Source of the DNA: Candidatus Hodarchaeota archaeon
GTDB lineage: Archaea; Asgardarchaeota; Lokiarchaeia; Sigyniarchaeales; SOKP01
NCBI GenBank assembly: GCA_048886685.1
Contig: JBHLKM010000002.1
Coordinates: 103,532 to 167,531 of the forward strand
DNA length: 64,000 bases
Reading direction: 5' to 3'
The notes beneath the pieces are model-generated. The model was given only the letters and a program-made list of their open reading frames with translations, was not told the origin of the DNA and ran no database searches. The translations under genes and the position numbers were made by a program. This document shows, piece after piece, positions 1 to 64,000 of the stretch; the stretch's first letter is position 1, and the number at the start of each line of letters is the position of its first letter.

Positions 1-2330
1 AAATATCCTGAAAATAATGGAGCATACCGAAAATCGGGTGAGTAAGGTAAATTAAATCCGATTATAGATAAATTAGTTCCTATATTTAGGTTTTGCTCAA
101 TGTCCCATGGTAAGAACACAAAACCAAAATTTGGGTCAGAATATAAAAAATAATTATGTGGAAGAAAAATGTAATCATCCCAATTACCTTGAAAATTACT
201 CGCAGCAAAATATTTTGCGAGAAGGGTTAAGTTAATAACTTCATGGATATTGCTCCAATTATAATTAATATAATGAACAAATTTTTGCAAATCAGAATAA
301 TCATCCAGTTCCTCATTAGTCCTTAATTCGTATACTCGGCGACCATCCCAAGTTAAAAAATCTTTTAAATCTCCCACATCTTCGAGAGTAGCCATTATAT
401 CAGTAGTTTTATATAGATTTCCTTCTGGGCTTTTAAAGTTAAAACGAACAAATGTTTTGTCAATATCTTCTGTGAGTAAATACAATCCTATATATACTTT
501 AGGGACAATGATATTACCTTTCTCGTCTGTTTTAGTTAAGTAAAGCTTTGCCCAGCTAACCCTTGGACATGGATAACAAAGAATATTATAAAGCTCATAA
601 CCAGCAACTTCGTTCATTAATGAAAAATCAATTGGAGCAGCTCGTAAATTTAACCTTTTTAATCCTAGAAATCGTCTATCTTCATTATCTGGGAAATTTT
701 TGTAAGAACCACCCCCTACATATAAGTCTGGTTCAGAAAATTTTAATTTGAAAGAATTTTTAGGATATAGATTATTATAATTACCACGAATTCGAAATCC
801 TACGTTATCCATTGAATAATTATCGATTGAGATATCACAAGGCATATACAAGCGTTCTGTCCAACGATTACTATCATTTTTACGAATTAGAATATCATTG
901 AAATAATCCCATTGAATTACAATACTAACTTCATGAATTTTATGAGCTGAAAATAGTTTTGATGATTTGTAGTATTGTCTTCTCGCAGTTGGATTGGAAA
1001 ATCCAAAAATTTCATCATCCTCTCGATATTTTGACGTAAAATTATCAGAAAAAATAGTATTTGGCTTATTAAGGATATCATCAATTAAGTTTACTCTAGT
1101 TATTATCCAATTTTCTATAGTATCGACCAAATCAGCGACAAAATCATTATCAGATGTAGCTCGAATAAGAGTAGTTTGGATTGGTATTCGAAGTTCACTA
1201 AAATACAAAATAAGATCATTAGAGTCCCAATAATTGGTACGAATATAACTCCAACGATTAACAATTTCAGATATAAACTTATTATTAATTGAAGAATTCT
1301 CAGGAAAAAGTAAACGATGGTATAGTTTACTCCACACGATTGAAGTTATTTCATGATTTTCTCTATTTAACCAAAGTTCAATCGGGATCCTGCCATCTTT
1401 GTAAAACCCCCAACTTTGAGCAAAATTCCAAGGGAGAAAAAAGAATCCTACTTCTGATTTTTGGTTTAATATTAGATAATATGAAGATCCCTCGATAATT
1501 TCATGCCCTACAAGTAAACCAAACAGGAGATTATCAATTATTGAAGATTTATCGAAGACTGTAAAAACACCGTTTTCCTTATTAAAAAATTCTTCTTCTG
1601 ATGCATTATGAATAAATTCCGTAAGATATTTGGAGACATGAGAGAAATCTAATATATTTGGGTACATTTGTTCCCATAAGGGGTCGATACTAGTAGGAGT
1701 ATTGTAAAAATCACCATTCCAATTAGTTGCTTTAAAAATCATATCGTTTTCTTCAGGATTATAAATATTTTCTTGCTCTAAATTCATCATCTTTCTGTCA
1801 ATCCTTTCACAGAGTAAATAAAGACCCTTATAATTTCCGTTTACAAAAACATCTATAAGTTTTGAGTGAGGAAGTCTATAATTTAAATTATTATCAGTTA
1901 TCATATTGAAGATATCAAATGCCATTTTAGTTCTAAGAGAATCTAAATACTTACCTTGAGGTAAAAGAAACCAATCATCATCATTACGAATTAGAAAGAG
2001 GTTTTCATTTTGGAATAATTCAAAAGAAAAACCTCCATCAGAATTCCTTTTTCTAATATTTGCGGCTAATTGACGATTTGCCCATCCGGATCCTACAAAT
2101 TCATTTGAAATAGGAGAAAATTTCAGAAAACATTGCTGAGAATAATTTGTTATTTCGCTTGAAACTTCAATATTAACACTTGGCACTTCGGGAGAATAAG
2201 TTATTGAACCTGTAATATCTTGGTATGAAAAATAGATAAAGGATGAAACAGTAATTGCTGAAATAATAATAAAAGGAATTAATTCTCTCTTGATTCTCGA
2301 TGGTTTTAATTTTTCAAGGCTATCTGGCAT
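1..2330 (-). CDS. Membrane-anchored protein with two tandem CotH-kinase-like domains; 3' end runs off the window
   Basis: Absent from the ORF track because it has no stop in the window. Manual translation from ATG 2330 gives MPDSLEKLKPSRIKRELIPFIIISAITVSSFIYF (TM), domain 1 (VFVNGNYKGLYLLCERID...PWNFAQSWG), then in the same frame domain 2 (VGFRIRGN...KNSFKLKF...LKRLNLR...GLYLLTEDID...GNWDDY..HNYFLY...PWDIE). Confidence 0.85.
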   Translation of the reverse strand, partial: MPDSLEKLKPSRIKRELIPFIIISAITVSSFIYFSYQDITGSITYSPEVPSVNIEVSSEITNYSQQCFLKFSPISNEFVGSGWANRQLAANIRKRNSDGGFSFELFQNENLFLIRNDDDWFLLPQGKYLDSLRTKMAFDIFNMITDNNLNYRLPHSKLIDVFVNGNYKGLYLLCERIDRKMMNLEQENIYNPEENDMIFKATNWNGDFYNTPTSIDPLWEQMYPNILDFSHVSKYLTEFIHNASEEEFFNKENGVFTVFDKSSIIDNLLFGLLVGHEIIEGSSYYLILNQKSEVGFFFLPWNFAQSWGFYKDGRIPIELWLNRENHEITSIVWSKLYHRLLFPENSSINNKFISEIVNRWSYIRTNYWDSNDLILYFSELRIPIQTTLIRATSDNDFVADLVDTIENWIITRVNLIDDILNKPNTIFSDNFTSKYREDDEIFGFSNPTARRQYYKSSKLFSAHKIHEVSIVIQWDYFNDILIRKNDSNRWTERLYMPCDISIDNYSMDNVGFRIRGNYNNLYPKNSFKLKFSEPDLYVGGGSYKNFPDNEDRRFLGLKRLNLRAAPIDFSLMNEVAGYELYNILCYPCPRVSWAKLYLTKTDEKGNIIVPKVYIGLYLLTEDIDKTFVRFNFKSPEGNLYKTTDIMATLEDVGDLKDFLTWDGRRVYELRTNEELDDYSDLQKFVHYINYNWSNIHEVINLTLLAKYFAASNFQGNWDDYIFLPHNYFLYSDPNFGFVFLPWDIEQNLNIGTNLSIIGFNLPYSPDFRYAPLFSGY

Positions 2331-2586
2331 GTATAGTCCTTTATAATTTTAAAATTTTAAAATATTTTAGATATTAAAAAATTGTCCTTGAAACTAATTT
2401 ATTTTATCTTAACTTTTATAAATTTCTAATCAATTTACACAAAATCTACAAATAAAATAATATAAAAAATTTTCAAACTATAAACAAAATGTATATTTAC
2501 TCAACAGAGTATTCTATCATGATGATTAAAGGTGATTACAAATAGAAACAGAGTCAATTGAAAAAGTTAAGATAAAGCTTGGTGGA

Positions 2587-5418
2587 ATGACATGTGCAAA
2601 TTGTGCTTTTAAAATTGAAAATAAGTTAAAGGGATTAAAAGGTGTAAGCAGTTCAGTAGTTAATTTTGCTAGTGAAGAAGCAACTGTTGAATATAATCCC
2701 AACACGACAAATATTAATGATTTTAATCAAGCTATTCGAGATTTAGGATATAAAGCTACGTTAGCGAAGATTGATCTCAAAGTAATTGATTCAATTACAG
2801 AAAATAATTTTAACGATTTGGTTAATTCTGTAAAACAAATTGAAGGAATCCATGACATTAGGGGCAATTATAACGCAAATAAATTATTTATTGAATTTAA
2901 TGAATTAAAATTAGATGAAAATAGAATTATTACTAGCATTAAGAAATTAGGTTTCAAAATTGAGAAAACTGCTGGCGTAATAGATAAAGAAATTGAGCAG
3001 CATAAAAAAGAGATGAATTATCGTCTTCGAATTCTTGGAATCTCTTTAATTTTTACATTTATTATTACACCAATTAGTTGGTTTGTAGCAGAATCCTTTG
3101 CAAGAAATTTAATACTATTTTTCCTTGCGGTTTTTAATTATTCAGTTGCAGGTTCGTTTTTCTTAATAGGGGCTTACAAATCTCTTAAAAATAAATCAAC
3201 CAACATGGATGTATTGGTTGCTTTAGGAACAACAACAGCATTAGTATACTCCATTTTAACAACATTTCGAATTGAAGGGAAGACCTTCTATGAAGCAATG
3301 TCAATGATCTTATCTTTTCTTTTGGTAGGAAAGTATTTTGAACATAAAACAAAAGGTCAAACATCTGAAGCTATTAAGAAATTGATTGGTTTACAACCAA
3401 AAACAGCAACATTATTAAAAAGTGGTCAAGAAATAGAGATACCTATTGAAGAAATCGAAGTAGGTGACATATTATTAGTAAGACCAGGTGAAAAAATACC
3501 TGTTGATGGTAAAGTAATCAAGGGAAAGACCAAAGTAGATGAGTCTATGATTACAGGAGAAAGTAGATATATCAAGAAAGAAATTGAGAGTGAAGTAATT
3601 GGTGCGACAGTAAATCAGACCGGGTTGATTCAAATTCAAACTGAAAAAGTAGGAAAGGACACTCTTTTATTTCAAATTATTAATTTTGTAAAAGAAGCTC
3701 AAAGTAAAAAAGCTGCAAAACAACAGTTAGCAGATAAAGTTAGCAATTATTTTGTTCCTATTGTGGTTCTTATTGCTGTAGGTGCATTTCTTTATTGGTA
3801 CTTTATTGCACAAATAGGATTAGAATTATCATTATTAGTTTTTACTTCTATAGTTGTTATATCATGTCCATGTGCTCTTGGTTTGGCAATTCCGACAGCT
3901 GTAATGGTAGGAACTGGTAAAGGTGCTGAAAATGGTATATTATTAAAGGGAGGAGATTCTCTTGAAGCAATAAATACAATTAATACTATAGTTTTTGATA
4001 AGACTGGAACACTAACTGTTGGAAAACCCAGAGTTTCGGTAATATATACTGAAAAGGAATTAGAAGGCCAAGGTTATGATGAGAATGAATTGTTGCTTTT
4101 TGCGGGGAGTGCTGAAATGGGATCTGAACATCCACTTGGTAAGGCTATTATTGAAGAAGCAAACCAACGGGGATTAAATCTTGAAACGCCTACTGATTTT
4201 GATGCTATTCCAGGTAAAGGAATTAGAACTTTTGTTAAAAATAAGGCAATTTTAATTGGTAATGAAAAATTGATATTAGATTACCAAATCTCTTTAGACG
4301 CTTATAAGAGTAAGCATAATGAATTTCAACAACAAGGGATAACAACCATATTAATAAGTATTGAAAATAAAATCAGAGGAATTATTGGAATATCAGACAA
4401 ACTTAAGGATCAGGCTCCTTATGCATTAAATAAGTTGCGAGAAAGAGGATTAGACATTTATATGATTACTGGTGATAATAAACAAACTGCTTATAGCATT
4501 GGTCGAATGCTAGAAATAGATGAAGATCATATTTTAGCAGAAGTATTGCCAAATGATAAAGCGATAACAATACAGAAGCTTCAAGAATCAAGTGATCATA
4601 AAATTGTTGGCATGGTAGGAGATGGTATTAACGATGCTCCTGCTTTAGCGCAAGCAGATGTCGGGATTGCGATAGGATCTGGAACTGATGTAGCAATTGA
4701 AACAGCAGATATTGTATTGATGAGGGGTGACTTGCGTAATGTTGTCTCGGCTATTAATCTATCAAAAAAAACATATAAAAAAATGATTACAAATCTTTTT
4801 TGGGCATTTATTTATAATCTTATTGGAATTCCCATTGCTGCAGGAATCTTATATTATGCTACAGGGTTCTTTTTACCACCTTATTTAGCAGCAATTTTTA
4901 TGGCATCAAGTTCGGTTTCAGTAGTAACTAATGCTTTATTTCTAAAGAAGTATGAACCTAAAACACCTCAACAAATTGAAGAAGAAAGATTATTAATTTC
5001 TCAAGAAAAAGTGACAGATCCAGTATGTGGAATGGAACTAGATCCAAGGCGAGCAATTGAATACGAATATAATGATAAAATTTATCATTTCTGTAATCCT
5101 AACTGTGAAGCTCACTTCAAAAGAGATCCTGAAAGATTCAAAAATTACGATGCTATGGATCCAAAATTAATGCAAATGAAAAGTCCTGATGAAAGTGGAA
5201 AGGATGTAATTAAAAATGAAAATATTCAAAAAAAAGAGGAGGATAAAAAAATGGGTAAATTAAAATGTGTGGAGTGTGGATTAGAACAAGAACTTCCAAT
5301 GCATTGTGGACAAGCAATGCATAAAGAAGGTGATCAATTAGTCTGCTGGATGGGTGCTAGTTGTGGTACTCAACCAATTCCAGAACATCATGGTAAACCT
5401 ATGGAAGTTCTAGAATAG
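2587..5418 (+). CDS. copA: Cu(I)-translocating P1B-type ATPase with HMA, degenerate HMA, YHS and C-terminal Cys/His domain; true start probably near 2542
   Basis: GMTCANC, TGES, CPC, DKTGT, GDGIND, YN and MASSS motifs; YHS motif DPVCGM...YHFCNPNC. Confidence 0.95.
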
Positions 5419-5438
5419 GAAAAACTGAAGGTGATGAC

Positions 5439-5621
5439 ATGAGCAGGTTAAAATTAAAATGCTGCAAATGTGGAAATATAATGGAAACACTTCCCAGCAG
5501 TAGTCGAGATATTATTATAGATGAAGAAAGTGGTGAAATGCTATATTGGAATGGTAAAAAATGTGGTTATAGACCTGCTGATTGCCTTGTATGCGATAAA
5601 TGTCAAGAAAAAGGTTGTTAA
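5439..5621 (+). CDS. Small Cys-rich metal-binding protein
   Basis: AAGGTGA Shine-Dalgarno upstream; CCKCG...CG...CLVCDKC; resembles the CopA C-terminal domain. Confidence 0.75.
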   Translation: MSRLKLKCCKCGNIMETLPSSSRDIIIDEESGEMLYWNGKKCGYRPADCLVCDKCQEKGC

Positions 5622-5725
5622 AATAAGGTTTTTCTTGATCCCATTTTTATAATTCATAAAATATAATTTTTAATACAAATCTAATCTATTATTTTCCAAT
5701 AATCAATAAGCAGAGATTAATAATT

Positions 5726-6724
5726 ATGAAATATTATTCAAATATTTTGAAATTGATCGGAAGAACACCCTTAGTTCGAATTGAAAAGAGTAATCCAAAT
5801 CCTAACGTATTATTACTAGCAAAATTAGAAAAATATAATCCTGCTGGATCAGTTAAGGATAGAATCGCAATTTCAATGATTGAGGAGGCTGAGAAAGAGG
5901 GTATTCTAACACCAGATAAAATAGTGATTGAGCCAAGTAGCGGTAATACAGGTATAGGTTTAGCATTAGTCTGCGCAGTGAAAGGATATCAATTGGAGAT
6001 TGTAATGCCTGAAACAATGTCTGTTGAAAGACGTAAAATCATGACTGCTTATGGTGCAAAAATAACATTAACTCCAGGAGAAGAGGGAATGAATGGAGCA
6101 CAAGATTACGTTAAAGAAACTGTTAAAAAAAAACCAGACAAATATTTCTTCCCAAACCAATTTGCTAATGAAAATAATCCTTTAGCACATTACAGATATA
6201 CTGCTGAAGAAATAATAGAAGATACCGACGGTGATATCGATGTATTTGTTGCGGGACTTGGCACCACAGGTACATTGATGGGTGTTTCAAGGCGTTTAAA
6301 AGAGCATAATCCTGATATTAAAATTATAGCTGTTGAACCCGAAGCAGAAGCACCCGTTCAAGGATTAAAGAATCTTGAAACATCCTACATACCAGATATA
6401 TATGACGAATCTCAAATAGATGAGAAAGTCTATATAAACATGGAAAATGCAGAACATGCATCAAGGATGCTTTCCCTCCAAGAAGGAATCTTCACAGGGA
6501 TAAGTTCTGGTGCAGCCATGCATGTAGCAATAGAAACTGCGAGAAAAATGAAATCTGGAACTATTGTTGTTTTATTGCCAGATGGAGGTGAGAAATATAT
6601 TAGTCATCCGATTTTCTATCCTGAAAAATGTCTAGAATGTACTAAAAAGTGTAAAATTATGACCCTATGGGATGATAAATATATTGCTTCCATATCTGAA
6701 TGGTGGGAAAATAAACCTGAATAA
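5726..6724 (+). CDS. cysM: Cysteine synthase (CysK/CysM family, PLP-dependent)
   Basis: NPAGSVKDR (PLP lysine), EPSSGNTG, GLGTTGT, GISSGAA, LPDGGEKY. Confidence 0.9.
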   Translation: MKYYSNILKLIGRTPLVRIEKSNPNPNVLLLAKLEKYNPAGSVKDRIAISMIEEAEKEGILTPDKIVIEPSSGNTGIGLALVCAVKGYQLEIVMPETMSVERRKIMTAYGAKITLTPGEEGMNGAQDYVKETVKKKPDKYFFPNQFANENNPLAHYRYTAEEIIEDTDGDIDVFVAGLGTTGTLMGVSRRLKEHNPDIKIIAVEPEAEAPVQGLKNLETSYIPDIYDESQIDEKVYINMENAEHASRMLSLQEGIFTGISSGAAMHVAIETARKMKSGTIVVLLPDGGEKYISHPIFYPEKCLECTKKCKIMTLWDDKYIASISEWWENKPE

Positions 6725-6739
6725 TTGTCTATACTAACA

Positions 6740-8020
6740 TTACCTATTCTTATTAATTCTAATTTTCAACCATATTTCTAATAAAATAAAAATTATTAAT
6801 CCAATTAAGCAGAGGAATGCTCCAACAAGAAATGCACATTGATAGGCGAAGACTTCATTTTTTCCTTCATTTATCAGAATGTCAATTAAAGGACCACTTA
6901 TTAATGTACTCGCCGAACCCCATGATAGGAAAAATGTTGTGTTGTAAACTGCAAAAAGTTTACCTCTCATTCTTGCGGGAATTAAAACTGAAGCAATAGC
7001 ATATGAGGATGCATATATTATGACTTCTGCAGCTCCAATTAAAAATCCACCTATAAAAATAAGCTGTAAAATATTGGTAATTGCAGTTATTATCAATGCG
7101 ATAATCCCTATAGAAGTTCCAAGAATTAAAGCGCGAGAATGACCTAATTTGTTGCTCAAAAATCCCGCTGTAAATCCAATTATCATTACTGCTATTGAAC
7201 GCATATTAGCTATAAAGCTTAACATAATGCTATTCACATTGAATCCTGAATCTAAAGAAAGATATTGTGAATAAGGTACAGCTATGGAATTTCTCCCAAA
7301 ATTTATAAAAATCAAAGCCACTATGAATATTATAAAAAAGAATAAATTATTTCGATTTTTTTCTCCTTCATTCAATAAATTTTCTTTCTCTATTGCTTCT
7401 AAGTCAATACCACCCTCAGGTGCAAATAGCATTGGTATTGATGATATAAACATTACGAACGAAGCGACGAAGAACAGTGGCCCATTTCTGAACCCAAAAC
7501 CTGAGTCATAAAGTATTCCTCCTAGAAATATTCCAATTATACGTCCTAATCCTCCTAGGCTCGTTAGCTGTCCCATTATTTTACTACGTTTCTCATAAGG
7601 GTATAAATCGCTTATCAGAGCACTCCAACCAATATTAGACATCGACCAAAACATTTCGACAAAACTAAGACCAATAATTATTACATACCCTGCTACATAT
7701 AAGTTTTCGAAGGAGAAGTGTATGGCCCAAATAGTTATCGTTCCAGCACCTGCTAAAATTTCTCCAGTTATTATAAATGTTCGACGGCGTTGAAGCTTAT
7801 CACTTATTGGTCCCCACACTAAATTTTGAAAGATGACACTCATTATCATAGGTAAAGTAGCATATAAAGTAGTCTCCCAAACTGATAGGTTTAAGAATTC
7901 TTTTAAATAAATTGATAAAAATGTGTAAAATAAGCCTCTCCTAAACATAGCAAGCATTTGAAATGAAGATAAGCCGAAAAACACCTGAGTGGCTGAATAT
8001 GAATGTTCTTTAAAAGGCAC
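6740..8020 (-). CDS. MFS transporter
   Basis: About 12 hydrophobic segments; motif A-like GPISDKLQRRR and GFLSNKLGHSR. Confidence 0.9.
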   Translation of the reverse strand: MPFKEHSYSATQVFFGLSSFQMLAMFRRGLFYTFLSIYLKEFLNLSVWETTLYATLPMIMSVIFQNLVWGPISDKLQRRRTFIITGEILAGAGTITIWAIHFSFENLYVAGYVIIIGLSFVEMFWSMSNIGWSALISDLYPYEKRSKIMGQLTSLGGLGRIIGIFLGGILYDSGFGFRNGPLFFVASFVMFISSIPMLFAPEGGIDLEAIEKENLLNEGEKNRNNLFFFIIFIVALIFINFGRNSIAVPYSQYLSLDSGFNVNSIMLSFIANMRSIAVMIIGFTAGFLSNKLGHSRALILGTSIGIIALIITAITNILQLIFIGGFLIGAAEVIIYASSYAIASVLIPARMRGKLFAVYNTTFFLSWGSASTLISGPLIDILINEGKNEVFAYQCAFLVGAFLCLIGLIIFILLEIWLKIRINKNR

Positions 8021-8121
8021 TATATTCCTTTAAATCATATTTACTTTGATTAAATACTTGAAAGAAAGATATCTTCTAAATATTTTTATGAAGTTTTTGC
8101 TCAAAGTTGAGGAATTTAGAC

Positions 8122-10491
8122 TTATTTCTTTTCAAAAACTTTAGCCATTGCCTCCAAATTTTTTCTTAATTTAGGGCTATCTGGTATTTTTTCTAATTGT
8201 TCAGTATATATTGGGTAATATATATGCAAAATACTTAATATTTCAATCCAAGATTTCTGAGTTTCTGTTTTATCAGGAATTTCCTTTTTTAATTGGAATA
8301 AAACTCTCTTCTCTTTTTTTGCTTTTAGATTTTTGAGAAAAGTTTTAGTAACTATAATTCGAAATTTAGAGTACTCCTCAGGTCTGAAATTCACCAAAGA
8401 ATAATTCATATTATCATCCGCGAAAGGTAAAATTCTAATCCTTTTATCCTCAGGCTCATTTGGATTCTCAACTAAAGAGATTTCAATATTACTCTTGTTT
8501 AGATCTTCCAATATGGGATATAATTCTCCAGGTGTTATTCTTGTAGCTAATTCAATTTCATTAGAAATCTCAGATATTGGTATGTAAAATTCAGGCATTT
8601 TTTTTGGATTTTCTAACCTATAATTATATTCTTTTTTAATTATTTGGATTATCACAGATTTCAAATTCTCTGTAAACTGCTCAGAAGTGAAAGAAATATC
8701 TGCCTTTTTTAGTTTTTCGTCATGTAATTCTTTATCTTTTTGTTTCTTACTAAAATCAGAAGTAAGAGATGATATAAAACTATTTGTGGTGTTCCCTGCT
8801 TCAGCATCTACAGTTAACCTGCTAGTCTTTCTATCTTTCTCTAAAGCCATTTCTAAGATTCTCTCGCTTAGATATCTTCTTGCCTTTTGCTTGGCGACTC
8901 CTTTCTTCTCAAAACGTTCAGTAACGGATACAAAATCAATCATTTTTATCGGTTTTCCTAAATCCTGTTTTTCTTCTTTAATTAAAATATCCATATCCTT
9001 TTTTACCAATTGTTCAAGTAGTGCATAAACATTTCCCTTCGATAATTGCGTAGCTTTAATTAGCTCTCGCTCAATTATTTCGATCGGGTAAGCGTCACCT
9101 CTCCTAATATATTCACCTCTAATAATTTTATAAATTCTTTCCATACTCTCCTCTTCTGCGCTTACGGTCTCTTTTTGTAATCTCATGAACATAGATGTTT
9201 CGTGAGGTTTTAAATAATAAATTAAGATAGTGCTACCCAAGAAAAAAATCATTAGAACTGAGATTATGTATTTATCAGCCATTAATACGATTCCAATATC
9301 GGTAACTATTTGGTTAGTTATTTGACTTGCTATGGCAAAACGAGTTAATGTTTGAGCAAATACACAGGCTAGACAAAGCAAAATTAGGCCGTCTTTTTTA
9401 AAGAAAAGAATTCGCCACCCAATTGTCTGCCCAGTTTTTCTTATAATTCGAAATAAAAAATACATAGAAATTATAAATTCAAATATGTATATGTATGACG
9501 CTGGTGAACCCGTTGCCCCGATTGTTGCCTTAAAAGCTGTAACTGTATCATCTTGAAGAAGCATATATATACTAATTTGCAAAATCTGAAAGAAAAAGAT
9601 AAACAAAACAATTAAAGAAAAGGTAAAGTTGTCAAATGTACCTGCTCTTTTAGTTTCTGCTCGTCTTCTAGTAAGCACAAATTCAAAAATAATAAAGACT
9701 AATGTCATAACTAAGCTGAAATAAATCAGTGGCATGATTACACGCATTTCTAAATTATAAACCTTAACCGCACTAGTGGGATCAACATCTCCAAAAAATT
9801 CTAAAGATAACCACACCAAAAAACTCCTATAAAATAAGGAAATTATAACAAGTATGCCTAAAATAAAAAATGGAATAATTATCGCAAAGAAATATCTTGG
9901 AATTGAATATTTTTTAATAAATCTTGCTTCTATTTTTGTTGAAAATTTCCTTGAATAAATATAAAAGCGACTACTTAAGAGAACTAACCAAATCATTGCT
10001 AGAGTTAATAAATATGTCATAAAATTAAAATCTGTTGAAATATATAATAATAGCAGATACAATACAGCAAATAGAACGCAATATAATATCAGTTGCTTAA
10101 TTACAGTTTTTTCTTCAAAAATAAATATTCTTATTTTATCTACGCTAAACAAAAAAGACAATACTAAAAATAATGCGACAATAGTATTTGAAAAAACAAA
10201 GGGATTACCTAACATCAATAAATTAATCCAAGTACTTTCTGGAATGTTAATAGCAGTAATCAATAGCAGTGAATATATAGCAAATATTCCATATAATCCA
10301 TAAAATCTTCGCTGGAAAGAATATGACTTTGGTTCTTGACCATCTACATAGACTTCTTGATGGACTATTTTATCATGATAAAAAGCTGATAACGTATTTT
10401 TTGTTTTTGATGTGAAGCCCTTAACTTTTTTTTTAACCCCAATTTTTCCAGGTTTTGACTTTTTTGAAGAATCCGATTGCTTATTAGACAT
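8122..10491 (-). CDS. Multi-pass membrane protein with a duplicated winged-helix-like cytoplasmic region
   Basis: About 11-12 TM segments in the N-terminal half; two similar soluble blocks (IIRGEY..PIEIIERELIKATQLSKGNVYALLEQL and IIKKEY..PISEISNEIELATRITPGELYPILEDL). Confidence 0.75.
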   Translation of the reverse strand: MSNKQSDSSKKSKPGKIGVKKKVKGFTSKTKNTLSAFYHDKIVHQEVYVDGQEPKSYSFQRRFYGLYGIFAIYSLLLITAINIPESTWINLLMLGNPFVFSNTIVALFLVLSFLFSVDKIRIFIFEEKTVIKQLILYCVLFAVLYLLLLYISTDFNFMTYLLTLAMIWLVLLSSRFYIYSRKFSTKIEARFIKKYSIPRYFFAIIIPFFILGILVIISLFYRSFLVWLSLEFFGDVDPTSAVKVYNLEMRVIMPLIYFSLVMTLVFIIFEFVLTRRRAETKRAGTFDNFTFSLIVLFIFFFQILQISIYMLLQDDTVTAFKATIGATGSPASYIYIFEFIISMYFLFRIIRKTGQTIGWRILFFKKDGLILLCLACVFAQTLTRFAIASQITNQIVTDIGIVLMADKYIISVLMIFFLGSTILIYYLKPHETSMFMRLQKETVSAEEESMERIYKIIRGEYIRRGDAYPIEIIERELIKATQLSKGNVYALLEQLVKKDMDILIKEEKQDLGKPIKMIDFVSVTERFEKKGVAKQKARRYLSERILEMALEKDRKTSRLTVDAEAGNTTNSFISSLTSDFSKKQKDKELHDEKLKKADISFTSEQFTENLKSVIIQIIKKEYNYRLENPKKMPEFYIPISEISNEIELATRITPGELYPILEDLNKSNIEISLVENPNEPEDKRIRILPFADDNMNYSLVNFRPEEYSKFRIIVTKTFLKNLKAKKEKRVLFQLKKEIPDKTETQKSWIEILSILHIYYPIYTEQLEKIPDSPKLRKNLEAMAKVFEKK

Positions 10492-10667
10492 TATATGTAT
10501 TAATTTTTTAAATTAATTTAAACCTAATTATATATTAAAAATAGAATTCAGAACTCTGCAATTAAAAGGGATATCCATATTAAGTCAATTGATTAATTTC
10601 AGATGAAAGTTTTAAAAACACTCTAATATAACATATAAATATATTATATCGATTTTTTTTTTTAAGA

Positions 10668-10946
10668 ATGATAAAGACTAAAGCAGAAAATAGAGAAAGC
10701 CTGATAAGTCTAGTAAAAAAGGCAATTGAGTTACTTTGCGAGAAAAACATTTCAAGTGTTGTAATTTTATCTTCTTATAAGATCAATTCTGTTCTCCGTG
10801 AAAACTATGGAGTAGATATCAAAGTTGATAGAATAGGCAGAATTTTAAGTCGGGTTGCTAAATTAAATCAATTAAAAAGATTAAATACAAATATTCCGAA
10901 ATATAAATTACAAATTTCAAAGGTATCTAGTCTACAATTCTTTTAA
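10668..10946 (+). CDS. Small basic hypothetical protein, possibly winged-helix
   Basis: 92-aa ORF with an HTH-plus-wing-like pattern (SSYKINSVLRENYG...VDRIGRILSRVAK...PKYKL). Confidence 0.65.
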   Translation: MIKTKAENRESLISLVKKAIELLCEKNISSVVILSSYKINSVLRENYGVDIKVDRIGRILSRVAKLNQLKRLNTNIPKYKLQISKVSSLQFF

Positions 10947-10954
10947 AAACAAAC

Positions 10955-12304
10955 TTATGTTATATTGCGGAAATCAGTAATTGTTTTTTGGAGTTTTTCA
11001 AGCAAAATTTTTATTTCTGAATAACTTTCTTTGATTGGTTTTAATTCCACTTCTATTTCTTCAAACCTATCATCAATTTGTGTTTTAACTGGGGTTGTGA
11101 CTTTCTCTATATGTTCAGTTATGTCTTTTGTAATATTTTTTATATCCGCTTCCGTATCTGAAGCTAGGTTGTTTAAATCTGTAATCACAGTTGTCATTTG
11201 GGAGTTTGAATCTGAGGTTTTTTCCAAATTATTTGCCAAATTTTGGATTTTTTCCTCTAATGGGGAAATTACATTTTTAATTTGTTCAGCAATTTGGTTT
11301 TTTGCTTCTTTGATTGTTGCATTTAGAATTATTGAAATTTCATTTTTTAATTCCTTTTGACCCTCAACACGTCTATCAATATATTCAGTTACATTCTTCT
11401 TAAAAAGTCTTGAAATTTCTTCAAAAGTACTATTAAAAAATTTCTGTACATCTCTTAAACCATCCGAAACAGCATTTTTTAATTGGTTTAGGGATCTACT
11501 AATGTGTTCCATACCTTTTAGAGTTCCTTGAGACACTTCATTAACCCAATCATTAAATTGTGTTTCATAAGTCATTCCAATCGCTTCATTTAATTTAGTC
11601 AATCCATTGGTAAAACCAGATATTACCTTATCTACCTGTCCTGAATAATCTTTAATACTTTCTTCTATTAAATCGTCAGCTGAAAGAGGGATTTCTTGAA
11701 GTTCTCCTAAAGATTGTTCCTTTAATTCTTTGATTATAACTGGAGATAAACTTTGAGAGTCCTCTACAAATTTTTGTACCCATTTAAAGAAATTCAGGTT
11801 TGCAGGTATCTCAACTTCATAAGAGACTTCCAGGTAATCTTTTGATTTTTTATATTCTTTTAATGTATAAATTTTAAAGTCAAACTCTTTCTCTTTACCC
11901 ATGAGTGTGTGATCAAAGATAACTACAAAACAATAAGGATTTTTCTCCGTTTGGAAAAATTTATGATTTTGAATTGTAATATCAGTAAAATCAAGACCCC
12001 AGCCAGGTCGAGAAATATACCATCCTACTATCTTCATATCCTTTTCTTGGTATTCCTTATCTAATCTAACAAATAAATCAATATCTTCTTTATTAAAACC
12101 AGTTGATACATGAATTCCATGTTGAATGGGAATAATATTAATTAAATTGATCACCTTACTCGCTTCATCAATCTCACCAATACAAATGCCCATTACCTCA
12201 ACGCTTTCATCTAATGCCTCATTTCCAAATCTTAACACATGAGTTATCATTCTAATCAGTGCATCAGCTTTAATTTTGACTTCAAAATTATCTATCGATG
12301 GCAA
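10955..12304 (-). CDS. MPN domain protein with degenerate JAMM motif (MPN-) and long coiled coil
   Basis: EVMGICIG...IVGWYISRPGWGLDFTDIT lacks the HxH and Asp zinc ligands; heptad-rich C-terminus; TTG start 6 nt after the upstream stop. Confidence 0.85.
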   Translation of the reverse strand: MPSIDNFEVKIKADALIRMITHVLRFGNEALDESVEVMGICIGEIDEASKVINLINIIPIQHGIHVSTGFNKEDIDLFVRLDKEYQEKDMKIVGWYISRPGWGLDFTDITIQNHKFFQTEKNPYCFVVIFDHTLMGKEKEFDFKIYTLKEYKKSKDYLEVSYEVEIPANLNFFKWVQKFVEDSQSLSPVIIKELKEQSLGELQEIPLSADDLIEESIKDYSGQVDKVISGFTNGLTKLNEAIGMTYETQFNDWVNEVSQGTLKGMEHISRSLNQLKNAVSDGLRDVQKFFNSTFEEISRLFKKNVTEYIDRRVEGQKELKNEISIILNATIKEAKNQIAEQIKNVISPLEEKIQNLANNLEKTSDSNSQMTTVITDLNNLASDTEADIKNITKDITEHIEKVTTPVKTQIDDRFEEIEVELKPIKESYSEIKILLEKLQKTITDFRNIT

Positions 12305-12310
12305 TTTTCT

Positions 12311-13801
12311 CTACTCATCTCCCTTTTCTATTTTTTTAATTTTCTCTAGTAATCCTTGATTTTCAGCCCTGAGATCCTTTACAGTCTTTTGTAAATCCTT
12401 ATTTTCAGTTTGTAGAGTGTTTATTTTATTTTTGATTGGATTCTTAGAACTATCTAACAATATTATTGCTGCTTTTAAATCAGATAAATAATTTTTAGTT
12501 TCTTTATTTAGATTATTAAGATTACCCTTAATTCTACTTACTCTTTTATTAAATGATGTTAATAAATCCTCTTGTGCGGTATTTAAATCATTTTGGATTA
12601 AATTATCAACAGATTTATATGTTTCTATATAATCTTTTAAAGCATTGGTTCCTTTCTTTAGATTTTCAATATTATTTGAAAAATTTTTATTAAACTCTGT
12701 TAAAGTATTAGATGTTCTTGTATTTTCCTCCAAAAGCTGATTAAATTTTGCATCCTTAAAGGGGATATTAATTTGGTTTTTATAATCTTCTTTCGAATTG
12801 TTAACCAATTCTTTGATATTCTCCTTTTCATTATCTAATTCTTCAAGTTTATCATCAACATAGAAATCTATATCTCTTAAATCGTTCTGTAAATTATAAT
12901 TAAAAGATTGCTGCAAATTAATAATTTCTTTACTCAATTTATCTCTTATTTCTTTTAAATCATTCCTCATCCCTGAATTATTTTGGCGAATCTTGTTGAC
13001 TATATCTTGCCCCCAAGTATTAAGTAAAGAAGCCATTGGTCTAATGGTTAATTCTAGAAAATTATCCATCCCTTGTTTTAAAGTTGAAATTATTTCCTCA
13101 AAATTAAATTCAGGTAATTTCGATTCTATTTGTTCTTTTTCAGGAATAAAAACATCCTTAAATAAATCAATTGTTTCATTTAGTTCAAGAATTTGAGGGC
13201 TTCTTGTATGAACAGCATTTATTAATTCTATTATCTTTAAAAAAAAATCATAATTATCAGGTGGTTCGATAGTAGCTTTTACTTCATGGTAATCTGATTT
13301 TAAAGCTAATGAAGGATCATCTAATCTTGTTTCACTCAATCTAAATGCCCTAAATCCTAGATCGTTAGGCTTATCTAAGTAAGTATGGTCAAATACAAGT
13401 CCTACACCACTAGGATTTTTTTGCCAAAATATTTGATTATATTTGTCAGTCTCACTAAAGAAAATACCTAAACCTGGGTGAGAATGGTACCATCCCACTG
13501 AAAACCACCCTAGATCGCCATATTGCTCCCATATTTTTGTATCTAATTCCCCAAATGCCCCTAATTGATCCACTGAGAATTTTACTTCAATTGTACCTCC
13601 ATGAGAAACCGGTACTACATCTTCAACTATAACATTTTTAATTTCATCCTCTCCTTCAAGATGACCAATCAGAACCCCCATAACTTCTGATAATTTTAAA
13701 TGTTCTATATTTTTTGATCCAAAACGCAAAACATGTAGTAACATTTTATAATACGCAAGGGGTTTAATCGTTACTATACTTTGATCGCTGCTTTTCCCCA
13801 T
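12311..13801 (-). CDS. MPN+/JAMM metalloprotease (Rpn11/CSN5-like) with long coiled coil
   Basis: EVMGVLIG...GWYHSHPGLGIFFSETD is an intact E..HxHx7Sx2D motif. ATG 13801 (MGKSSDQ) with upstream GTGA is preferred over the track start at 13870. Confidence 0.9.
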   Translation of the reverse strand: MGKSSDQSIVTIKPLAYYKMLLHVLRFGSKNIEHLKLSEVMGVLIGHLEGEDEIKNVIVEDVVPVSHGGTIEVKFSVDQLGAFGELDTKIWEQYGDLGWFSVGWYHSHPGLGIFFSETDKYNQIFWQKNPSGVGLVFDHTYLDKPNDLGFRAFRLSETRLDDPSLALKSDYHEVKATIEPPDNYDFFLKIIELINAVHTRSPQILELNETIDLFKDVFIPEKEQIESKLPEFNFEEIISTLKQGMDNFLELTIRPMASLLNTWGQDIVNKIRQNNSGMRNDLKEIRDKLSKEIINLQQSFNYNLQNDLRDIDFYVDDKLEELDNEKENIKELVNNSKEDYKNQINIPFKDAKFNQLLEENTRTSNTLTEFNKNFSNNIENLKKGTNALKDYIETYKSVDNLIQNDLNTAQEDLLTSFNKRVSRIKGNLNNLNKETKNYLSDLKAAIILLDSSKNPIKNKINTLQTENKDLQKTVKDLRAENQGLLEKIKKIEKGDE

Positions 13802-13942
13802 TTTTAATTCACTTGTTTTTTCAAATTTATGATATATATATAGTTTGTATGGTTTTAAATATTTGAACAAATAGTATTTAATTTAAAAAGGTCGATATTT
13901 ATAAATTACAATTATAATCTAATTTGATAAATAAGCTAGGAT

Positions 13943-14602
13943 TTAGTCATGGGGTAATGGTTTACCGCAATAAGGACAAAATTTCCAATCTAAATCCTTG
14001 CCACAGTGTGGGCAAAAACTCGAAGATGTTGAACTTGTTGGCGTTATTTCTGCAGCTCCTTCTTTTGGTATGGATGGTAATTGTCTTGTTGTCTTCAAGG
14101 TTGTAGTTGTTGAAGCTGTAGGTTGTTCTTCAGCCTTTCTAGCCGCTACTTTTTCTCTAAAAGCTTGTCTTCTCTCTTCATCGAGTTCTTGTTGGCTTTT
14201 TGTAGTTTCTGTTTTAACCCATCCTTGACTTTGTGTTCTTTTTAATTCACTTGCAGGTACTTTTTCTAACTCAACTCCCTTAGTTTCCGATATAGGGGCT
14301 ACAACTTTCCTTTCCTCTTTCTTTTGAATTGCTTGTTTAACCAAAGCCTGCGTAGTTTTCATCACCTGATGAGGGTTAATATTAGGAATTGCCACTGTAC
14401 GTAAAACCCACCCAACGATCAAATTTTGGTTTGGAAACCCTCCTTCGGTGTCCTCATCTTTATAGACATATGACTCAATTATATCCCTTCCTTTTAATAA
14501 TCGTGAAGCCCATTTGCCATTAATTAATCCTAACTGTATTCTATAGCTGGTTCCTGGTATACCTAATTGACTTGATAGTGGTTCAAATCCTCTTTCTGTC
14601 AA
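13943..14602 (-). CDS. Hypothetical protein with C-terminal double zinc ribbon
   Basis: Globular N-terminus, low-complexity linker, CPHCG...CPYCG. Confidence 0.8.
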   Translation of the reverse strand: MTERGFEPLSSQLGIPGTSYRIQLGLINGKWASRLLKGRDIIESYVYKDEDTEGGFPNQNLIVGWVLRTVAIPNINPHQVMKTTQALVKQAIQKKEERKVVAPISETKGVELEKVPASELKRTQSQGWVKTETTKSQQELDEERRQAFREKVAARKAEEQPTASTTTTLKTTRQLPSIPKEGAAEITPTSSTSSSFCPHCGKDLDWKFCPYCGKPLPHD

Positions 14603-14865
14603 TTTTAATCACTTTTTAATTTTTTAAATAATAATTTTTTGAATCAAGTAACATTATAATGGTAAATTTTGAATTTAAATTATTATTTATTTCATTGTAA
14701 AATTTATTATTATTATTAAAAATTTTATGGAATAGGCTAATATATAGGACATTAAATCTCTCATTTATCTTTATGCGATGAAAAAGACATAAATACAAAA
14801 AGTTGTATTAATTTGTAAAAAGCTATTTTAAATTTAATTTTAAAAAAAAGAATTGTGGTCAAAAA

Positions 14866-15822
14866 ATGACTGTAATAATACCCAAAAAAGTCTATCTAAC
14901 TATCGTAGCCGCGGCTGTAAGATTTGCAAATGCACGAATACCAAAAGATGAATGGCTTGAAGTTAGTGGTATTTTCACTGGTAGAAATGAAGGGAATAAT
15001 GTTATTATATCTGCCGCTTATCCTATCATGCATCAAAAACTAGATAAAGATGCTGTGATTGATCAGTACAAATGGTCTGATGAAGATTATGAATCCCTTT
15101 ATATTATTGATGATGAAGCCTTTTCAAGAGATCCTCCGGAATTTGTGGTTGGCTGGTGGCACTCGCATCCTGGATTTAAGGTTATGATGTCCCATATCGA
15201 TATTCGTACGACACTATCTTATCAACAAAATAACCCTTTAGCGATTTCTCTTGTATTCAACCCTCAACGGTTAATACGTCAAATCGAAGTTGCTGATAAA
15301 AAGGGAGATCCAGATATACAATTAAAAAATGATCCTGGTTTTAAAATCTTCAGATTAGATGATGTAAATAGTGGAATCGAAGCATCTTACCATTCTGCCG
15401 ATTATAAAATTGAAGGGTATGAAAGTATGGAACAATTAATAAATTTGACGCAAAAATTTATTGTAGACGTAACTAATTTATTCCCAAAAGAGAAAGTACC
15501 ACAGACTTATGATAAAGTAATTGATGAGAGAATAGAACAGTTAAATTCCTTGCTACTCGGTACTGAAGAATATCTAACAACTTTAACTCGGCACGGGGAA
15601 ACTCAGCGTATCCCTGAAGTCTTAGAAAATCAGAATGAAGAGATCAATAGATTTGTGGAAGAAACGAATAAAAGAATAGACTTTATTAAACAATTCAAGG
15701 AATACTTAGAATTCAAGGAAAGAGAAACTATAATACCTCAAATAGAAAAGTCAGTATCTAAATGGGATGGAGCTGTGGCTGGTTTGAGTAAAAAATTGAA
15801 AGAAATCTCCAAAAAGTTTTAG
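14866..15822 (+). CDS. MPN+/JAMM metalloprotease with helical C-terminus
   Basis: LEVSGIFTG...GWWHSHPGFKVMMSHID intact JAMM motif. Confidence 0.9.
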   Translation: MTVIIPKKVYLTIVAAAVRFANARIPKDEWLEVSGIFTGRNEGNNVIISAAYPIMHQKLDKDAVIDQYKWSDEDYESLYIIDDEAFSRDPPEFVVGWWHSHPGFKVMMSHIDIRTTLSYQQNNPLAISLVFNPQRLIRQIEVADKKGDPDIQLKNDPGFKIFRLDDVNSGIEASYHSADYKIEGYESMEQLINLTQKFIVDVTNLFPKEKVPQTYDKVIDERIEQLNSLLLGTEEYLTTLTRHGETQRIPEVLENQNEEINRFVEETNKRIDFIKQFKEYLEFKERETIIPQIEKSVSKWDGAVAGLSKKLKEISKKF

Positions 15823-15959
15823 TATTTTAACGCTAAAAAAATATTTTTCATCTTATTTTTAATTTTGATATATTTTTATGTGATTAAGCGTTATTTTGAT
15901 TAAGAAAACTACAAGTTAAAATAGTTAAATCTTAGGAATTAAAGGTAAAGTACTCAATT

Positions 15960-18164
15960 ATGAAAAAAATTAATTTTCCGTTTACAGCAATACTTGGGCA
16001 AGATAAAATGAAGATGGGTTTGATACTTAATTTAATTGACCCACTAATCGGAGGGATCTTAATGACAGGTCATCAAGGTACAGGAAAAAGCACTGCTGTA
16101 CGAAGTCTCGTGGAATTAATGCCTCAAATCGAAGTTATAAAAGGTTGCGAATTTTCATGTGTCCCTTATTCAGATATTGATGATTTATGTGAAAGATGTA
16201 AAGAAAAAAAAGAGAATAAAAAAGTTGACACAGAATTTAGGGACATGTGGCTAGTAAATCTACCCTTGGGAGTTACAGAAGATATGGTTTGTGGCTCTTT
16301 ATCCATTGATAAAGTCCTTACAGAAGGAATAAGAGCCTTACACCCAGGATTATTAGCTAAAGCAAATAGAGGTATTTTATATGTAGATGAAATTAATCTA
16401 CTACAGGATCACATTGTAGATGTTCTTTTAGATTCTGCTGCTTCTGGTGTTAATATAATAGAAAGAGAGGGTATTTCTGTATCTCATCCCTCTAGATTCG
16501 TTCTCGTAGGAAGTATGAATCCTGAAGAAGGTGATTTGAGACCGCAAATTGCTGACAGACTTGGTTTAGAAGTTAGGATCAGAGCTCCTAGAGATAATGA
16601 ATTAAGAGCTGAAATCACAAGAAGAGTTATTGATTTTGATGATAATCCTAAGGAGTTCATTAAAAAATATGAAGATCAACAAGACAAATTAAGGCAAAAA
16701 ATCCTTAATGCTCGTAATATATTAAAAGAAGTTCAAATCCCTAATTCTGTTTATGAATTTGTATCTAAAATTGTTAGTGAATTAGAAATCTTCTCTCAAA
16801 GAGCTGATATTACCTTCATTAGATGTGCCAGAGCTCATGCTGCATTAAATGCAAGGAAAATTATAGTGGAAGAAGATCTAAATGTGGCAATGGATTTAGT
16901 ATTTGAACACAGAATTCAATCACTTCATTATGAAATGACACCCGAAGAGATAAAATCTAAGATTGCTGAAGTTTACGGGAAAATTAAAGAAGCTTATGAA
17001 GATACTAATGTACTTCAACCTAATAGAGAAACAGAAGGACCTTTAAAACATGATGATACTTCTCAAAAGGAGTTCAAACGTCAATCAGTCGATCCAGATA
17101 AAGTAGATATACCCGAGTCGAGAGAACAGAAACTTCCCCCTCCAAAATATCCTGATAATAAGAAGAGAAGCCCTAAACCTGCTGGAGGTTGGAAAGTTAA
17201 AAATATACCTTTTGATGAGGATTTCAGATTTTTTGAGGCTAAAAGTACATCCCTACCATTCATTTACCAAATGGAAAAAAAGATGACCTCAATACTTGAC
17301 AATATTAGAAAAGATCGGAAGATTTCAGATTATGGGGGCAGAGGAATAGGAAGGAGAATTAAAATATCTTCCTCTCAAAAGGGTAGATATGTATCATACA
17401 GAACACCAATAAGCGAAAGCCCAAAAAGTATTGCTTTAGATGCCACAATTAGAAATTACCTTAAAAATATAGTATATAATGAAACTGATATAGAATTTCC
17501 AATACATTTTAATAAATATGATTTAATGGATAAAATCTATGAATATCGTGCTCCTTTAGCTCTCTTTTTTGTACTTGATAGTTCAGCATCAATGTATTAT
17601 GTTATTAAACAGATGACAGATGTAATATTATCTTTACATCGAGAAGGCTTTAGAAAAAGAGATAAAATAGCTTTGTTAGTGTTTCGTGGAAAACAAGCAG
17701 TAGTCCTTCAGAAACCGACAGTAAATTTTAAAATGGCAGTAAATAAATTGAAAAAAATCGAGGGAAAATCCTATACTCCAATGGCAGCAGCACTTAAAAA
17801 AGTATCAGAACTAATAAAAGTTGAGAAATTGAAGGATAGAAATATAATCCCGATTGTTTTTATTTGTAGTGATTGTGGTGCGAATATCTCTGTTAAATAT
17901 CCTGATATGATTGCTCAAGTTGAGACTGATTATGTATTAATCACTCAGGAATTAAAAGAATTAACCAAGAAACTATCGAAACAGAAGATTCATATGGTAG
18001 TTCTAGAGCCAAAGAAATCTTATGCTACTCAAGCACTTGGAGTTCACACATATTCCGCCGAAAAAATAAAAAAGAACTTCAAAAAGTATGCCAGTGCCCA
18101 AATATACAAGTTCAATAAATATAATCCCAATTCTCTGATACTAGAATTGAAAAAAATTTTGTAG
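15960..18164 (+). CDS. ChlI/ChlD-like (Mg/Co chelatase family) AAA+ ATPase fused to a vWA domain
   Basis: FPFTAILGQ, GHQGTGKST, PGLLAKANRGILYVDEINLL, MNPEEG; Pro-rich linker; vWA DSSASM...YTPMAAAL. Confidence 0.9.
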   Translation: MKKINFPFTAILGQDKMKMGLILNLIDPLIGGILMTGHQGTGKSTAVRSLVELMPQIEVIKGCEFSCVPYSDIDDLCERCKEKKENKKVDTEFRDMWLVNLPLGVTEDMVCGSLSIDKVLTEGIRALHPGLLAKANRGILYVDEINLLQDHIVDVLLDSAASGVNIIEREGISVSHPSRFVLVGSMNPEEGDLRPQIADRLGLEVRIRAPRDNELRAEITRRVIDFDDNPKEFIKKYEDQQDKLRQKILNARNILKEVQIPNSVYEFVSKIVSELEIFSQRADITFIRCARAHAALNARKIIVEEDLNVAMDLVFEHRIQSLHYEMTPEEIKSKIAEVYGKIKEAYEDTNVLQPNRETEGPLKHDDTSQKEFKRQSVDPDKVDIPESREQKLPPPKYPDNKKRSPKPAGGWKVKNIPFDEDFRFFEAKSTSLPFIYQMEKKMTSILDNIRKDRKISDYGGRGIGRRIKISSSQKGRYVSYRTPISESPKSIALDATIRNYLKNIVYNETDIEFPIHFNKYDLMDKIYEYRAPLALFFVLDSSASMYYVIKQMTDVILSLHREGFRKRDKIALLVFRGKQAVVLQKPTVNFKMAVNKLKKIEGKSYTPMAAALKKVSELIKVEKLKDRNIIPIVFICSDCGANISVKYPDMIAQVETDYVLITQELKELTKKLSKQKIHMVVLEPKKSYATQALGVHTYSAEKIKKNFKKYASAQIYKFNKYNPNSLILELKKIL

Positions 18165-18273
18165 ATAATGGTTTTAAAAATACAAAAAAAATATTAGTTA
18201 GAATTGTAATAATCAATTGAACTTTTAACTAGATCTTCTATAAAGTTCTTAAGTTTATAATTCTAATTGATAT

Positions 18274-19524
18274 ATGATGGATTTAAGTACCAAATCTGTT
18301 TTAGTTGTAGGATTTAATACACGTCCTTTAGCTTACTCTTTAAAGAATGCTAATTATGATGTATATGCAGTAGATTTTTTTGGAGACATTGACCTTTATC
18401 CAAACATTAAAGATAGTTTGGTTCTAACAAAAGAGTTAGAGACAGATTATGAATCAATTAGGGATAATTATAGCAAGTTACTCTCTAATTTTACGATAAA
18501 AATGTTGAAAAAATATCCCGAAATAGATTATTTAATCATAGGGAGTGGAATAGACGATGCCTATGAAGAAAGAGAAGCGATTTTTAATGAAATAAAAAAC
18601 AAAGATTACAAAATAAAGAATTTAAATAACGATGTTAAAACTCTAAAAAAGGCACGAGACATCATTTTTATTTATAATCTCTTAAAATCAAACCAATTTA
18701 ATGTTCCTTTTACCATTAATTACGATAATCTAAGATCATATAAGAGAAAACTTCAATTTCCAATCATATTTAAGAAATATAAAAGTGCTGGTGGCATAAA
18801 CGTTTTCAAAATCGAAAATTTTGAAGAACTCACCACATTAATTAAATATTTAGAAGTAAAGAAGTTCAATTCATCTGAATGGTTAATCCAAGAATACGTA
18901 GATGGAATGCCTATCAGTTGTACAACTATTTCGAATGGTAATGAATGTGAAATTATTTCAATTAATCGCCAAATTATAGGAGAACAATTTCTAAACTCCC
19001 CCAAAGAATTCATGTATTGCGGTAATATCGTGCCTGCTGATTTAAGTAAGGAAGAGGATGAACTAATTACAAAGATATCTAAAACTTTAGCTAATGAATT
19101 AGGTTTAAAGGGTATTAATGGTTTTGATTTTGTGTTAAAAGAACATTATCCATATTTAATGGAGATTAATCCGAGAATACCTGGTTCTATAAGAGCATCT
19201 GAAATGAGTTATGATATAAATCTCATGGATTTACATATAAAGAGTTTTGATTTGGATAAATGGGATCTCATTCAACAATTAATACGTTCTAAAAAATTAA
19301 GTGGATTTTCAACTAAATTAATTATATTTGCTCCAAAAGAAATAAAGAAAAGCCATATCTCTAAAATAAACAATCTTGAATACGTTCATGATAAAAGTAC
19401 ACCAAATAAGAATACCCTGAAAGGTGAACCTCTATGCACCATTTTATATAAAGGAGGAGATTTATCAGAGTCTTATAAAGGAGCGATAGATATTGTGAAT
19501 AAAATTAATAATATTATTAATTAA
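18274..19524 (+). CDS. ATP-grasp protein of the archaeal C1-cofactor-biosynthesis-associated type
   Basis: AVDFFGDID, K..SAGG, QEYVDG, YCGN, GINGFDF, EINPR. Confidence 0.85.
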   Translation: MMDLSTKSVLVVGFNTRPLAYSLKNANYDVYAVDFFGDIDLYPNIKDSLVLTKELETDYESIRDNYSKLLSNFTIKMLKKYPEIDYLIIGSGIDDAYEEREAIFNEIKNKDYKIKNLNNDVKTLKKARDIIFIYNLLKSNQFNVPFTINYDNLRSYKRKLQFPIIFKKYKSAGGINVFKIENFEELTTLIKYLEVKKFNSSEWLIQEYVDGMPISCTTISNGNECEIISINRQIIGEQFLNSPKEFMYCGNIVPADLSKEEDELITKISKTLANELGLKGINGFDFVLKEHYPYLMEINPRIPGSIRASEMSYDINLMDLHIKSFDLDKWDLIQQLIRSKKLSGFSTKLIIFAPKEIKKSHISKINNLEYVHDKSTPNKNTLKGEPLCTILYKGGDLSESYKGAIDIVNKINNIIN

Positions 19525-19539
19525 TGGCTTTTATTTTTT

Positions 19540-20277
19540 CTACTGAATTATCGCTTTAATTTTGGCAATATAGGAACCTATTTTCCTTCCATCTGCCTCA
19601 GGAACTGCAAGTGCTAGAATTCGATTCTCGTCTAAATCATGAATAATAACAGATCCATTTTCTCCCCCAATAATAGAATATTCCATACTACTTTCTAATA
19701 AAACACCAGATAAATTATACAGAGCTGCTACCATTGCCGAAAGAATTGGTTCAGGCATAGTTGATTGTATTTTTATAGGTAGCCCATCTTTAGTAATAAT
19801 CGCTAGTACCAGTGTATTGGGAATTGCTCTTTTCAATCCCTTGAATATTTCTTCCTTTAAGATATCAGAAGTTTCTATTATTGCTGAAATTTGTAATGCT
19901 AATTTTTGTAATTTACTAATGTGTGAATCCAATCCTTCTAGTTCTGCAATTTCTCGATTTAAATAAGCTATCATAGTTATATTGTCAGTCAAGATAGAGA
20001 GCACTATTCGGTCCTTTCCTGTAATTAAATTATATGCGACTTCTTGATTTAAAGAGTCTTTCAACATCTTAGATGATAGGAATACGAGGCTACTATTGGC
20101 AGCTGTAATCTCACCCATAGTCATTTCAATCGATTTCTTAAACCTATTGGCAATCTTCGTACCTTCTGGTGTCCCTACATTAATTCCTAATATAGCAGAA
20201 GTAGATTCAAGCTCCTTCTCTATTAGTGTGGAAACATCAGATTCTACTTCCTCAATAATTTTATCTTGGTCTTCCAT
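19540..20277 (-). CDS. Tandem roadblock/LC7 (MglB-like) domain protein
   Basis: Two roadblock patterns: ILGINVGTPEGTKIA...ITAANSSL and VLAIITKDGLPI...LSAMVAAL...IGGENGSVII. Confidence 0.8.
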   Translation of the reverse strand: MEDQDKIIEEVESDVSTLIEKELESTSAILGINVGTPEGTKIANRFKKSIEMTMGEITAANSSLVFLSSKMLKDSLNQEVAYNLITGKDRIVLSILTDNITMIAYLNREIAELEGLDSHISKLQKLALQISAIIETSDILKEEIFKGLKRAIPNTLVLAIITKDGLPIKIQSTMPEPILSAMVAALYNLSGVLLESSMEYSIIGGENGSVIIHDLDENRILALAVPEADGRKIGSYIAKIKAIIQ

Positions 20278-20345
20278 GAATGAATATTGTACAACTGTAA
20301 ATAAAAAGATAGTCTAATAATTAAGTAATAATATCTAGAATCTAT

Positions 20346-21461
20346 ATGAAACAAAAATCAAATTTCTACATTATTATATTAGCTGCTGGGTATGCAACAA
20401 GATTAAGACCCCTCTCCACCAAAATCCCAAAACCATTAATAGATATTAACGGTAAAACCCTCATTTCTAGAATTATAGATAATTTTAAAGAGGCTGGATT
20501 TAATAAATTTTGTGTTATTGTTGGGTACAAAAAAGAACTTGTTAAGGAGGAAATTTTAAAAAATAAAGATTTGGAAATTATTATTCTAGAGCAAGAAGAA
20601 CCTAAAGGAATGGCTGATGCCATAGCTTTCGCTATTAATTTTTTATCTCAAAATAAGGAAGGAATCAGAAGTTTTTTCATATCTGCTGCTGATATCATAT
20701 TCCCAAAGGAAGAAATATTGAAAATGTATAACCTATATAGCTACACAGACATAGTTTTAAGCTTAATGAAATCAAATGACAGAGAGATAGCAAAGGTACA
20801 CGGAAACGTAAAATTATCAGATGTTTCAGGTTTAAATAAAGATTTAGACCAAAATATTGGGGTAGAGATAATTGATATTATTGAGAAACCAAAACCATAC
20901 CAAATTTTAAGTGAATTTTATTCATTACCATTATATCTTGTAAGTCAAAAAATCAGAAATGTTATTGATTACTTGAAAGTCTCAGAACGCGGCGAGAAGG
21001 AATTTCAAGATGTTTTAAAAAATGCAATACACCGAGGGATGAGTATTAAAGGTATACGAATAATTGACCAAATTATTACTTCTAAGAATATAGGAAAATT
21101 TCATTTAACAACTTTAAAAGACATTATTATAATGAATAAAAAATTCTTATCTGGATTAACCTTAGAAGAATTTAAAGGCAATTTTCCCAAGTTCTTGGAG
21201 CCAGTGAAGATAAAATCGGACATAAGATTTGGAGATAATGTAATTTTGGGTCCTTATACAATAATTGGGAGGTCATGTGAAATTGGGGGTGATTGTACAT
21301 TATCTAATGTTATTGTATACGATAAAGTTAAAATAGGGAAATTTTGTAAATTAGATTGGTGTATTATTGATGAGGGAGTAACTTTATCTGATAATTTTCA
21401 AGCAAAAGAATGTTTTATAACATGCAGTAATGAAAAAGATATAGAAATTATAAATTTTTAA
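20346..21461 (+). CDS. Sugar-phosphate nucleotidyltransferase with C-terminal hexapeptide repeats
   Basis: ILAAGYATRLRPLS..PKPL, QEEPKGMADA, IEKP, SERGEKE; left-handed beta-helix tail. Confidence 0.9.
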   Translation: MKQKSNFYIIILAAGYATRLRPLSTKIPKPLIDINGKTLISRIIDNFKEAGFNKFCVIVGYKKELVKEEILKNKDLEIIILEQEEPKGMADAIAFAINFLSQNKEGIRSFFISAADIIFPKEEILKMYNLYSYTDIVLSLMKSNDREIAKVHGNVKLSDVSGLNKDLDQNIGVEIIDIIEKPKPYQILSEFYSLPLYLVSQKIRNVIDYLKVSERGEKEFQDVLKNAIHRGMSIKGIRIIDQIITSKNIGKFHLTTLKDIIIMNKKFLSGLTLEEFKGNFPKFLEPVKIKSDIRFGDNVILGPYTIIGRSCEIGGDCTLSNVIVYDKVKIGKFCKLDWCIIDEGVTLSDNFQAKECFITCSNEKDIEIINF

Positions 21462-21514
21462 ACATTACTTATTATACTAAATATTATAAATAAGAATTAT
21501 TGTGATTTTCGTAT

Positions 21515-22318
21515 ATGGATGAGTACGAATTAAAAAAGCTTTTGGATACAAAAGAAAATCTTTTACGCTTAAAAGATGAACAATTACAAACTATGGAAAA
21601 TTCTTTAAATTTAAAGGATGAACAAATAAATACTTTAAAGAATTCATTGAAGATTAAAGATGAAAAAGCTTTAACGCTAGAAAAAACGATTGAGCTTAAA
21701 GATGAAGAAATCAGAAAATTAAATGCAACTTCAATAGATCCAAGTGCTCTAAATGAGAAAGATGAGAAAATTGAGCAACTTGAAAAGGAACTAGAAATAC
21801 TTAATAATGAATTAGCTAAGGCGGATGAAGAATTGGAGAGTTTAGAACTTGAAAATGAGAAATTAAGAAAGGCTGATTCTAGTTCTGCAGATGGAATTAT
21901 CGATTTTACAAATGTGCAAATCACTAAATCTGAAATTCTTGAAAAAATGAGAGAAGTATTACTAAATAATGCAATGGCTAATGTAACGATAATTGTTCCT
22001 AGTATTGAAGATTTACAAGAACTTTATTTGTATGAACTTCGATCATCTGTTGCTATGAATATTGCCTGCTCAATTAATCCTGGAATTGATGAACACTCTG
22101 AGTTGCTTCAGGAATTCGAGTCATTAGATAATATTTCAATCAAAAATTATGAACACGGAGATAGATACGGTGTAATTCGAGATGGAGAAGAATTACTTAT
22201 TGCAGTTATAGGAAGATCGGAAAATAATCATTTGGTGTTCCATACCAAAGACCCGAAGCATATTCGTTTATTAAATTCCTTAATAACAGAATCTTGGATC
22301 CGAAGCAGGAAAGTATAG
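21515..22318 (+). CDS. Coiled-coil protein with TrmB C-terminal/PLD-like domain
   Basis: 14-aa repeats (LKDEQLQTMENSLN-type), then an alpha/beta domain containing VIRDGEELLIA...LITESW. Confidence 0.7.
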   Translation: MDEYELKKLLDTKENLLRLKDEQLQTMENSLNLKDEQINTLKNSLKIKDEKALTLEKTIELKDEEIRKLNATSIDPSALNEKDEKIEQLEKELEILNNELAKADEELESLELENEKLRKADSSSADGIIDFTNVQITKSEILEKMREVLLNNAMANVTIIVPSIEDLQELYLYELRSSVAMNIACSINPGIDEHSELLQEFESLDNISIKNYEHGDRYGVIRDGEELLIAVIGRSENNHLVFHTKDPKHIRLLNSLITESWIRSRKV

Positions 22319-22346
22319 TTATTTCATCTTAATCGTATTGTCCCTT

Positions 22347-23063
22347 CTAAAAGACAGGGCATTCTTCTTTTTCACACTTATCATTTAATTCTGAAAATCT
22401 ACATTTTCTATATGCATATTTCAGTTCAATATTAAAATTTTCTTTTAAGAAATCTAATGATTCACAAATAGAGAGTTTCACCGATCGCTTACAGCAATGT
22501 TCTAAATTATCAGCTATTTTAGCTAATGATCTCGATGTCATTTGATTAGCCAATGTTCTCGGCCCATCTGTAGAAGGCGTTGCTCCTGTGAAGATACTGA
22601 TTGCAACTCCAGATCCCATACCTGCACCACATGATCCATAAAAACCACACCATCCTCCTGGAATCTTTGATGCCCTTCTGATTGCTTCCTTAATATCAAA
22701 TAAAGATATCTCTTCCCCATTAGGTTTTTTGACTCCATTATTCTTAAGTGATGTTAAAATAACTGAAGGTGTTATTACATGGTGTTCAGGACCATACATT
22801 TTAAAATTGGGATGTTTCATTATTAAATCTACTAATTCAAAGGGATCTTTTATATCTGTTTCTTCACAAATCTTTTCAATAATCTCAATTGGACCTTTTA
22901 TATGACAATCATCGCAAATATAATGTCCATCTTCACAATAAACATTAGTGTTAAACTCTTTTTCACAAAATTCGCAATTAAATTTATTGAAATCTTCCAA
23001 TTTTGTCGCGTAGACTAAAACTTTTCCACAAATTTCGCATTTATCGCCTTTTTTTTTTCTCAT
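22347..23063 (-). CDS. DUF5714-like Cys-rich protein
   Basis: CEICG, CEDGHYICDDCH, MYGPEHH, PGGWCGFYGSCGAG, CCKRS, KCEKEECPVF. Confidence 0.8.
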   Translation of the reverse strand: MRKKKGDKCEICGKVLVYATKLEDFNKFNCEFCEKEFNTNVYCEDGHYICDDCHIKGPIEIIEKICEETDIKDPFELVDLIMKHPNFKMYGPEHHVITPSVILTSLKNNGVKKPNGEEISLFDIKEAIRRASKIPGGWCGFYGSCGAGMGSGVAISIFTGATPSTDGPRTLANQMTSRSLAKIADNLEHCCKRSVKLSICESLDFLKENFNIELKYAYRKCRFSELNDKCEKEECPVF

Positions 23064-23083
23064 CTTTAATTAAAACTACTAAG

Positions 23084-23938
23084 TTATTCAATTTCGATAA
23101 AATTCCTTTTCCTTCTAGTATAATGTGCTAATTTATTATATCCTATTTTTTTTAACATTTTTATAGTTTTTTTAAAGTTCCATCCAACATCTCCAGGTTT
23201 ATGAGCATCTGATCCCAATAAAACAGGTATATCGAGAGAATACATCTCCCTTATAATTTCTTCGCTCGGATATTGTTCTTTACAATCTTTTCTCAATCCA
23301 CCAGTGTTAATTTCCATTGTAAAATCTCTATTTTTAACTTGTTCAAGAGTTTTCATCATCTCATTATAAACTACTTCTTTATCAGTAGGAATATCATTGA
23401 ACTTCTTTGGTAGATCAAAATGAGCTAGAATATCAAAATCAAATTTCTCGGATTTTACCATTTTCTGTAAAGATTGGTAGTAGAACATATAAACTTTATC
23501 AACACCATAGTATTCATAGTCATTTCTAAACCGGGAATCATCAAAGCCCCAAGCGCCCTTTCCATTAAAAAAGTTTAAAATGTGGATTGATCCTAAGATA
23601 AAATCTAATCTTTTTTTAATAGGTGTCAGGTGGGTATTTAATGCACTTTCTTGATTTTTAAAATAATCTATTTCAAACCCGATCCTGATGATAATATCTT
23701 CTTCATGTTTCTCTCTTAAATTTTCTGAAGTTGTCAAATATTTTTCAATTTCAGGCAATGTTATTGCGTATTCTTCATAAGGAATTCTTTCAATATCTTC
23801 TAAAAATTCATAAGGAAAATGATCACTCAACCCTATTGTTCTTAATTTGAATTTTATGGCAGCATTGACATATTCCTCGATTTTTCCTTTCGCATGTTTG
23901 CACCCCTCATTGTGAGTGTGCCAGTCTTCATATACCAT
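23084..23938 (-). CDS. hisK: Histidinol-phosphatase, PHP/HisJ family
   Basis: DWHTH, SDH, GFEIDY, GSIH, AHFD, EINT, GSDAH. Confidence 0.85.
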   Translation of the reverse strand: MVYEDWHTHNEGCKHAKGKIEEYVNAAIKFKLRTIGLSDHFPYEFLEDIERIPYEEYAITLPEIEKYLTTSENLREKHEEDIIIRIGFEIDYFKNQESALNTHLTPIKKRLDFILGSIHILNFFNGKGAWGFDDSRFRNDYEYYGVDKVYMFYYQSLQKMVKSEKFDFDILAHFDLPKKFNDIPTDKEVVYNEMMKTLEQVKNRDFTMEINTGGLRKDCKEQYPSEEIIREMYSLDIPVLLGSDAHKPGDVGWNFKKTIKMLKKIGYNKLAHYTRRKRNFIEIE

Positions 23939-23990
23939 TAAATAAAAATAATAATCAAATTAAGATAAAAATAATGATTTAAGCAAAATT

Positions 23991-24776
23991 TTAAAATTTA
24001 ATGCTTTTGAAAACTGTTTGCCAACAATATCCCTTTAAAATTTGGATTCTAGTTAAGGGTGCTTCTATAATGTTAAGGAATTTATATAGCGCTTTGAAAA
24101 GCGTAGTGTTTTTCACAAAATCTCTAAAAAACATTGCAAGAGGGGAGATAAGAAAGTATTCTTTATGTTCAATATTCCCAAAAACTGATTTTACTAATAG
24201 AACATTCGATATATACAAGGGGTGTTCATGAATTGTTCTTTTTTGAGGTGCAAAGAATTTTCTATTTAATTCTACGATTATATTTTTTTTAAGTGGTTCA
24301 ATAAAAGCAATATATCCCTTCCTTTTTAACAATCTTTTACATTCTTTGAAAAATAACTCAATATTAGGTAAATGGTGTACTATTCTAGAACCTACAATTA
24401 TATCAAACGACTCATCTTCAAAATCTGGGATCTGAGCATTCATTTCTTTGAATTCGATTGTTAATTTTTCTTTTTGAGCTTCCTTCTTACATAATTCGAT
24501 TAAATTCTTAGAGAGATCTATTCCTATAACATCCGCACCTTTTTTAGCTAAATAAAATGAGAGTGAGCCTATTCCACATCCAACATCTAAGATTTTTTTA
24601 TTTTTAACATTACCGATAAAATCTTTAAATTTTAAATTTGCCTTTCGAAAGAAGCTTTCGCTCTCTAAATCAAATTCAAACCCACTACTAATGACATTTT
24701 TAGCATAATATTTTTTTTCGTCGTTAAAAATATGTCTGTATTTTGCTAATAATTTCTCACGTTCTTCTAGATTCAT
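23991..24776 (-). CDS. Class I SAM-dependent methyltransferase
   Basis: ILDVGCGIG, GIDLS, FDII...VHHL. Confidence 0.9.
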   Translation of the reverse strand: MNLEEREKLLAKYRHIFNDEKKYYAKNVISSGFEFDLESESFFRKANLKFKDFIGNVKNKKILDVGCGIGSLSFYLAKKGADVIGIDLSKNLIELCKKEAQKEKLTIEFKEMNAQIPDFEDESFDIIVGSRIVHHLPNIELFFKECKRLLKRKGYIAFIEPLKKNIIVELNRKFFAPQKRTIHEHPLYISNVLLVKSVFGNIEHKEYFLISPLAMFFRDFVKNTTLFKALYKFLNIIEAPLTRIQILKGYCWQTVFKSIKF

Positions 24777-24922
24777 TAGTATTTCGTATCAATGTTATTA
24801 TTTTTGTGTATATGAATTTATTATATTATTATCTCGTTTTTAATGAGTAATTTACTTATTAAATATGGTTAAAGATTAAATAAGATTTATATAATTTAAA
24901 AAGAAAAGCATTATTAAGTGAT

Positions 24923-26659
24923 TTGAAGACCCCAGAAGAAATCTATAAAGAAATTTTAAACGATAAAATAAGTCTTGAAAAAGGCATTCAATTATTACTT
25001 TACTCCTACCAAGAGAGTGAAAAAGAAAATACATTAATTGATTTTAAAAGCACTTTAAATAATATTAGCATCAGATTTGAAGAGACGTTTAATATTGTCT
25101 CTAGTATTTTGCGAAATAATAAAAATCCAAAAACAACATTATCAATAGCGAAAATAGTCCTTATAAATTTTCCAGAAAAATGTGAAATTCTCTTAAGAGA
25201 TCAAATACGAAAAGAATCTTCTGTAATATTTCTAACGCAATTTTTAAGATTCTTAACCACTCAAACCACTGAAACATCTAAAAATTTAAGGAATTATATA
25301 ATTAAAAAATATAAAACTATCTATAATATTAATTTAAAAGAATGTGAGTTTTTAATAGATTTAGAAGCTACTCAAATCAATGTCGCAAAAGGACTCGATA
25401 TTAACGCTGGCTATTTTAAAAAATTTGAGACAGATAATATAGATATATTCAAAAAGAACTCTCATTTTAATTATTTTGTAAGAGGTTATCATATTCGGGC
25501 ATTAGATCTTAGTCGTTGGGAGTTTAATGAAATCCCCGAATCAATCAGATTTTTATCAGAATTAGAATATCTAAATTTGTCAAATTTAAGGCTAAAATCT
25601 TTACCTGATTCTATAGAAGATTTATCAAATCTTAAATACCTTAGCTTAAATGGGAATAGTATTGTTAAATCCCCTAATTGGCTTTTTGAATTTTCAAGTA
25701 AACAAAATTCTAAGAAATATTTAAAAGAAGGGGTTATCTCCTCTGATATCAACGCTTTAGCCTTGTTAGAAGTATTCTTAGGTGAGAAATTAGATAAAGT
25801 AGAACAAAATATTGATGTTATCCAATGGGATACAGCCCTAAATTATAAAATAAATGATCTTGGAAATATTATCGGTATATATATCAAAAGTGAAAGCTCT
25901 AAAATTGGCATATTTCCAGAGCAAATTTGCGACCTTAAGTTTCTTGAAGAATTAGAGTTACCCGGCTCTTCCATTAAGTTCCTTCCTAAATGTATAGGAA
26001 ATTTGAGGTCTCTTAGATATTTAAATTTATACTCTAATCGACTTAAATCTGTTCCTATAACAATAATTAATCTGAGAAATCTAGAATATCTTGATCTTGA
26101 TGATAATGATATTTCTGAAAATTCCTTATTAAATTTAAGATGGTATAAAATTGGGCAAAATTATCTAGAAAACGGTGAATTTAAGAATGCGATAATTGAA
26201 TGTGAAGAAACCTTGAAATTTTATCCTAAAAATAAATATGCTTGGTATCATCTTGGTGTTGCTTATATAGAACAAGAAAGATATGATGAAGCAGAAAGTG
26301 CTTTTCAAGCTTTTCTAAAAATTGATGAATCTAATTCATTAGTATGGAGTAATTTAAGTGATGTATACCATGAGAAAGGAGAATACGATAAAGCTATCGA
26401 GGCAATTCAACATGCTATTGATATTGAACCTAATGAAGCTGTTTTGTTTAGCAATCTTGCATTCAACTTCAAAAAATTAGGAAAATATGATGATGCTATT
26501 GAAGCATATTTACAATCTATTGAAATTGATCCGAATAATATATATGTTTGGAGAGATCTTGCATTAATCTATAGAGATAAAGGTGAAATCATGAAAGCAA
26601 TTGATGCCAATGAGCATGCGTTAAAACTCGAACTCAATTCTAATTTGAATAAAAAATAG
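24923..26659 (+). CDS. LRR + TPR repeat protein
   Basis: LxxLxLxxN repeats in two blocks, followed by about 5 TPRs (AWYHLGVAY..., VWSNLSDVY...). Confidence 0.9.
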   Translation: MKTPEEIYKEILNDKISLEKGIQLLLYSYQESEKENTLIDFKSTLNNISIRFEETFNIVSSILRNNKNPKTTLSIAKIVLINFPEKCEILLRDQIRKESSVIFLTQFLRFLTTQTTETSKNLRNYIIKKYKTIYNINLKECEFLIDLEATQINVAKGLDINAGYFKKFETDNIDIFKKNSHFNYFVRGYHIRALDLSRWEFNEIPESIRFLSELEYLNLSNLRLKSLPDSIEDLSNLKYLSLNGNSIVKSPNWLFEFSSKQNSKKYLKEGVISSDINALALLEVFLGEKLDKVEQNIDVIQWDTALNYKINDLGNIIGIYIKSESSKIGIFPEQICDLKFLEELELPGSSIKFLPKCIGNLRSLRYLNLYSNRLKSVPITIINLRNLEYLDLDDNDISENSLLNLRWYKIGQNYLENGEFKNAIIECEETLKFYPKNKYAWYHLGVAYIEQERYDEAESAFQAFLKIDESNSLVWSNLSDVYHEKGEYDKAIEAIQHAIDIEPNEAVLFSNLAFNFKKLGKYDDAIEAYLQSIEIDPNNIYVWRDLALIYRDKGEIMKAIDANEHALKLELNSNLNKK

Positions 26660-26681
26660 AAGGAGCGAGCTCAAGAATTTT

Positions 26682-27335
26682 TCAATAAGTTTGTTCGATA
26701 TAACTTTCTAAATATCGTTTCACTTCATCTGCGGGTTGATATATACCAAAATGCCCTTCACATAAAATATCAGCATTCAAGTTTAAGAGTTTTTGGAGAG
26801 AATTCTGATAATCAGCAAAATTACTAATTCCTGGAATTATTGGACCATGCACATCTTGACCAAAAAGAATTTTAGTATTATTGATAATTATTAGAATCGA
26901 AATCGATCCTGGAGTATGTCCTGGTGTATGAATACATTCAAAATTATACTGTCCAAGCTTTAATGTTTCGTCTCCTTTAAATCTCTTCGTCAATTTTATA
27001 GGTTTATATTTTACACCGTACCATGAAGCTACTGTTTCTCTACCATGACCTTCTTCTTCTATTGCATCAGCATCCAAGTCATGTGCATAAAATTTGACCT
27101 TTTGATTGAATCGCTTGAGCTCCGAGCAAATAGCTATATGATCGATATGGAAATGAGTGAGAATACAATGTTTGATATCCATGGGACTTAATCCTATATT
27201 TTTTATTCTTTTAATCATCCCCAAACTCATTCCACAATCAATTAAAACAAGTCCATCTTCACTATGAGTATCAACTAGAAAAACCGAACACCCAGAATCT
27301 CCTACATGATATACATGTTTAAAAACTTCTTTCAT
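26682..27335 (-). CDS. MBL-fold metallo-hydrolase
   Basis: THFHIDH, HTPGHTPGS, CEGHFG. Confidence 0.9.
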   Translation of the reverse strand: MKEVFKHVYHVGDSGCSVFLVDTHSEDGLVLIDCGMSLGMIKRIKNIGLSPMDIKHCILTHFHIDHIAICSELKRFNQKVKFYAHDLDADAIEEEGHGRETVASWYGVKYKPIKLTKRFKGDETLKLGQYNFECIHTPGHTPGSISILIIINNTKILFGQDVHGPIIPGISNFADYQNSLQKLLNLNADILCEGHFGIYQPADEVKRYLESYIEQTY

Positions 27336-27365
27336 AATCCATCTAATCCTCTTTGATTATTATTC

Positions 27366-28169
27366 TTATTTAAGATATATTTTTTCATATAATAGAATTG
27401 TAATAACTGAAGCCATTCCCGCTGAAAACAAAACATCTGAAGCAAAGTGGGCACCTACTACAATACGAGATAATCCAACAAAAATAGCCCATCCAAGTAC
27501 CATAAATGTCGTTATGATTTTAACTGGTTTTTTCCATTTTTGGTCTTTAATTAATATCAATAAGGGTAAAAACATAAAACTCATTCCAGTATGTCCTGAA
27601 GGAAATGATCTACCGCTTGAAATCGGTCCTGGGGGTAAGAACCATGGAGTATAATCTGTAAAACCAGGAGCTAAATCCTCGAATCTTATTCTCCCAGTCA
27701 AAACTTTAGTAATTTGAATAAATAGTAAAGGATTCAGGATTGCTAAAATTACAATAATCATCGAGATTTTTCGAAAAGGTTCCCAATCTTTATTAAATGT
27801 GAAGATAACAAATAAAATCAGAGATATTGTTATCGATGCGCCATCGTTTATTAAATCTTGGTTAATATAGATTAATCCTAGCAGAAGGAGAACCAATCCT
27901 ATAAATATAATAATGTATGCAGAAATTTTTTGCTTTTTGATATCATTTTCATAGCTTCCAATTAAAACAGATAAAGAAATCGCTATTAATCCATATCCTG
28001 GTGCTTCACCAAATACTTTGCCAAAAATACCCCATGGTGAAGTTTCATCAACTAATGACTTTGAAATCGCTAAATCTGTAAAACCAAAGATTAATGCTAA
28101 AATAACCCAAATGATTATTACAATAAAGAGTAATATAATGACTTTGGATTCTTTAAATTTCTCAAACAT
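27366..28169 (-). CDS. PAP2-family membrane phosphatase
   Basis: K..TGRIR, SFPSGH, SRIVVGAHFASDV. Confidence 0.9.
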   Translation of the reverse strand: MFEKFKESKVIILLFIVIIIWVILALIFGFTDLAISKSLVDETSPWGIFGKVFGEAPGYGLIAISLSVLIGSYENDIKKQKISAYIIIFIGLVLLLLGLIYINQDLINDGASITISLILFVIFTFNKDWEPFRKISMIIVILAILNPLLFIQITKVLTGRIRFEDLAPGFTDYTPWFLPPGPISSGRSFPSGHTGMSFMFLPLLILIKDQKWKKPVKIITTFMVLGWAIFVGLSRIVVGAHFASDVLFSAGMASVITILLYEKIYLK

Positions 28170-28214
28170 CCTTATACCTAAAATTTTTTTTAATAATCCT
28201 AATTATTTATTTTT

Positions 28215-28946
28215 TTATTTATAATAATCTCTTATAAAATTCAAAAGTATATCTGGATAATCGGTATAGACAGCATCTACAATTTCATCATTATATCTCA
28301 ATCTTATGACTCTCTTCATATTTTCTTTTGTATTAATGCCCCATATATAACATTTTAAGCCATTATCTATAATATCTTTAAATATATTTTCAATATTCTT
28401 TTTATATCTTACATTTATCACATCAATATTAAGTTTTCTTAATTTTTCCAGATTTATTGTCTTATCAGAGATTTTATTCACATTCTCCGCCAATGTATAC
28501 ACAAGCTTAGAAAATTTATTCTGTTTCCTTAATAGAGATAACACCAATATTCTTCTATCAGTAATCTCAATATTATCTGAAATATGATAATTATCGGTAA
28601 GGTTTAATAGCTCAATACCAGTTTTTTTATCTGCAATATCAAAACTATACCGTAGTTTATCGGAATCTTGTTTAAAATTCTCATAAACTTCATTTACCAA
28701 AGGAATTTCTCTGTTATCTGTAAATTTAATTGATCTAATCTCCTTTAATGTTAATTTACTCACTATATAAGAGTCAGATCCTATTAAGAAGAATAGATCA
28801 TGGAAACAAATCAATTTATTATCTTTTGTTAATTGTACATCCGCTTCAATTCCAGCACCCATACTTACTGCCTTCTTAAAAGCAGAAATTGTATTTTCAA
28901 TTTCATATGCCGAGGCGCCTCTATGTCCAAAAACATAAGGTTTCAT
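28215..28946 (-). CDS. Glycerophosphodiester phosphodiesterase
   Basis: GHRGAS..ENTISAF, EADVQLTKD..CFHD, YTDYPD. Confidence 0.9.
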   Translation of the reverse strand: MKPYVFGHRGASAYEIENTISAFKKAVSMGAGIEADVQLTKDNKLICFHDLFFLIGSDSYIVSKLTLKEIRSIKFTDNREIPLVNEVYENFKQDSDKLRYSFDIADKKTGIELLNLTDNYHISDNIEITDRRILVLSLLRKQNKFSKLVYTLAENVNKISDKTINLEKLRKLNIDVINVRYKKNIENIFKDIIDNGLKCYIWGINTKENMKRVIRLRYNDEIVDAVYTDYPDILLNFIRDYYK

Positions 28947-29039
28947 TGAATAAACGATAGGAATTTTGAATGTGAGATAAAAAAAATAATTTTTATAGAA
29001 ATTTAAATTAAATATATTACTTTATATTTATTCTCAATA

Positions 29040-29903
29040 TTGATAAGAATGGAAGATAAGAATAAGAAGCCCAATAATAATGAAAAACAACCATTTTCAA
29101 TAAGGATAAAAAATTATATTAAAAACCTATTAGATTTCTCACAGTATGATACAAAAACAATTCTCTATATCATTTTATTTATAGGTTTAATTGCAGCTTC
29201 TCTGGTCTTATTATATTTAATTTTTTTTGTTGATAGCACAATATTATATCGTTTTGTGGTGGAATTTCTTGTAAATCCTGTTTTTAACTTGGGTATTATC
29301 GGTATCTTTCTCTTTATAGTGATTATGGGTATTCAAGGACTTCTTGTTCCTCTCCCTTCTGAAATAGTATTATTAGCGACGGGAATGATTTGGGGGTGGT
29401 TTTTAGGAGGAATAATGGGAATTATTGGTTCCATGGCAGCTGGTTTATTATGTTACTATATTAGTAGGCGTGGTGGGCGACCTTTAGCAGAAAAATTTGT
29501 AGGAAACAAAGCAATTGATATTGCTGATGATTTCATCGGAAAACATGGCATGAAGGCAATAATAATTACAAGATTCATACCCTTTATACCTTTTGATGTG
29601 ATATCTTATACTTCAGGAATAGTAGATATAGATATAAAAAAATATACTATAGGCACTTTGATTGGTTCAATTTTTAGGGCTTTCTTCTATGCTACATTAG
29701 GAGCATTATTATTTATGAGATACAATCTCGATCTTCCACTTGATTTTGATACATTGCCATTGGATGTTATTATTGACCAATCGAATTATTTTAATATTAT
29801 CCTTTTAATTATTTTAGCAGCCTTAGGACTCATGATATTCTTCTATTATATATTGATTAAATCATTAGAAAAAAAAGAAATCAAGAAAGTAAATAAAATT
29901 TGA
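29040..29903 (+). CDS. DedA/TVP38/TMEM64 (VTT domain) membrane protein
   Basis: VPLPSEIVLLATG, YYISRRGGRP, RFIPFIPFDVISY. Confidence 0.9.
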   Translation: MIRMEDKNKKPNNNEKQPFSIRIKNYIKNLLDFSQYDTKTILYIILFIGLIAASLVLLYLIFFVDSTILYRFVVEFLVNPVFNLGIIGIFLFIVIMGIQGLLVPLPSEIVLLATGMIWGWFLGGIMGIIGSMAAGLLCYYISRRGGRPLAEKFVGNKAIDIADDFIGKHGMKAIIITRFIPFIPFDVISYTSGIVDIDIKKYTIGTLIGSIFRAFFYATLGALLFMRYNLDLPLDFDTLPLDVIIDQSNYFNIILLIILAALGLMIFFYYILIKSLEKKEIKKVNKI

Positions 29904-30009
29904 GAAATCGTTTAATTCCTCAATAAATTATAGTAAATCCTCTCTTTGATTACTTGATATTATTGTGATATTATTACTTTTTTTAATAGTCATTTTAATA
30001 TCTTATCAC

Positions 30010-30186
30010 ATGAACGAAAAGGAAAAACCATCACAAGAAGTCTGGTTTAAAGGTCATTTAGAAATCAACTTATCTGAATTTTACAAGGAATTAAACAAAG
30101 CAATAGAACACAATAATTTGCAGTCCATCTATCAACTTTCAAAAATTATTACGAGATATCATTTTAAAAAATTAGATTACAACTAA
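30010..30186 (+). CDS. Small hypothetical protein
   Basis: ATG 30010 (MNEKEKPSQEVWF...) within track ORF 29965-30186; plausible helical protein. Confidence 0.45.
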   Translation: MNEKEKPSQEVWFKGHLEINLSEFYKELNKAIEHNNLQSIYQLSKIITRYHFKKLDYN

Positions 30187-30312
30187 AAATTTTAGAATCA
30201 ATTTTAGCAATTTCTTGTTGTTCGTTTCATTAATATAAAAATTTTGCTATTGAAGAAATTTTATATATCTGAAGACTATTTTTAGCTTAAAGGTATAAGA
30301 TATAATTATTGA

Positions 30313-30585
30313 GTGTTTAGATGTATTATGAATCTTAGCGGAGACTATGAAAAGATTCTAGAGGATAACTTGAAAGATGAGCTAGAATGGCTGGAACAAG
30401 AATTTGAATTTTTGTTTCGACAGAAAAAACTGAAGCGTTGCTATACCAAAGACGACATTTCAATCGGAAACCAAATTTTGGATAATGTAATTGATAATAT
30501 TAAAACTAATAAAAGTGAAGAATTACTCAATTTGTTAGCTATTACTTTAAATAAGATTGAACAAAATTATCCAGAATTTTTTTAA
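30313..30585 (+). CDS. Small helical hypothetical protein
   Basis: 90-aa ORF with amphipathic helices (DELEWLEQEFEFLF). Confidence 0.65.
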   Translation: MFRCIMNLSGDYEKILEDNLKDELEWLEQEFEFLFRQKKLKRCYTKDDISIGNQILDNVIDNIKTNKSEELLNLLAITLNKIEQNYPEFF

Positions 30586-30779
30586 TTGAATTTAAATTTA
30601 CAAATTTAATATTCAATTAATACCCTATCTAATACGTTTGTTGAAGTAACTTCTTTTTCACATTTATTTAGGTTTATTGATTTAGTTAAATTAAAAGTAA
30701 ATTGAGAAACCAAAATTCTTTTAGAACAAGCAGTATATTTAAAAAGAGAGATTTAGTATTATTTATCATATAAACAGAA

Positions 30780-31883
30780 TTGTATTTTGAAATGGAAAGA
30801 ATTATATTAACTCACTGGAACAAACAAACTGGACCAGAACCAATCATACAATATCCTCCTGGAGCACCCTTTCCCCCAAAATCCCTACTCTTAAAGATAT
30901 GGGCTAAACATGAAGCAAAGAAAGAGGGTTCCATGATAGAATTTGCTCCTGAAGACAGTGAAAATAGTTTTATCTCTATCATACAAGAATTTGAAAACGA
31001 AACATATTTCTTAATCTTAGTCTATAAGCAAGAAAACATGATTAATAATAACCATTTAGGACAAGAATCTCCCGATATATTAGCTATTATGAGTAAAAAT
31101 TTAGTAGAATTAATTAATACAAATAAAATTACAAGAGCTGTGTCTGAAGCTTATACTACAATCAAAAATTACTCCAAATTGGATGAAGAAGAAAATTTGA
31201 TAAACTTTTTCCAAGATAAAATAAAAAATACAATCCTACAGATTCTTAGAAATGGGGTAATCTCTAAATCGGGCTTAACTAACAAATTACGGAATGATTA
31301 TGGCTTTTCAACTGTAAACATCGATTTAATCCTTATATCATTCTTACGGGAGAACTTAATAATTAAAGAGAATGTACCGGGAAGTAAAGAATGTTATTTT
31401 TTGATTAATGATCTATCATATGCCAGAATCCCACCTAAAAGTTTACTAACAGATAAAGATGATAGTATTCTTTCAAAAAAATATAAAGATTCACTAGAAA
31501 ATTTCTATTTTAATTATGACATTATATCAGATATAGAAAATAGAACAATAATTCAGACTGTTTTTTTGGATAAGGATGTGTTTTCTTTAATTAAAACTTT
31601 AAGAGAAGGGAGAATTTCTGTAAACGATAGCTTAACTATTTTAAATAATAAGCAAGAACTCTTAAATGAACTTTTAGAGAAAAAATTTATTTTTGAAGCC
31701 AAGGGATTTGTATATCTTTTTTCTGACGTCCGATTTATAAAATTTAAACCTTATTTCATAATCAAAAGATTAATGAAAAGATATAAAAACCAAGATATAT
31801 CTCTAAATGAATATCTAGCTCATTTAAAATTATTAACTGAGCAGATAAAAAGCCCTACTTCTATAGAATATGAAATAATATAA
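30780..31883 (+). CDS. Longin/uDENN-like N-terminal domain protein with winged-helix-like C-terminus
   Basis: IILTHWNKQTGPEPIIQYPP matches the GP..YP start of uDENN/NPRL2-type longins; later ILQILRNGVISKSGL...LRENLI is WH-like. Confidence 0.6.
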   Translation: MYFEMERIILTHWNKQTGPEPIIQYPPGAPFPPKSLLLKIWAKHEAKKEGSMIEFAPEDSENSFISIIQEFENETYFLILVYKQENMINNNHLGQESPDILAIMSKNLVELINTNKITRAVSEAYTTIKNYSKLDEEENLINFFQDKIKNTILQILRNGVISKSGLTNKLRNDYGFSTVNIDLILISFLRENLIIKENVPGSKECYFLINDLSYARIPPKSLLTDKDDSILSKKYKDSLENFYFNYDIISDIENRTIIQTVFLDKDVFSLIKTLREGRISVNDSLTILNNKQELLNELLEKKFIFEAKGFVYLFSDVRFIKFKPYFIIKRLMKRYKNQDISLNEYLAHLKLLTEQIKSPTSIEYEII

Positions 31884-31997
31884 TCAGTATAAATATTCTA
31901 CTTATCTTCTTCAAATTATTTTAAAAGAAATAAAAGTATATATATCCAGAAATCTAATTTTCTAGCATTATTTTATAAATGATTTTCAAAATGAGGA

Positions 31998-32756
31998 ATG
32001 AAAATGGAATTAGTTGATATATTGCAAGGCAGTTTTTCTCTTATTTTTGTAGTCATTTCTTTAATAATAGGATTAACTATTCTCTCGAAATATTTTGAAC
32101 ATAAGAATCGATTGTTTATTTTGGTTGGAATTTCTTGGATGGGCGTAGCCAATCCTTGGATCCCTGACTCGGTCTCATTCTTAATGCAACTCATTGTTCA
32201 GGAATGGCTACCAAGAGGATGGTATTTTATCATTGGAAATGTATTTATCCCTATTGCCCTTTTAACTTGGTTAATCGCATATACAGATATGATTAAAAGA
32301 AAAGCACAAAAGAAAGTAATATTAATTACAATTATTCTTTCAATAATATTTGAACTTATATTCTTTCTTCTGTTCTTTGCAGATTTGGATTTAATAGGTG
32401 AAATTAATCCCGAAAGACCTTTTACTGTTGATTTTGGAATTTTTATAACTATCTATTTAATGGTGGTTATTTTAGTTATGGTAATAACGGGGGTAAACTT
32501 CGCCCAAAAATCAGTTAAATCAGATGATCGAGAAGTAAGGCTAAAGGGAAAATTACTCCGTGCTGCTTTCTCTACTTTTACCGTGGCTGCTATATTTGAT
32601 TCTATACTTGGAGCAATATTCGAGGATCCTACTGATCCACTTCTAGCGATTATGGTTGTAATTGTCCGCATATTGCTAATTTTTAGTGCATTAGAGTTCT
32701 ATGGGGGTTTTCTTCTCCCTAGATGGATGAAAGAGATTTTTACCAAGAAGGAATGA
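31998..32756 (+). CDS. Seven-transmembrane protein
   Basis: Seven hydrophobic segments; basic loop KSVKSDDREVRLKGK between TM5 and TM6. Confidence 0.8.
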   Translation: MKMELVDILQGSFSLIFVVISLIIGLTILSKYFEHKNRLFILVGISWMGVANPWIPDSVSFLMQLIVQEWLPRGWYFIIGNVFIPIALLTWLIAYTDMIKRKAQKKVILITIILSIIFELIFFLLFFADLDLIGEINPERPFTVDFGIFITIYLMVVILVMVITGVNFAQKSVKSDDREVRLKGKLLRAAFSTFTVAAIFDSILGAIFEDPTDPLLAIMVVIVRILLIFSALEFYGGFLLPRWMKEIFTKKE

Positions 32757-32790
32757 TATCTCTTTATTCCTTTTTTTAATAATCATTGAG

Positions 32791-33483
32791 TTAAGTAGTT
32801 AAAATTGAAGTATCTGAAAATTTTTTATCGATTGGGGCCTTTCCGTCCCCATATATGTGATAGAGTCCAGTTCTTCGAGCAATCTCATAAAAACTACGAT
32901 ATATATCTTTTTCTTGTTCAGGTAAAGCACAAGTTTTATAAACTAAAGGATTCCATATATATAATTCATGTTTAGGATCATACCATAGATTCTCCTGTTT
33001 TAAAATCTGGATAAAATCATTATCATCGATTATATTTCGAAGATCTTGTTTATTTAACATAATTATAAGTGGGATTTCTTTAATGAGTCTCTGATTTGTT
33101 ATACTTTTTAATTCTAATAAGAATTCAATATTATCTTCAAAATATTTAACTTGGGAATCAGCCACAAAAATTACAGAATCAGTTTCTGCATCAAGCTTAT
33201 TAAATACTTTAGTTCTTAATGAACTGAAACCCTTTTGACCCGCTACCGTATAAACTCTGTAATATACAGTCCTCTTCTTAGTCGATTGAAAAATTCCTCG
33301 ATCAAAATAAAGAGTCGCACCACTTGTCTTATCAATTTTTTGTAATTCAACTACAGGAATCAGTTCTCTTTTACCTTCCTTAGTCAAATTGTAAAGAGTT
33401 TCTAAGATAGTGGTTTTTCCTGATCCCGCCATACCATAGTATACAACCTTAAGAAAGATGTTACCATCTTTATATTGAACCAT
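32791..33483 (-). CDS. MglA/Arf-like small GTPase
   Basis: G1 YGMAGSGKTT, G2 TLYFD, G3 TVAGQ, G4 NKQD, G5 TCA. Confidence 0.9.
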   Translation of the reverse strand: MVQYKDGNIFLKVVYYGMAGSGKTTILETLYNLTKEGKRELIPVVELQKIDKTSGATLYFDRGIFQSTKKRTVYYRVYTVAGQKGFSSLRTKVFNKLDAETDSVIFVADSQVKYFEDNIEFLLELKSITNQRLIKEIPLIIMLNKQDLRNIIDDNDFIQILKQENLWYDPKHELYIWNPLVYKTCALPEQEKDIYRSFYEIARRTGLYHIYGDGKAPIDKKFSDTSILTT

Positions 33484-33670
33484 TCAACAATCTCCAGGTC
33501 TTAAAGAAAATTTAACTCGAAAAGATATAACTAAAGAATATATAAAAATTTTCAAAATTAAAGATTTTGCACTTTAATATTATTTTTTCAAATCCAATAT
33601 TTTTTTTACAATGAAGAATGATTCTCAAATAGAATAAGTAATTATTTTATAAATTAAAAAACTCGAAATC

Positions 33671-34204
33671 ATGGATGTAGATTCTGACTCTGATTGGAAC
33701 TGGGAATTCTATAAGGAACTTGTTGATGATGTTGAAGATAATAAAAATATAATCCAATGCATTTCCTGCGGAAAATGCGTAGGAGATTGCCCTGCGGCTA
33801 AAGTGTCGAATTTTAACATAAGGAAGATCATCAGGAAAGTACTTCAAGGGGATAAAAGCGTTTTAAAAGATTCTGATATTTGGTATTGTTATTTATGTGA
33901 AAGGTGTAAAAGAGTTTGCCCAAAAGACAATATCAATATTCCACTACTCATTATTAATTTGAGGAACGAGAGTTTCAAGAAGGGATTTGGGCCGCGATAT
34001 AATGATTTAAGAAAGTATGTTGAAATGTCAGAACGGTTTCTAACATCTGGAGTTGTAGTTGAAGAACCCTTGGGTGAACCGCTTACAAAAGAAAGAATTG
34101 ATGAATTAAATGAAATTTGTAATTTTGCTAGAATAAAATATGTGTTTAAGGCAAGTAATACTAATAAGAATAAAAAGAAAAAGACAAAAAAAATCTTAAA
34201 ATAA
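33671..34204 (+). CDS. hdrC: Heterodisulfide reductase subunit C-like 2x[4Fe-4S] protein
   Basis: CISCGKCVGDCP and WYCYLCERCKRVCP; directly upstream of hdrB. Confidence 0.85.
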   Translation: MDVDSDSDWNWEFYKELVDDVEDNKNIIQCISCGKCVGDCPAAKVSNFNIRKIIRKVLQGDKSVLKDSDIWYCYLCERCKRVCPKDNINIPLLIINLRNESFKKGFGPRYNDLRKYVEMSERFLTSGVVVEEPLGEPLTKERIDELNEICNFARIKYVFKASNTNKNKKKKTKKILK

Positions 34205-34214
34205 TCAACTCACC

Positions 34215-35225
34215 ATGATAGAAAGCAATCTATCTCTAGATTTAGATGAAATAGAGAGAATTCATTCAGATAGCCCCCTAGACTTTTTCAAAGATAAAAG
34301 ACTCTGTCTATTTAAAGCTTGTTTAGAGAAATATTTTCCCGGTGTAAGATGGGGGATTCAAGACTTACTTGAAGAACTTGACTTGGAAGTAAGAATTTGT
34401 GATACCCAGTCTTGTTGTAGTGGAACTTTTTTCCAAAGGAATTTAATTACCCGAGCTCAATTTTCGACTATAAATGAAAGAAATCTGTACGAATTAAATC
34501 AACAGGCTGATGTTGTTTTATTTAGCTGTAATGGTTGTTATAACTCTCTTATGAGAGGGCGAGAATTTTTAAAAACCCCAGAAATAGCAAAAAAAACTAA
34601 CGAAATTTTAAATAGATTGAAGAAAAAAGTAGGAGCTAACAATCCAGGAAAATATCAAATCTTAGAAGAGCCAAAGGTGCGTTTTATCCATGATTTGGAT
34701 TTTTTCTATTTAATCAGAAATGATTTACTTAATTCTTTAAAATTTGATTTAAAAAATCTCAAGGTGGCTATTCATTATGGGTGTCATTACTTAAATTTAT
34801 CGAGAGATAAAAGAACGATTGAACCATATTTAAAGGATAAAACTAAATTAGATGATTTAATTAAATTATTTGGTGGAATTCCCGTAGAGTATCAAGAAAA
34901 AGAAAGCTGCTGTGGTTGGGGCGCCTCTCAACTGTTAATCAATCCTCGAGAGGCACTTAAAATCACATATGACAAATTAAAAAGCGCAGAAAACGTAGGT
35001 GCTGACTTTTTGGTCACCCCTTGTCCTACCTGTTTATACACTTTGAGTAAACCTGAATATAGAGAAAAAATACAAAAGTGGTATGGGAATAAGTTAGATA
35101 TTCCTACTATTCACTTAAATGAATTAATTGCAATTCTAAGGGGTTGTGAAGAAGAACGTTGTATTTCTTTAAAGGAAAAAACTCCTCGAATAGAAGAAAT
35201 ATTTCATATTATAACACAGGATTAA
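34215..35225 (+). CDS. hdrB: Heterodisulfide reductase subunit B-like CCG-domain protein
   Basis: Two CCG domains: SCCSG..SCNGC and HYGCH..CCGWG..PCPTC. Confidence 0.85.
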   Translation: MIESNLSLDLDEIERIHSDSPLDFFKDKRLCLFKACLEKYFPGVRWGIQDLLEELDLEVRICDTQSCCSGTFFQRNLITRAQFSTINERNLYELNQQADVVLFSCNGCYNSLMRGREFLKTPEIAKKTNEILNRLKKKVGANNPGKYQILEEPKVRFIHDLDFFYLIRNDLLNSLKFDLKNLKVAIHYGCHYLNLSRDKRTIEPYLKDKTKLDDLIKLFGGIPVEYQEKESCCGWGASQLLINPREALKITYDKLKSAENVGADFLVTPCPTCLYTLSKPEYREKIQKWYGNKLDIPTIHLNELIAILRGCEEERCISLKEKTPRIEEIFHIITQD

Positions 35226-35289
35226 TTAAATCTATTTTTGAGAAGTAACAATGGAAGAAATATGAAAAACTTTATTATTTCTCGAAGAC

Positions 35290-35427
35290 CTATTTCTCTT
35301 TAATTATGAGTTTATCAAAATGGTCAATCCAAAAAAATTCCTCACAGAAACCGAGAAGATCATCCAATTCTTTTTGTGTTATCTCTTTTCTTCTTCTATC
35401 AGAAACGGTTCTGATTATTCCTTCCAT
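35290..35427 (-). CDS. 45-aa small protein
   Basis: MEGIIRTVSDRRRKEITQKELDDLLGFCEEFFWIDHFDKLIIKEK*, with AAGTGA upstream; below the ORF-track cutoff. Confidence 0.55.
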   Translation of the reverse strand: MEGIIRTVSDRRRKEITQKELDDLLGFCEEFFWIDHFDKLIIKEK

Positions 35428-35639
35428 AAAAATGTATCACTTCATTTTCTCTTATATTTTTTAAAATAGTTTTTTATAACAAAATGATATAGGTTATAAA
35501 AACCTTTATATTTGTATACAAAAAGAAAAAGTACATATTTAAACCTTTCCAATTTTACACAATTACGTTATTATTATAACGGATTATAATCTTTTTTTTA
35601 CCACAAATTTGTTGAGTTTAAATATGTGTAGAGATTTCT

Positions 35640-36035
35640 CTACATTTCTTCAATAGCGTACCTCGGACAACAGTCTAGACATAATAAACACCCTATACAG
35701 CGCTCATATGAGAATTCCAACCTTTCTTCGCTATTGAAATGTAAAGCATCTGTAGGACACAGAGAAATACAAGCTCCACAGTCAACACACAGCTCAATAT
35801 CAACTATCACGCGCCCCTTTTTGTTTACAATTATATTACTTTTTATGAGTGACTCAGTTATAGTTTTCACTTTTTCTTCAGGAATATCCAATAATAAATT
35901 TATCCCTGCTGAACCTGTTGAAAATTTTAATATATTAAAAGTTATATCGTGTTTTAGTATATCATTGACAATTTTCGAATAATCATCAATATCCTTAACT
36001 AATCCGAAGGGGATGGATATATTAATTATTGTCAT
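35640..36035 (-). CDS. NIL-like + ferredoxin protein (MA1822-type partner of homocysteine synthesis)
   Basis: CVDCGACISLCP and CIGCLLCLDCCP; 3 nt downstream of the DUF39 gene. Confidence 0.85.
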   Translation of the reverse strand: MTIINISIPFGLVKDIDDYSKIVNDILKHDITFNILKFSTGSAGINLLLDIPEEKVKTITESLIKSNIIVNKKGRVIVDIELCVDCGACISLCPTDALHFNSEERLEFSYERCIGCLLCLDCCPRYAIEEM

Positions 36036-36038
36036 CTT

Positions 36039-37511
36039 TTACATCAACTCCTCCGAAGTGATTATTCCGACTACTTTTTTATTTTCATCAATGACAGGTA
36101 AAGCAGAAATATTGTTCTGTCTCATTTTTCTTGCGGCATTTCCGATCGGCTCATCATTGAATGTGGTAATTACACGTTTGGTAATAATTGAATTTAGATC
36201 ATTTTTTTCGTTTGCAATTGCTTTAGTAATATCGAAACTTGTTACAATCCCCTTTAAATAATTTTCTCTGTCAGTTATTACAATATGATTAACATTTTCT
36301 CTAATTATTTTTTGGGCGACCTCTTTAATATCACAATCTTCATAACAGATTTCCGCCTTTTTCTTCAAATCTCTTACAAATTTTAATTTTTGAATTTGTT
36401 TCATTGGCTTAAAGACAGTATCCGTTGGTAATGTTTCTGCAGGAGGATTTAAATAGAACTTTCCCTCCTGAATCCATTCTTTGAGTGTATTAGCAATTTT
36501 ACGAGCATAATAGAAAGAGGATAACGATGAACACTTGACTTTTTTACCATCCAAGTCTATAAATTCATTTTTCAATTCTTTATAGCTTATTTGTCTCAGT
36601 TTTGGGCGATCTCTCCTTGGTATTCCATAATCTACAATATCGGTAAAAATTTCCTCATCACTAATTGAAGTTTTTTTCGCTAAGCCTTCATTTAAAATGG
36701 GTATAGGTATTCCAAGACCAACAAATAAAGAAGTACCATAATTTTCATAAGAAACACCCCGTAAATATTCATCACTCATTTGCTTTAAATCACCCTTAAC
36801 AAATAAAGTTCCAAATTGATTGGCTGGACTATGTTGAGTACCTTCACCAATTATATACCCGATCCCCCCACCTAGAAATATCCTAGTTCCAATTCCTATA
36901 GTTTCATAATCAAGATCGTTATTTAATGGACTTAAACATCCAGCTCCAGCATAATGAGCATTTCCATAATGAGGTAGTAATTTACCCATATAAGTATATA
37001 AAGTTTTATCAGAACTATTCACAGCACAAACATATCGCTGATATGCGTTTCTGGGGTTGCATAAAATTGCTTGATTTATCTCATCTATGGTAAATTCTGT
37101 ATCTATTTCTGCGAGGGGATAACAATCTGTTGTATAAGAATTACCTCTTAATCGTATAGGCTTTCCCGCGACAAGGTCTTCAATCATATGACCACCACCA
37201 TATTCAAAACGTTTTACTTCTGATAGTCTAGTACACCCAATATAACAATCAACAGCAGCATTCCCATGATATGCATGTACGTCATTTAGCCATAAGTGCT
37301 CAAACTTAATGGGAGGATCAGAGTGCCCAAAATTCAAAAATGCTCCACTAGAACACATTGGACCGAAAGTACCAGTTGTTACAACATCGATCTCCTCAGC
37401 AGCAACTTTAACTCCATTATCTTCTACATATTTTACCATTTCTTCAGCAGTTAATACTACTACATCACCATTTTTAATTTTTTCATTAATTTCTGTATAT
37501 GTTTTAGCCAA
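36039..37511 (-). CDS. L-aspartate semialdehyde sulfurtransferase (DUF39 + CBS pair; MA1821/MJ0100 family)
   Basis: KTYTEINEKIKNG.VVVLTAEE, DVVTTGTFGPMCSSGA, PRNAYQ, GIGTRIFLGG; C-terminal CBS pair. Confidence 0.9.
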   Translation of the reverse strand: MAKTYTEINEKIKNGDVVVLTAEEMVKYVEDNGVKVAAEEIDVVTTGTFGPMCSSGAFLNFGHSDPPIKFEHLWLNDVHAYHGNAAVDCYIGCTRLSEVKRFEYGGGHMIEDLVAGKPIRLRGNSYTTDCYPLAEIDTEFTIDEINQAILCNPRNAYQRYVCAVNSSDKTLYTYMGKLLPHYGNAHYAGAGCLSPLNNDLDYETIGIGTRIFLGGGIGYIIGEGTQHSPANQFGTLFVKGDLKQMSDEYLRGVSYENYGTSLFVGLGIPIPILNEGLAKKTSISDEEIFTDIVDYGIPRRDRPKLRQISYKELKNEFIDLDGKKVKCSSLSSFYYARKIANTLKEWIQEGKFYLNPPAETLPTDTVFKPMKQIQKLKFVRDLKKKAEICYEDCDIKEVAQKIIRENVNHIVITDRENYLKGIVTSFDITKAIANEKNDLNSIITKRVITTFNDEPIGNAARKMRQNNISALPVIDENKKVVGIITSEELM

Positions 37512-37652
37512 AATAACACCTAATCTCTATAAAAATGATTAATTTAGAATAATTTTGTATTAATATAAATATTCGTTACTTAAATTATGCTTATGGAGCA
37601 TAAAATATTCACAAATTCTAGGCTATTAAAGAACTTAAAAGAGTTTCATAAA

Positions 37653-37946
37653 TTATACGTAGGGTATCCACATATACCTTAAAATACCATATAATCCATA
37701 CGAGTTATCTAAATTCTTGGTTGTTATCACTATAGTTAAAAAGTCTACAAGAGGACCTAACCACATTAAACCTATGAAGAATATCATTAAACCTAAATAA
37801 GAGAGTAATTTAATATTAAATTCTTTTGATTTGAAGAAAAAATATAACCCAATTGTAGTACTAAAGATAAGTGCTCTAAGAACCGTAAGGCCATTAAGTA
37901 AAATGTAATAAGAAAGTGCTATAAAGAATCTCCTAAATGAGATCAT
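37653..37946 (-). pseudogene. Probably truncated paralogue of the 7TM family (about 3 TM remain)
   Basis: TM pattern parallels the start of 31998-32756 (GL..F.K...LL..G...F.G..W.GP..DFL) but stops after 97 aa. Confidence 0.45.
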
Positions 37947-38078
37947 TTAAAACAATCAAATTTCAAGATTCATATGCATGGTTTAATTTTTAAAATTTTA
38001 AGTTAATATAAAACTCGCATATACAATAAACACATTTTTTCAAAAAACTTTTTAGCGTATTTATCATATGATAAAAAG

Positions 38079-38963
38079 ATGATGAATATAATGGATGATA
38101 TAACAATTAAAGAAGGATGGATGTATGGTGGTTGGAGAGCACCAGAGAACCTGTGGAGAGGATTAACAACTTCAATTCACGATGATAGCGTAGCGAAAAA
38201 AGTTGGTATGCGTGGAGGTACAATTCCGGGAACGATCCACTTGAGTTTGTTCGCGCCTGTAGCTCTTAAGATGTTTGGGGATAGATGGTTTGAGAAAGGA
38301 ACGTTAAGTATGTATTATACTTTTGCTACAACTGATAGAGAAGAAGTTAGGGCAGTTGTTAAAATGCCACCTGAGGGAGTTCAAGATGTTCAAGTAGAAG
38401 CTCGGGTAGAAATGCGTGATGGTAAAGTTGTTGCTACGGGAACACTAGCAGCAGGAGAACCAAAAGAATTATCTTACTTACAAGTTTTAGAACTTAAAAA
38501 CAGTGATCCTGAAGACTTACGCATTTTATCGGGATTTAAGGTAGGGGATGATCTCACGTCGCATGACGTATTAGTAACTCAAAAGGCTGCAGATCGAGGA
38601 TTAGAAGCTATAACTGATCATCTAGATTATTATAAAGGAAAATCACCATGGGGGAATTCTATATTATCACCCACTGCCACGTTTGGTGTTATGTCTCTAG
38701 GTTCTAACACATTAGATACCGCAAGAAGTAAAGGTGTGCCTTTTTATGGAGCTACTGAAATAAAAAATATTGCAGGACCAGTGATGGTTGGAATTCCATA
38801 TAAAGCTACTGGAAAAATTGTTTGTGTAGGTGTAAGCCGCAAGACAGAGTACTACTGGATTGATACTTTCTTAGAAGAAAAAGAAACCGGTAAAAAAATA
38901 GCTTCAATGCGCCACATGAATCGTTTTATGAAAGCTGGGTCTCCCCTTTATGAAAATCAGTAA
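38079..38963 (+). CDS. Double hot-dog fold (MaoC-like) protein
   Basis: SIHDDSVAKKVGMRGGTIPG resembles the MaoC hydratase motif; second half has SPWG..ILSP. Confidence 0.7.
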   Translation: MMNIMDDITIKEGWMYGGWRAPENLWRGLTTSIHDDSVAKKVGMRGGTIPGTIHLSLFAPVALKMFGDRWFEKGTLSMYYTFATTDREEVRAVVKMPPEGVQDVQVEARVEMRDGKVVATGTLAAGEPKELSYLQVLELKNSDPEDLRILSGFKVGDDLTSHDVLVTQKAADRGLEAITDHLDYYKGKSPWGNSILSPTATFGVMSLGSNTLDTARSKGVPFYGATEIKNIAGPVMVGIPYKATGKIVCVGVSRKTEYYWIDTFLEEKETGKKIASMRHMNRFMKAGSPLYENQ

Positions 38964-39310
38964 ATAAGATTACAACCTCTCAGAAGCGTTCATTTGAATG
39001 AAATCTTCAGAAAAAAACCTTAAGTTTTATTATCTAGTTATATTTTTTTTTGAGTGTTCTAGGTATATAATATATTAAAAACGTATATTTTTGATACATA
39101 ACAAATTTTGTGGAGTGGAATCAAACTATAGATAATATTTTAGATTATTCTAATCACCCATAATTTTAAAAGGAATAATCTCCTTAGAAATTTTTGAAGA
39201 TACTTGAAAAAAATTGAAAAACCAGAAAATCTTATCAATTAAAAACAATTTGCTTTCTTAAATCATCAAAACCTATATATAATATAACATTTTATTTTGA
39301 TTCATATAAA

Positions 39311-41539
39311 ATGAAATTAAATTATAAGATTAAAATCATAACCTTTATAGTTTTATGGATTATTTCCACTTTACCTATTCTACTGAACAATAATCTTAAT
39401 TTAAATCGTCAAATCAATTCAGATGACCAAAATTTAAAAGTATCAAAAATATCAAGTAAAATTGATATTCATGGTAATTCAGAATGGGTTGATTTTAGAA
39501 ACGCAGGGAATTGTTCTGGTTCAGGTACTTATTCCGATCCGTATGTTATAGAAGATTTAGAAATAAATGGCTTTTTTTCGGGGAGTTGCATTACGATTAG
39601 TTTCTCAGATGTATATTTTAAGATTGAAAACTGTACCCTTTACAATTCGGGTTCAGTATGGGGTGATGCAGGAATCCTTATAGTCACAACTAAAAATGGT
39701 CAAATAATAAATAACACAGTATATAACTCTCTTAATGGTATATTTATGAGTGATAGCAATAAGACAGAAATTTCAAGAAATATCTTATTTAACAACAATG
39801 ATGCTGGAATACAATTATGGCATTGTTTAAATAATAAGATCTTAGAAAATTATTTATCAGAGAATATATTTGGTATGTACTTAGCTGATTGTAGGTCTAA
39901 TACTATCTCGGGAAATGAAATTGATAATAACGCTTATATAGGGATAACTTTAACAGAAAGTAGTGCTAGGAATAAAATCCTCTCAAACACAATTACTAAT
40001 AATGATTATGGAATTATCTTAGATGTTGGAACTAAATGCAACAAAGTCTCAAATAACTTTTTTAGCGAAAATAATAATGATATACAAGATTTTCAAGATG
40101 AGTGTCCTAGAGTGAACAATTTACCTCTTATAATTGGATTAATATTAGGGATCTCAGGTATAATAATTATCACAGGGATTCTTATTTTAAGAAAAAGTAA
40201 ATCTAAACGTAGGGTTGTTTTAAAAGAAAAACCATTAGAATTGGAAGTTTTAAAAGAAAAAGTAATTGTAGTTTCTCCTGAAGAAATACCAGAAGAGGAA
40301 AAAGTCTTAGAACAAGAGATTGAGGTTGCTTCAGAAGTAATATCCGAAGTGGAACAAGCTTTAGAAGAGGAAAAAGGGATTACGTTAAAAAAAATACCAA
40401 TGGAGAAAAAAATGGTAGAAGAAGAAATCGTAAGTATCCCTGAGGATATTCCAATAGAGGAGGATGTTTTAGAAAAGGAAGTAGCATTACCTCCAGAAGA
40501 ACCATCAAAAGAGGTAAAGGTTTTACAACGAGAGGTTGAGGTTGTTCCAGATGAAATACCAGAGGAAGAAAAAGTGATTTCTCAAGAAAAATTATTAAAA
40601 GAAGAAGGGGTTTTAGAAGAAGAAATTACAGCTAAAACCTTTCACATATTAGAACCTCCTGAACTCATTGAAACTCTCGAAAGGCATTTAATGGGGGTAA
40701 CATCGACGGTATTCTCTCCAGATGGAAAATATATTATAAGTGGTTCGAAAGACAGGACAATAAAAGTTTGGGAACTACCTACTGGTAAACTTATAAAAAA
40801 TCTCGGAGAACATGGAAAATACATAACCTCATTAGCTGTTTCTTCTGATGGAAAATATATAATCAGTGGATCAAATGATAAAACTGTGAAAGTATGGGAA
40901 CTTTCCACAGGAACGCTTATTCATACTCTCAAAGGGCATACTTTTTACGTTTTATCTGTAGCAATCTCTCCCGATGGAAAATATGTGGTCAGTAGCTCTT
41001 TTGATAAAGAGATTAAAGTATGGGATTCAACGACAGGGAACCTTGTAAATACACTCAGAGGGCATAGGAAAGAAGTAGGTTCAGTTGCAATCTCTCCTGA
41101 CAGTAAATATATCGTAAGCGGTTCCAACGATAAAACCATAAATATATGGGATCTTCAGAGTGGAGAGATAGTTAGAACAATCAGTGGTTATAAGAAATAT
41201 GTTAGATCAGTAACAATCTCTCCCGATGGAAAATATATAATTTGTGGTTCAAATGATAAATCCATAAAAGTTTGGGAAATGTTGACAGGAAATCTTGTGA
41301 GGACCCTTGAAGGACATACTATGTATGTAATGTCTGTTGCTATTTCCCCTGATAGTTATTATATAGTCAGCGGCTCATTTGATAAGGATATTAAAGTTTG
41401 GGATTTCTCAACTGGGAAGCTTTTAGCGACACTCGAAGGGCACAAAAAAGAAGTAGACTCGGTTGCGATCTCTCCTGAAAGTAATTATATTGTCAGTGGA
41501 TCAAATGACAAAACGATTAAAATTTGGAAACTTAGATAA
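39311..41539 (+). CDS. Single-pass protein: NosD/beta-helix ectodomain, TM, acidic repeats, 7-bladed WD40 domain
   Basis: Signal-like N-terminus, GSGTYSDPYVIE, NosD repeats, TM LPLIIGLILGISGIIIITGILIL + RKSKSKRR, seven GH..SPDG..SGS.D..IKVW repeats. Confidence 0.9.
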   Translation: MKLNYKIKIITFIVLWIISTLPILLNNNLNLNRQINSDDQNLKVSKISSKIDIHGNSEWVDFRNAGNCSGSGTYSDPYVIEDLEINGFFSGSCITISFSDVYFKIENCTLYNSGSVWGDAGILIVTTKNGQIINNTVYNSLNGIFMSDSNKTEISRNILFNNNDAGIQLWHCLNNKILENYLSENIFGMYLADCRSNTISGNEIDNNAYIGITLTESSARNKILSNTITNNDYGIILDVGTKCNKVSNNFFSENNNDIQDFQDECPRVNNLPLIIGLILGISGIIIITGILILRKSKSKRRVVLKEKPLELEVLKEKVIVVSPEEIPEEEKVLEQEIEVASEVISEVEQALEEEKGITLKKIPMEKKMVEEEIVSIPEDIPIEEDVLEKEVALPPEEPSKEVKVLQREVEVVPDEIPEEEKVISQEKLLKEEGVLEEEITAKTFHILEPPELIETLERHLMGVTSTVFSPDGKYIISGSKDRTIKVWELPTGKLIKNLGEHGKYITSLAVSSDGKYIISGSNDKTVKVWELSTGTLIHTLKGHTFYVLSVAISPDGKYVVSSSFDKEIKVWDSTTGNLVNTLRGHRKEVGSVAISPDSKYIVSGSNDKTINIWDLQSGEIVRTISGYKKYVRSVTISPDGKYIICGSNDKSIKVWEMLTGNLVRTLEGHTMYVMSVAISPDSYYIVSGSFDKDIKVWDFSTGKLLATLEGHKKEVDSVAISPESNYIVSGSNDKTIKIWKLR
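40220..40630 (+). repeat. About six degenerate 18-aa (54-bp) Glu/Pro/Val/Lys-rich coding repeats
   Basis: PEEIPEEEKVLEQEIEVA / SEVISEVEQALEEEKGIT / LKKIPMEKKMVEEEIVSI / PEDIPIEEDVLEKEVALP / PEEPSKEVKVLQREVEVV / PDEIPEEEKV; boundaries approximate. Confidence 0.7.
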
Positions 41540-41634
41540 TTGTGTTTATGTGTTAATTTTTCAATAGAGCTCGCTTTTTGTTTTTTGCATTTTAATTCGG
41601 AATGATTTGAACTCTTGGAGGTTTTTACTAGATT

Positions 41635-43074
41635 TTAGACAATGTTCCTTTTTTTAAAGAAGATTATGAACATAATAGTAATAAGCGTTATTAAAAAAAG
41701 AATATTATAACCAGAAATCGTAGCTTTAGGTCCATTGTCAAGATTTTCGCACGTATTATTTAAAACAATGTTCCCGACGCATTCAACTTCATAAATACAT
41801 TTTTTATAGGCTAACAAAAAATTTCCATATATTGTATTGTTATCACTATGACTTAAATATATACCATACTCATTATAATCGGCGATATTGCCTGTTAGGT
41901 TGTTATTGGTGGATTCAAGGAGCTGAAAACCCCTATCATTATTAGTTGCATTATTGCATACTAGGGTATTATTAGCAGAGAATGAAATGTAGAAACCGTA
42001 ATAGTTATTAGTTGCATTATTACACCTCAAGATATTATTTTCGGAATAATAGTGAATAGAGAATCCTGCAAATTTATTAATAGCTGAATTCTTAATCAAG
42101 ATATTATTAGCAGAATGATGAAGATAGAATCCTTGATAATCACTAAAGGCGGTATTGTTTTTCAAGATGTTATCATTTGAATACGCAAGGTTAAAATCAT
42201 AAAAGTTATTTATAGCGGTATTACTCATCAGTGTATTATTATCTGAATAGTGGAAATTAAAACCAGCACCATTATCAGTGGCGTTATTGCTTGTAAGAGT
42301 ATTATTATCGGAATGTTGAAGATAGAATCCTTGGTAATTATCAATGACGGTATTGCTTGTTAGATTATTATTGCTGGAATAATTGAGAGAGAAAGCAACA
42401 CCATTATCAGTAATGGTATTACCCGTTAGAGTATTATTATCAGAATAGTGGAGGAAGAATCCACCACCTCTACTATAAATAGTAGTATTAAAAGCGTTAT
42501 TGTTGATCACATTATTATTGTCTGAATAATTAAAGTTAAAACCAATATCATTTAGAGTAGCATTATTTCCTATCAATGTAATATTAGTAGAGTTTTGGAA
42601 ATTAAAACCATAAGTATTATTATATGCAATATTGTATTTTAACGCCCCGTTTGAAACATTAGAAAAATAAAATCCATCATTAACATTATTATAGAGCGTA
42701 CCGTTAAAAATAGTCACATTTTGAATTATAAAATGTACGTTAGTGTTTTGAATATCAATCCCATTATAACCCGTAACTGTATTATTAATGATATAATTCT
42801 CAATAATATATGGATTACTCTCTGTTCCATTTCCAAACCATCCTTCATTCCCTGCTAAAGTCTTAAAGGCATCATTACCGTTAATTAAAATGGGTAAGTG
42901 AGTTGTTGATAACTTCGGACGTTCCGCGAAACCGCTCTTATCAGTTTTCTTTTCAATTTGAAGTGCAAGGGGAGTATACAATAAATATGAAGCTAAAATT
43001 AGTGATCCAAAAATCATGCATAAGACTACAGATAATCTCATTAAAAATAATTTATTTTCAGTTATTTTTATCAC
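41635..43074 (-). CDS. Surface NosD/right-handed beta-helix protein with Loki-CTERM-like tail
   Basis: GNGTESNPYIIEN; many 22-aa GF.L..S.NN.L..N repeats; C-terminal ISGY + TM + KKR. Confidence 0.85.
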   Translation of the reverse strand: MIKITENKLFLMRLSVVLCMIFGSLILASYLLYTPLALQIEKKTDKSGFAERPKLSTTHLPILINGNDAFKTLAGNEGWFGNGTESNPYIIENYIINNTVTGYNGIDIQNTNVHFIIQNVTIFNGTLYNNVNDGFYFSNVSNGALKYNIAYNNTYGFNFQNSTNITLIGNNATLNDIGFNFNYSDNNNVINNNAFNTTIYSRGGGFFLHYSDNNTLTGNTITDNGVAFSLNYSSNNNLTSNTVIDNYQGFYLQHSDNNTLTSNNATDNGAGFNFHYSDNNTLMSNTAINNFYDFNLAYSNDNILKNNTAFSDYQGFYLHHSANNILIKNSAINKFAGFSIHYYSENNILRCNNATNNYYGFYISFSANNTLVCNNATNNDRGFQLLESTNNNLTGNIADYNEYGIYLSHSDNNTIYGNFLLAYKKCIYEVECVGNIVLNNTCENLDNGPKATISGYNILFLITLITIMFIIFFKKRNIV

Positions 43075-43326
43075 ATTTTTTTAGATTCCTATATATGAAA
43101 AGAAGAAGGCTATATTTAAATATAATCTAACTAATATTTTTTGTTTTTTCAAACAATACTTTTAGAAGAAAAAAATTTAACTATATCTTAATTAGTTAAA
43201 CGCTCACGAGTTTAAGCAAGATCTTATGATAGATATTCCTCTTTTAAAAAAAATGAAACAAAATACCTTATTTTTCCCTTTAAATTATAAATAAAGAAGA
43301 TATTCAGAATAATTTATATTCTTATA

Positions 43327-44262
43327 TTGTTTTTTACAATTACTAAAAGTCTAATAAAAGAAATAATGGTAAAAAATAACCAAATTAAGTTATCTTCGAA
43401 AAGAAATATATTAGCAATTTTTTTATTGATCCTTACTACAATTCTATGGGGTACATCATTTATCCTTACAAAAAACATTACGGAAGAGATTCCTATCTTT
43501 TTTTATATAGGCCTAAGATTCGCTATTGCTCTTATTGGATTTATACCATTCTTCCCTCATCTAAAATACCTTAATAAGAAGATCTTTTTAATGAGTTTGG
43601 GAACAGGAATGCTTTATTTTTTTGGTTTTGCAATCCAAACAATTGGACTTCAAACGACAACTGCAGGAAAAACAGGTTTTATTACCGGATTGAGTGTTAT
43701 TGTGGTACCTTTTATTGCATGGCTAGGATTTAAGAAACCATTAAACAAAAGAGTTTGGATTGCTGTAGCACTATCAGTAGCAGGGATGGCATTTTTGCTA
43801 TTAGAAGGTGAATCTGGAATAATTATCGGTGATTTAATAGTATTGATATGCGCCTTTTTTTGGGCATTTTATATTATTTATAATGATATATTTGTTCGTC
43901 TTGTGGATATTTATATTTATTCAATTATTCAAATTGTCGTGATATGCTCTACAGGTTTTATCTCTTCATTTCTGATTCAAGAATCTTATGGTTCATTGTC
44001 ATTTTCTCCTACTTTTTGGTATGTAATGATTTATATGGGAATTGGAGTTATGACATTAACAATCCTATTCCAAAACTGGAGTCAACAATATATAGGAGCA
44101 ACTCAAACAGCAATTATTTTTTCTCTTGAACCTGTCTTTGCTGCTTTATTTGGATTCCTTATAGGTAATGAAATTCTATCTGTGTTTGCTTGGTTAGGTT
44201 GTGGGTTGATTTTTGTAGCAATTCTTATAACAGTTTTAAAAAATACTAATAATCAGGAATAA
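43327..44262 (+). CDS. DMT/EamA family transporter (likely start ATG 43366)
   Basis: LWGTSF, LRFAIA, GLQTTTAGKTGFIT, SLEPVFAALFG. Confidence 0.9.
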   Translation: MFFTITKSLIKEIMVKNNQIKLSSKRNILAIFLLILTTILWGTSFILTKNITEEIPIFFYIGLRFAIALIGFIPFFPHLKYLNKKIFLMSLGTGMLYFFGFAIQTIGLQTTTAGKTGFITGLSVIVVPFIAWLGFKKPLNKRVWIAVALSVAGMAFLLLEGESGIIIGDLIVLICAFFWAFYIIYNDIFVRLVDIYIYSIIQIVVICSTGFISSFLIQESYGSLSFSPTFWYVMIYMGIGVMTLTILFQNWSQQYIGATQTAIIFSLEPVFAALFGFLIGNEILSVFAWLGCGLIFVAILITVLKNTNNQE

Positions 44263-44515
44263 AGCAAAAATCTTGAATCTATATAAGTTTTTGAGATTTA
44301 ATATTCTTAAAATCTTCATTTTGGCACATCTTTTGTATAATTTAATACTTAATATGTACGGAAATCTAAAAATTTTTACTAAAAAACATATTTAAATAAT
44401 TAAAAAGTTATTAATATCTAAATAAGGGTTGTTTTATCGGCAAAACTATATTTTATTAGGTAAATTTTTCAATTGATTTTATAATTAGAATAATCAGATA
44501 TCTGTGATATAATAC

Positions 44516-44674
44516 GTGTCCGCACATAAATTAAAACCAAAAGACCTTACTATTTGTAATAAGTGTGGCAACGTAATGATCACGAGAAAAATCCGTACTA
44601 ACAATTCTAATAAGATTGAATTTCAGCAAATCCTTCAATGCATCGTTTGTCGACACTGGATTTCTACTGAATGA
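44516..44674 (+). CDS. 52-aa zinc-ribbon protein
   Basis: GTG start; MSAHKLKPKDLTICNKCGNVMITRKIRTNNSNKIEFQQILQCIVCRHWISTE*; below the track cutoff. Confidence 0.7.
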   Translation: MSAHKLKPKDLTICNKCGNVMITRKIRTNNSNKIEFQQILQCIVCRHWISTE

Positions 44675-44747
44675 TTTCATTTAAAATACATCAATTTATG
44701 ATTTGATTTATATAGAAATTTTTAATATATTTAGATTAAAATAGTAG

Positions 44748-44957
44748 ATGAGCATTACAGTAGAAGTTATATCAAAATGTAATTTTAATTTTACTCCTAC
44801 TCGTGAATATTTTAAAAGTCTACAAAATGTACCACCTAATTCTTAAAAAACTTGCGTTTATCTACAAGAAATATATTTTATAAGAAAAGGTAAGGGAAAG
44901 AATAATCCGCACCAAAGTAATAAAATCAGGGAGAGAATTAAACTCATAGAGTTTAAT
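44748..44957 (+). pseudogene. Possible decayed cupin gene remnant
   Basis: One frame reads ...VPPNS*KTCVYLQEIYFIRKGKG..., resembling cupin motif 1 (E.YFI.KGKG) across a stop. Confidence 0.3.
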
Positions 44958-45172
44958 AGAGGGCATAATCAAGGCACGAGATGCTCGCAACCTTTGAAAT
45001 CCAATGTTTATGCAGATTATTAGTTAAATTTCCCTTCCTACTATAAAATGGGATTATTAACTTAAAAATTAACTGGTTATATTTTATATATGTTCTGATA
45101 TAACGTAATAGTTGTTTACAAAAAGATTAGTTTTGTTATAACAAATTTGTCAAACCTAGATTTTTTTAAAAA

Positions 45173-46015
45173 TTAGGTTATTAGCTCATCTATCCTTAAT
45201 TTAAGCCCATCTTCAGCTGCAATTACTTTTTTGATCTTCGTTAATTCCTCTAATTTGCTTACTTGACTCGGAACGAAGTTCTTTTTTGAGCGTGGGCCAT
45301 CCATATAAGAACCAAAATGAGTTATAATTAAACTATCCAATGGTGGATCGATTTTATTTAAATACGGGATAACTTCATCAGTACATAAATGCCTTTTACA
45401 AGTTATCGAATCAGGACGTAATAGATTGAGAATAAGAATGTTTACACCTGAAAATTGATCTGGAAAGTCCTCAAATACCATTGTATCACTGGTGTAAGCT
45501 AAAGAATATTCTTTAAGATTAAATTTTACACCAAAACTTTCATTAACGGGTGAATGAACTGCTTTTGTTCCAACAATTTCAATATCTTTATAATTCAACT
45601 TATCACCTGCTTTAAATCTTATAGTTTGTTCAAGCATATTCAAATGATAATCCGATATTAAGTTAATCACTTCGGAAGTTGTAATTAGTGTACCTTTTTT
45701 ATAATAATTATAACTCTTATCATGTAATATTTCTCTTGAACTTTCTATGATGGCGCTAAGATCATTGTAATGATCCACATGTGCATGAGTTACAATAAAA
45801 AGTTCAGTTTTAACAGGATCTTCTTGATATTGAATGAGTCTAACGATGGCTCCAGGTCCTGGATCTAAATGAGCTTGTACTCCATTGAATTTGAATAAGA
45901 ATCCTCCAGTGGCGCGATGTTGAGTTCGGATATGATGCCTTCCTCCACCAGATCCAAGTATAACAATTTCATCCTTACTATTTATTTTAGTACACCTAAA
46001 TTTTACACATTTCAA
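45173..46015 (-). CDS. MBL-fold metallo-hydrolase (archaeal RNase Z/PhnP-like group)
   Basis: LGSGGGR, DPGPGA, THAHVDH, YTSDT, HLCT, THFG. Confidence 0.85.
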   Translation of the reverse strand: MKCVKFRCTKINSKDEIVILGSGGGRHHIRTQHRATGGFLFKFNGVQAHLDPGPGAIVRLIQYQEDPVKTELFIVTHAHVDHYNDLSAIIESSREILHDKSYNYYKKGTLITTSEVINLISDYHLNMLEQTIRFKAGDKLNYKDIEIVGTKAVHSPVNESFGVKFNLKEYSLAYTSDTMVFEDFPDQFSGVNILILNLLRPDSITCKRHLCTDEVIPYLNKIDPPLDSLIITHFGSYMDGPRSKKNFVPSQVSKLEELTKIKKVIAAEDGLKLRIDELIT

Positions 46016-46091
46016 TTATCTACCTAAAATATATAATTTAGTAAAGATAAATAGGTTACGCTTTAATTTTTACTATTGAAATTAGGTTTCA

Positions 46092-48347
46092 TCAAAGCTT
46101 TAATTCTTTTATCAAAAGTTCATCAATTTGATTTAGAATAGGATCTATCTCTTCATCTAAAATATTTTGTATTTTGTATTTAGAAAATATATCCTTATTG
46201 CTTTTAAAAGTCCTTCTGATTGTAGAAACTGCTATTTCTTCCCCCGTTCTGCCCAATTTTACTAACTGCTGATGAGTAGAATTATTAGCATCATATTTTT
46301 TAATGTTTACATTAAATGGAAGTTTAAATATATGCCTTGAGCTCTTCATAATCTTAATTTGTTCTGTTAAAATGTTTGAATTCAAGATCGCCGATAAATA
46401 GTAAGCTTCATTGAGATTGGTTGTATCATAAAAACTCAAATCCCCAGTAATCAAGAAATCTCCTTGTACTACTGCCGAATTTAATATTGAGCCTGAATTA
46501 TTATAAACTACCTTAATTTTTGATTTTTGTCTTGAATTGATCAATTTTGACCAACGATTCAAGTTTTCCATCAAAGAATTATGAGTTGTTGTTTCTTTTT
46601 TATGTCTAAGGTATAATTTATTAATCTTATCATAGAATCTTTTAGAATTTTTATCCAATTTCTCGTAGTTAAAGCTCAAATCATTTTTTGAGAGTGGTAA
46701 AAATACATTATAATGGTCATATACGTGAAATTTGACTAATTCTGTGCTTTTAAGTACTTTAAATATGTATTTTTTTTCGATAATTTCGTTTTCAAATTCT
46801 TTTTTATTCCATGGAACCTTAGCTTTTTTAAAAATCCTATCATCCGGATTGATTTTTACTACAAAATCATTAACATTTTGAAGTTTTACAAATATTAAAT
46901 TTCGGGGATTTAAATCAGCACCTTTGTGAAAAAGTCTTTTATAGTAACTCTCTCCAAGTGGAAGTAAATCACTCACTTTATCTATTGAAATTAATTTTTT
47001 GATGAAAATTTTCCCTTCTTTTTGCTCAATTGAAAAAGGAACATAAATTTCTTCTTTTATCAGCTTTAAATCTACTAAATCATAATTATTAATATCTATC
47101 TCATTAGATTCTAAATCAAAATGGCATGCTGGAATTTGATAAAAAGCATGTTCTTTCACATCTTGTAATTTTTGTGCGTATAAACAAATAAAATCGATAT
47201 TGAATATACTTTCAATCTTTTTATCAAATAGCCAAATTTTTATATCGGAAAAGCCTTTAAAACTTCGAAATCTCGAAGCATGTGATCCAGTAATCACTCC
47301 CTTGGTGATAACAAAGAAGATTTTTGCTCGATTTTTCATATAAAATTTCTGCGCATTGTAAAAAAATAAGGTTGAAATTTCTAAATTTAGTAAATTTTTA
47401 GGGCGGGGTTTAATTTCCAATTCTTCTGCGAGCTTTTTTAAACTTTCTTGATAATTTATAGTATCAATGTCTCTATAAGTATACCAAGGGGGATTTCCGA
47501 TTACCAAATCAAATTTTTCATGTAATTTAGTCATTCTTTGATTTAAAAAATTAAAAACATACAAGTTAAAATTGATTTCTGTGCCTAAATCTTTTGTAAG
47601 ATATAAAACGTTAATTTTCGATAAATATATTGAAATTGGATTGATATCAAAGCCCCAAATCCTATTTATAGCAACGATCTTCTCTTTTTCACTTTTCTTT
47701 TGAGATATTATTTCTCTTATAATTCCAATTAAAAAATTACCTGAACCGCAACAAGGATCAAGGACCATATCTCCAAAAGAATAAGTTTCCTCAATCATTT
47801 TCTTCACTAAAAATGGAGGAGTATAATATTCACCTGATTTATGCCTAAAAAGGGGAGAAATTATGTTTTGGAATAAATAATCAAATATGTTTATAGGATT
47901 AATTTTTGATTTGAAGAGGTGATTGGAAATTTCAAAAACTAATTTAGTTAAAATTGTTAAATCCTCCTTTTCGGAAATGAAGTATATTGGTGTGAAATAC
48001 TCAAACTCTATGATATTAGTATTCCTAAATTTGGATTTTATATTGTCTTCTAATTCTTTAAAATTCTTTAACGTTGAGTCGTTAGGAGACAAGAAATTTT
48101 TGTCTTTAAGAACTAATTTTAAGATAAAATTGAGTCCGATAAAATACAATAATGTATGGATGAGATATAATCGTAGATTTGTCTCATTTTCACCATATAT
48201 TTTTTTAAAATCTTTGTACCATGCCCTAAACTTATCTTCATTATATATATCACACTTAGACAATATAGTTTCTAACTTTATAATTGTTTCATTAATCTTT
48301 TGAAAATCTATATCAATATTCATGCTGTAAGTTAATTTATTAACCAA
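46092..48347 (-). CDS. N6-adenine DNA methyltransferase with C-terminal target-recognition region
   Basis: GEYYTP, LDPCCGSGNF, GFDINP, GNPPW. Confidence 0.9.
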   Translation of the reverse strand: MVNKLTYSMNIDIDFQKINETIIKLETILSKCDIYNEDKFRAWYKDFKKIYGENETNLRLYLIHTLLYFIGLNFILKLVLKDKNFLSPNDSTLKNFKELEDNIKSKFRNTNIIEFEYFTPIYFISEKEDLTILTKLVFEISNHLFKSKINPINIFDYLFQNIISPLFRHKSGEYYTPPFLVKKMIEETYSFGDMVLDPCCGSGNFLIGIIREIISQKKSEKEKIVAINRIWGFDINPISIYLSKINVLYLTKDLGTEINFNLYVFNFLNQRMTKLHEKFDLVIGNPPWYTYRDIDTINYQESLKKLAEELEIKPRPKNLLNLEISTLFFYNAQKFYMKNRAKIFFVITKGVITGSHASRFRSFKGFSDIKIWLFDKKIESIFNIDFICLYAQKLQDVKEHAFYQIPACHFDLESNEIDINNYDLVDLKLIKEEIYVPFSIEQKEGKIFIKKLISIDKVSDLLPLGESYYKRLFHKGADLNPRNLIFVKLQNVNDFVVKINPDDRIFKKAKVPWNKKEFENEIIEKKYIFKVLKSTELVKFHVYDHYNVFLPLSKNDLSFNYEKLDKNSKRFYDKINKLYLRHKKETTTHNSLMENLNRWSKLINSRQKSKIKVVYNNSGSILNSAVVQGDFLITGDLSFYDTTNLNEAYYLSAILNSNILTEQIKIMKSSRHIFKLPFNVNIKKYDANNSTHQQLVKLGRTGEEIAVSTIRRTFKSNKDIFSKYKIQNILDEEIDPILNQIDELLIKELKL

Positions 48348-48455
48348 AAAATAAAACTCCTCTCTCTTGATTCCTCAATATAATCAATGAATTAATATTT
48401 AAATATTCATTAATTAGTTCAATATTATTTTTTAATACGAGTAAAATAAATTAAC

Positions 48456-49064
48456 TTGACTTCAACTGAAATCAAGATCTCGAAGGATCTTGAAAACGGA
48501 ATTAAATTCTCCTGCCAAATGTGTGGTGACTGTTGTAGAGGATTTAAGGAAGGTGAAGTATATCTTTATAAAGATGATATTCTTAGACTGACTAAATTCT
48601 TACGAATGACTGAGATGAATGGTTTAAGAAATTTTGTTCAAAAATATGTGAAAGTTATTAATGATAGCTTTTTTTGGAAAGATCCTAAGGCTCAAAGAGG
48701 TAAAACATATAGATTTAAAACCTTAGGATTTGCATTTACAGGGGATGATGAGCATTGTCATTTTTTGAAGGATAATAAATGCACTGTTCATGAAGCCCGT
48801 CCATTCCAATGTCGATGCTTTCCTTTTTGGCAAATGATGGTTAAAAGCAAAAAAAATGTTATTGCGTATTCTAAAAAATGTTCTGGATTACAGGCATCGC
48901 TAAAGGGTAATGGCAAATATTATAGCCGTAAAGAGATTGAAAAATGGGCTAGAGCGGAATATGAAATGGAAAAAGAGTTTTTCTTAGAAATGAAAAAAAA
49001 TGATTTTGATATATTAAAAGTCTACACTTTTTTGCCAAAAGAAATGATTCCTGAAGATAAATAA
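48456..49064 (+). CDS. YkgJ/CxxCxxCC family Fe-S/Zn cluster protein
   Basis: CQMCGDCC...CHFL...CTVHEARPFQCRCFPFW...CSG. Confidence 0.9.
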   Translation: MTSTEIKISKDLENGIKFSCQMCGDCCRGFKEGEVYLYKDDILRLTKFLRMTEMNGLRNFVQKYVKVINDSFFWKDPKAQRGKTYRFKTLGFAFTGDDEHCHFLKDNKCTVHEARPFQCRCFPFWQMMVKSKKNVIAYSKKCSGLQASLKGNGKYYSRKEIEKWARAEYEMEKEFFLEMKKNDFDILKVYTFLPKEMIPEDK

Positions 49065-49188
49065 AATCTTTATATTATAAAGCCAAGAGAACATTCATTT
49101 TTATTAATAATTAAGAATAATTATTAAAAACTCAACTATATTATAAACATAGAACTGCGAAAATTTCATATAAGAAAGTGGTATTAAA

Positions 49189-51579
49189 TTGAAAATTGGT
49201 TTATTTGTATGTGACTGTGGGAAGAACATTAGTGGGACTATTGATAATGAGAAAATACTAGAACATTTTAGCGAATACTCTGATGTAGATGTTATTAGAG
49301 ATCAATATCTATGTTCCGAGGCGGGTTTAAATAAGATTACTGATGAGTTAAAGGAGAAAAAAGTAGATAGAGTGGTAATAGCTGCCTGTTCATTCAAATT
49401 ACATGGATTATTGTTCAGAAAGACTATTGAAAAAGCAGGAATTAATCGATTCTTGATATCTTTTGCTAACATCCGAGAACAAAATTCCTGGGTTCATGCT
49501 GATGAGCCAGAAAAAGCAACGACAAAGGCAATCGATCAAATTAATATGGCAATAGAACAAGTCAAACTTCTGAATCCCTTAGATGTTACATATTCAAATG
49601 TTCTACCTTCTACTTTAGTCATCGGAGGTGGTATAGCAGGGATAAAAGCTGCTTTAGTAATCGCAGATGCAGGTTATAAAGTGTATTTAGTAGAAAAGAA
49701 AACTACCATAGGAGGTCATATGGCTCTTTTTGATAAAACTTTTCCCACTCTAGATTGTTCAATTTGTATTCTCGGACCACTAATGACTTCAATCAAAGAT
49801 CATCCTAATATTGAACTATTAACTTATTCTGAAGTTGAAAAAGTTGATGGATATATAGGAAATTTTGAGATTGTGATAAAAAAAAATCCACGTTTTATAA
49901 AAGAAGATGATTGTGTTGGATGTTTTGATATTTGCCGAGATGTATGTCCAATTGATGTAGAAAATACTTTTTATCCAAGAAAGGCTATAGATGTCCCCTA
50001 TCCGCAAGCGATACCTCTATTTCCGAATATTTTAGAAGAATATTGTATTGGATGTAAAGTATGTGCTCAGGCATGCGATAGAGATGCAATAGATTTCGAT
50101 CAAGAGCCAGAAATTATAAATATTAAAGTCGGCTCAATTATTGTCGCAACGGGGCTAAAAACTTTTGATCCCTCTTTACTTGGAGAATATAATTATCTTA
50201 AATATCCAGATATCATAACTACAATGCAAATGGAAAGAATACTCAACAATGATGGACCTACTCATGGAAAAGTTATAACTCCTTCAAGTGGTAATCCTCC
50301 AAAGAAGGTTTCATTTATCTTATGTGTAGGATCTCGTAACAAACAAATTCATCACGAATATTGTAGTCAAGTATGTTGTAATGTAGCAATAAAGCAAGCT
50401 GTTTTAATTAAAAAAGAACATCCTGAAACAGAGATTAATATCTATTATAATGATATTAGAGCCATGGGAAAGAATTGTGAGGAATTTTATAACAGAGCTC
50501 GTGAGGTTTTCGGAATCAGATTCATAAAAAGTAATATTTCTGCTGTGTTAAAAAGCGACACTTCAGATGAATTAATTGTTCGTGGAGAAGATGTAATTGA
50601 AGACAAATTATTTGAAAACAAAACAAATTTAGTTGTTTTAGCAGTAGGTATCGAACCGGCAGACGGTACTGATGAATTAAGTAAAATCTTAAACATATCT
50701 CAGGATCCCAATGGCTTTTTATTAGAAAAACATTTAAAGGTTAGGCCTTCAGAAACTTCAGTTAATGGAATTTTTTTGGCTGGGGCAATACAAGGACCAA
50801 AAGATATACCAACTAGTATAGCTCAAGCAGAGAGTTCAGCTGCAAAGGTAATATCTCTAATATCCATGGGAAAAGTTGAATTAGATCCCCATGTAGTATA
50901 TTTCAATCCTGAAGAATGTGATTTATGTAGATTATGTGAAAATATCTGCATGTTTAATGCCTTAAAAATTGAAGATAATCAATTAAAAATTACTCAAGCG
51001 AATTGTACTGGATGCGGAGCATGCGCTGCTATGTGTCACTCTGATGCGTTATATATCCCTGGATTTACAAAAATGCAAATTTCTGCTCAAATTCAATCAA
51101 TTTTAAAACAGAAGAGCGAATCTCCTTTAATCATCGCATTTTTATGTAACTGGTGCTCCTATATTGGAGCTGATCTCGCTGGGACAAGTAAATTAACCTA
51201 TCCTACAAATATAAGAACAATTCACGTAATGTGTACTGCAATGCTTAATCCATCTTTAGTATTTGAAAGCTTTTTCTATGGAGCAGATGGAGTATTAATT
51301 GCAGGTTGTTATCCACAAGACTGTCACTATCAAGAGGGATTCATTAAAGCCAAATCTCGATATGAAAGTATTAGAGAAGTGTTAGTAGAGACTGGGATAA
51401 ATGAGAAGCGTGTAAAAATTATAAGTATTGCAGCTGGTGAAGGAGAAAAATATGCAAAGGCAGTGAAAGAATTTAAGGAACAGTTGGATAAAATAGGTCC
51501 CATTAAACCTAATGAATATACAAAACCCTTATCATCTAAAGAGAAAAGAAAAGGTAAAGCAAAATTAGATGAAATTTAA
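49189..51579 (+). CDS. hdrA: Heterodisulfide reductase subunit A fused to MvhD
   Basis: GLFVCDCG, NIREQ.SWVH, IGGGIAG, KTFPTLDCSICI, CVGSR..YCSQVCC, GPKDIP; C-terminal FLCNWCSY.GADLAG...GC..DCHY (MvhD). Confidence 0.95.
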   Translation: MKIGLFVCDCGKNISGTIDNEKILEHFSEYSDVDVIRDQYLCSEAGLNKITDELKEKKVDRVVIAACSFKLHGLLFRKTIEKAGINRFLISFANIREQNSWVHADEPEKATTKAIDQINMAIEQVKLLNPLDVTYSNVLPSTLVIGGGIAGIKAALVIADAGYKVYLVEKKTTIGGHMALFDKTFPTLDCSICILGPLMTSIKDHPNIELLTYSEVEKVDGYIGNFEIVIKKNPRFIKEDDCVGCFDICRDVCPIDVENTFYPRKAIDVPYPQAIPLFPNILEEYCIGCKVCAQACDRDAIDFDQEPEIINIKVGSIIVATGLKTFDPSLLGEYNYLKYPDIITTMQMERILNNDGPTHGKVITPSSGNPPKKVSFILCVGSRNKQIHHEYCSQVCCNVAIKQAVLIKKEHPETEINIYYNDIRAMGKNCEEFYNRAREVFGIRFIKSNISAVLKSDTSDELIVRGEDVIEDKLFENKTNLVVLAVGIEPADGTDELSKILNISQDPNGFLLEKHLKVRPSETSVNGIFLAGAIQGPKDIPTSIAQAESSAAKVISLISMGKVELDPHVVYFNPEECDLCRLCENICMFNALKIEDNQLKITQANCTGCGACAAMCHSDALYIPGFTKMQISAQIQSILKQKSESPLIIAFLCNWCSYIGADLAGTSKLTYPTNIRTIHVMCTAMLNPSLVFESFFYGADGVLIAGCYPQDCHYQEGFIKAKSRYESIREVLVETGINEKRVKIISIAAGEGEKYAKAVKEFKEQLDKIGPIKPNEYTKPLSSKEKRKGKAKLDEI

Positions 51580-51706
51580 TCAATATTACGATTAAGGATA
51601 TAAATGAATTTAACAAAAATATCTATAATTAGAAATATTAATTTTTTATTGAAATATCTCTTATAATTCTTATTAAAAGAATATATTTTAGAAATATAGA
51701 CTAAAA

Positions 51707-61352: not shown

Positions 61353-63332
61353 TTAAACCAATTTTTGCTTCCAACTTTCTATCTGCGCGATAATTTGTTT
61401 TGTATCGTTTTCATTTAATAAAGCATCACTATATCTATATTGGTTTATTAAGCTTCTTAATTCATGTAAAGTAACAGAAAATCCTCTTTTTTCAAGAACA
61501 AGATCAGCAATTTTTTGTAGTTCCTTGCTAAATTCTTCTCCTTTTATATTAACTAATTTGTTAACCAAATTATTAAATGCATTATTGATTATTAAACCAG
61601 CTTCATCTCCTTTTTTTCTGGTACTTGTCGACACAAATTTTATTTTTTCCTGTAATTTTTGTTTTATATTTTCAACATCTTCTTGATATGTAGGTACTTC
61701 AGTTGGTATCTTTTGAGGTTCAACTTCTTTTCTAGTTTTTTGCGCCCTCTCTTCCTGAATTTTTTCTTGTTTTTGCTCTGTCTCCACAGTTTGGAATTTA
61801 GGTGTTGATATTGGTTTAACCTTTTTATAAAGATCTGCATCTACTTTTTTACCGAGTCTATGTTTGCTTGGTGTTGCTTGAGCTTTCTGTGAAGCATAAA
61901 ATGTATCCGTATAAGCACTTTCCCATAAGTTTTGTATTATTGGGCTTAACAATTCGATTAATGGTTTGAAGTTACTCCCTATTCCAATAAAGTTATTTAA
62001 TGCATTTTTTGCCTGTTGTTGAATTACACCAATAGTGATTTGAGTGTCATCACCTTTTAATGCGATCACGTTCTCGTTTTCAAGAGTTTTATAGATTATA
62101 TTCGCAATAGAAGTTAAATTCTTAACGCTGCTATTTGTATGCGGTTCTGATGATGCGATTTTTATTTTTAAGCTCTTTGGGATTTTATCAAACTGTTCAA
62201 CTGCTATATGATTTTCGAGTTGTGGAATTATAATTGTTAATTCCTCTTTCGTAGTCGTAATAAATTTTTGTATCTCTTCATTTACGTTGGTAAGGCTATT
62301 GATAGCCCAAATATTGTCTATTGAAAATTTCTCGGAAGATCGCATTTCTTGATAATATTCTTTCATTAGTTTTTCTATTGGTCTATTTAAACTTGAAACT
62401 TCATTTACAGAATTTTGAATGACTGCGTCCAAATTTTCATTTAATTTTATCTTGAGTTTATCCATTTCAGTAGAAAGAAAATCCTTATTTTCTTTAATCA
62501 ATTCATAGATCTTATTCATTTTAGTTTCAAAATTATTTAACATATTGAGGAGTATCAATTTAAAATCATCACGATATTGAAATGTACCATCTATCAACTT
62601 TTCTATTGGTTCGGCAGTTTTTTCAAACTTTTCTTCAATTAATTCGTACAGTTCCATAGAAAATTCTTGTACCATTTTATCTAGTTTATCTTTAAATTTT
62701 TGATCAATAATGTCGATTACTTCATCTTTATGCTTTTTAAAATCTAAAGCGTTAATTTCCTCAGTTATTTCTGATTTAATTTCAGAGATTTTTTTCATTA
62801 AACTAGCAAAATTAGATTGTGTTACAATTTTTATTTGTTGATCTAATTCAGAGATATCCTTACTTAGATTTTTCAATTCTTCCATTCCTTTTACGATATC
62901 CTCTATTTCCTGCTTTTGAATAATAGTATCCTCTTCAATATCTTTTCTGGATTCTTGGAATGAATTAAGGATTGTATCTGATTGAATAAAATTATTTTGC
63001 TGAAAGGTTTGATTTACTTTTTTAACTAATAATTCTCTAATTGCTTCTTTTATCCCTTCTAAATTTGCGTTTATATTTTCATAGTAATTGATTATAGGAA
63101 AAATTGGTGGAATTGCTAAATAATGCAATAATATCTCTTGTTTTTGAGGAATTAATTGAATCAATAATCCTCCATTTATTAACTGAGTCAAATTTTCTTC
63201 AAATTCGTCTTGAGGCAATTCTGGAACTATTGAGTGTAATTCATAATACGTAAGAGGAGATTTTCCTAATGAATTAAGGTAAATCTTAATTGCTTGATTA
63301 GAAAGCTGTAATTTTTTTAAAAAATCTTCCAT
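61353..63332 (-). CDS. TrmB-like HTH + long coiled coil + TrmB-C/PLD-like domain + helical C-terminal domain
   Basis: FLKKLQLSNQAIKIYLNSL...YLAIPP (TrmB N-terminus), about 250 aa of heptads, ALKGDDTQITIG...LWE. ATG 63332 has GGTGA upstream (track start 63356). Confidence 0.8.
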   Translation of the reverse strand: MEDFLKKLQLSNQAIKIYLNSLGKSPLTYYELHSIVPELPQDEFEENLTQLINGGLLIQLIPQKQEILLHYLAIPPIFPIINYYENINANLEGIKEAIRELLVKKVNQTFQQNNFIQSDTILNSFQESRKDIEEDTIIQKQEIEDIVKGMEELKNLSKDISELDQQIKIVTQSNFASLMKKISEIKSEITEEINALDFKKHKDEVIDIIDQKFKDKLDKMVQEFSMELYELIEEKFEKTAEPIEKLIDGTFQYRDDFKLILLNMLNNFETKMNKIYELIKENKDFLSTEMDKLKIKLNENLDAVIQNSVNEVSSLNRPIEKLMKEYYQEMRSSEKFSIDNIWAINSLTNVNEEIQKFITTTKEELTIIIPQLENHIAVEQFDKIPKSLKIKIASSEPHTNSSVKNLTSIANIIYKTLENENVIALKGDDTQITIGVIQQQAKNALNNFIGIGSNFKPLIELLSPIIQNLWESAYTDTFYASQKAQATPSKHRLGKKVDADLYKKVKPISTPKFQTVETEQKQEKIQEERAQKTRKEVEPQKIPTEVPTYQEDVENIKQKLQEKIKFVSTSTRKKGDEAGLIINNAFNNLVNKLVNIKGEEFSKELQKIADLVLEKRGFSVTLHELRSLINQYRYSDALLNENDTKQIIAQIESWKQKLV

Positions 63333-63378
63333 ACTTTTTTCACCAACATACTTCACATATAATATATTTTTCTTAATC

Positions 63379-63426
63379 TTTTCTAAAAAATTTTAAGGTT
63401 TTTATTTTTTCTAAAAAATTTTAAGG
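63379..63426. repeat. Perfect 20-bp direct repeat TTTTCTAAAAAATTTTAAGG (63379-63398, 63407-63426) in a divergent promoter region
   Basis: Seen directly; 28-bp period. Confidence 0.75.
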
Positions 63427-63497
63427 AGGTACCAATATTATGATAAATAATAAAATAACTGTTCTCTACTGATTTTTAACAATTAAATGTGAAGAAA

Positions 63498-64000
63498 ATG
63501 AAAGAAGATGTGTATTTTTATTTAGATTTAACAAAAGAATTACTTAAGAAAAAAGAAATTGTAAAAGCTATAAAATATTACATAGAGGAAAAAAACAAGA
63601 TAAATGTACAGAGCCACTATTCTCTGCTTATTTTCCAAGAGGAAGGGAATCCAATATTTATTAATGATAAAAAAGATGCAGGGATAATTACAAATTCTAT
63701 TGAAGAAAACTGGGGGACTCGACCAAAAAAGAAGAGTTTCTTTGAAAATGGTTTGTTCTATATTTTTTCTTACATAGCTGAGACAGTTAGAAAAAAATCT
63801 AAATTTAATAGAATAATAGTAATTACAGATACTCCTTCTGATTTATCTGAGGATTATCAAGAAGCTCTTTTTAATCTTGTTTCGAAAATAAAAAATTTTC
63901 CTACATTTATAGATATCATCAGAATTTCTGGAACTGACAAACGGTTTTTTAGTGATGATGTTAAATTAAATATGCTAGCAAGCGATACAAAAGGCTCAAT
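63498..64000 (+). CDS. vWA-domain protein (Rpn10/Ssl1/MERIT40-like); 3' end runs off the window
   Basis: Manual translation: MKEDVYFYLDLTKEL...IEEKNKINVQSHYSLLIF...FFENGLFYIF...RIIVITDTP...FIDIIRI...LASDTKGS; open to the window end. Confidence 0.75.
   Translation, partial: MKEDVYFYLDLTKELLKKKEIVKAIKYYIEEKNKINVQSHYSLLIFQEEGNPIFINDKKDAGIITNSIEENWGTRPKKKSFFENGLFYIFSYIAETVRKKSKFNRIIVITDTPSDLSEDYQEALFNLVSKIKNFPTFIDIIRISGTDKRFFSDDVKLNMLASDTKGS

Follow-up and report, generated by a model that had tools for sequence, protein, structure and literature searches.

Introduction

Pairs of catalytically active (MPN+) and inactive (MPN-) MPN proteins are central to the proteasome lid, the signalosome, and BRISC. 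In BRCC36-KIAA0157, the two MPN domains contact each other through helix 1 and a helical bundle (PMC4579573). An earlier study stated that no such MPN+/MPN- organisation was known from archaea (PMC6043591). Here, we describe two adjoining MPN genes, A and B, from a Candidatus Hodarchaeota archaeon, whose 4.4-Mb genome has 31% GC and whose relatives are Promethearchaeota (Lokiarchaeia) MAGs. They lie in a 64,000-nt stretch of contig JBHLKM010000002.1 (hereafter the window), and no paper describing the pair was found in the literature searched.

Results

An MPN+ gene is followed by a full-length paralogue without zinc ligands

A first-pass annotation of the window, made from the letters alone, had pointed to an intact JAMM gene, a paralogue 6 nt past its stop that had lost the zinc ligands, and a third, divergent gene with an intact JAMM, all of which we confirmed (Table 1). 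Gene A encodes 496 aa (ATG at 13801, stop at 12311), and both A and gene C combine an MPN fold with the Glu and H-x-H-x7-S-x2-D motif (E39, H106, H108, S116, and D119 in A; E32, H99, H101, S109, and D112 in C). Gene B, 449 aa long, starts with TTG at 12304, 6 nt past the A stop, and ends at 10955. It retains E36, and I97, R99, T107, and T110 occupy the H, H, S, and D positions. B is an MPN- pseudo-enzyme that has kept the fold, lost the zinc ligands, and stayed under selection. All three proteins score above the Pfam JAB cut-off. A and B align over their full length (24% identity, E 1e-35; profile-profile comparison 100%, E 6e-75, 398 columns), and B is a full-length tandem paralogue of A; the match between C and A is confined to the MPN domain. 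An in-frame TTG at 13870 would add 23 aa to A; the ATG is the start in most relatives.

Table 1. Coordinates of the genes and features in the window.
Feature	Position	Strand	Description
Gene A, MPN+ (JAMM)	12311..13801	-	MPN domain residues 10-178, helix 184-199, conserved linker, helical stalk 253-492
A catalytic residues E39, H106, H108, S116, D119	13445..13687	-	From sequence; invariant across alignment
A stalk, residues 253-492	12326..13045	-	Hydrophobic period 3.64, then 3.58, then 3.54
Gene B, MPN- paralogue of A	10955..12304	-	MPN residues 8-164, helix 170-184, linker, stalk 211-448
B cassette, residues 56-120, Ins-1 and dead site I97, R99, T107, T110	11945..12139	-	Strong conservation; apparent exchange between lineages
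B stalk, residues 211-448	10961..11674	-	Hydrophobic period 3.68, then 3.58, then 3.50
219-aa protein, C-terminal zinc ribbon	13943..14602	-	Ahead of A in 65/73 scorable loci
Gene C, divergent MPN+ paralogue	14866..15822	+	Own clade; ~130-aa helical tail
Small conserved 92-aa protein	10668..10946	+	Convergent with B; synteny kept in almost every family member
789-aa multi-pass membrane protein	8122..10491	-	Syntenic neighbour; weak winged-helix match at C-terminus

The pair is confined to one lokiarchaeal order in the genomes sampled

Synteny across Asgard genomes, proposed as a check by the first-pass annotation, supported the pair within its family and not beyond its order. A full-length B orthologue, with the pair kept, occurs in 22 of 23 same-genus genomes; the A profile matches all 39 family genomes and one of three genomes of a second family of the order, and at 1e-35 it has no match in the other 157 Asgard genomes searched, in samples that include partly incomplete genomes. 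Further pairs are present in G025, G036, and G038, which belong to the same order. Outside the order, the matches listed for a head-only B profile, at 77 bits or less, lie in frames of 250-330 aa. The A/B pair is thus restricted to one lokiarchaeal order within the genomes sampled. In 78 of 79 pairs the two genes are within 57 nt of each other; in L056, B is 6 kb away from A.

Several neighbours are conserved along with the pair. The zinc-ribbon gene noted previously upstream of A is present, and its ribbon comprises only the last ~22 aa; the protein is a possible adaptor. The gene for the membrane protein is a conserved neighbour in another family as well (L030), and a convergent gene separates it from B, so the two are not co-transcribed. 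In atlas searches, the zinc-ribbon protein and the membrane protein each matched nothing beyond its own cluster, and a promoter scan with a bacterial model, applied to this archaeal host, gave hits at chance level.

The first-pass annotation had also proposed a module of three MPN proteins, which the distribution of C does not support. Although C lies near A/B in 54 of 68 scorable loci, it is absent from several A/B loci and also occurs without the pair: in G029 it and the zinc-ribbon gene are together at a site apart from A/B, and G024 and G031, where no A/B was found, have it next to TBP.

Of the seven JAB genes in the genome, one shares an operon with ubiquitin-like, E1, and E2 genes and a second does so with E1 and E2-like genes. 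In the loci examined, A/B has no ubiquitin, E1, or E2 gene next to it and so differs from the short, single-domain JAMMs of the CsRpn11 type, which are encoded with such genes. Because the JAMM of the ubiquitin operon scores higher on yeast Rpn11 (60 bits, versus 36 for C and 32 for A), a CsRpn11-type role is probably filled elsewhere in the genome and not by A/B. A, B, and C are probably part of a lokiarchaeal expansion.

Only B loses the catalytic motif

We surveyed 79 non-identical A/B pairs, in 76 of which A could be scored, and called copies dead or active from their motifs. The asymmetry is strict: the A motif is intact in all 76 scorable copies, and of the 79 B copies, 26 retain theirs and 53 have a degenerate version. 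B has degenerated by more than 20 residue patterns, including Glu to Gln only (n = 13), second His to Arg (n = 7), and full loss as in the window (n = 10); in other copies the first His is replaced by Ile, Val, Leu, Cys, or Thr. At least nine changes between live and dead are required along the A tree, a count that gives no direction. The deep-branching B copies L030, L032, and L075-78 are intact, and since A, C, and these deep copies all carry the motif, an intact B is likely the ancestral state.

Live and dead cassettes appear to move between lineages

The dead motif of the window recurs in a second clade (L013, L017, L098, and L104), which otherwise groups with intact copies. Residues 93-112 of this clade are 85% identical to the window's clade and 42% identical to intact copies, a relation that is reversed in the flanks. 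Two further copies do not match their surroundings: L027 is intact yet nested in the second dead clade, and P0090 is dead yet within an intact clade. The tree of B residues 56-120 conflicts with that of the remaining gene, and AU tests on either partition reject the grouping seen in the other (p 3e-74 and 1e-6), with the caveats that the groups were chosen after the data had been seen and that the cassette contains the trait, so that convergence could add to the signal. The non-catalytic cassette residues of L027 are also shared with intact copies (72-78% versus 45-49%), which favours recombination. This tree conflict implies that live and dead cassettes have been swapped between lineages by recombination, as judged from mosaics in assembled sequence, and L027 represents at least one apparent reactivation. 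A dead site that is both conserved and exchanged suggests that it took on a binding role.

Heads and stalks are built alike in A and B

In the structural models of both proteins, an MPN head is followed by a helix, a linker that is conserved though modelled with low confidence, and an unbroken helix of ~240 residues; as mean pLDDT was 63 and 70 in the two models, only local features were used. The 250-300 aa of coiled coil previously read into both C-termini are therefore long helical tails as claimed, but of ~240 aa and with a heptad character only distally: the hydrophobic period passes from 11/3 in the proximal stalk to 7/2 at the end, with the same gradient in A and B. The two stalks are colinear, and their alignment is nearly gap-free. 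In a single case (L033, the second pair of G038), both stalks stop early at a matching point, near residue 360 in A and 331 in B. Residues of helix 1 and of the linker are conserved in A and in B.

A complex of A and B is weakly supported by modelling

The first-pass annotation had read the pair as an enzyme/pseudo-enzyme heterodimeric deubiquitinase and had suggested AlphaFold-Multimer-type modelling. The pair is conserved, coupled, and not decaying, and modelling gave it a weak pass: the A-B complex scored 0.59 against 0.00 for the best control, with at least 80% of contacts agreeing between runs and a partner pLDDT of at least 67; the output specified no interface. Of 80 solved pairs, 58 attained the score mark, as did 2 of 110 mismatched pairs; those that did so at 0.60 or under comprised just 7 of the solved pairs but both mismatches. 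The pass may reflect likeness to MPN-MPN dimers that have been solved, or the kinship of A with B, and the model supports a heteromer weakly. A and B also co-diverge (rho 0.86), as expected of any neighbours. The designation deubiquitinase is suggested by family membership.

Points for a heteromer are the strict asymmetry, the tight spacing, the matched truncation in L033, the conserved helix 1, and the shared stalk gradient. Against it stand the lack of ubiquitin, E1, or E2 genes beside the pair, the separate JAMM of the ubiquitin operon, the distant B of L056, and the example of archaeal CsRpn11, a monomer that is active alone (PMC6043591). On balance, we favour with modest confidence a convergent MPN+/MPN- heteromer that arose by tandem duplication and in which B was retained as a non-catalytic partner.

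It is unlikely that A and B form separate homo-oligomers, with dead B acting alone to bind the same modifier or to compete for it as an inhibitor. Either paralogue is fully equipped to self-associate, crystals often contain JAMM homodimers (PMC6043591, PMC4579573), and the high conservation of the dead site would suit a binder, but only B ever dies, the genes are tightly coupled, and the L033 truncation and the weak A-B model pass point to a joint structure.

Quite unlikely, too, is a pair that serves mainly as a structural rod or membrane-binding scaffold, with a protease head directed at a target other than ubiquitin, for instance the adjacent membrane protein. The stalks are amphipathic with an 11/3, apolipoprotein-like repeat (proximal period 3.64-3.68), the membrane gene is conserved as a neighbour also in the L030 family, and A scores lower on Rpn11 than the operon JAMM does. 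The Apolipoprotein matches of the A and B stalks are sub-threshold, however, and such matches are expected for any long amphipathic helix; fold searches with the stalks returned only generic long-helix matches (Z about 8), and the membrane gene is not co-transcribed with B.

B is a sister of A outside the eukaryotic MPN- lineage

A phylogeny of MPN proteins, another check suggested earlier, was run on lokiarchaeal sequences and endorsed the pair while setting C apart: every A and B copy falls into a single group (SH-aLRT 95) and C into a separate one (99), in a tree made by a quick method, with long branches present. A profile of dead B heads alone prefers Rpn11 (38 bits), as well as CSN5 and BRCC36, over Rpn8 (21 bits), with CSN6 and Abraxas not among the matches listed at E 1. 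A suspected likeness of the dead motif to Abraxas was thus not confirmed, although absence from those matches is not exclusion. The best structural matches are likewise Rpn11, CSN5, and BRCC36; the B model matches Rpn11 with Z 18.5 (rmsd 3.4, 158 aligned), Abraxas, ABRO1, and CSN6 chains with Z about 15-16, and Rpn8 with 14.5. B is a local sister of A and does not belong to the eukaryotic MPN- lineage (Rpn8/CSN6/eIF3f/Abraxas), and with 26 of 79 copies intact, deep members included, an ancient Rpn8- or Abraxas-like origin was rejected.

The proto-lid/CSN/BRISC reading of the locus was thus not supported. Descent of the pair, with C, from a direct ancestor of Rpn11/Rpn8, CSN5/CSN6, or BRCC36/Abraxas would fit an MPN+ gene adjoining an MPN- gene, helices after both domains, and the top structural matches. 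It is nevertheless very improbable: B groups with A in the lokiarchaeal tree, is intact in a third of relatives and in deep-branching members, resembles eukaryotic MPN+ over MPN- proteins, and belongs to a pair confined, among the genomes sampled, to one order. None of the PCI matches in the genome is linked to A/B or looks canonical by sequence; they fall in a 788-aa protein with tandem winged helices that also has a DDRGK/UFL1 match, a HEAT-repeat protein, and a 1468-aa protein. The Rpn8/Rpn11-type C-terminal bundle families PF13012 and PF18323 had no match in the genome, with no positive control above the cut-off.

Dead B copies are under purifying selection

Compared with five close relatives, the dead B of the window has a dN/dS of 0.14-0.21 overall and 0.03-0.12 over residues 90-120, alongside 0.10-0.15 for A in the same comparison; other dead-B lineages have 0.12-0.31. 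Values far below 1 mean that dead B is under purifying selection and is not decaying. That B is a decaying duplicate, as the first-pass annotation had allowed for the MPN- copy, is scarcely tenable: its catalytic residues are lost in many different ways and it evolves faster than A (mean distance 0.66 versus 0.55), but its frame stays open over 420-470 aa in essentially all relatives and the dead site is among its best-conserved stretches.

Discussion

Trees and distribution show that an active, stalk-bearing JAMM protease was duplicated in tandem inside one lokiarchaeal order and gave rise to A and B. Gaps of 0-15 nt suggest that the two are co-translated. They would then assemble with the two MPN heads in contact through helix 1 and the post-domain helix, the stalks probably running in register. 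A would provide the zinc site and, judging from its family, cut the isopeptide or peptide bond that follows a ubiquitin-like modifier. B would be required as a scaffold, activator, or substrate holder, its own catalysis being dispensable and, at the level of sequence, lost by different routes in different lineages. In the window's lineage, the dead site, conserved and seemingly exchanged with live versions, may have taken on a binding role.

All stages of B are alive today: both genes active, Glu to Gln, one ligand lost, and all lost. More tentatively, the pair may be an obligate JAMM heteromer that re-runs the origin of the eukaryotic enzyme/pseudo-enzyme pairs with every stage extant, cassettes swapped by recombination, and at least one apparent reactivation (L027). 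A/B thus offers a natural series of a duplicated protease turning into an enzyme and a scaffold. With live and dead B alleles in close relatives, whether the partner became obligatory before or after catalysis was lost, and what the dead site does, are directly testable.

Three known systems bear comparison. CsRpn11 of Caldiarchaeum subterraneum and the Asgard ubiquitin-operon JAMMs (PMC6043591) share with A/B an archaeal, Rpn11-like JAMM with Ins-1, in a genome that here has ubiquitin-like, E1, and E2 genes; CsRpn11, however, is small, monomeric, active alone, and encoded in a ubiquitin operon, a role that fits the separate C1 gene and not A/B. Both heads match Rpn11-Rpn8 and CSN5-CSN6 best in sequence and fold, and the active/inactive pairing is shared, but Rpn11 is nearer to B than Rpn8 is, the genome showed no canonical PCI partners, and the C-terminal regions differ. 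In BRCC36-Abraxas and BRCC36-KIAA0157 (ABRO1), the core of BRCA1-A and BRISC (PMC4579573), an MPN+ and an MPN- domain are each followed by helices able to bundle, and no PCI subunits are needed, as in A/B. A/B differs in having a stalk of ~240 aa of continuous helix in place of two short bundle helices, and in an MPN- state that, read from sequence, appears recent, repeated, and reversible. It also lacks BRCC36_C or Abraxas-type Pfam matches (PF18110, the BRCC36 C-terminal bundle, and PF21125, the Abraxas-type MPN, had none in the genome, with no positive control for these families). By analogy, the pair would work like BRCC36-Abraxas or Rpn11-Rpn8, most likely as a convergent solution and not as their ancestor.

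Neighborhood and variants of the A/B pair

Gene A, which has an intact JAMM motif, its paralogue B, which lacks the zinc ligands, and gene C, a third, divergent MPN+ gene, lie among the window genes tabulated below. The ChlI/ChlD-type fusion retains 82-94% identity across the genus and, together with the ATP-grasp gene, comes after gene C in the majority of the family, and the membrane protein gene remains close to A/B, also in another family (locus L030).

Genes near A, B, and C and loci elsewhere
Feature	Location
ChlI/ChlD-type AAA+ and vWA fusion and ATP-grasp gene	window 15960-19524
789-aa membrane protein, outside named families	window 8122-10491
Tandem Roadblock/LC7-type protein and coiled-coil protein, nearby	window 19540-20277 and 21515-22318
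Two additional short degenerate MPN genes, G038	L030:4447-5839
Second A/B pair, G038	L033:3195-5271
Further degenerate MPN gene	L042:6970-7635
788-aa protein, window's genome (G000 C5)	L049:88-2454
Ubiquitin-type cluster, window's genome	L166 (G000 C1:127668-133021)
Second cluster, window's genome	L006 (G000 C11:779-3881)

Among the 79 non-identical A/B pairs, the sole uncoupled case is L056, where 6 kb and three genes separate A from B. G038, a genome of the same order as the window, has two pairs. In L030, A and B are both intact and the additional degenerate MPN genes lie immediately upstream; in L033, the C-terminal helical stalks of A and B are each ~120-130 aa shorter, and B is dead. Another degenerate MPN gene occurs in L042.

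Genes elsewhere in the genome

The tandem winged helices of the 788-aa protein match PCI, DDRGK, and UFL1, with an additional weak C-terminal match to VPS28. The L166 cluster encodes E1, E2, an Rpn11-like JAMM, and two ubiquitin-like proteins, both of which have acidic N-terminal extensions and end in Ala-Gly, not Gly-Gly. The second cluster comprises a GTPase-like gene, a short JAMM, E1, and an E2-like gene.

Inserts in gene C

The gene C copy in the window has no insert at 15177/15178. At the equivalent position, a single common site within the JAMM motif, orthologues in L009, L019, L023, L024, L053, L086, and L104 carry hairpin-forming inserts of 30-32 nt that disrupt the reading frame or introduce a stop. 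These inserts look like archaeal bulge-helix-bulge mRNA introns.
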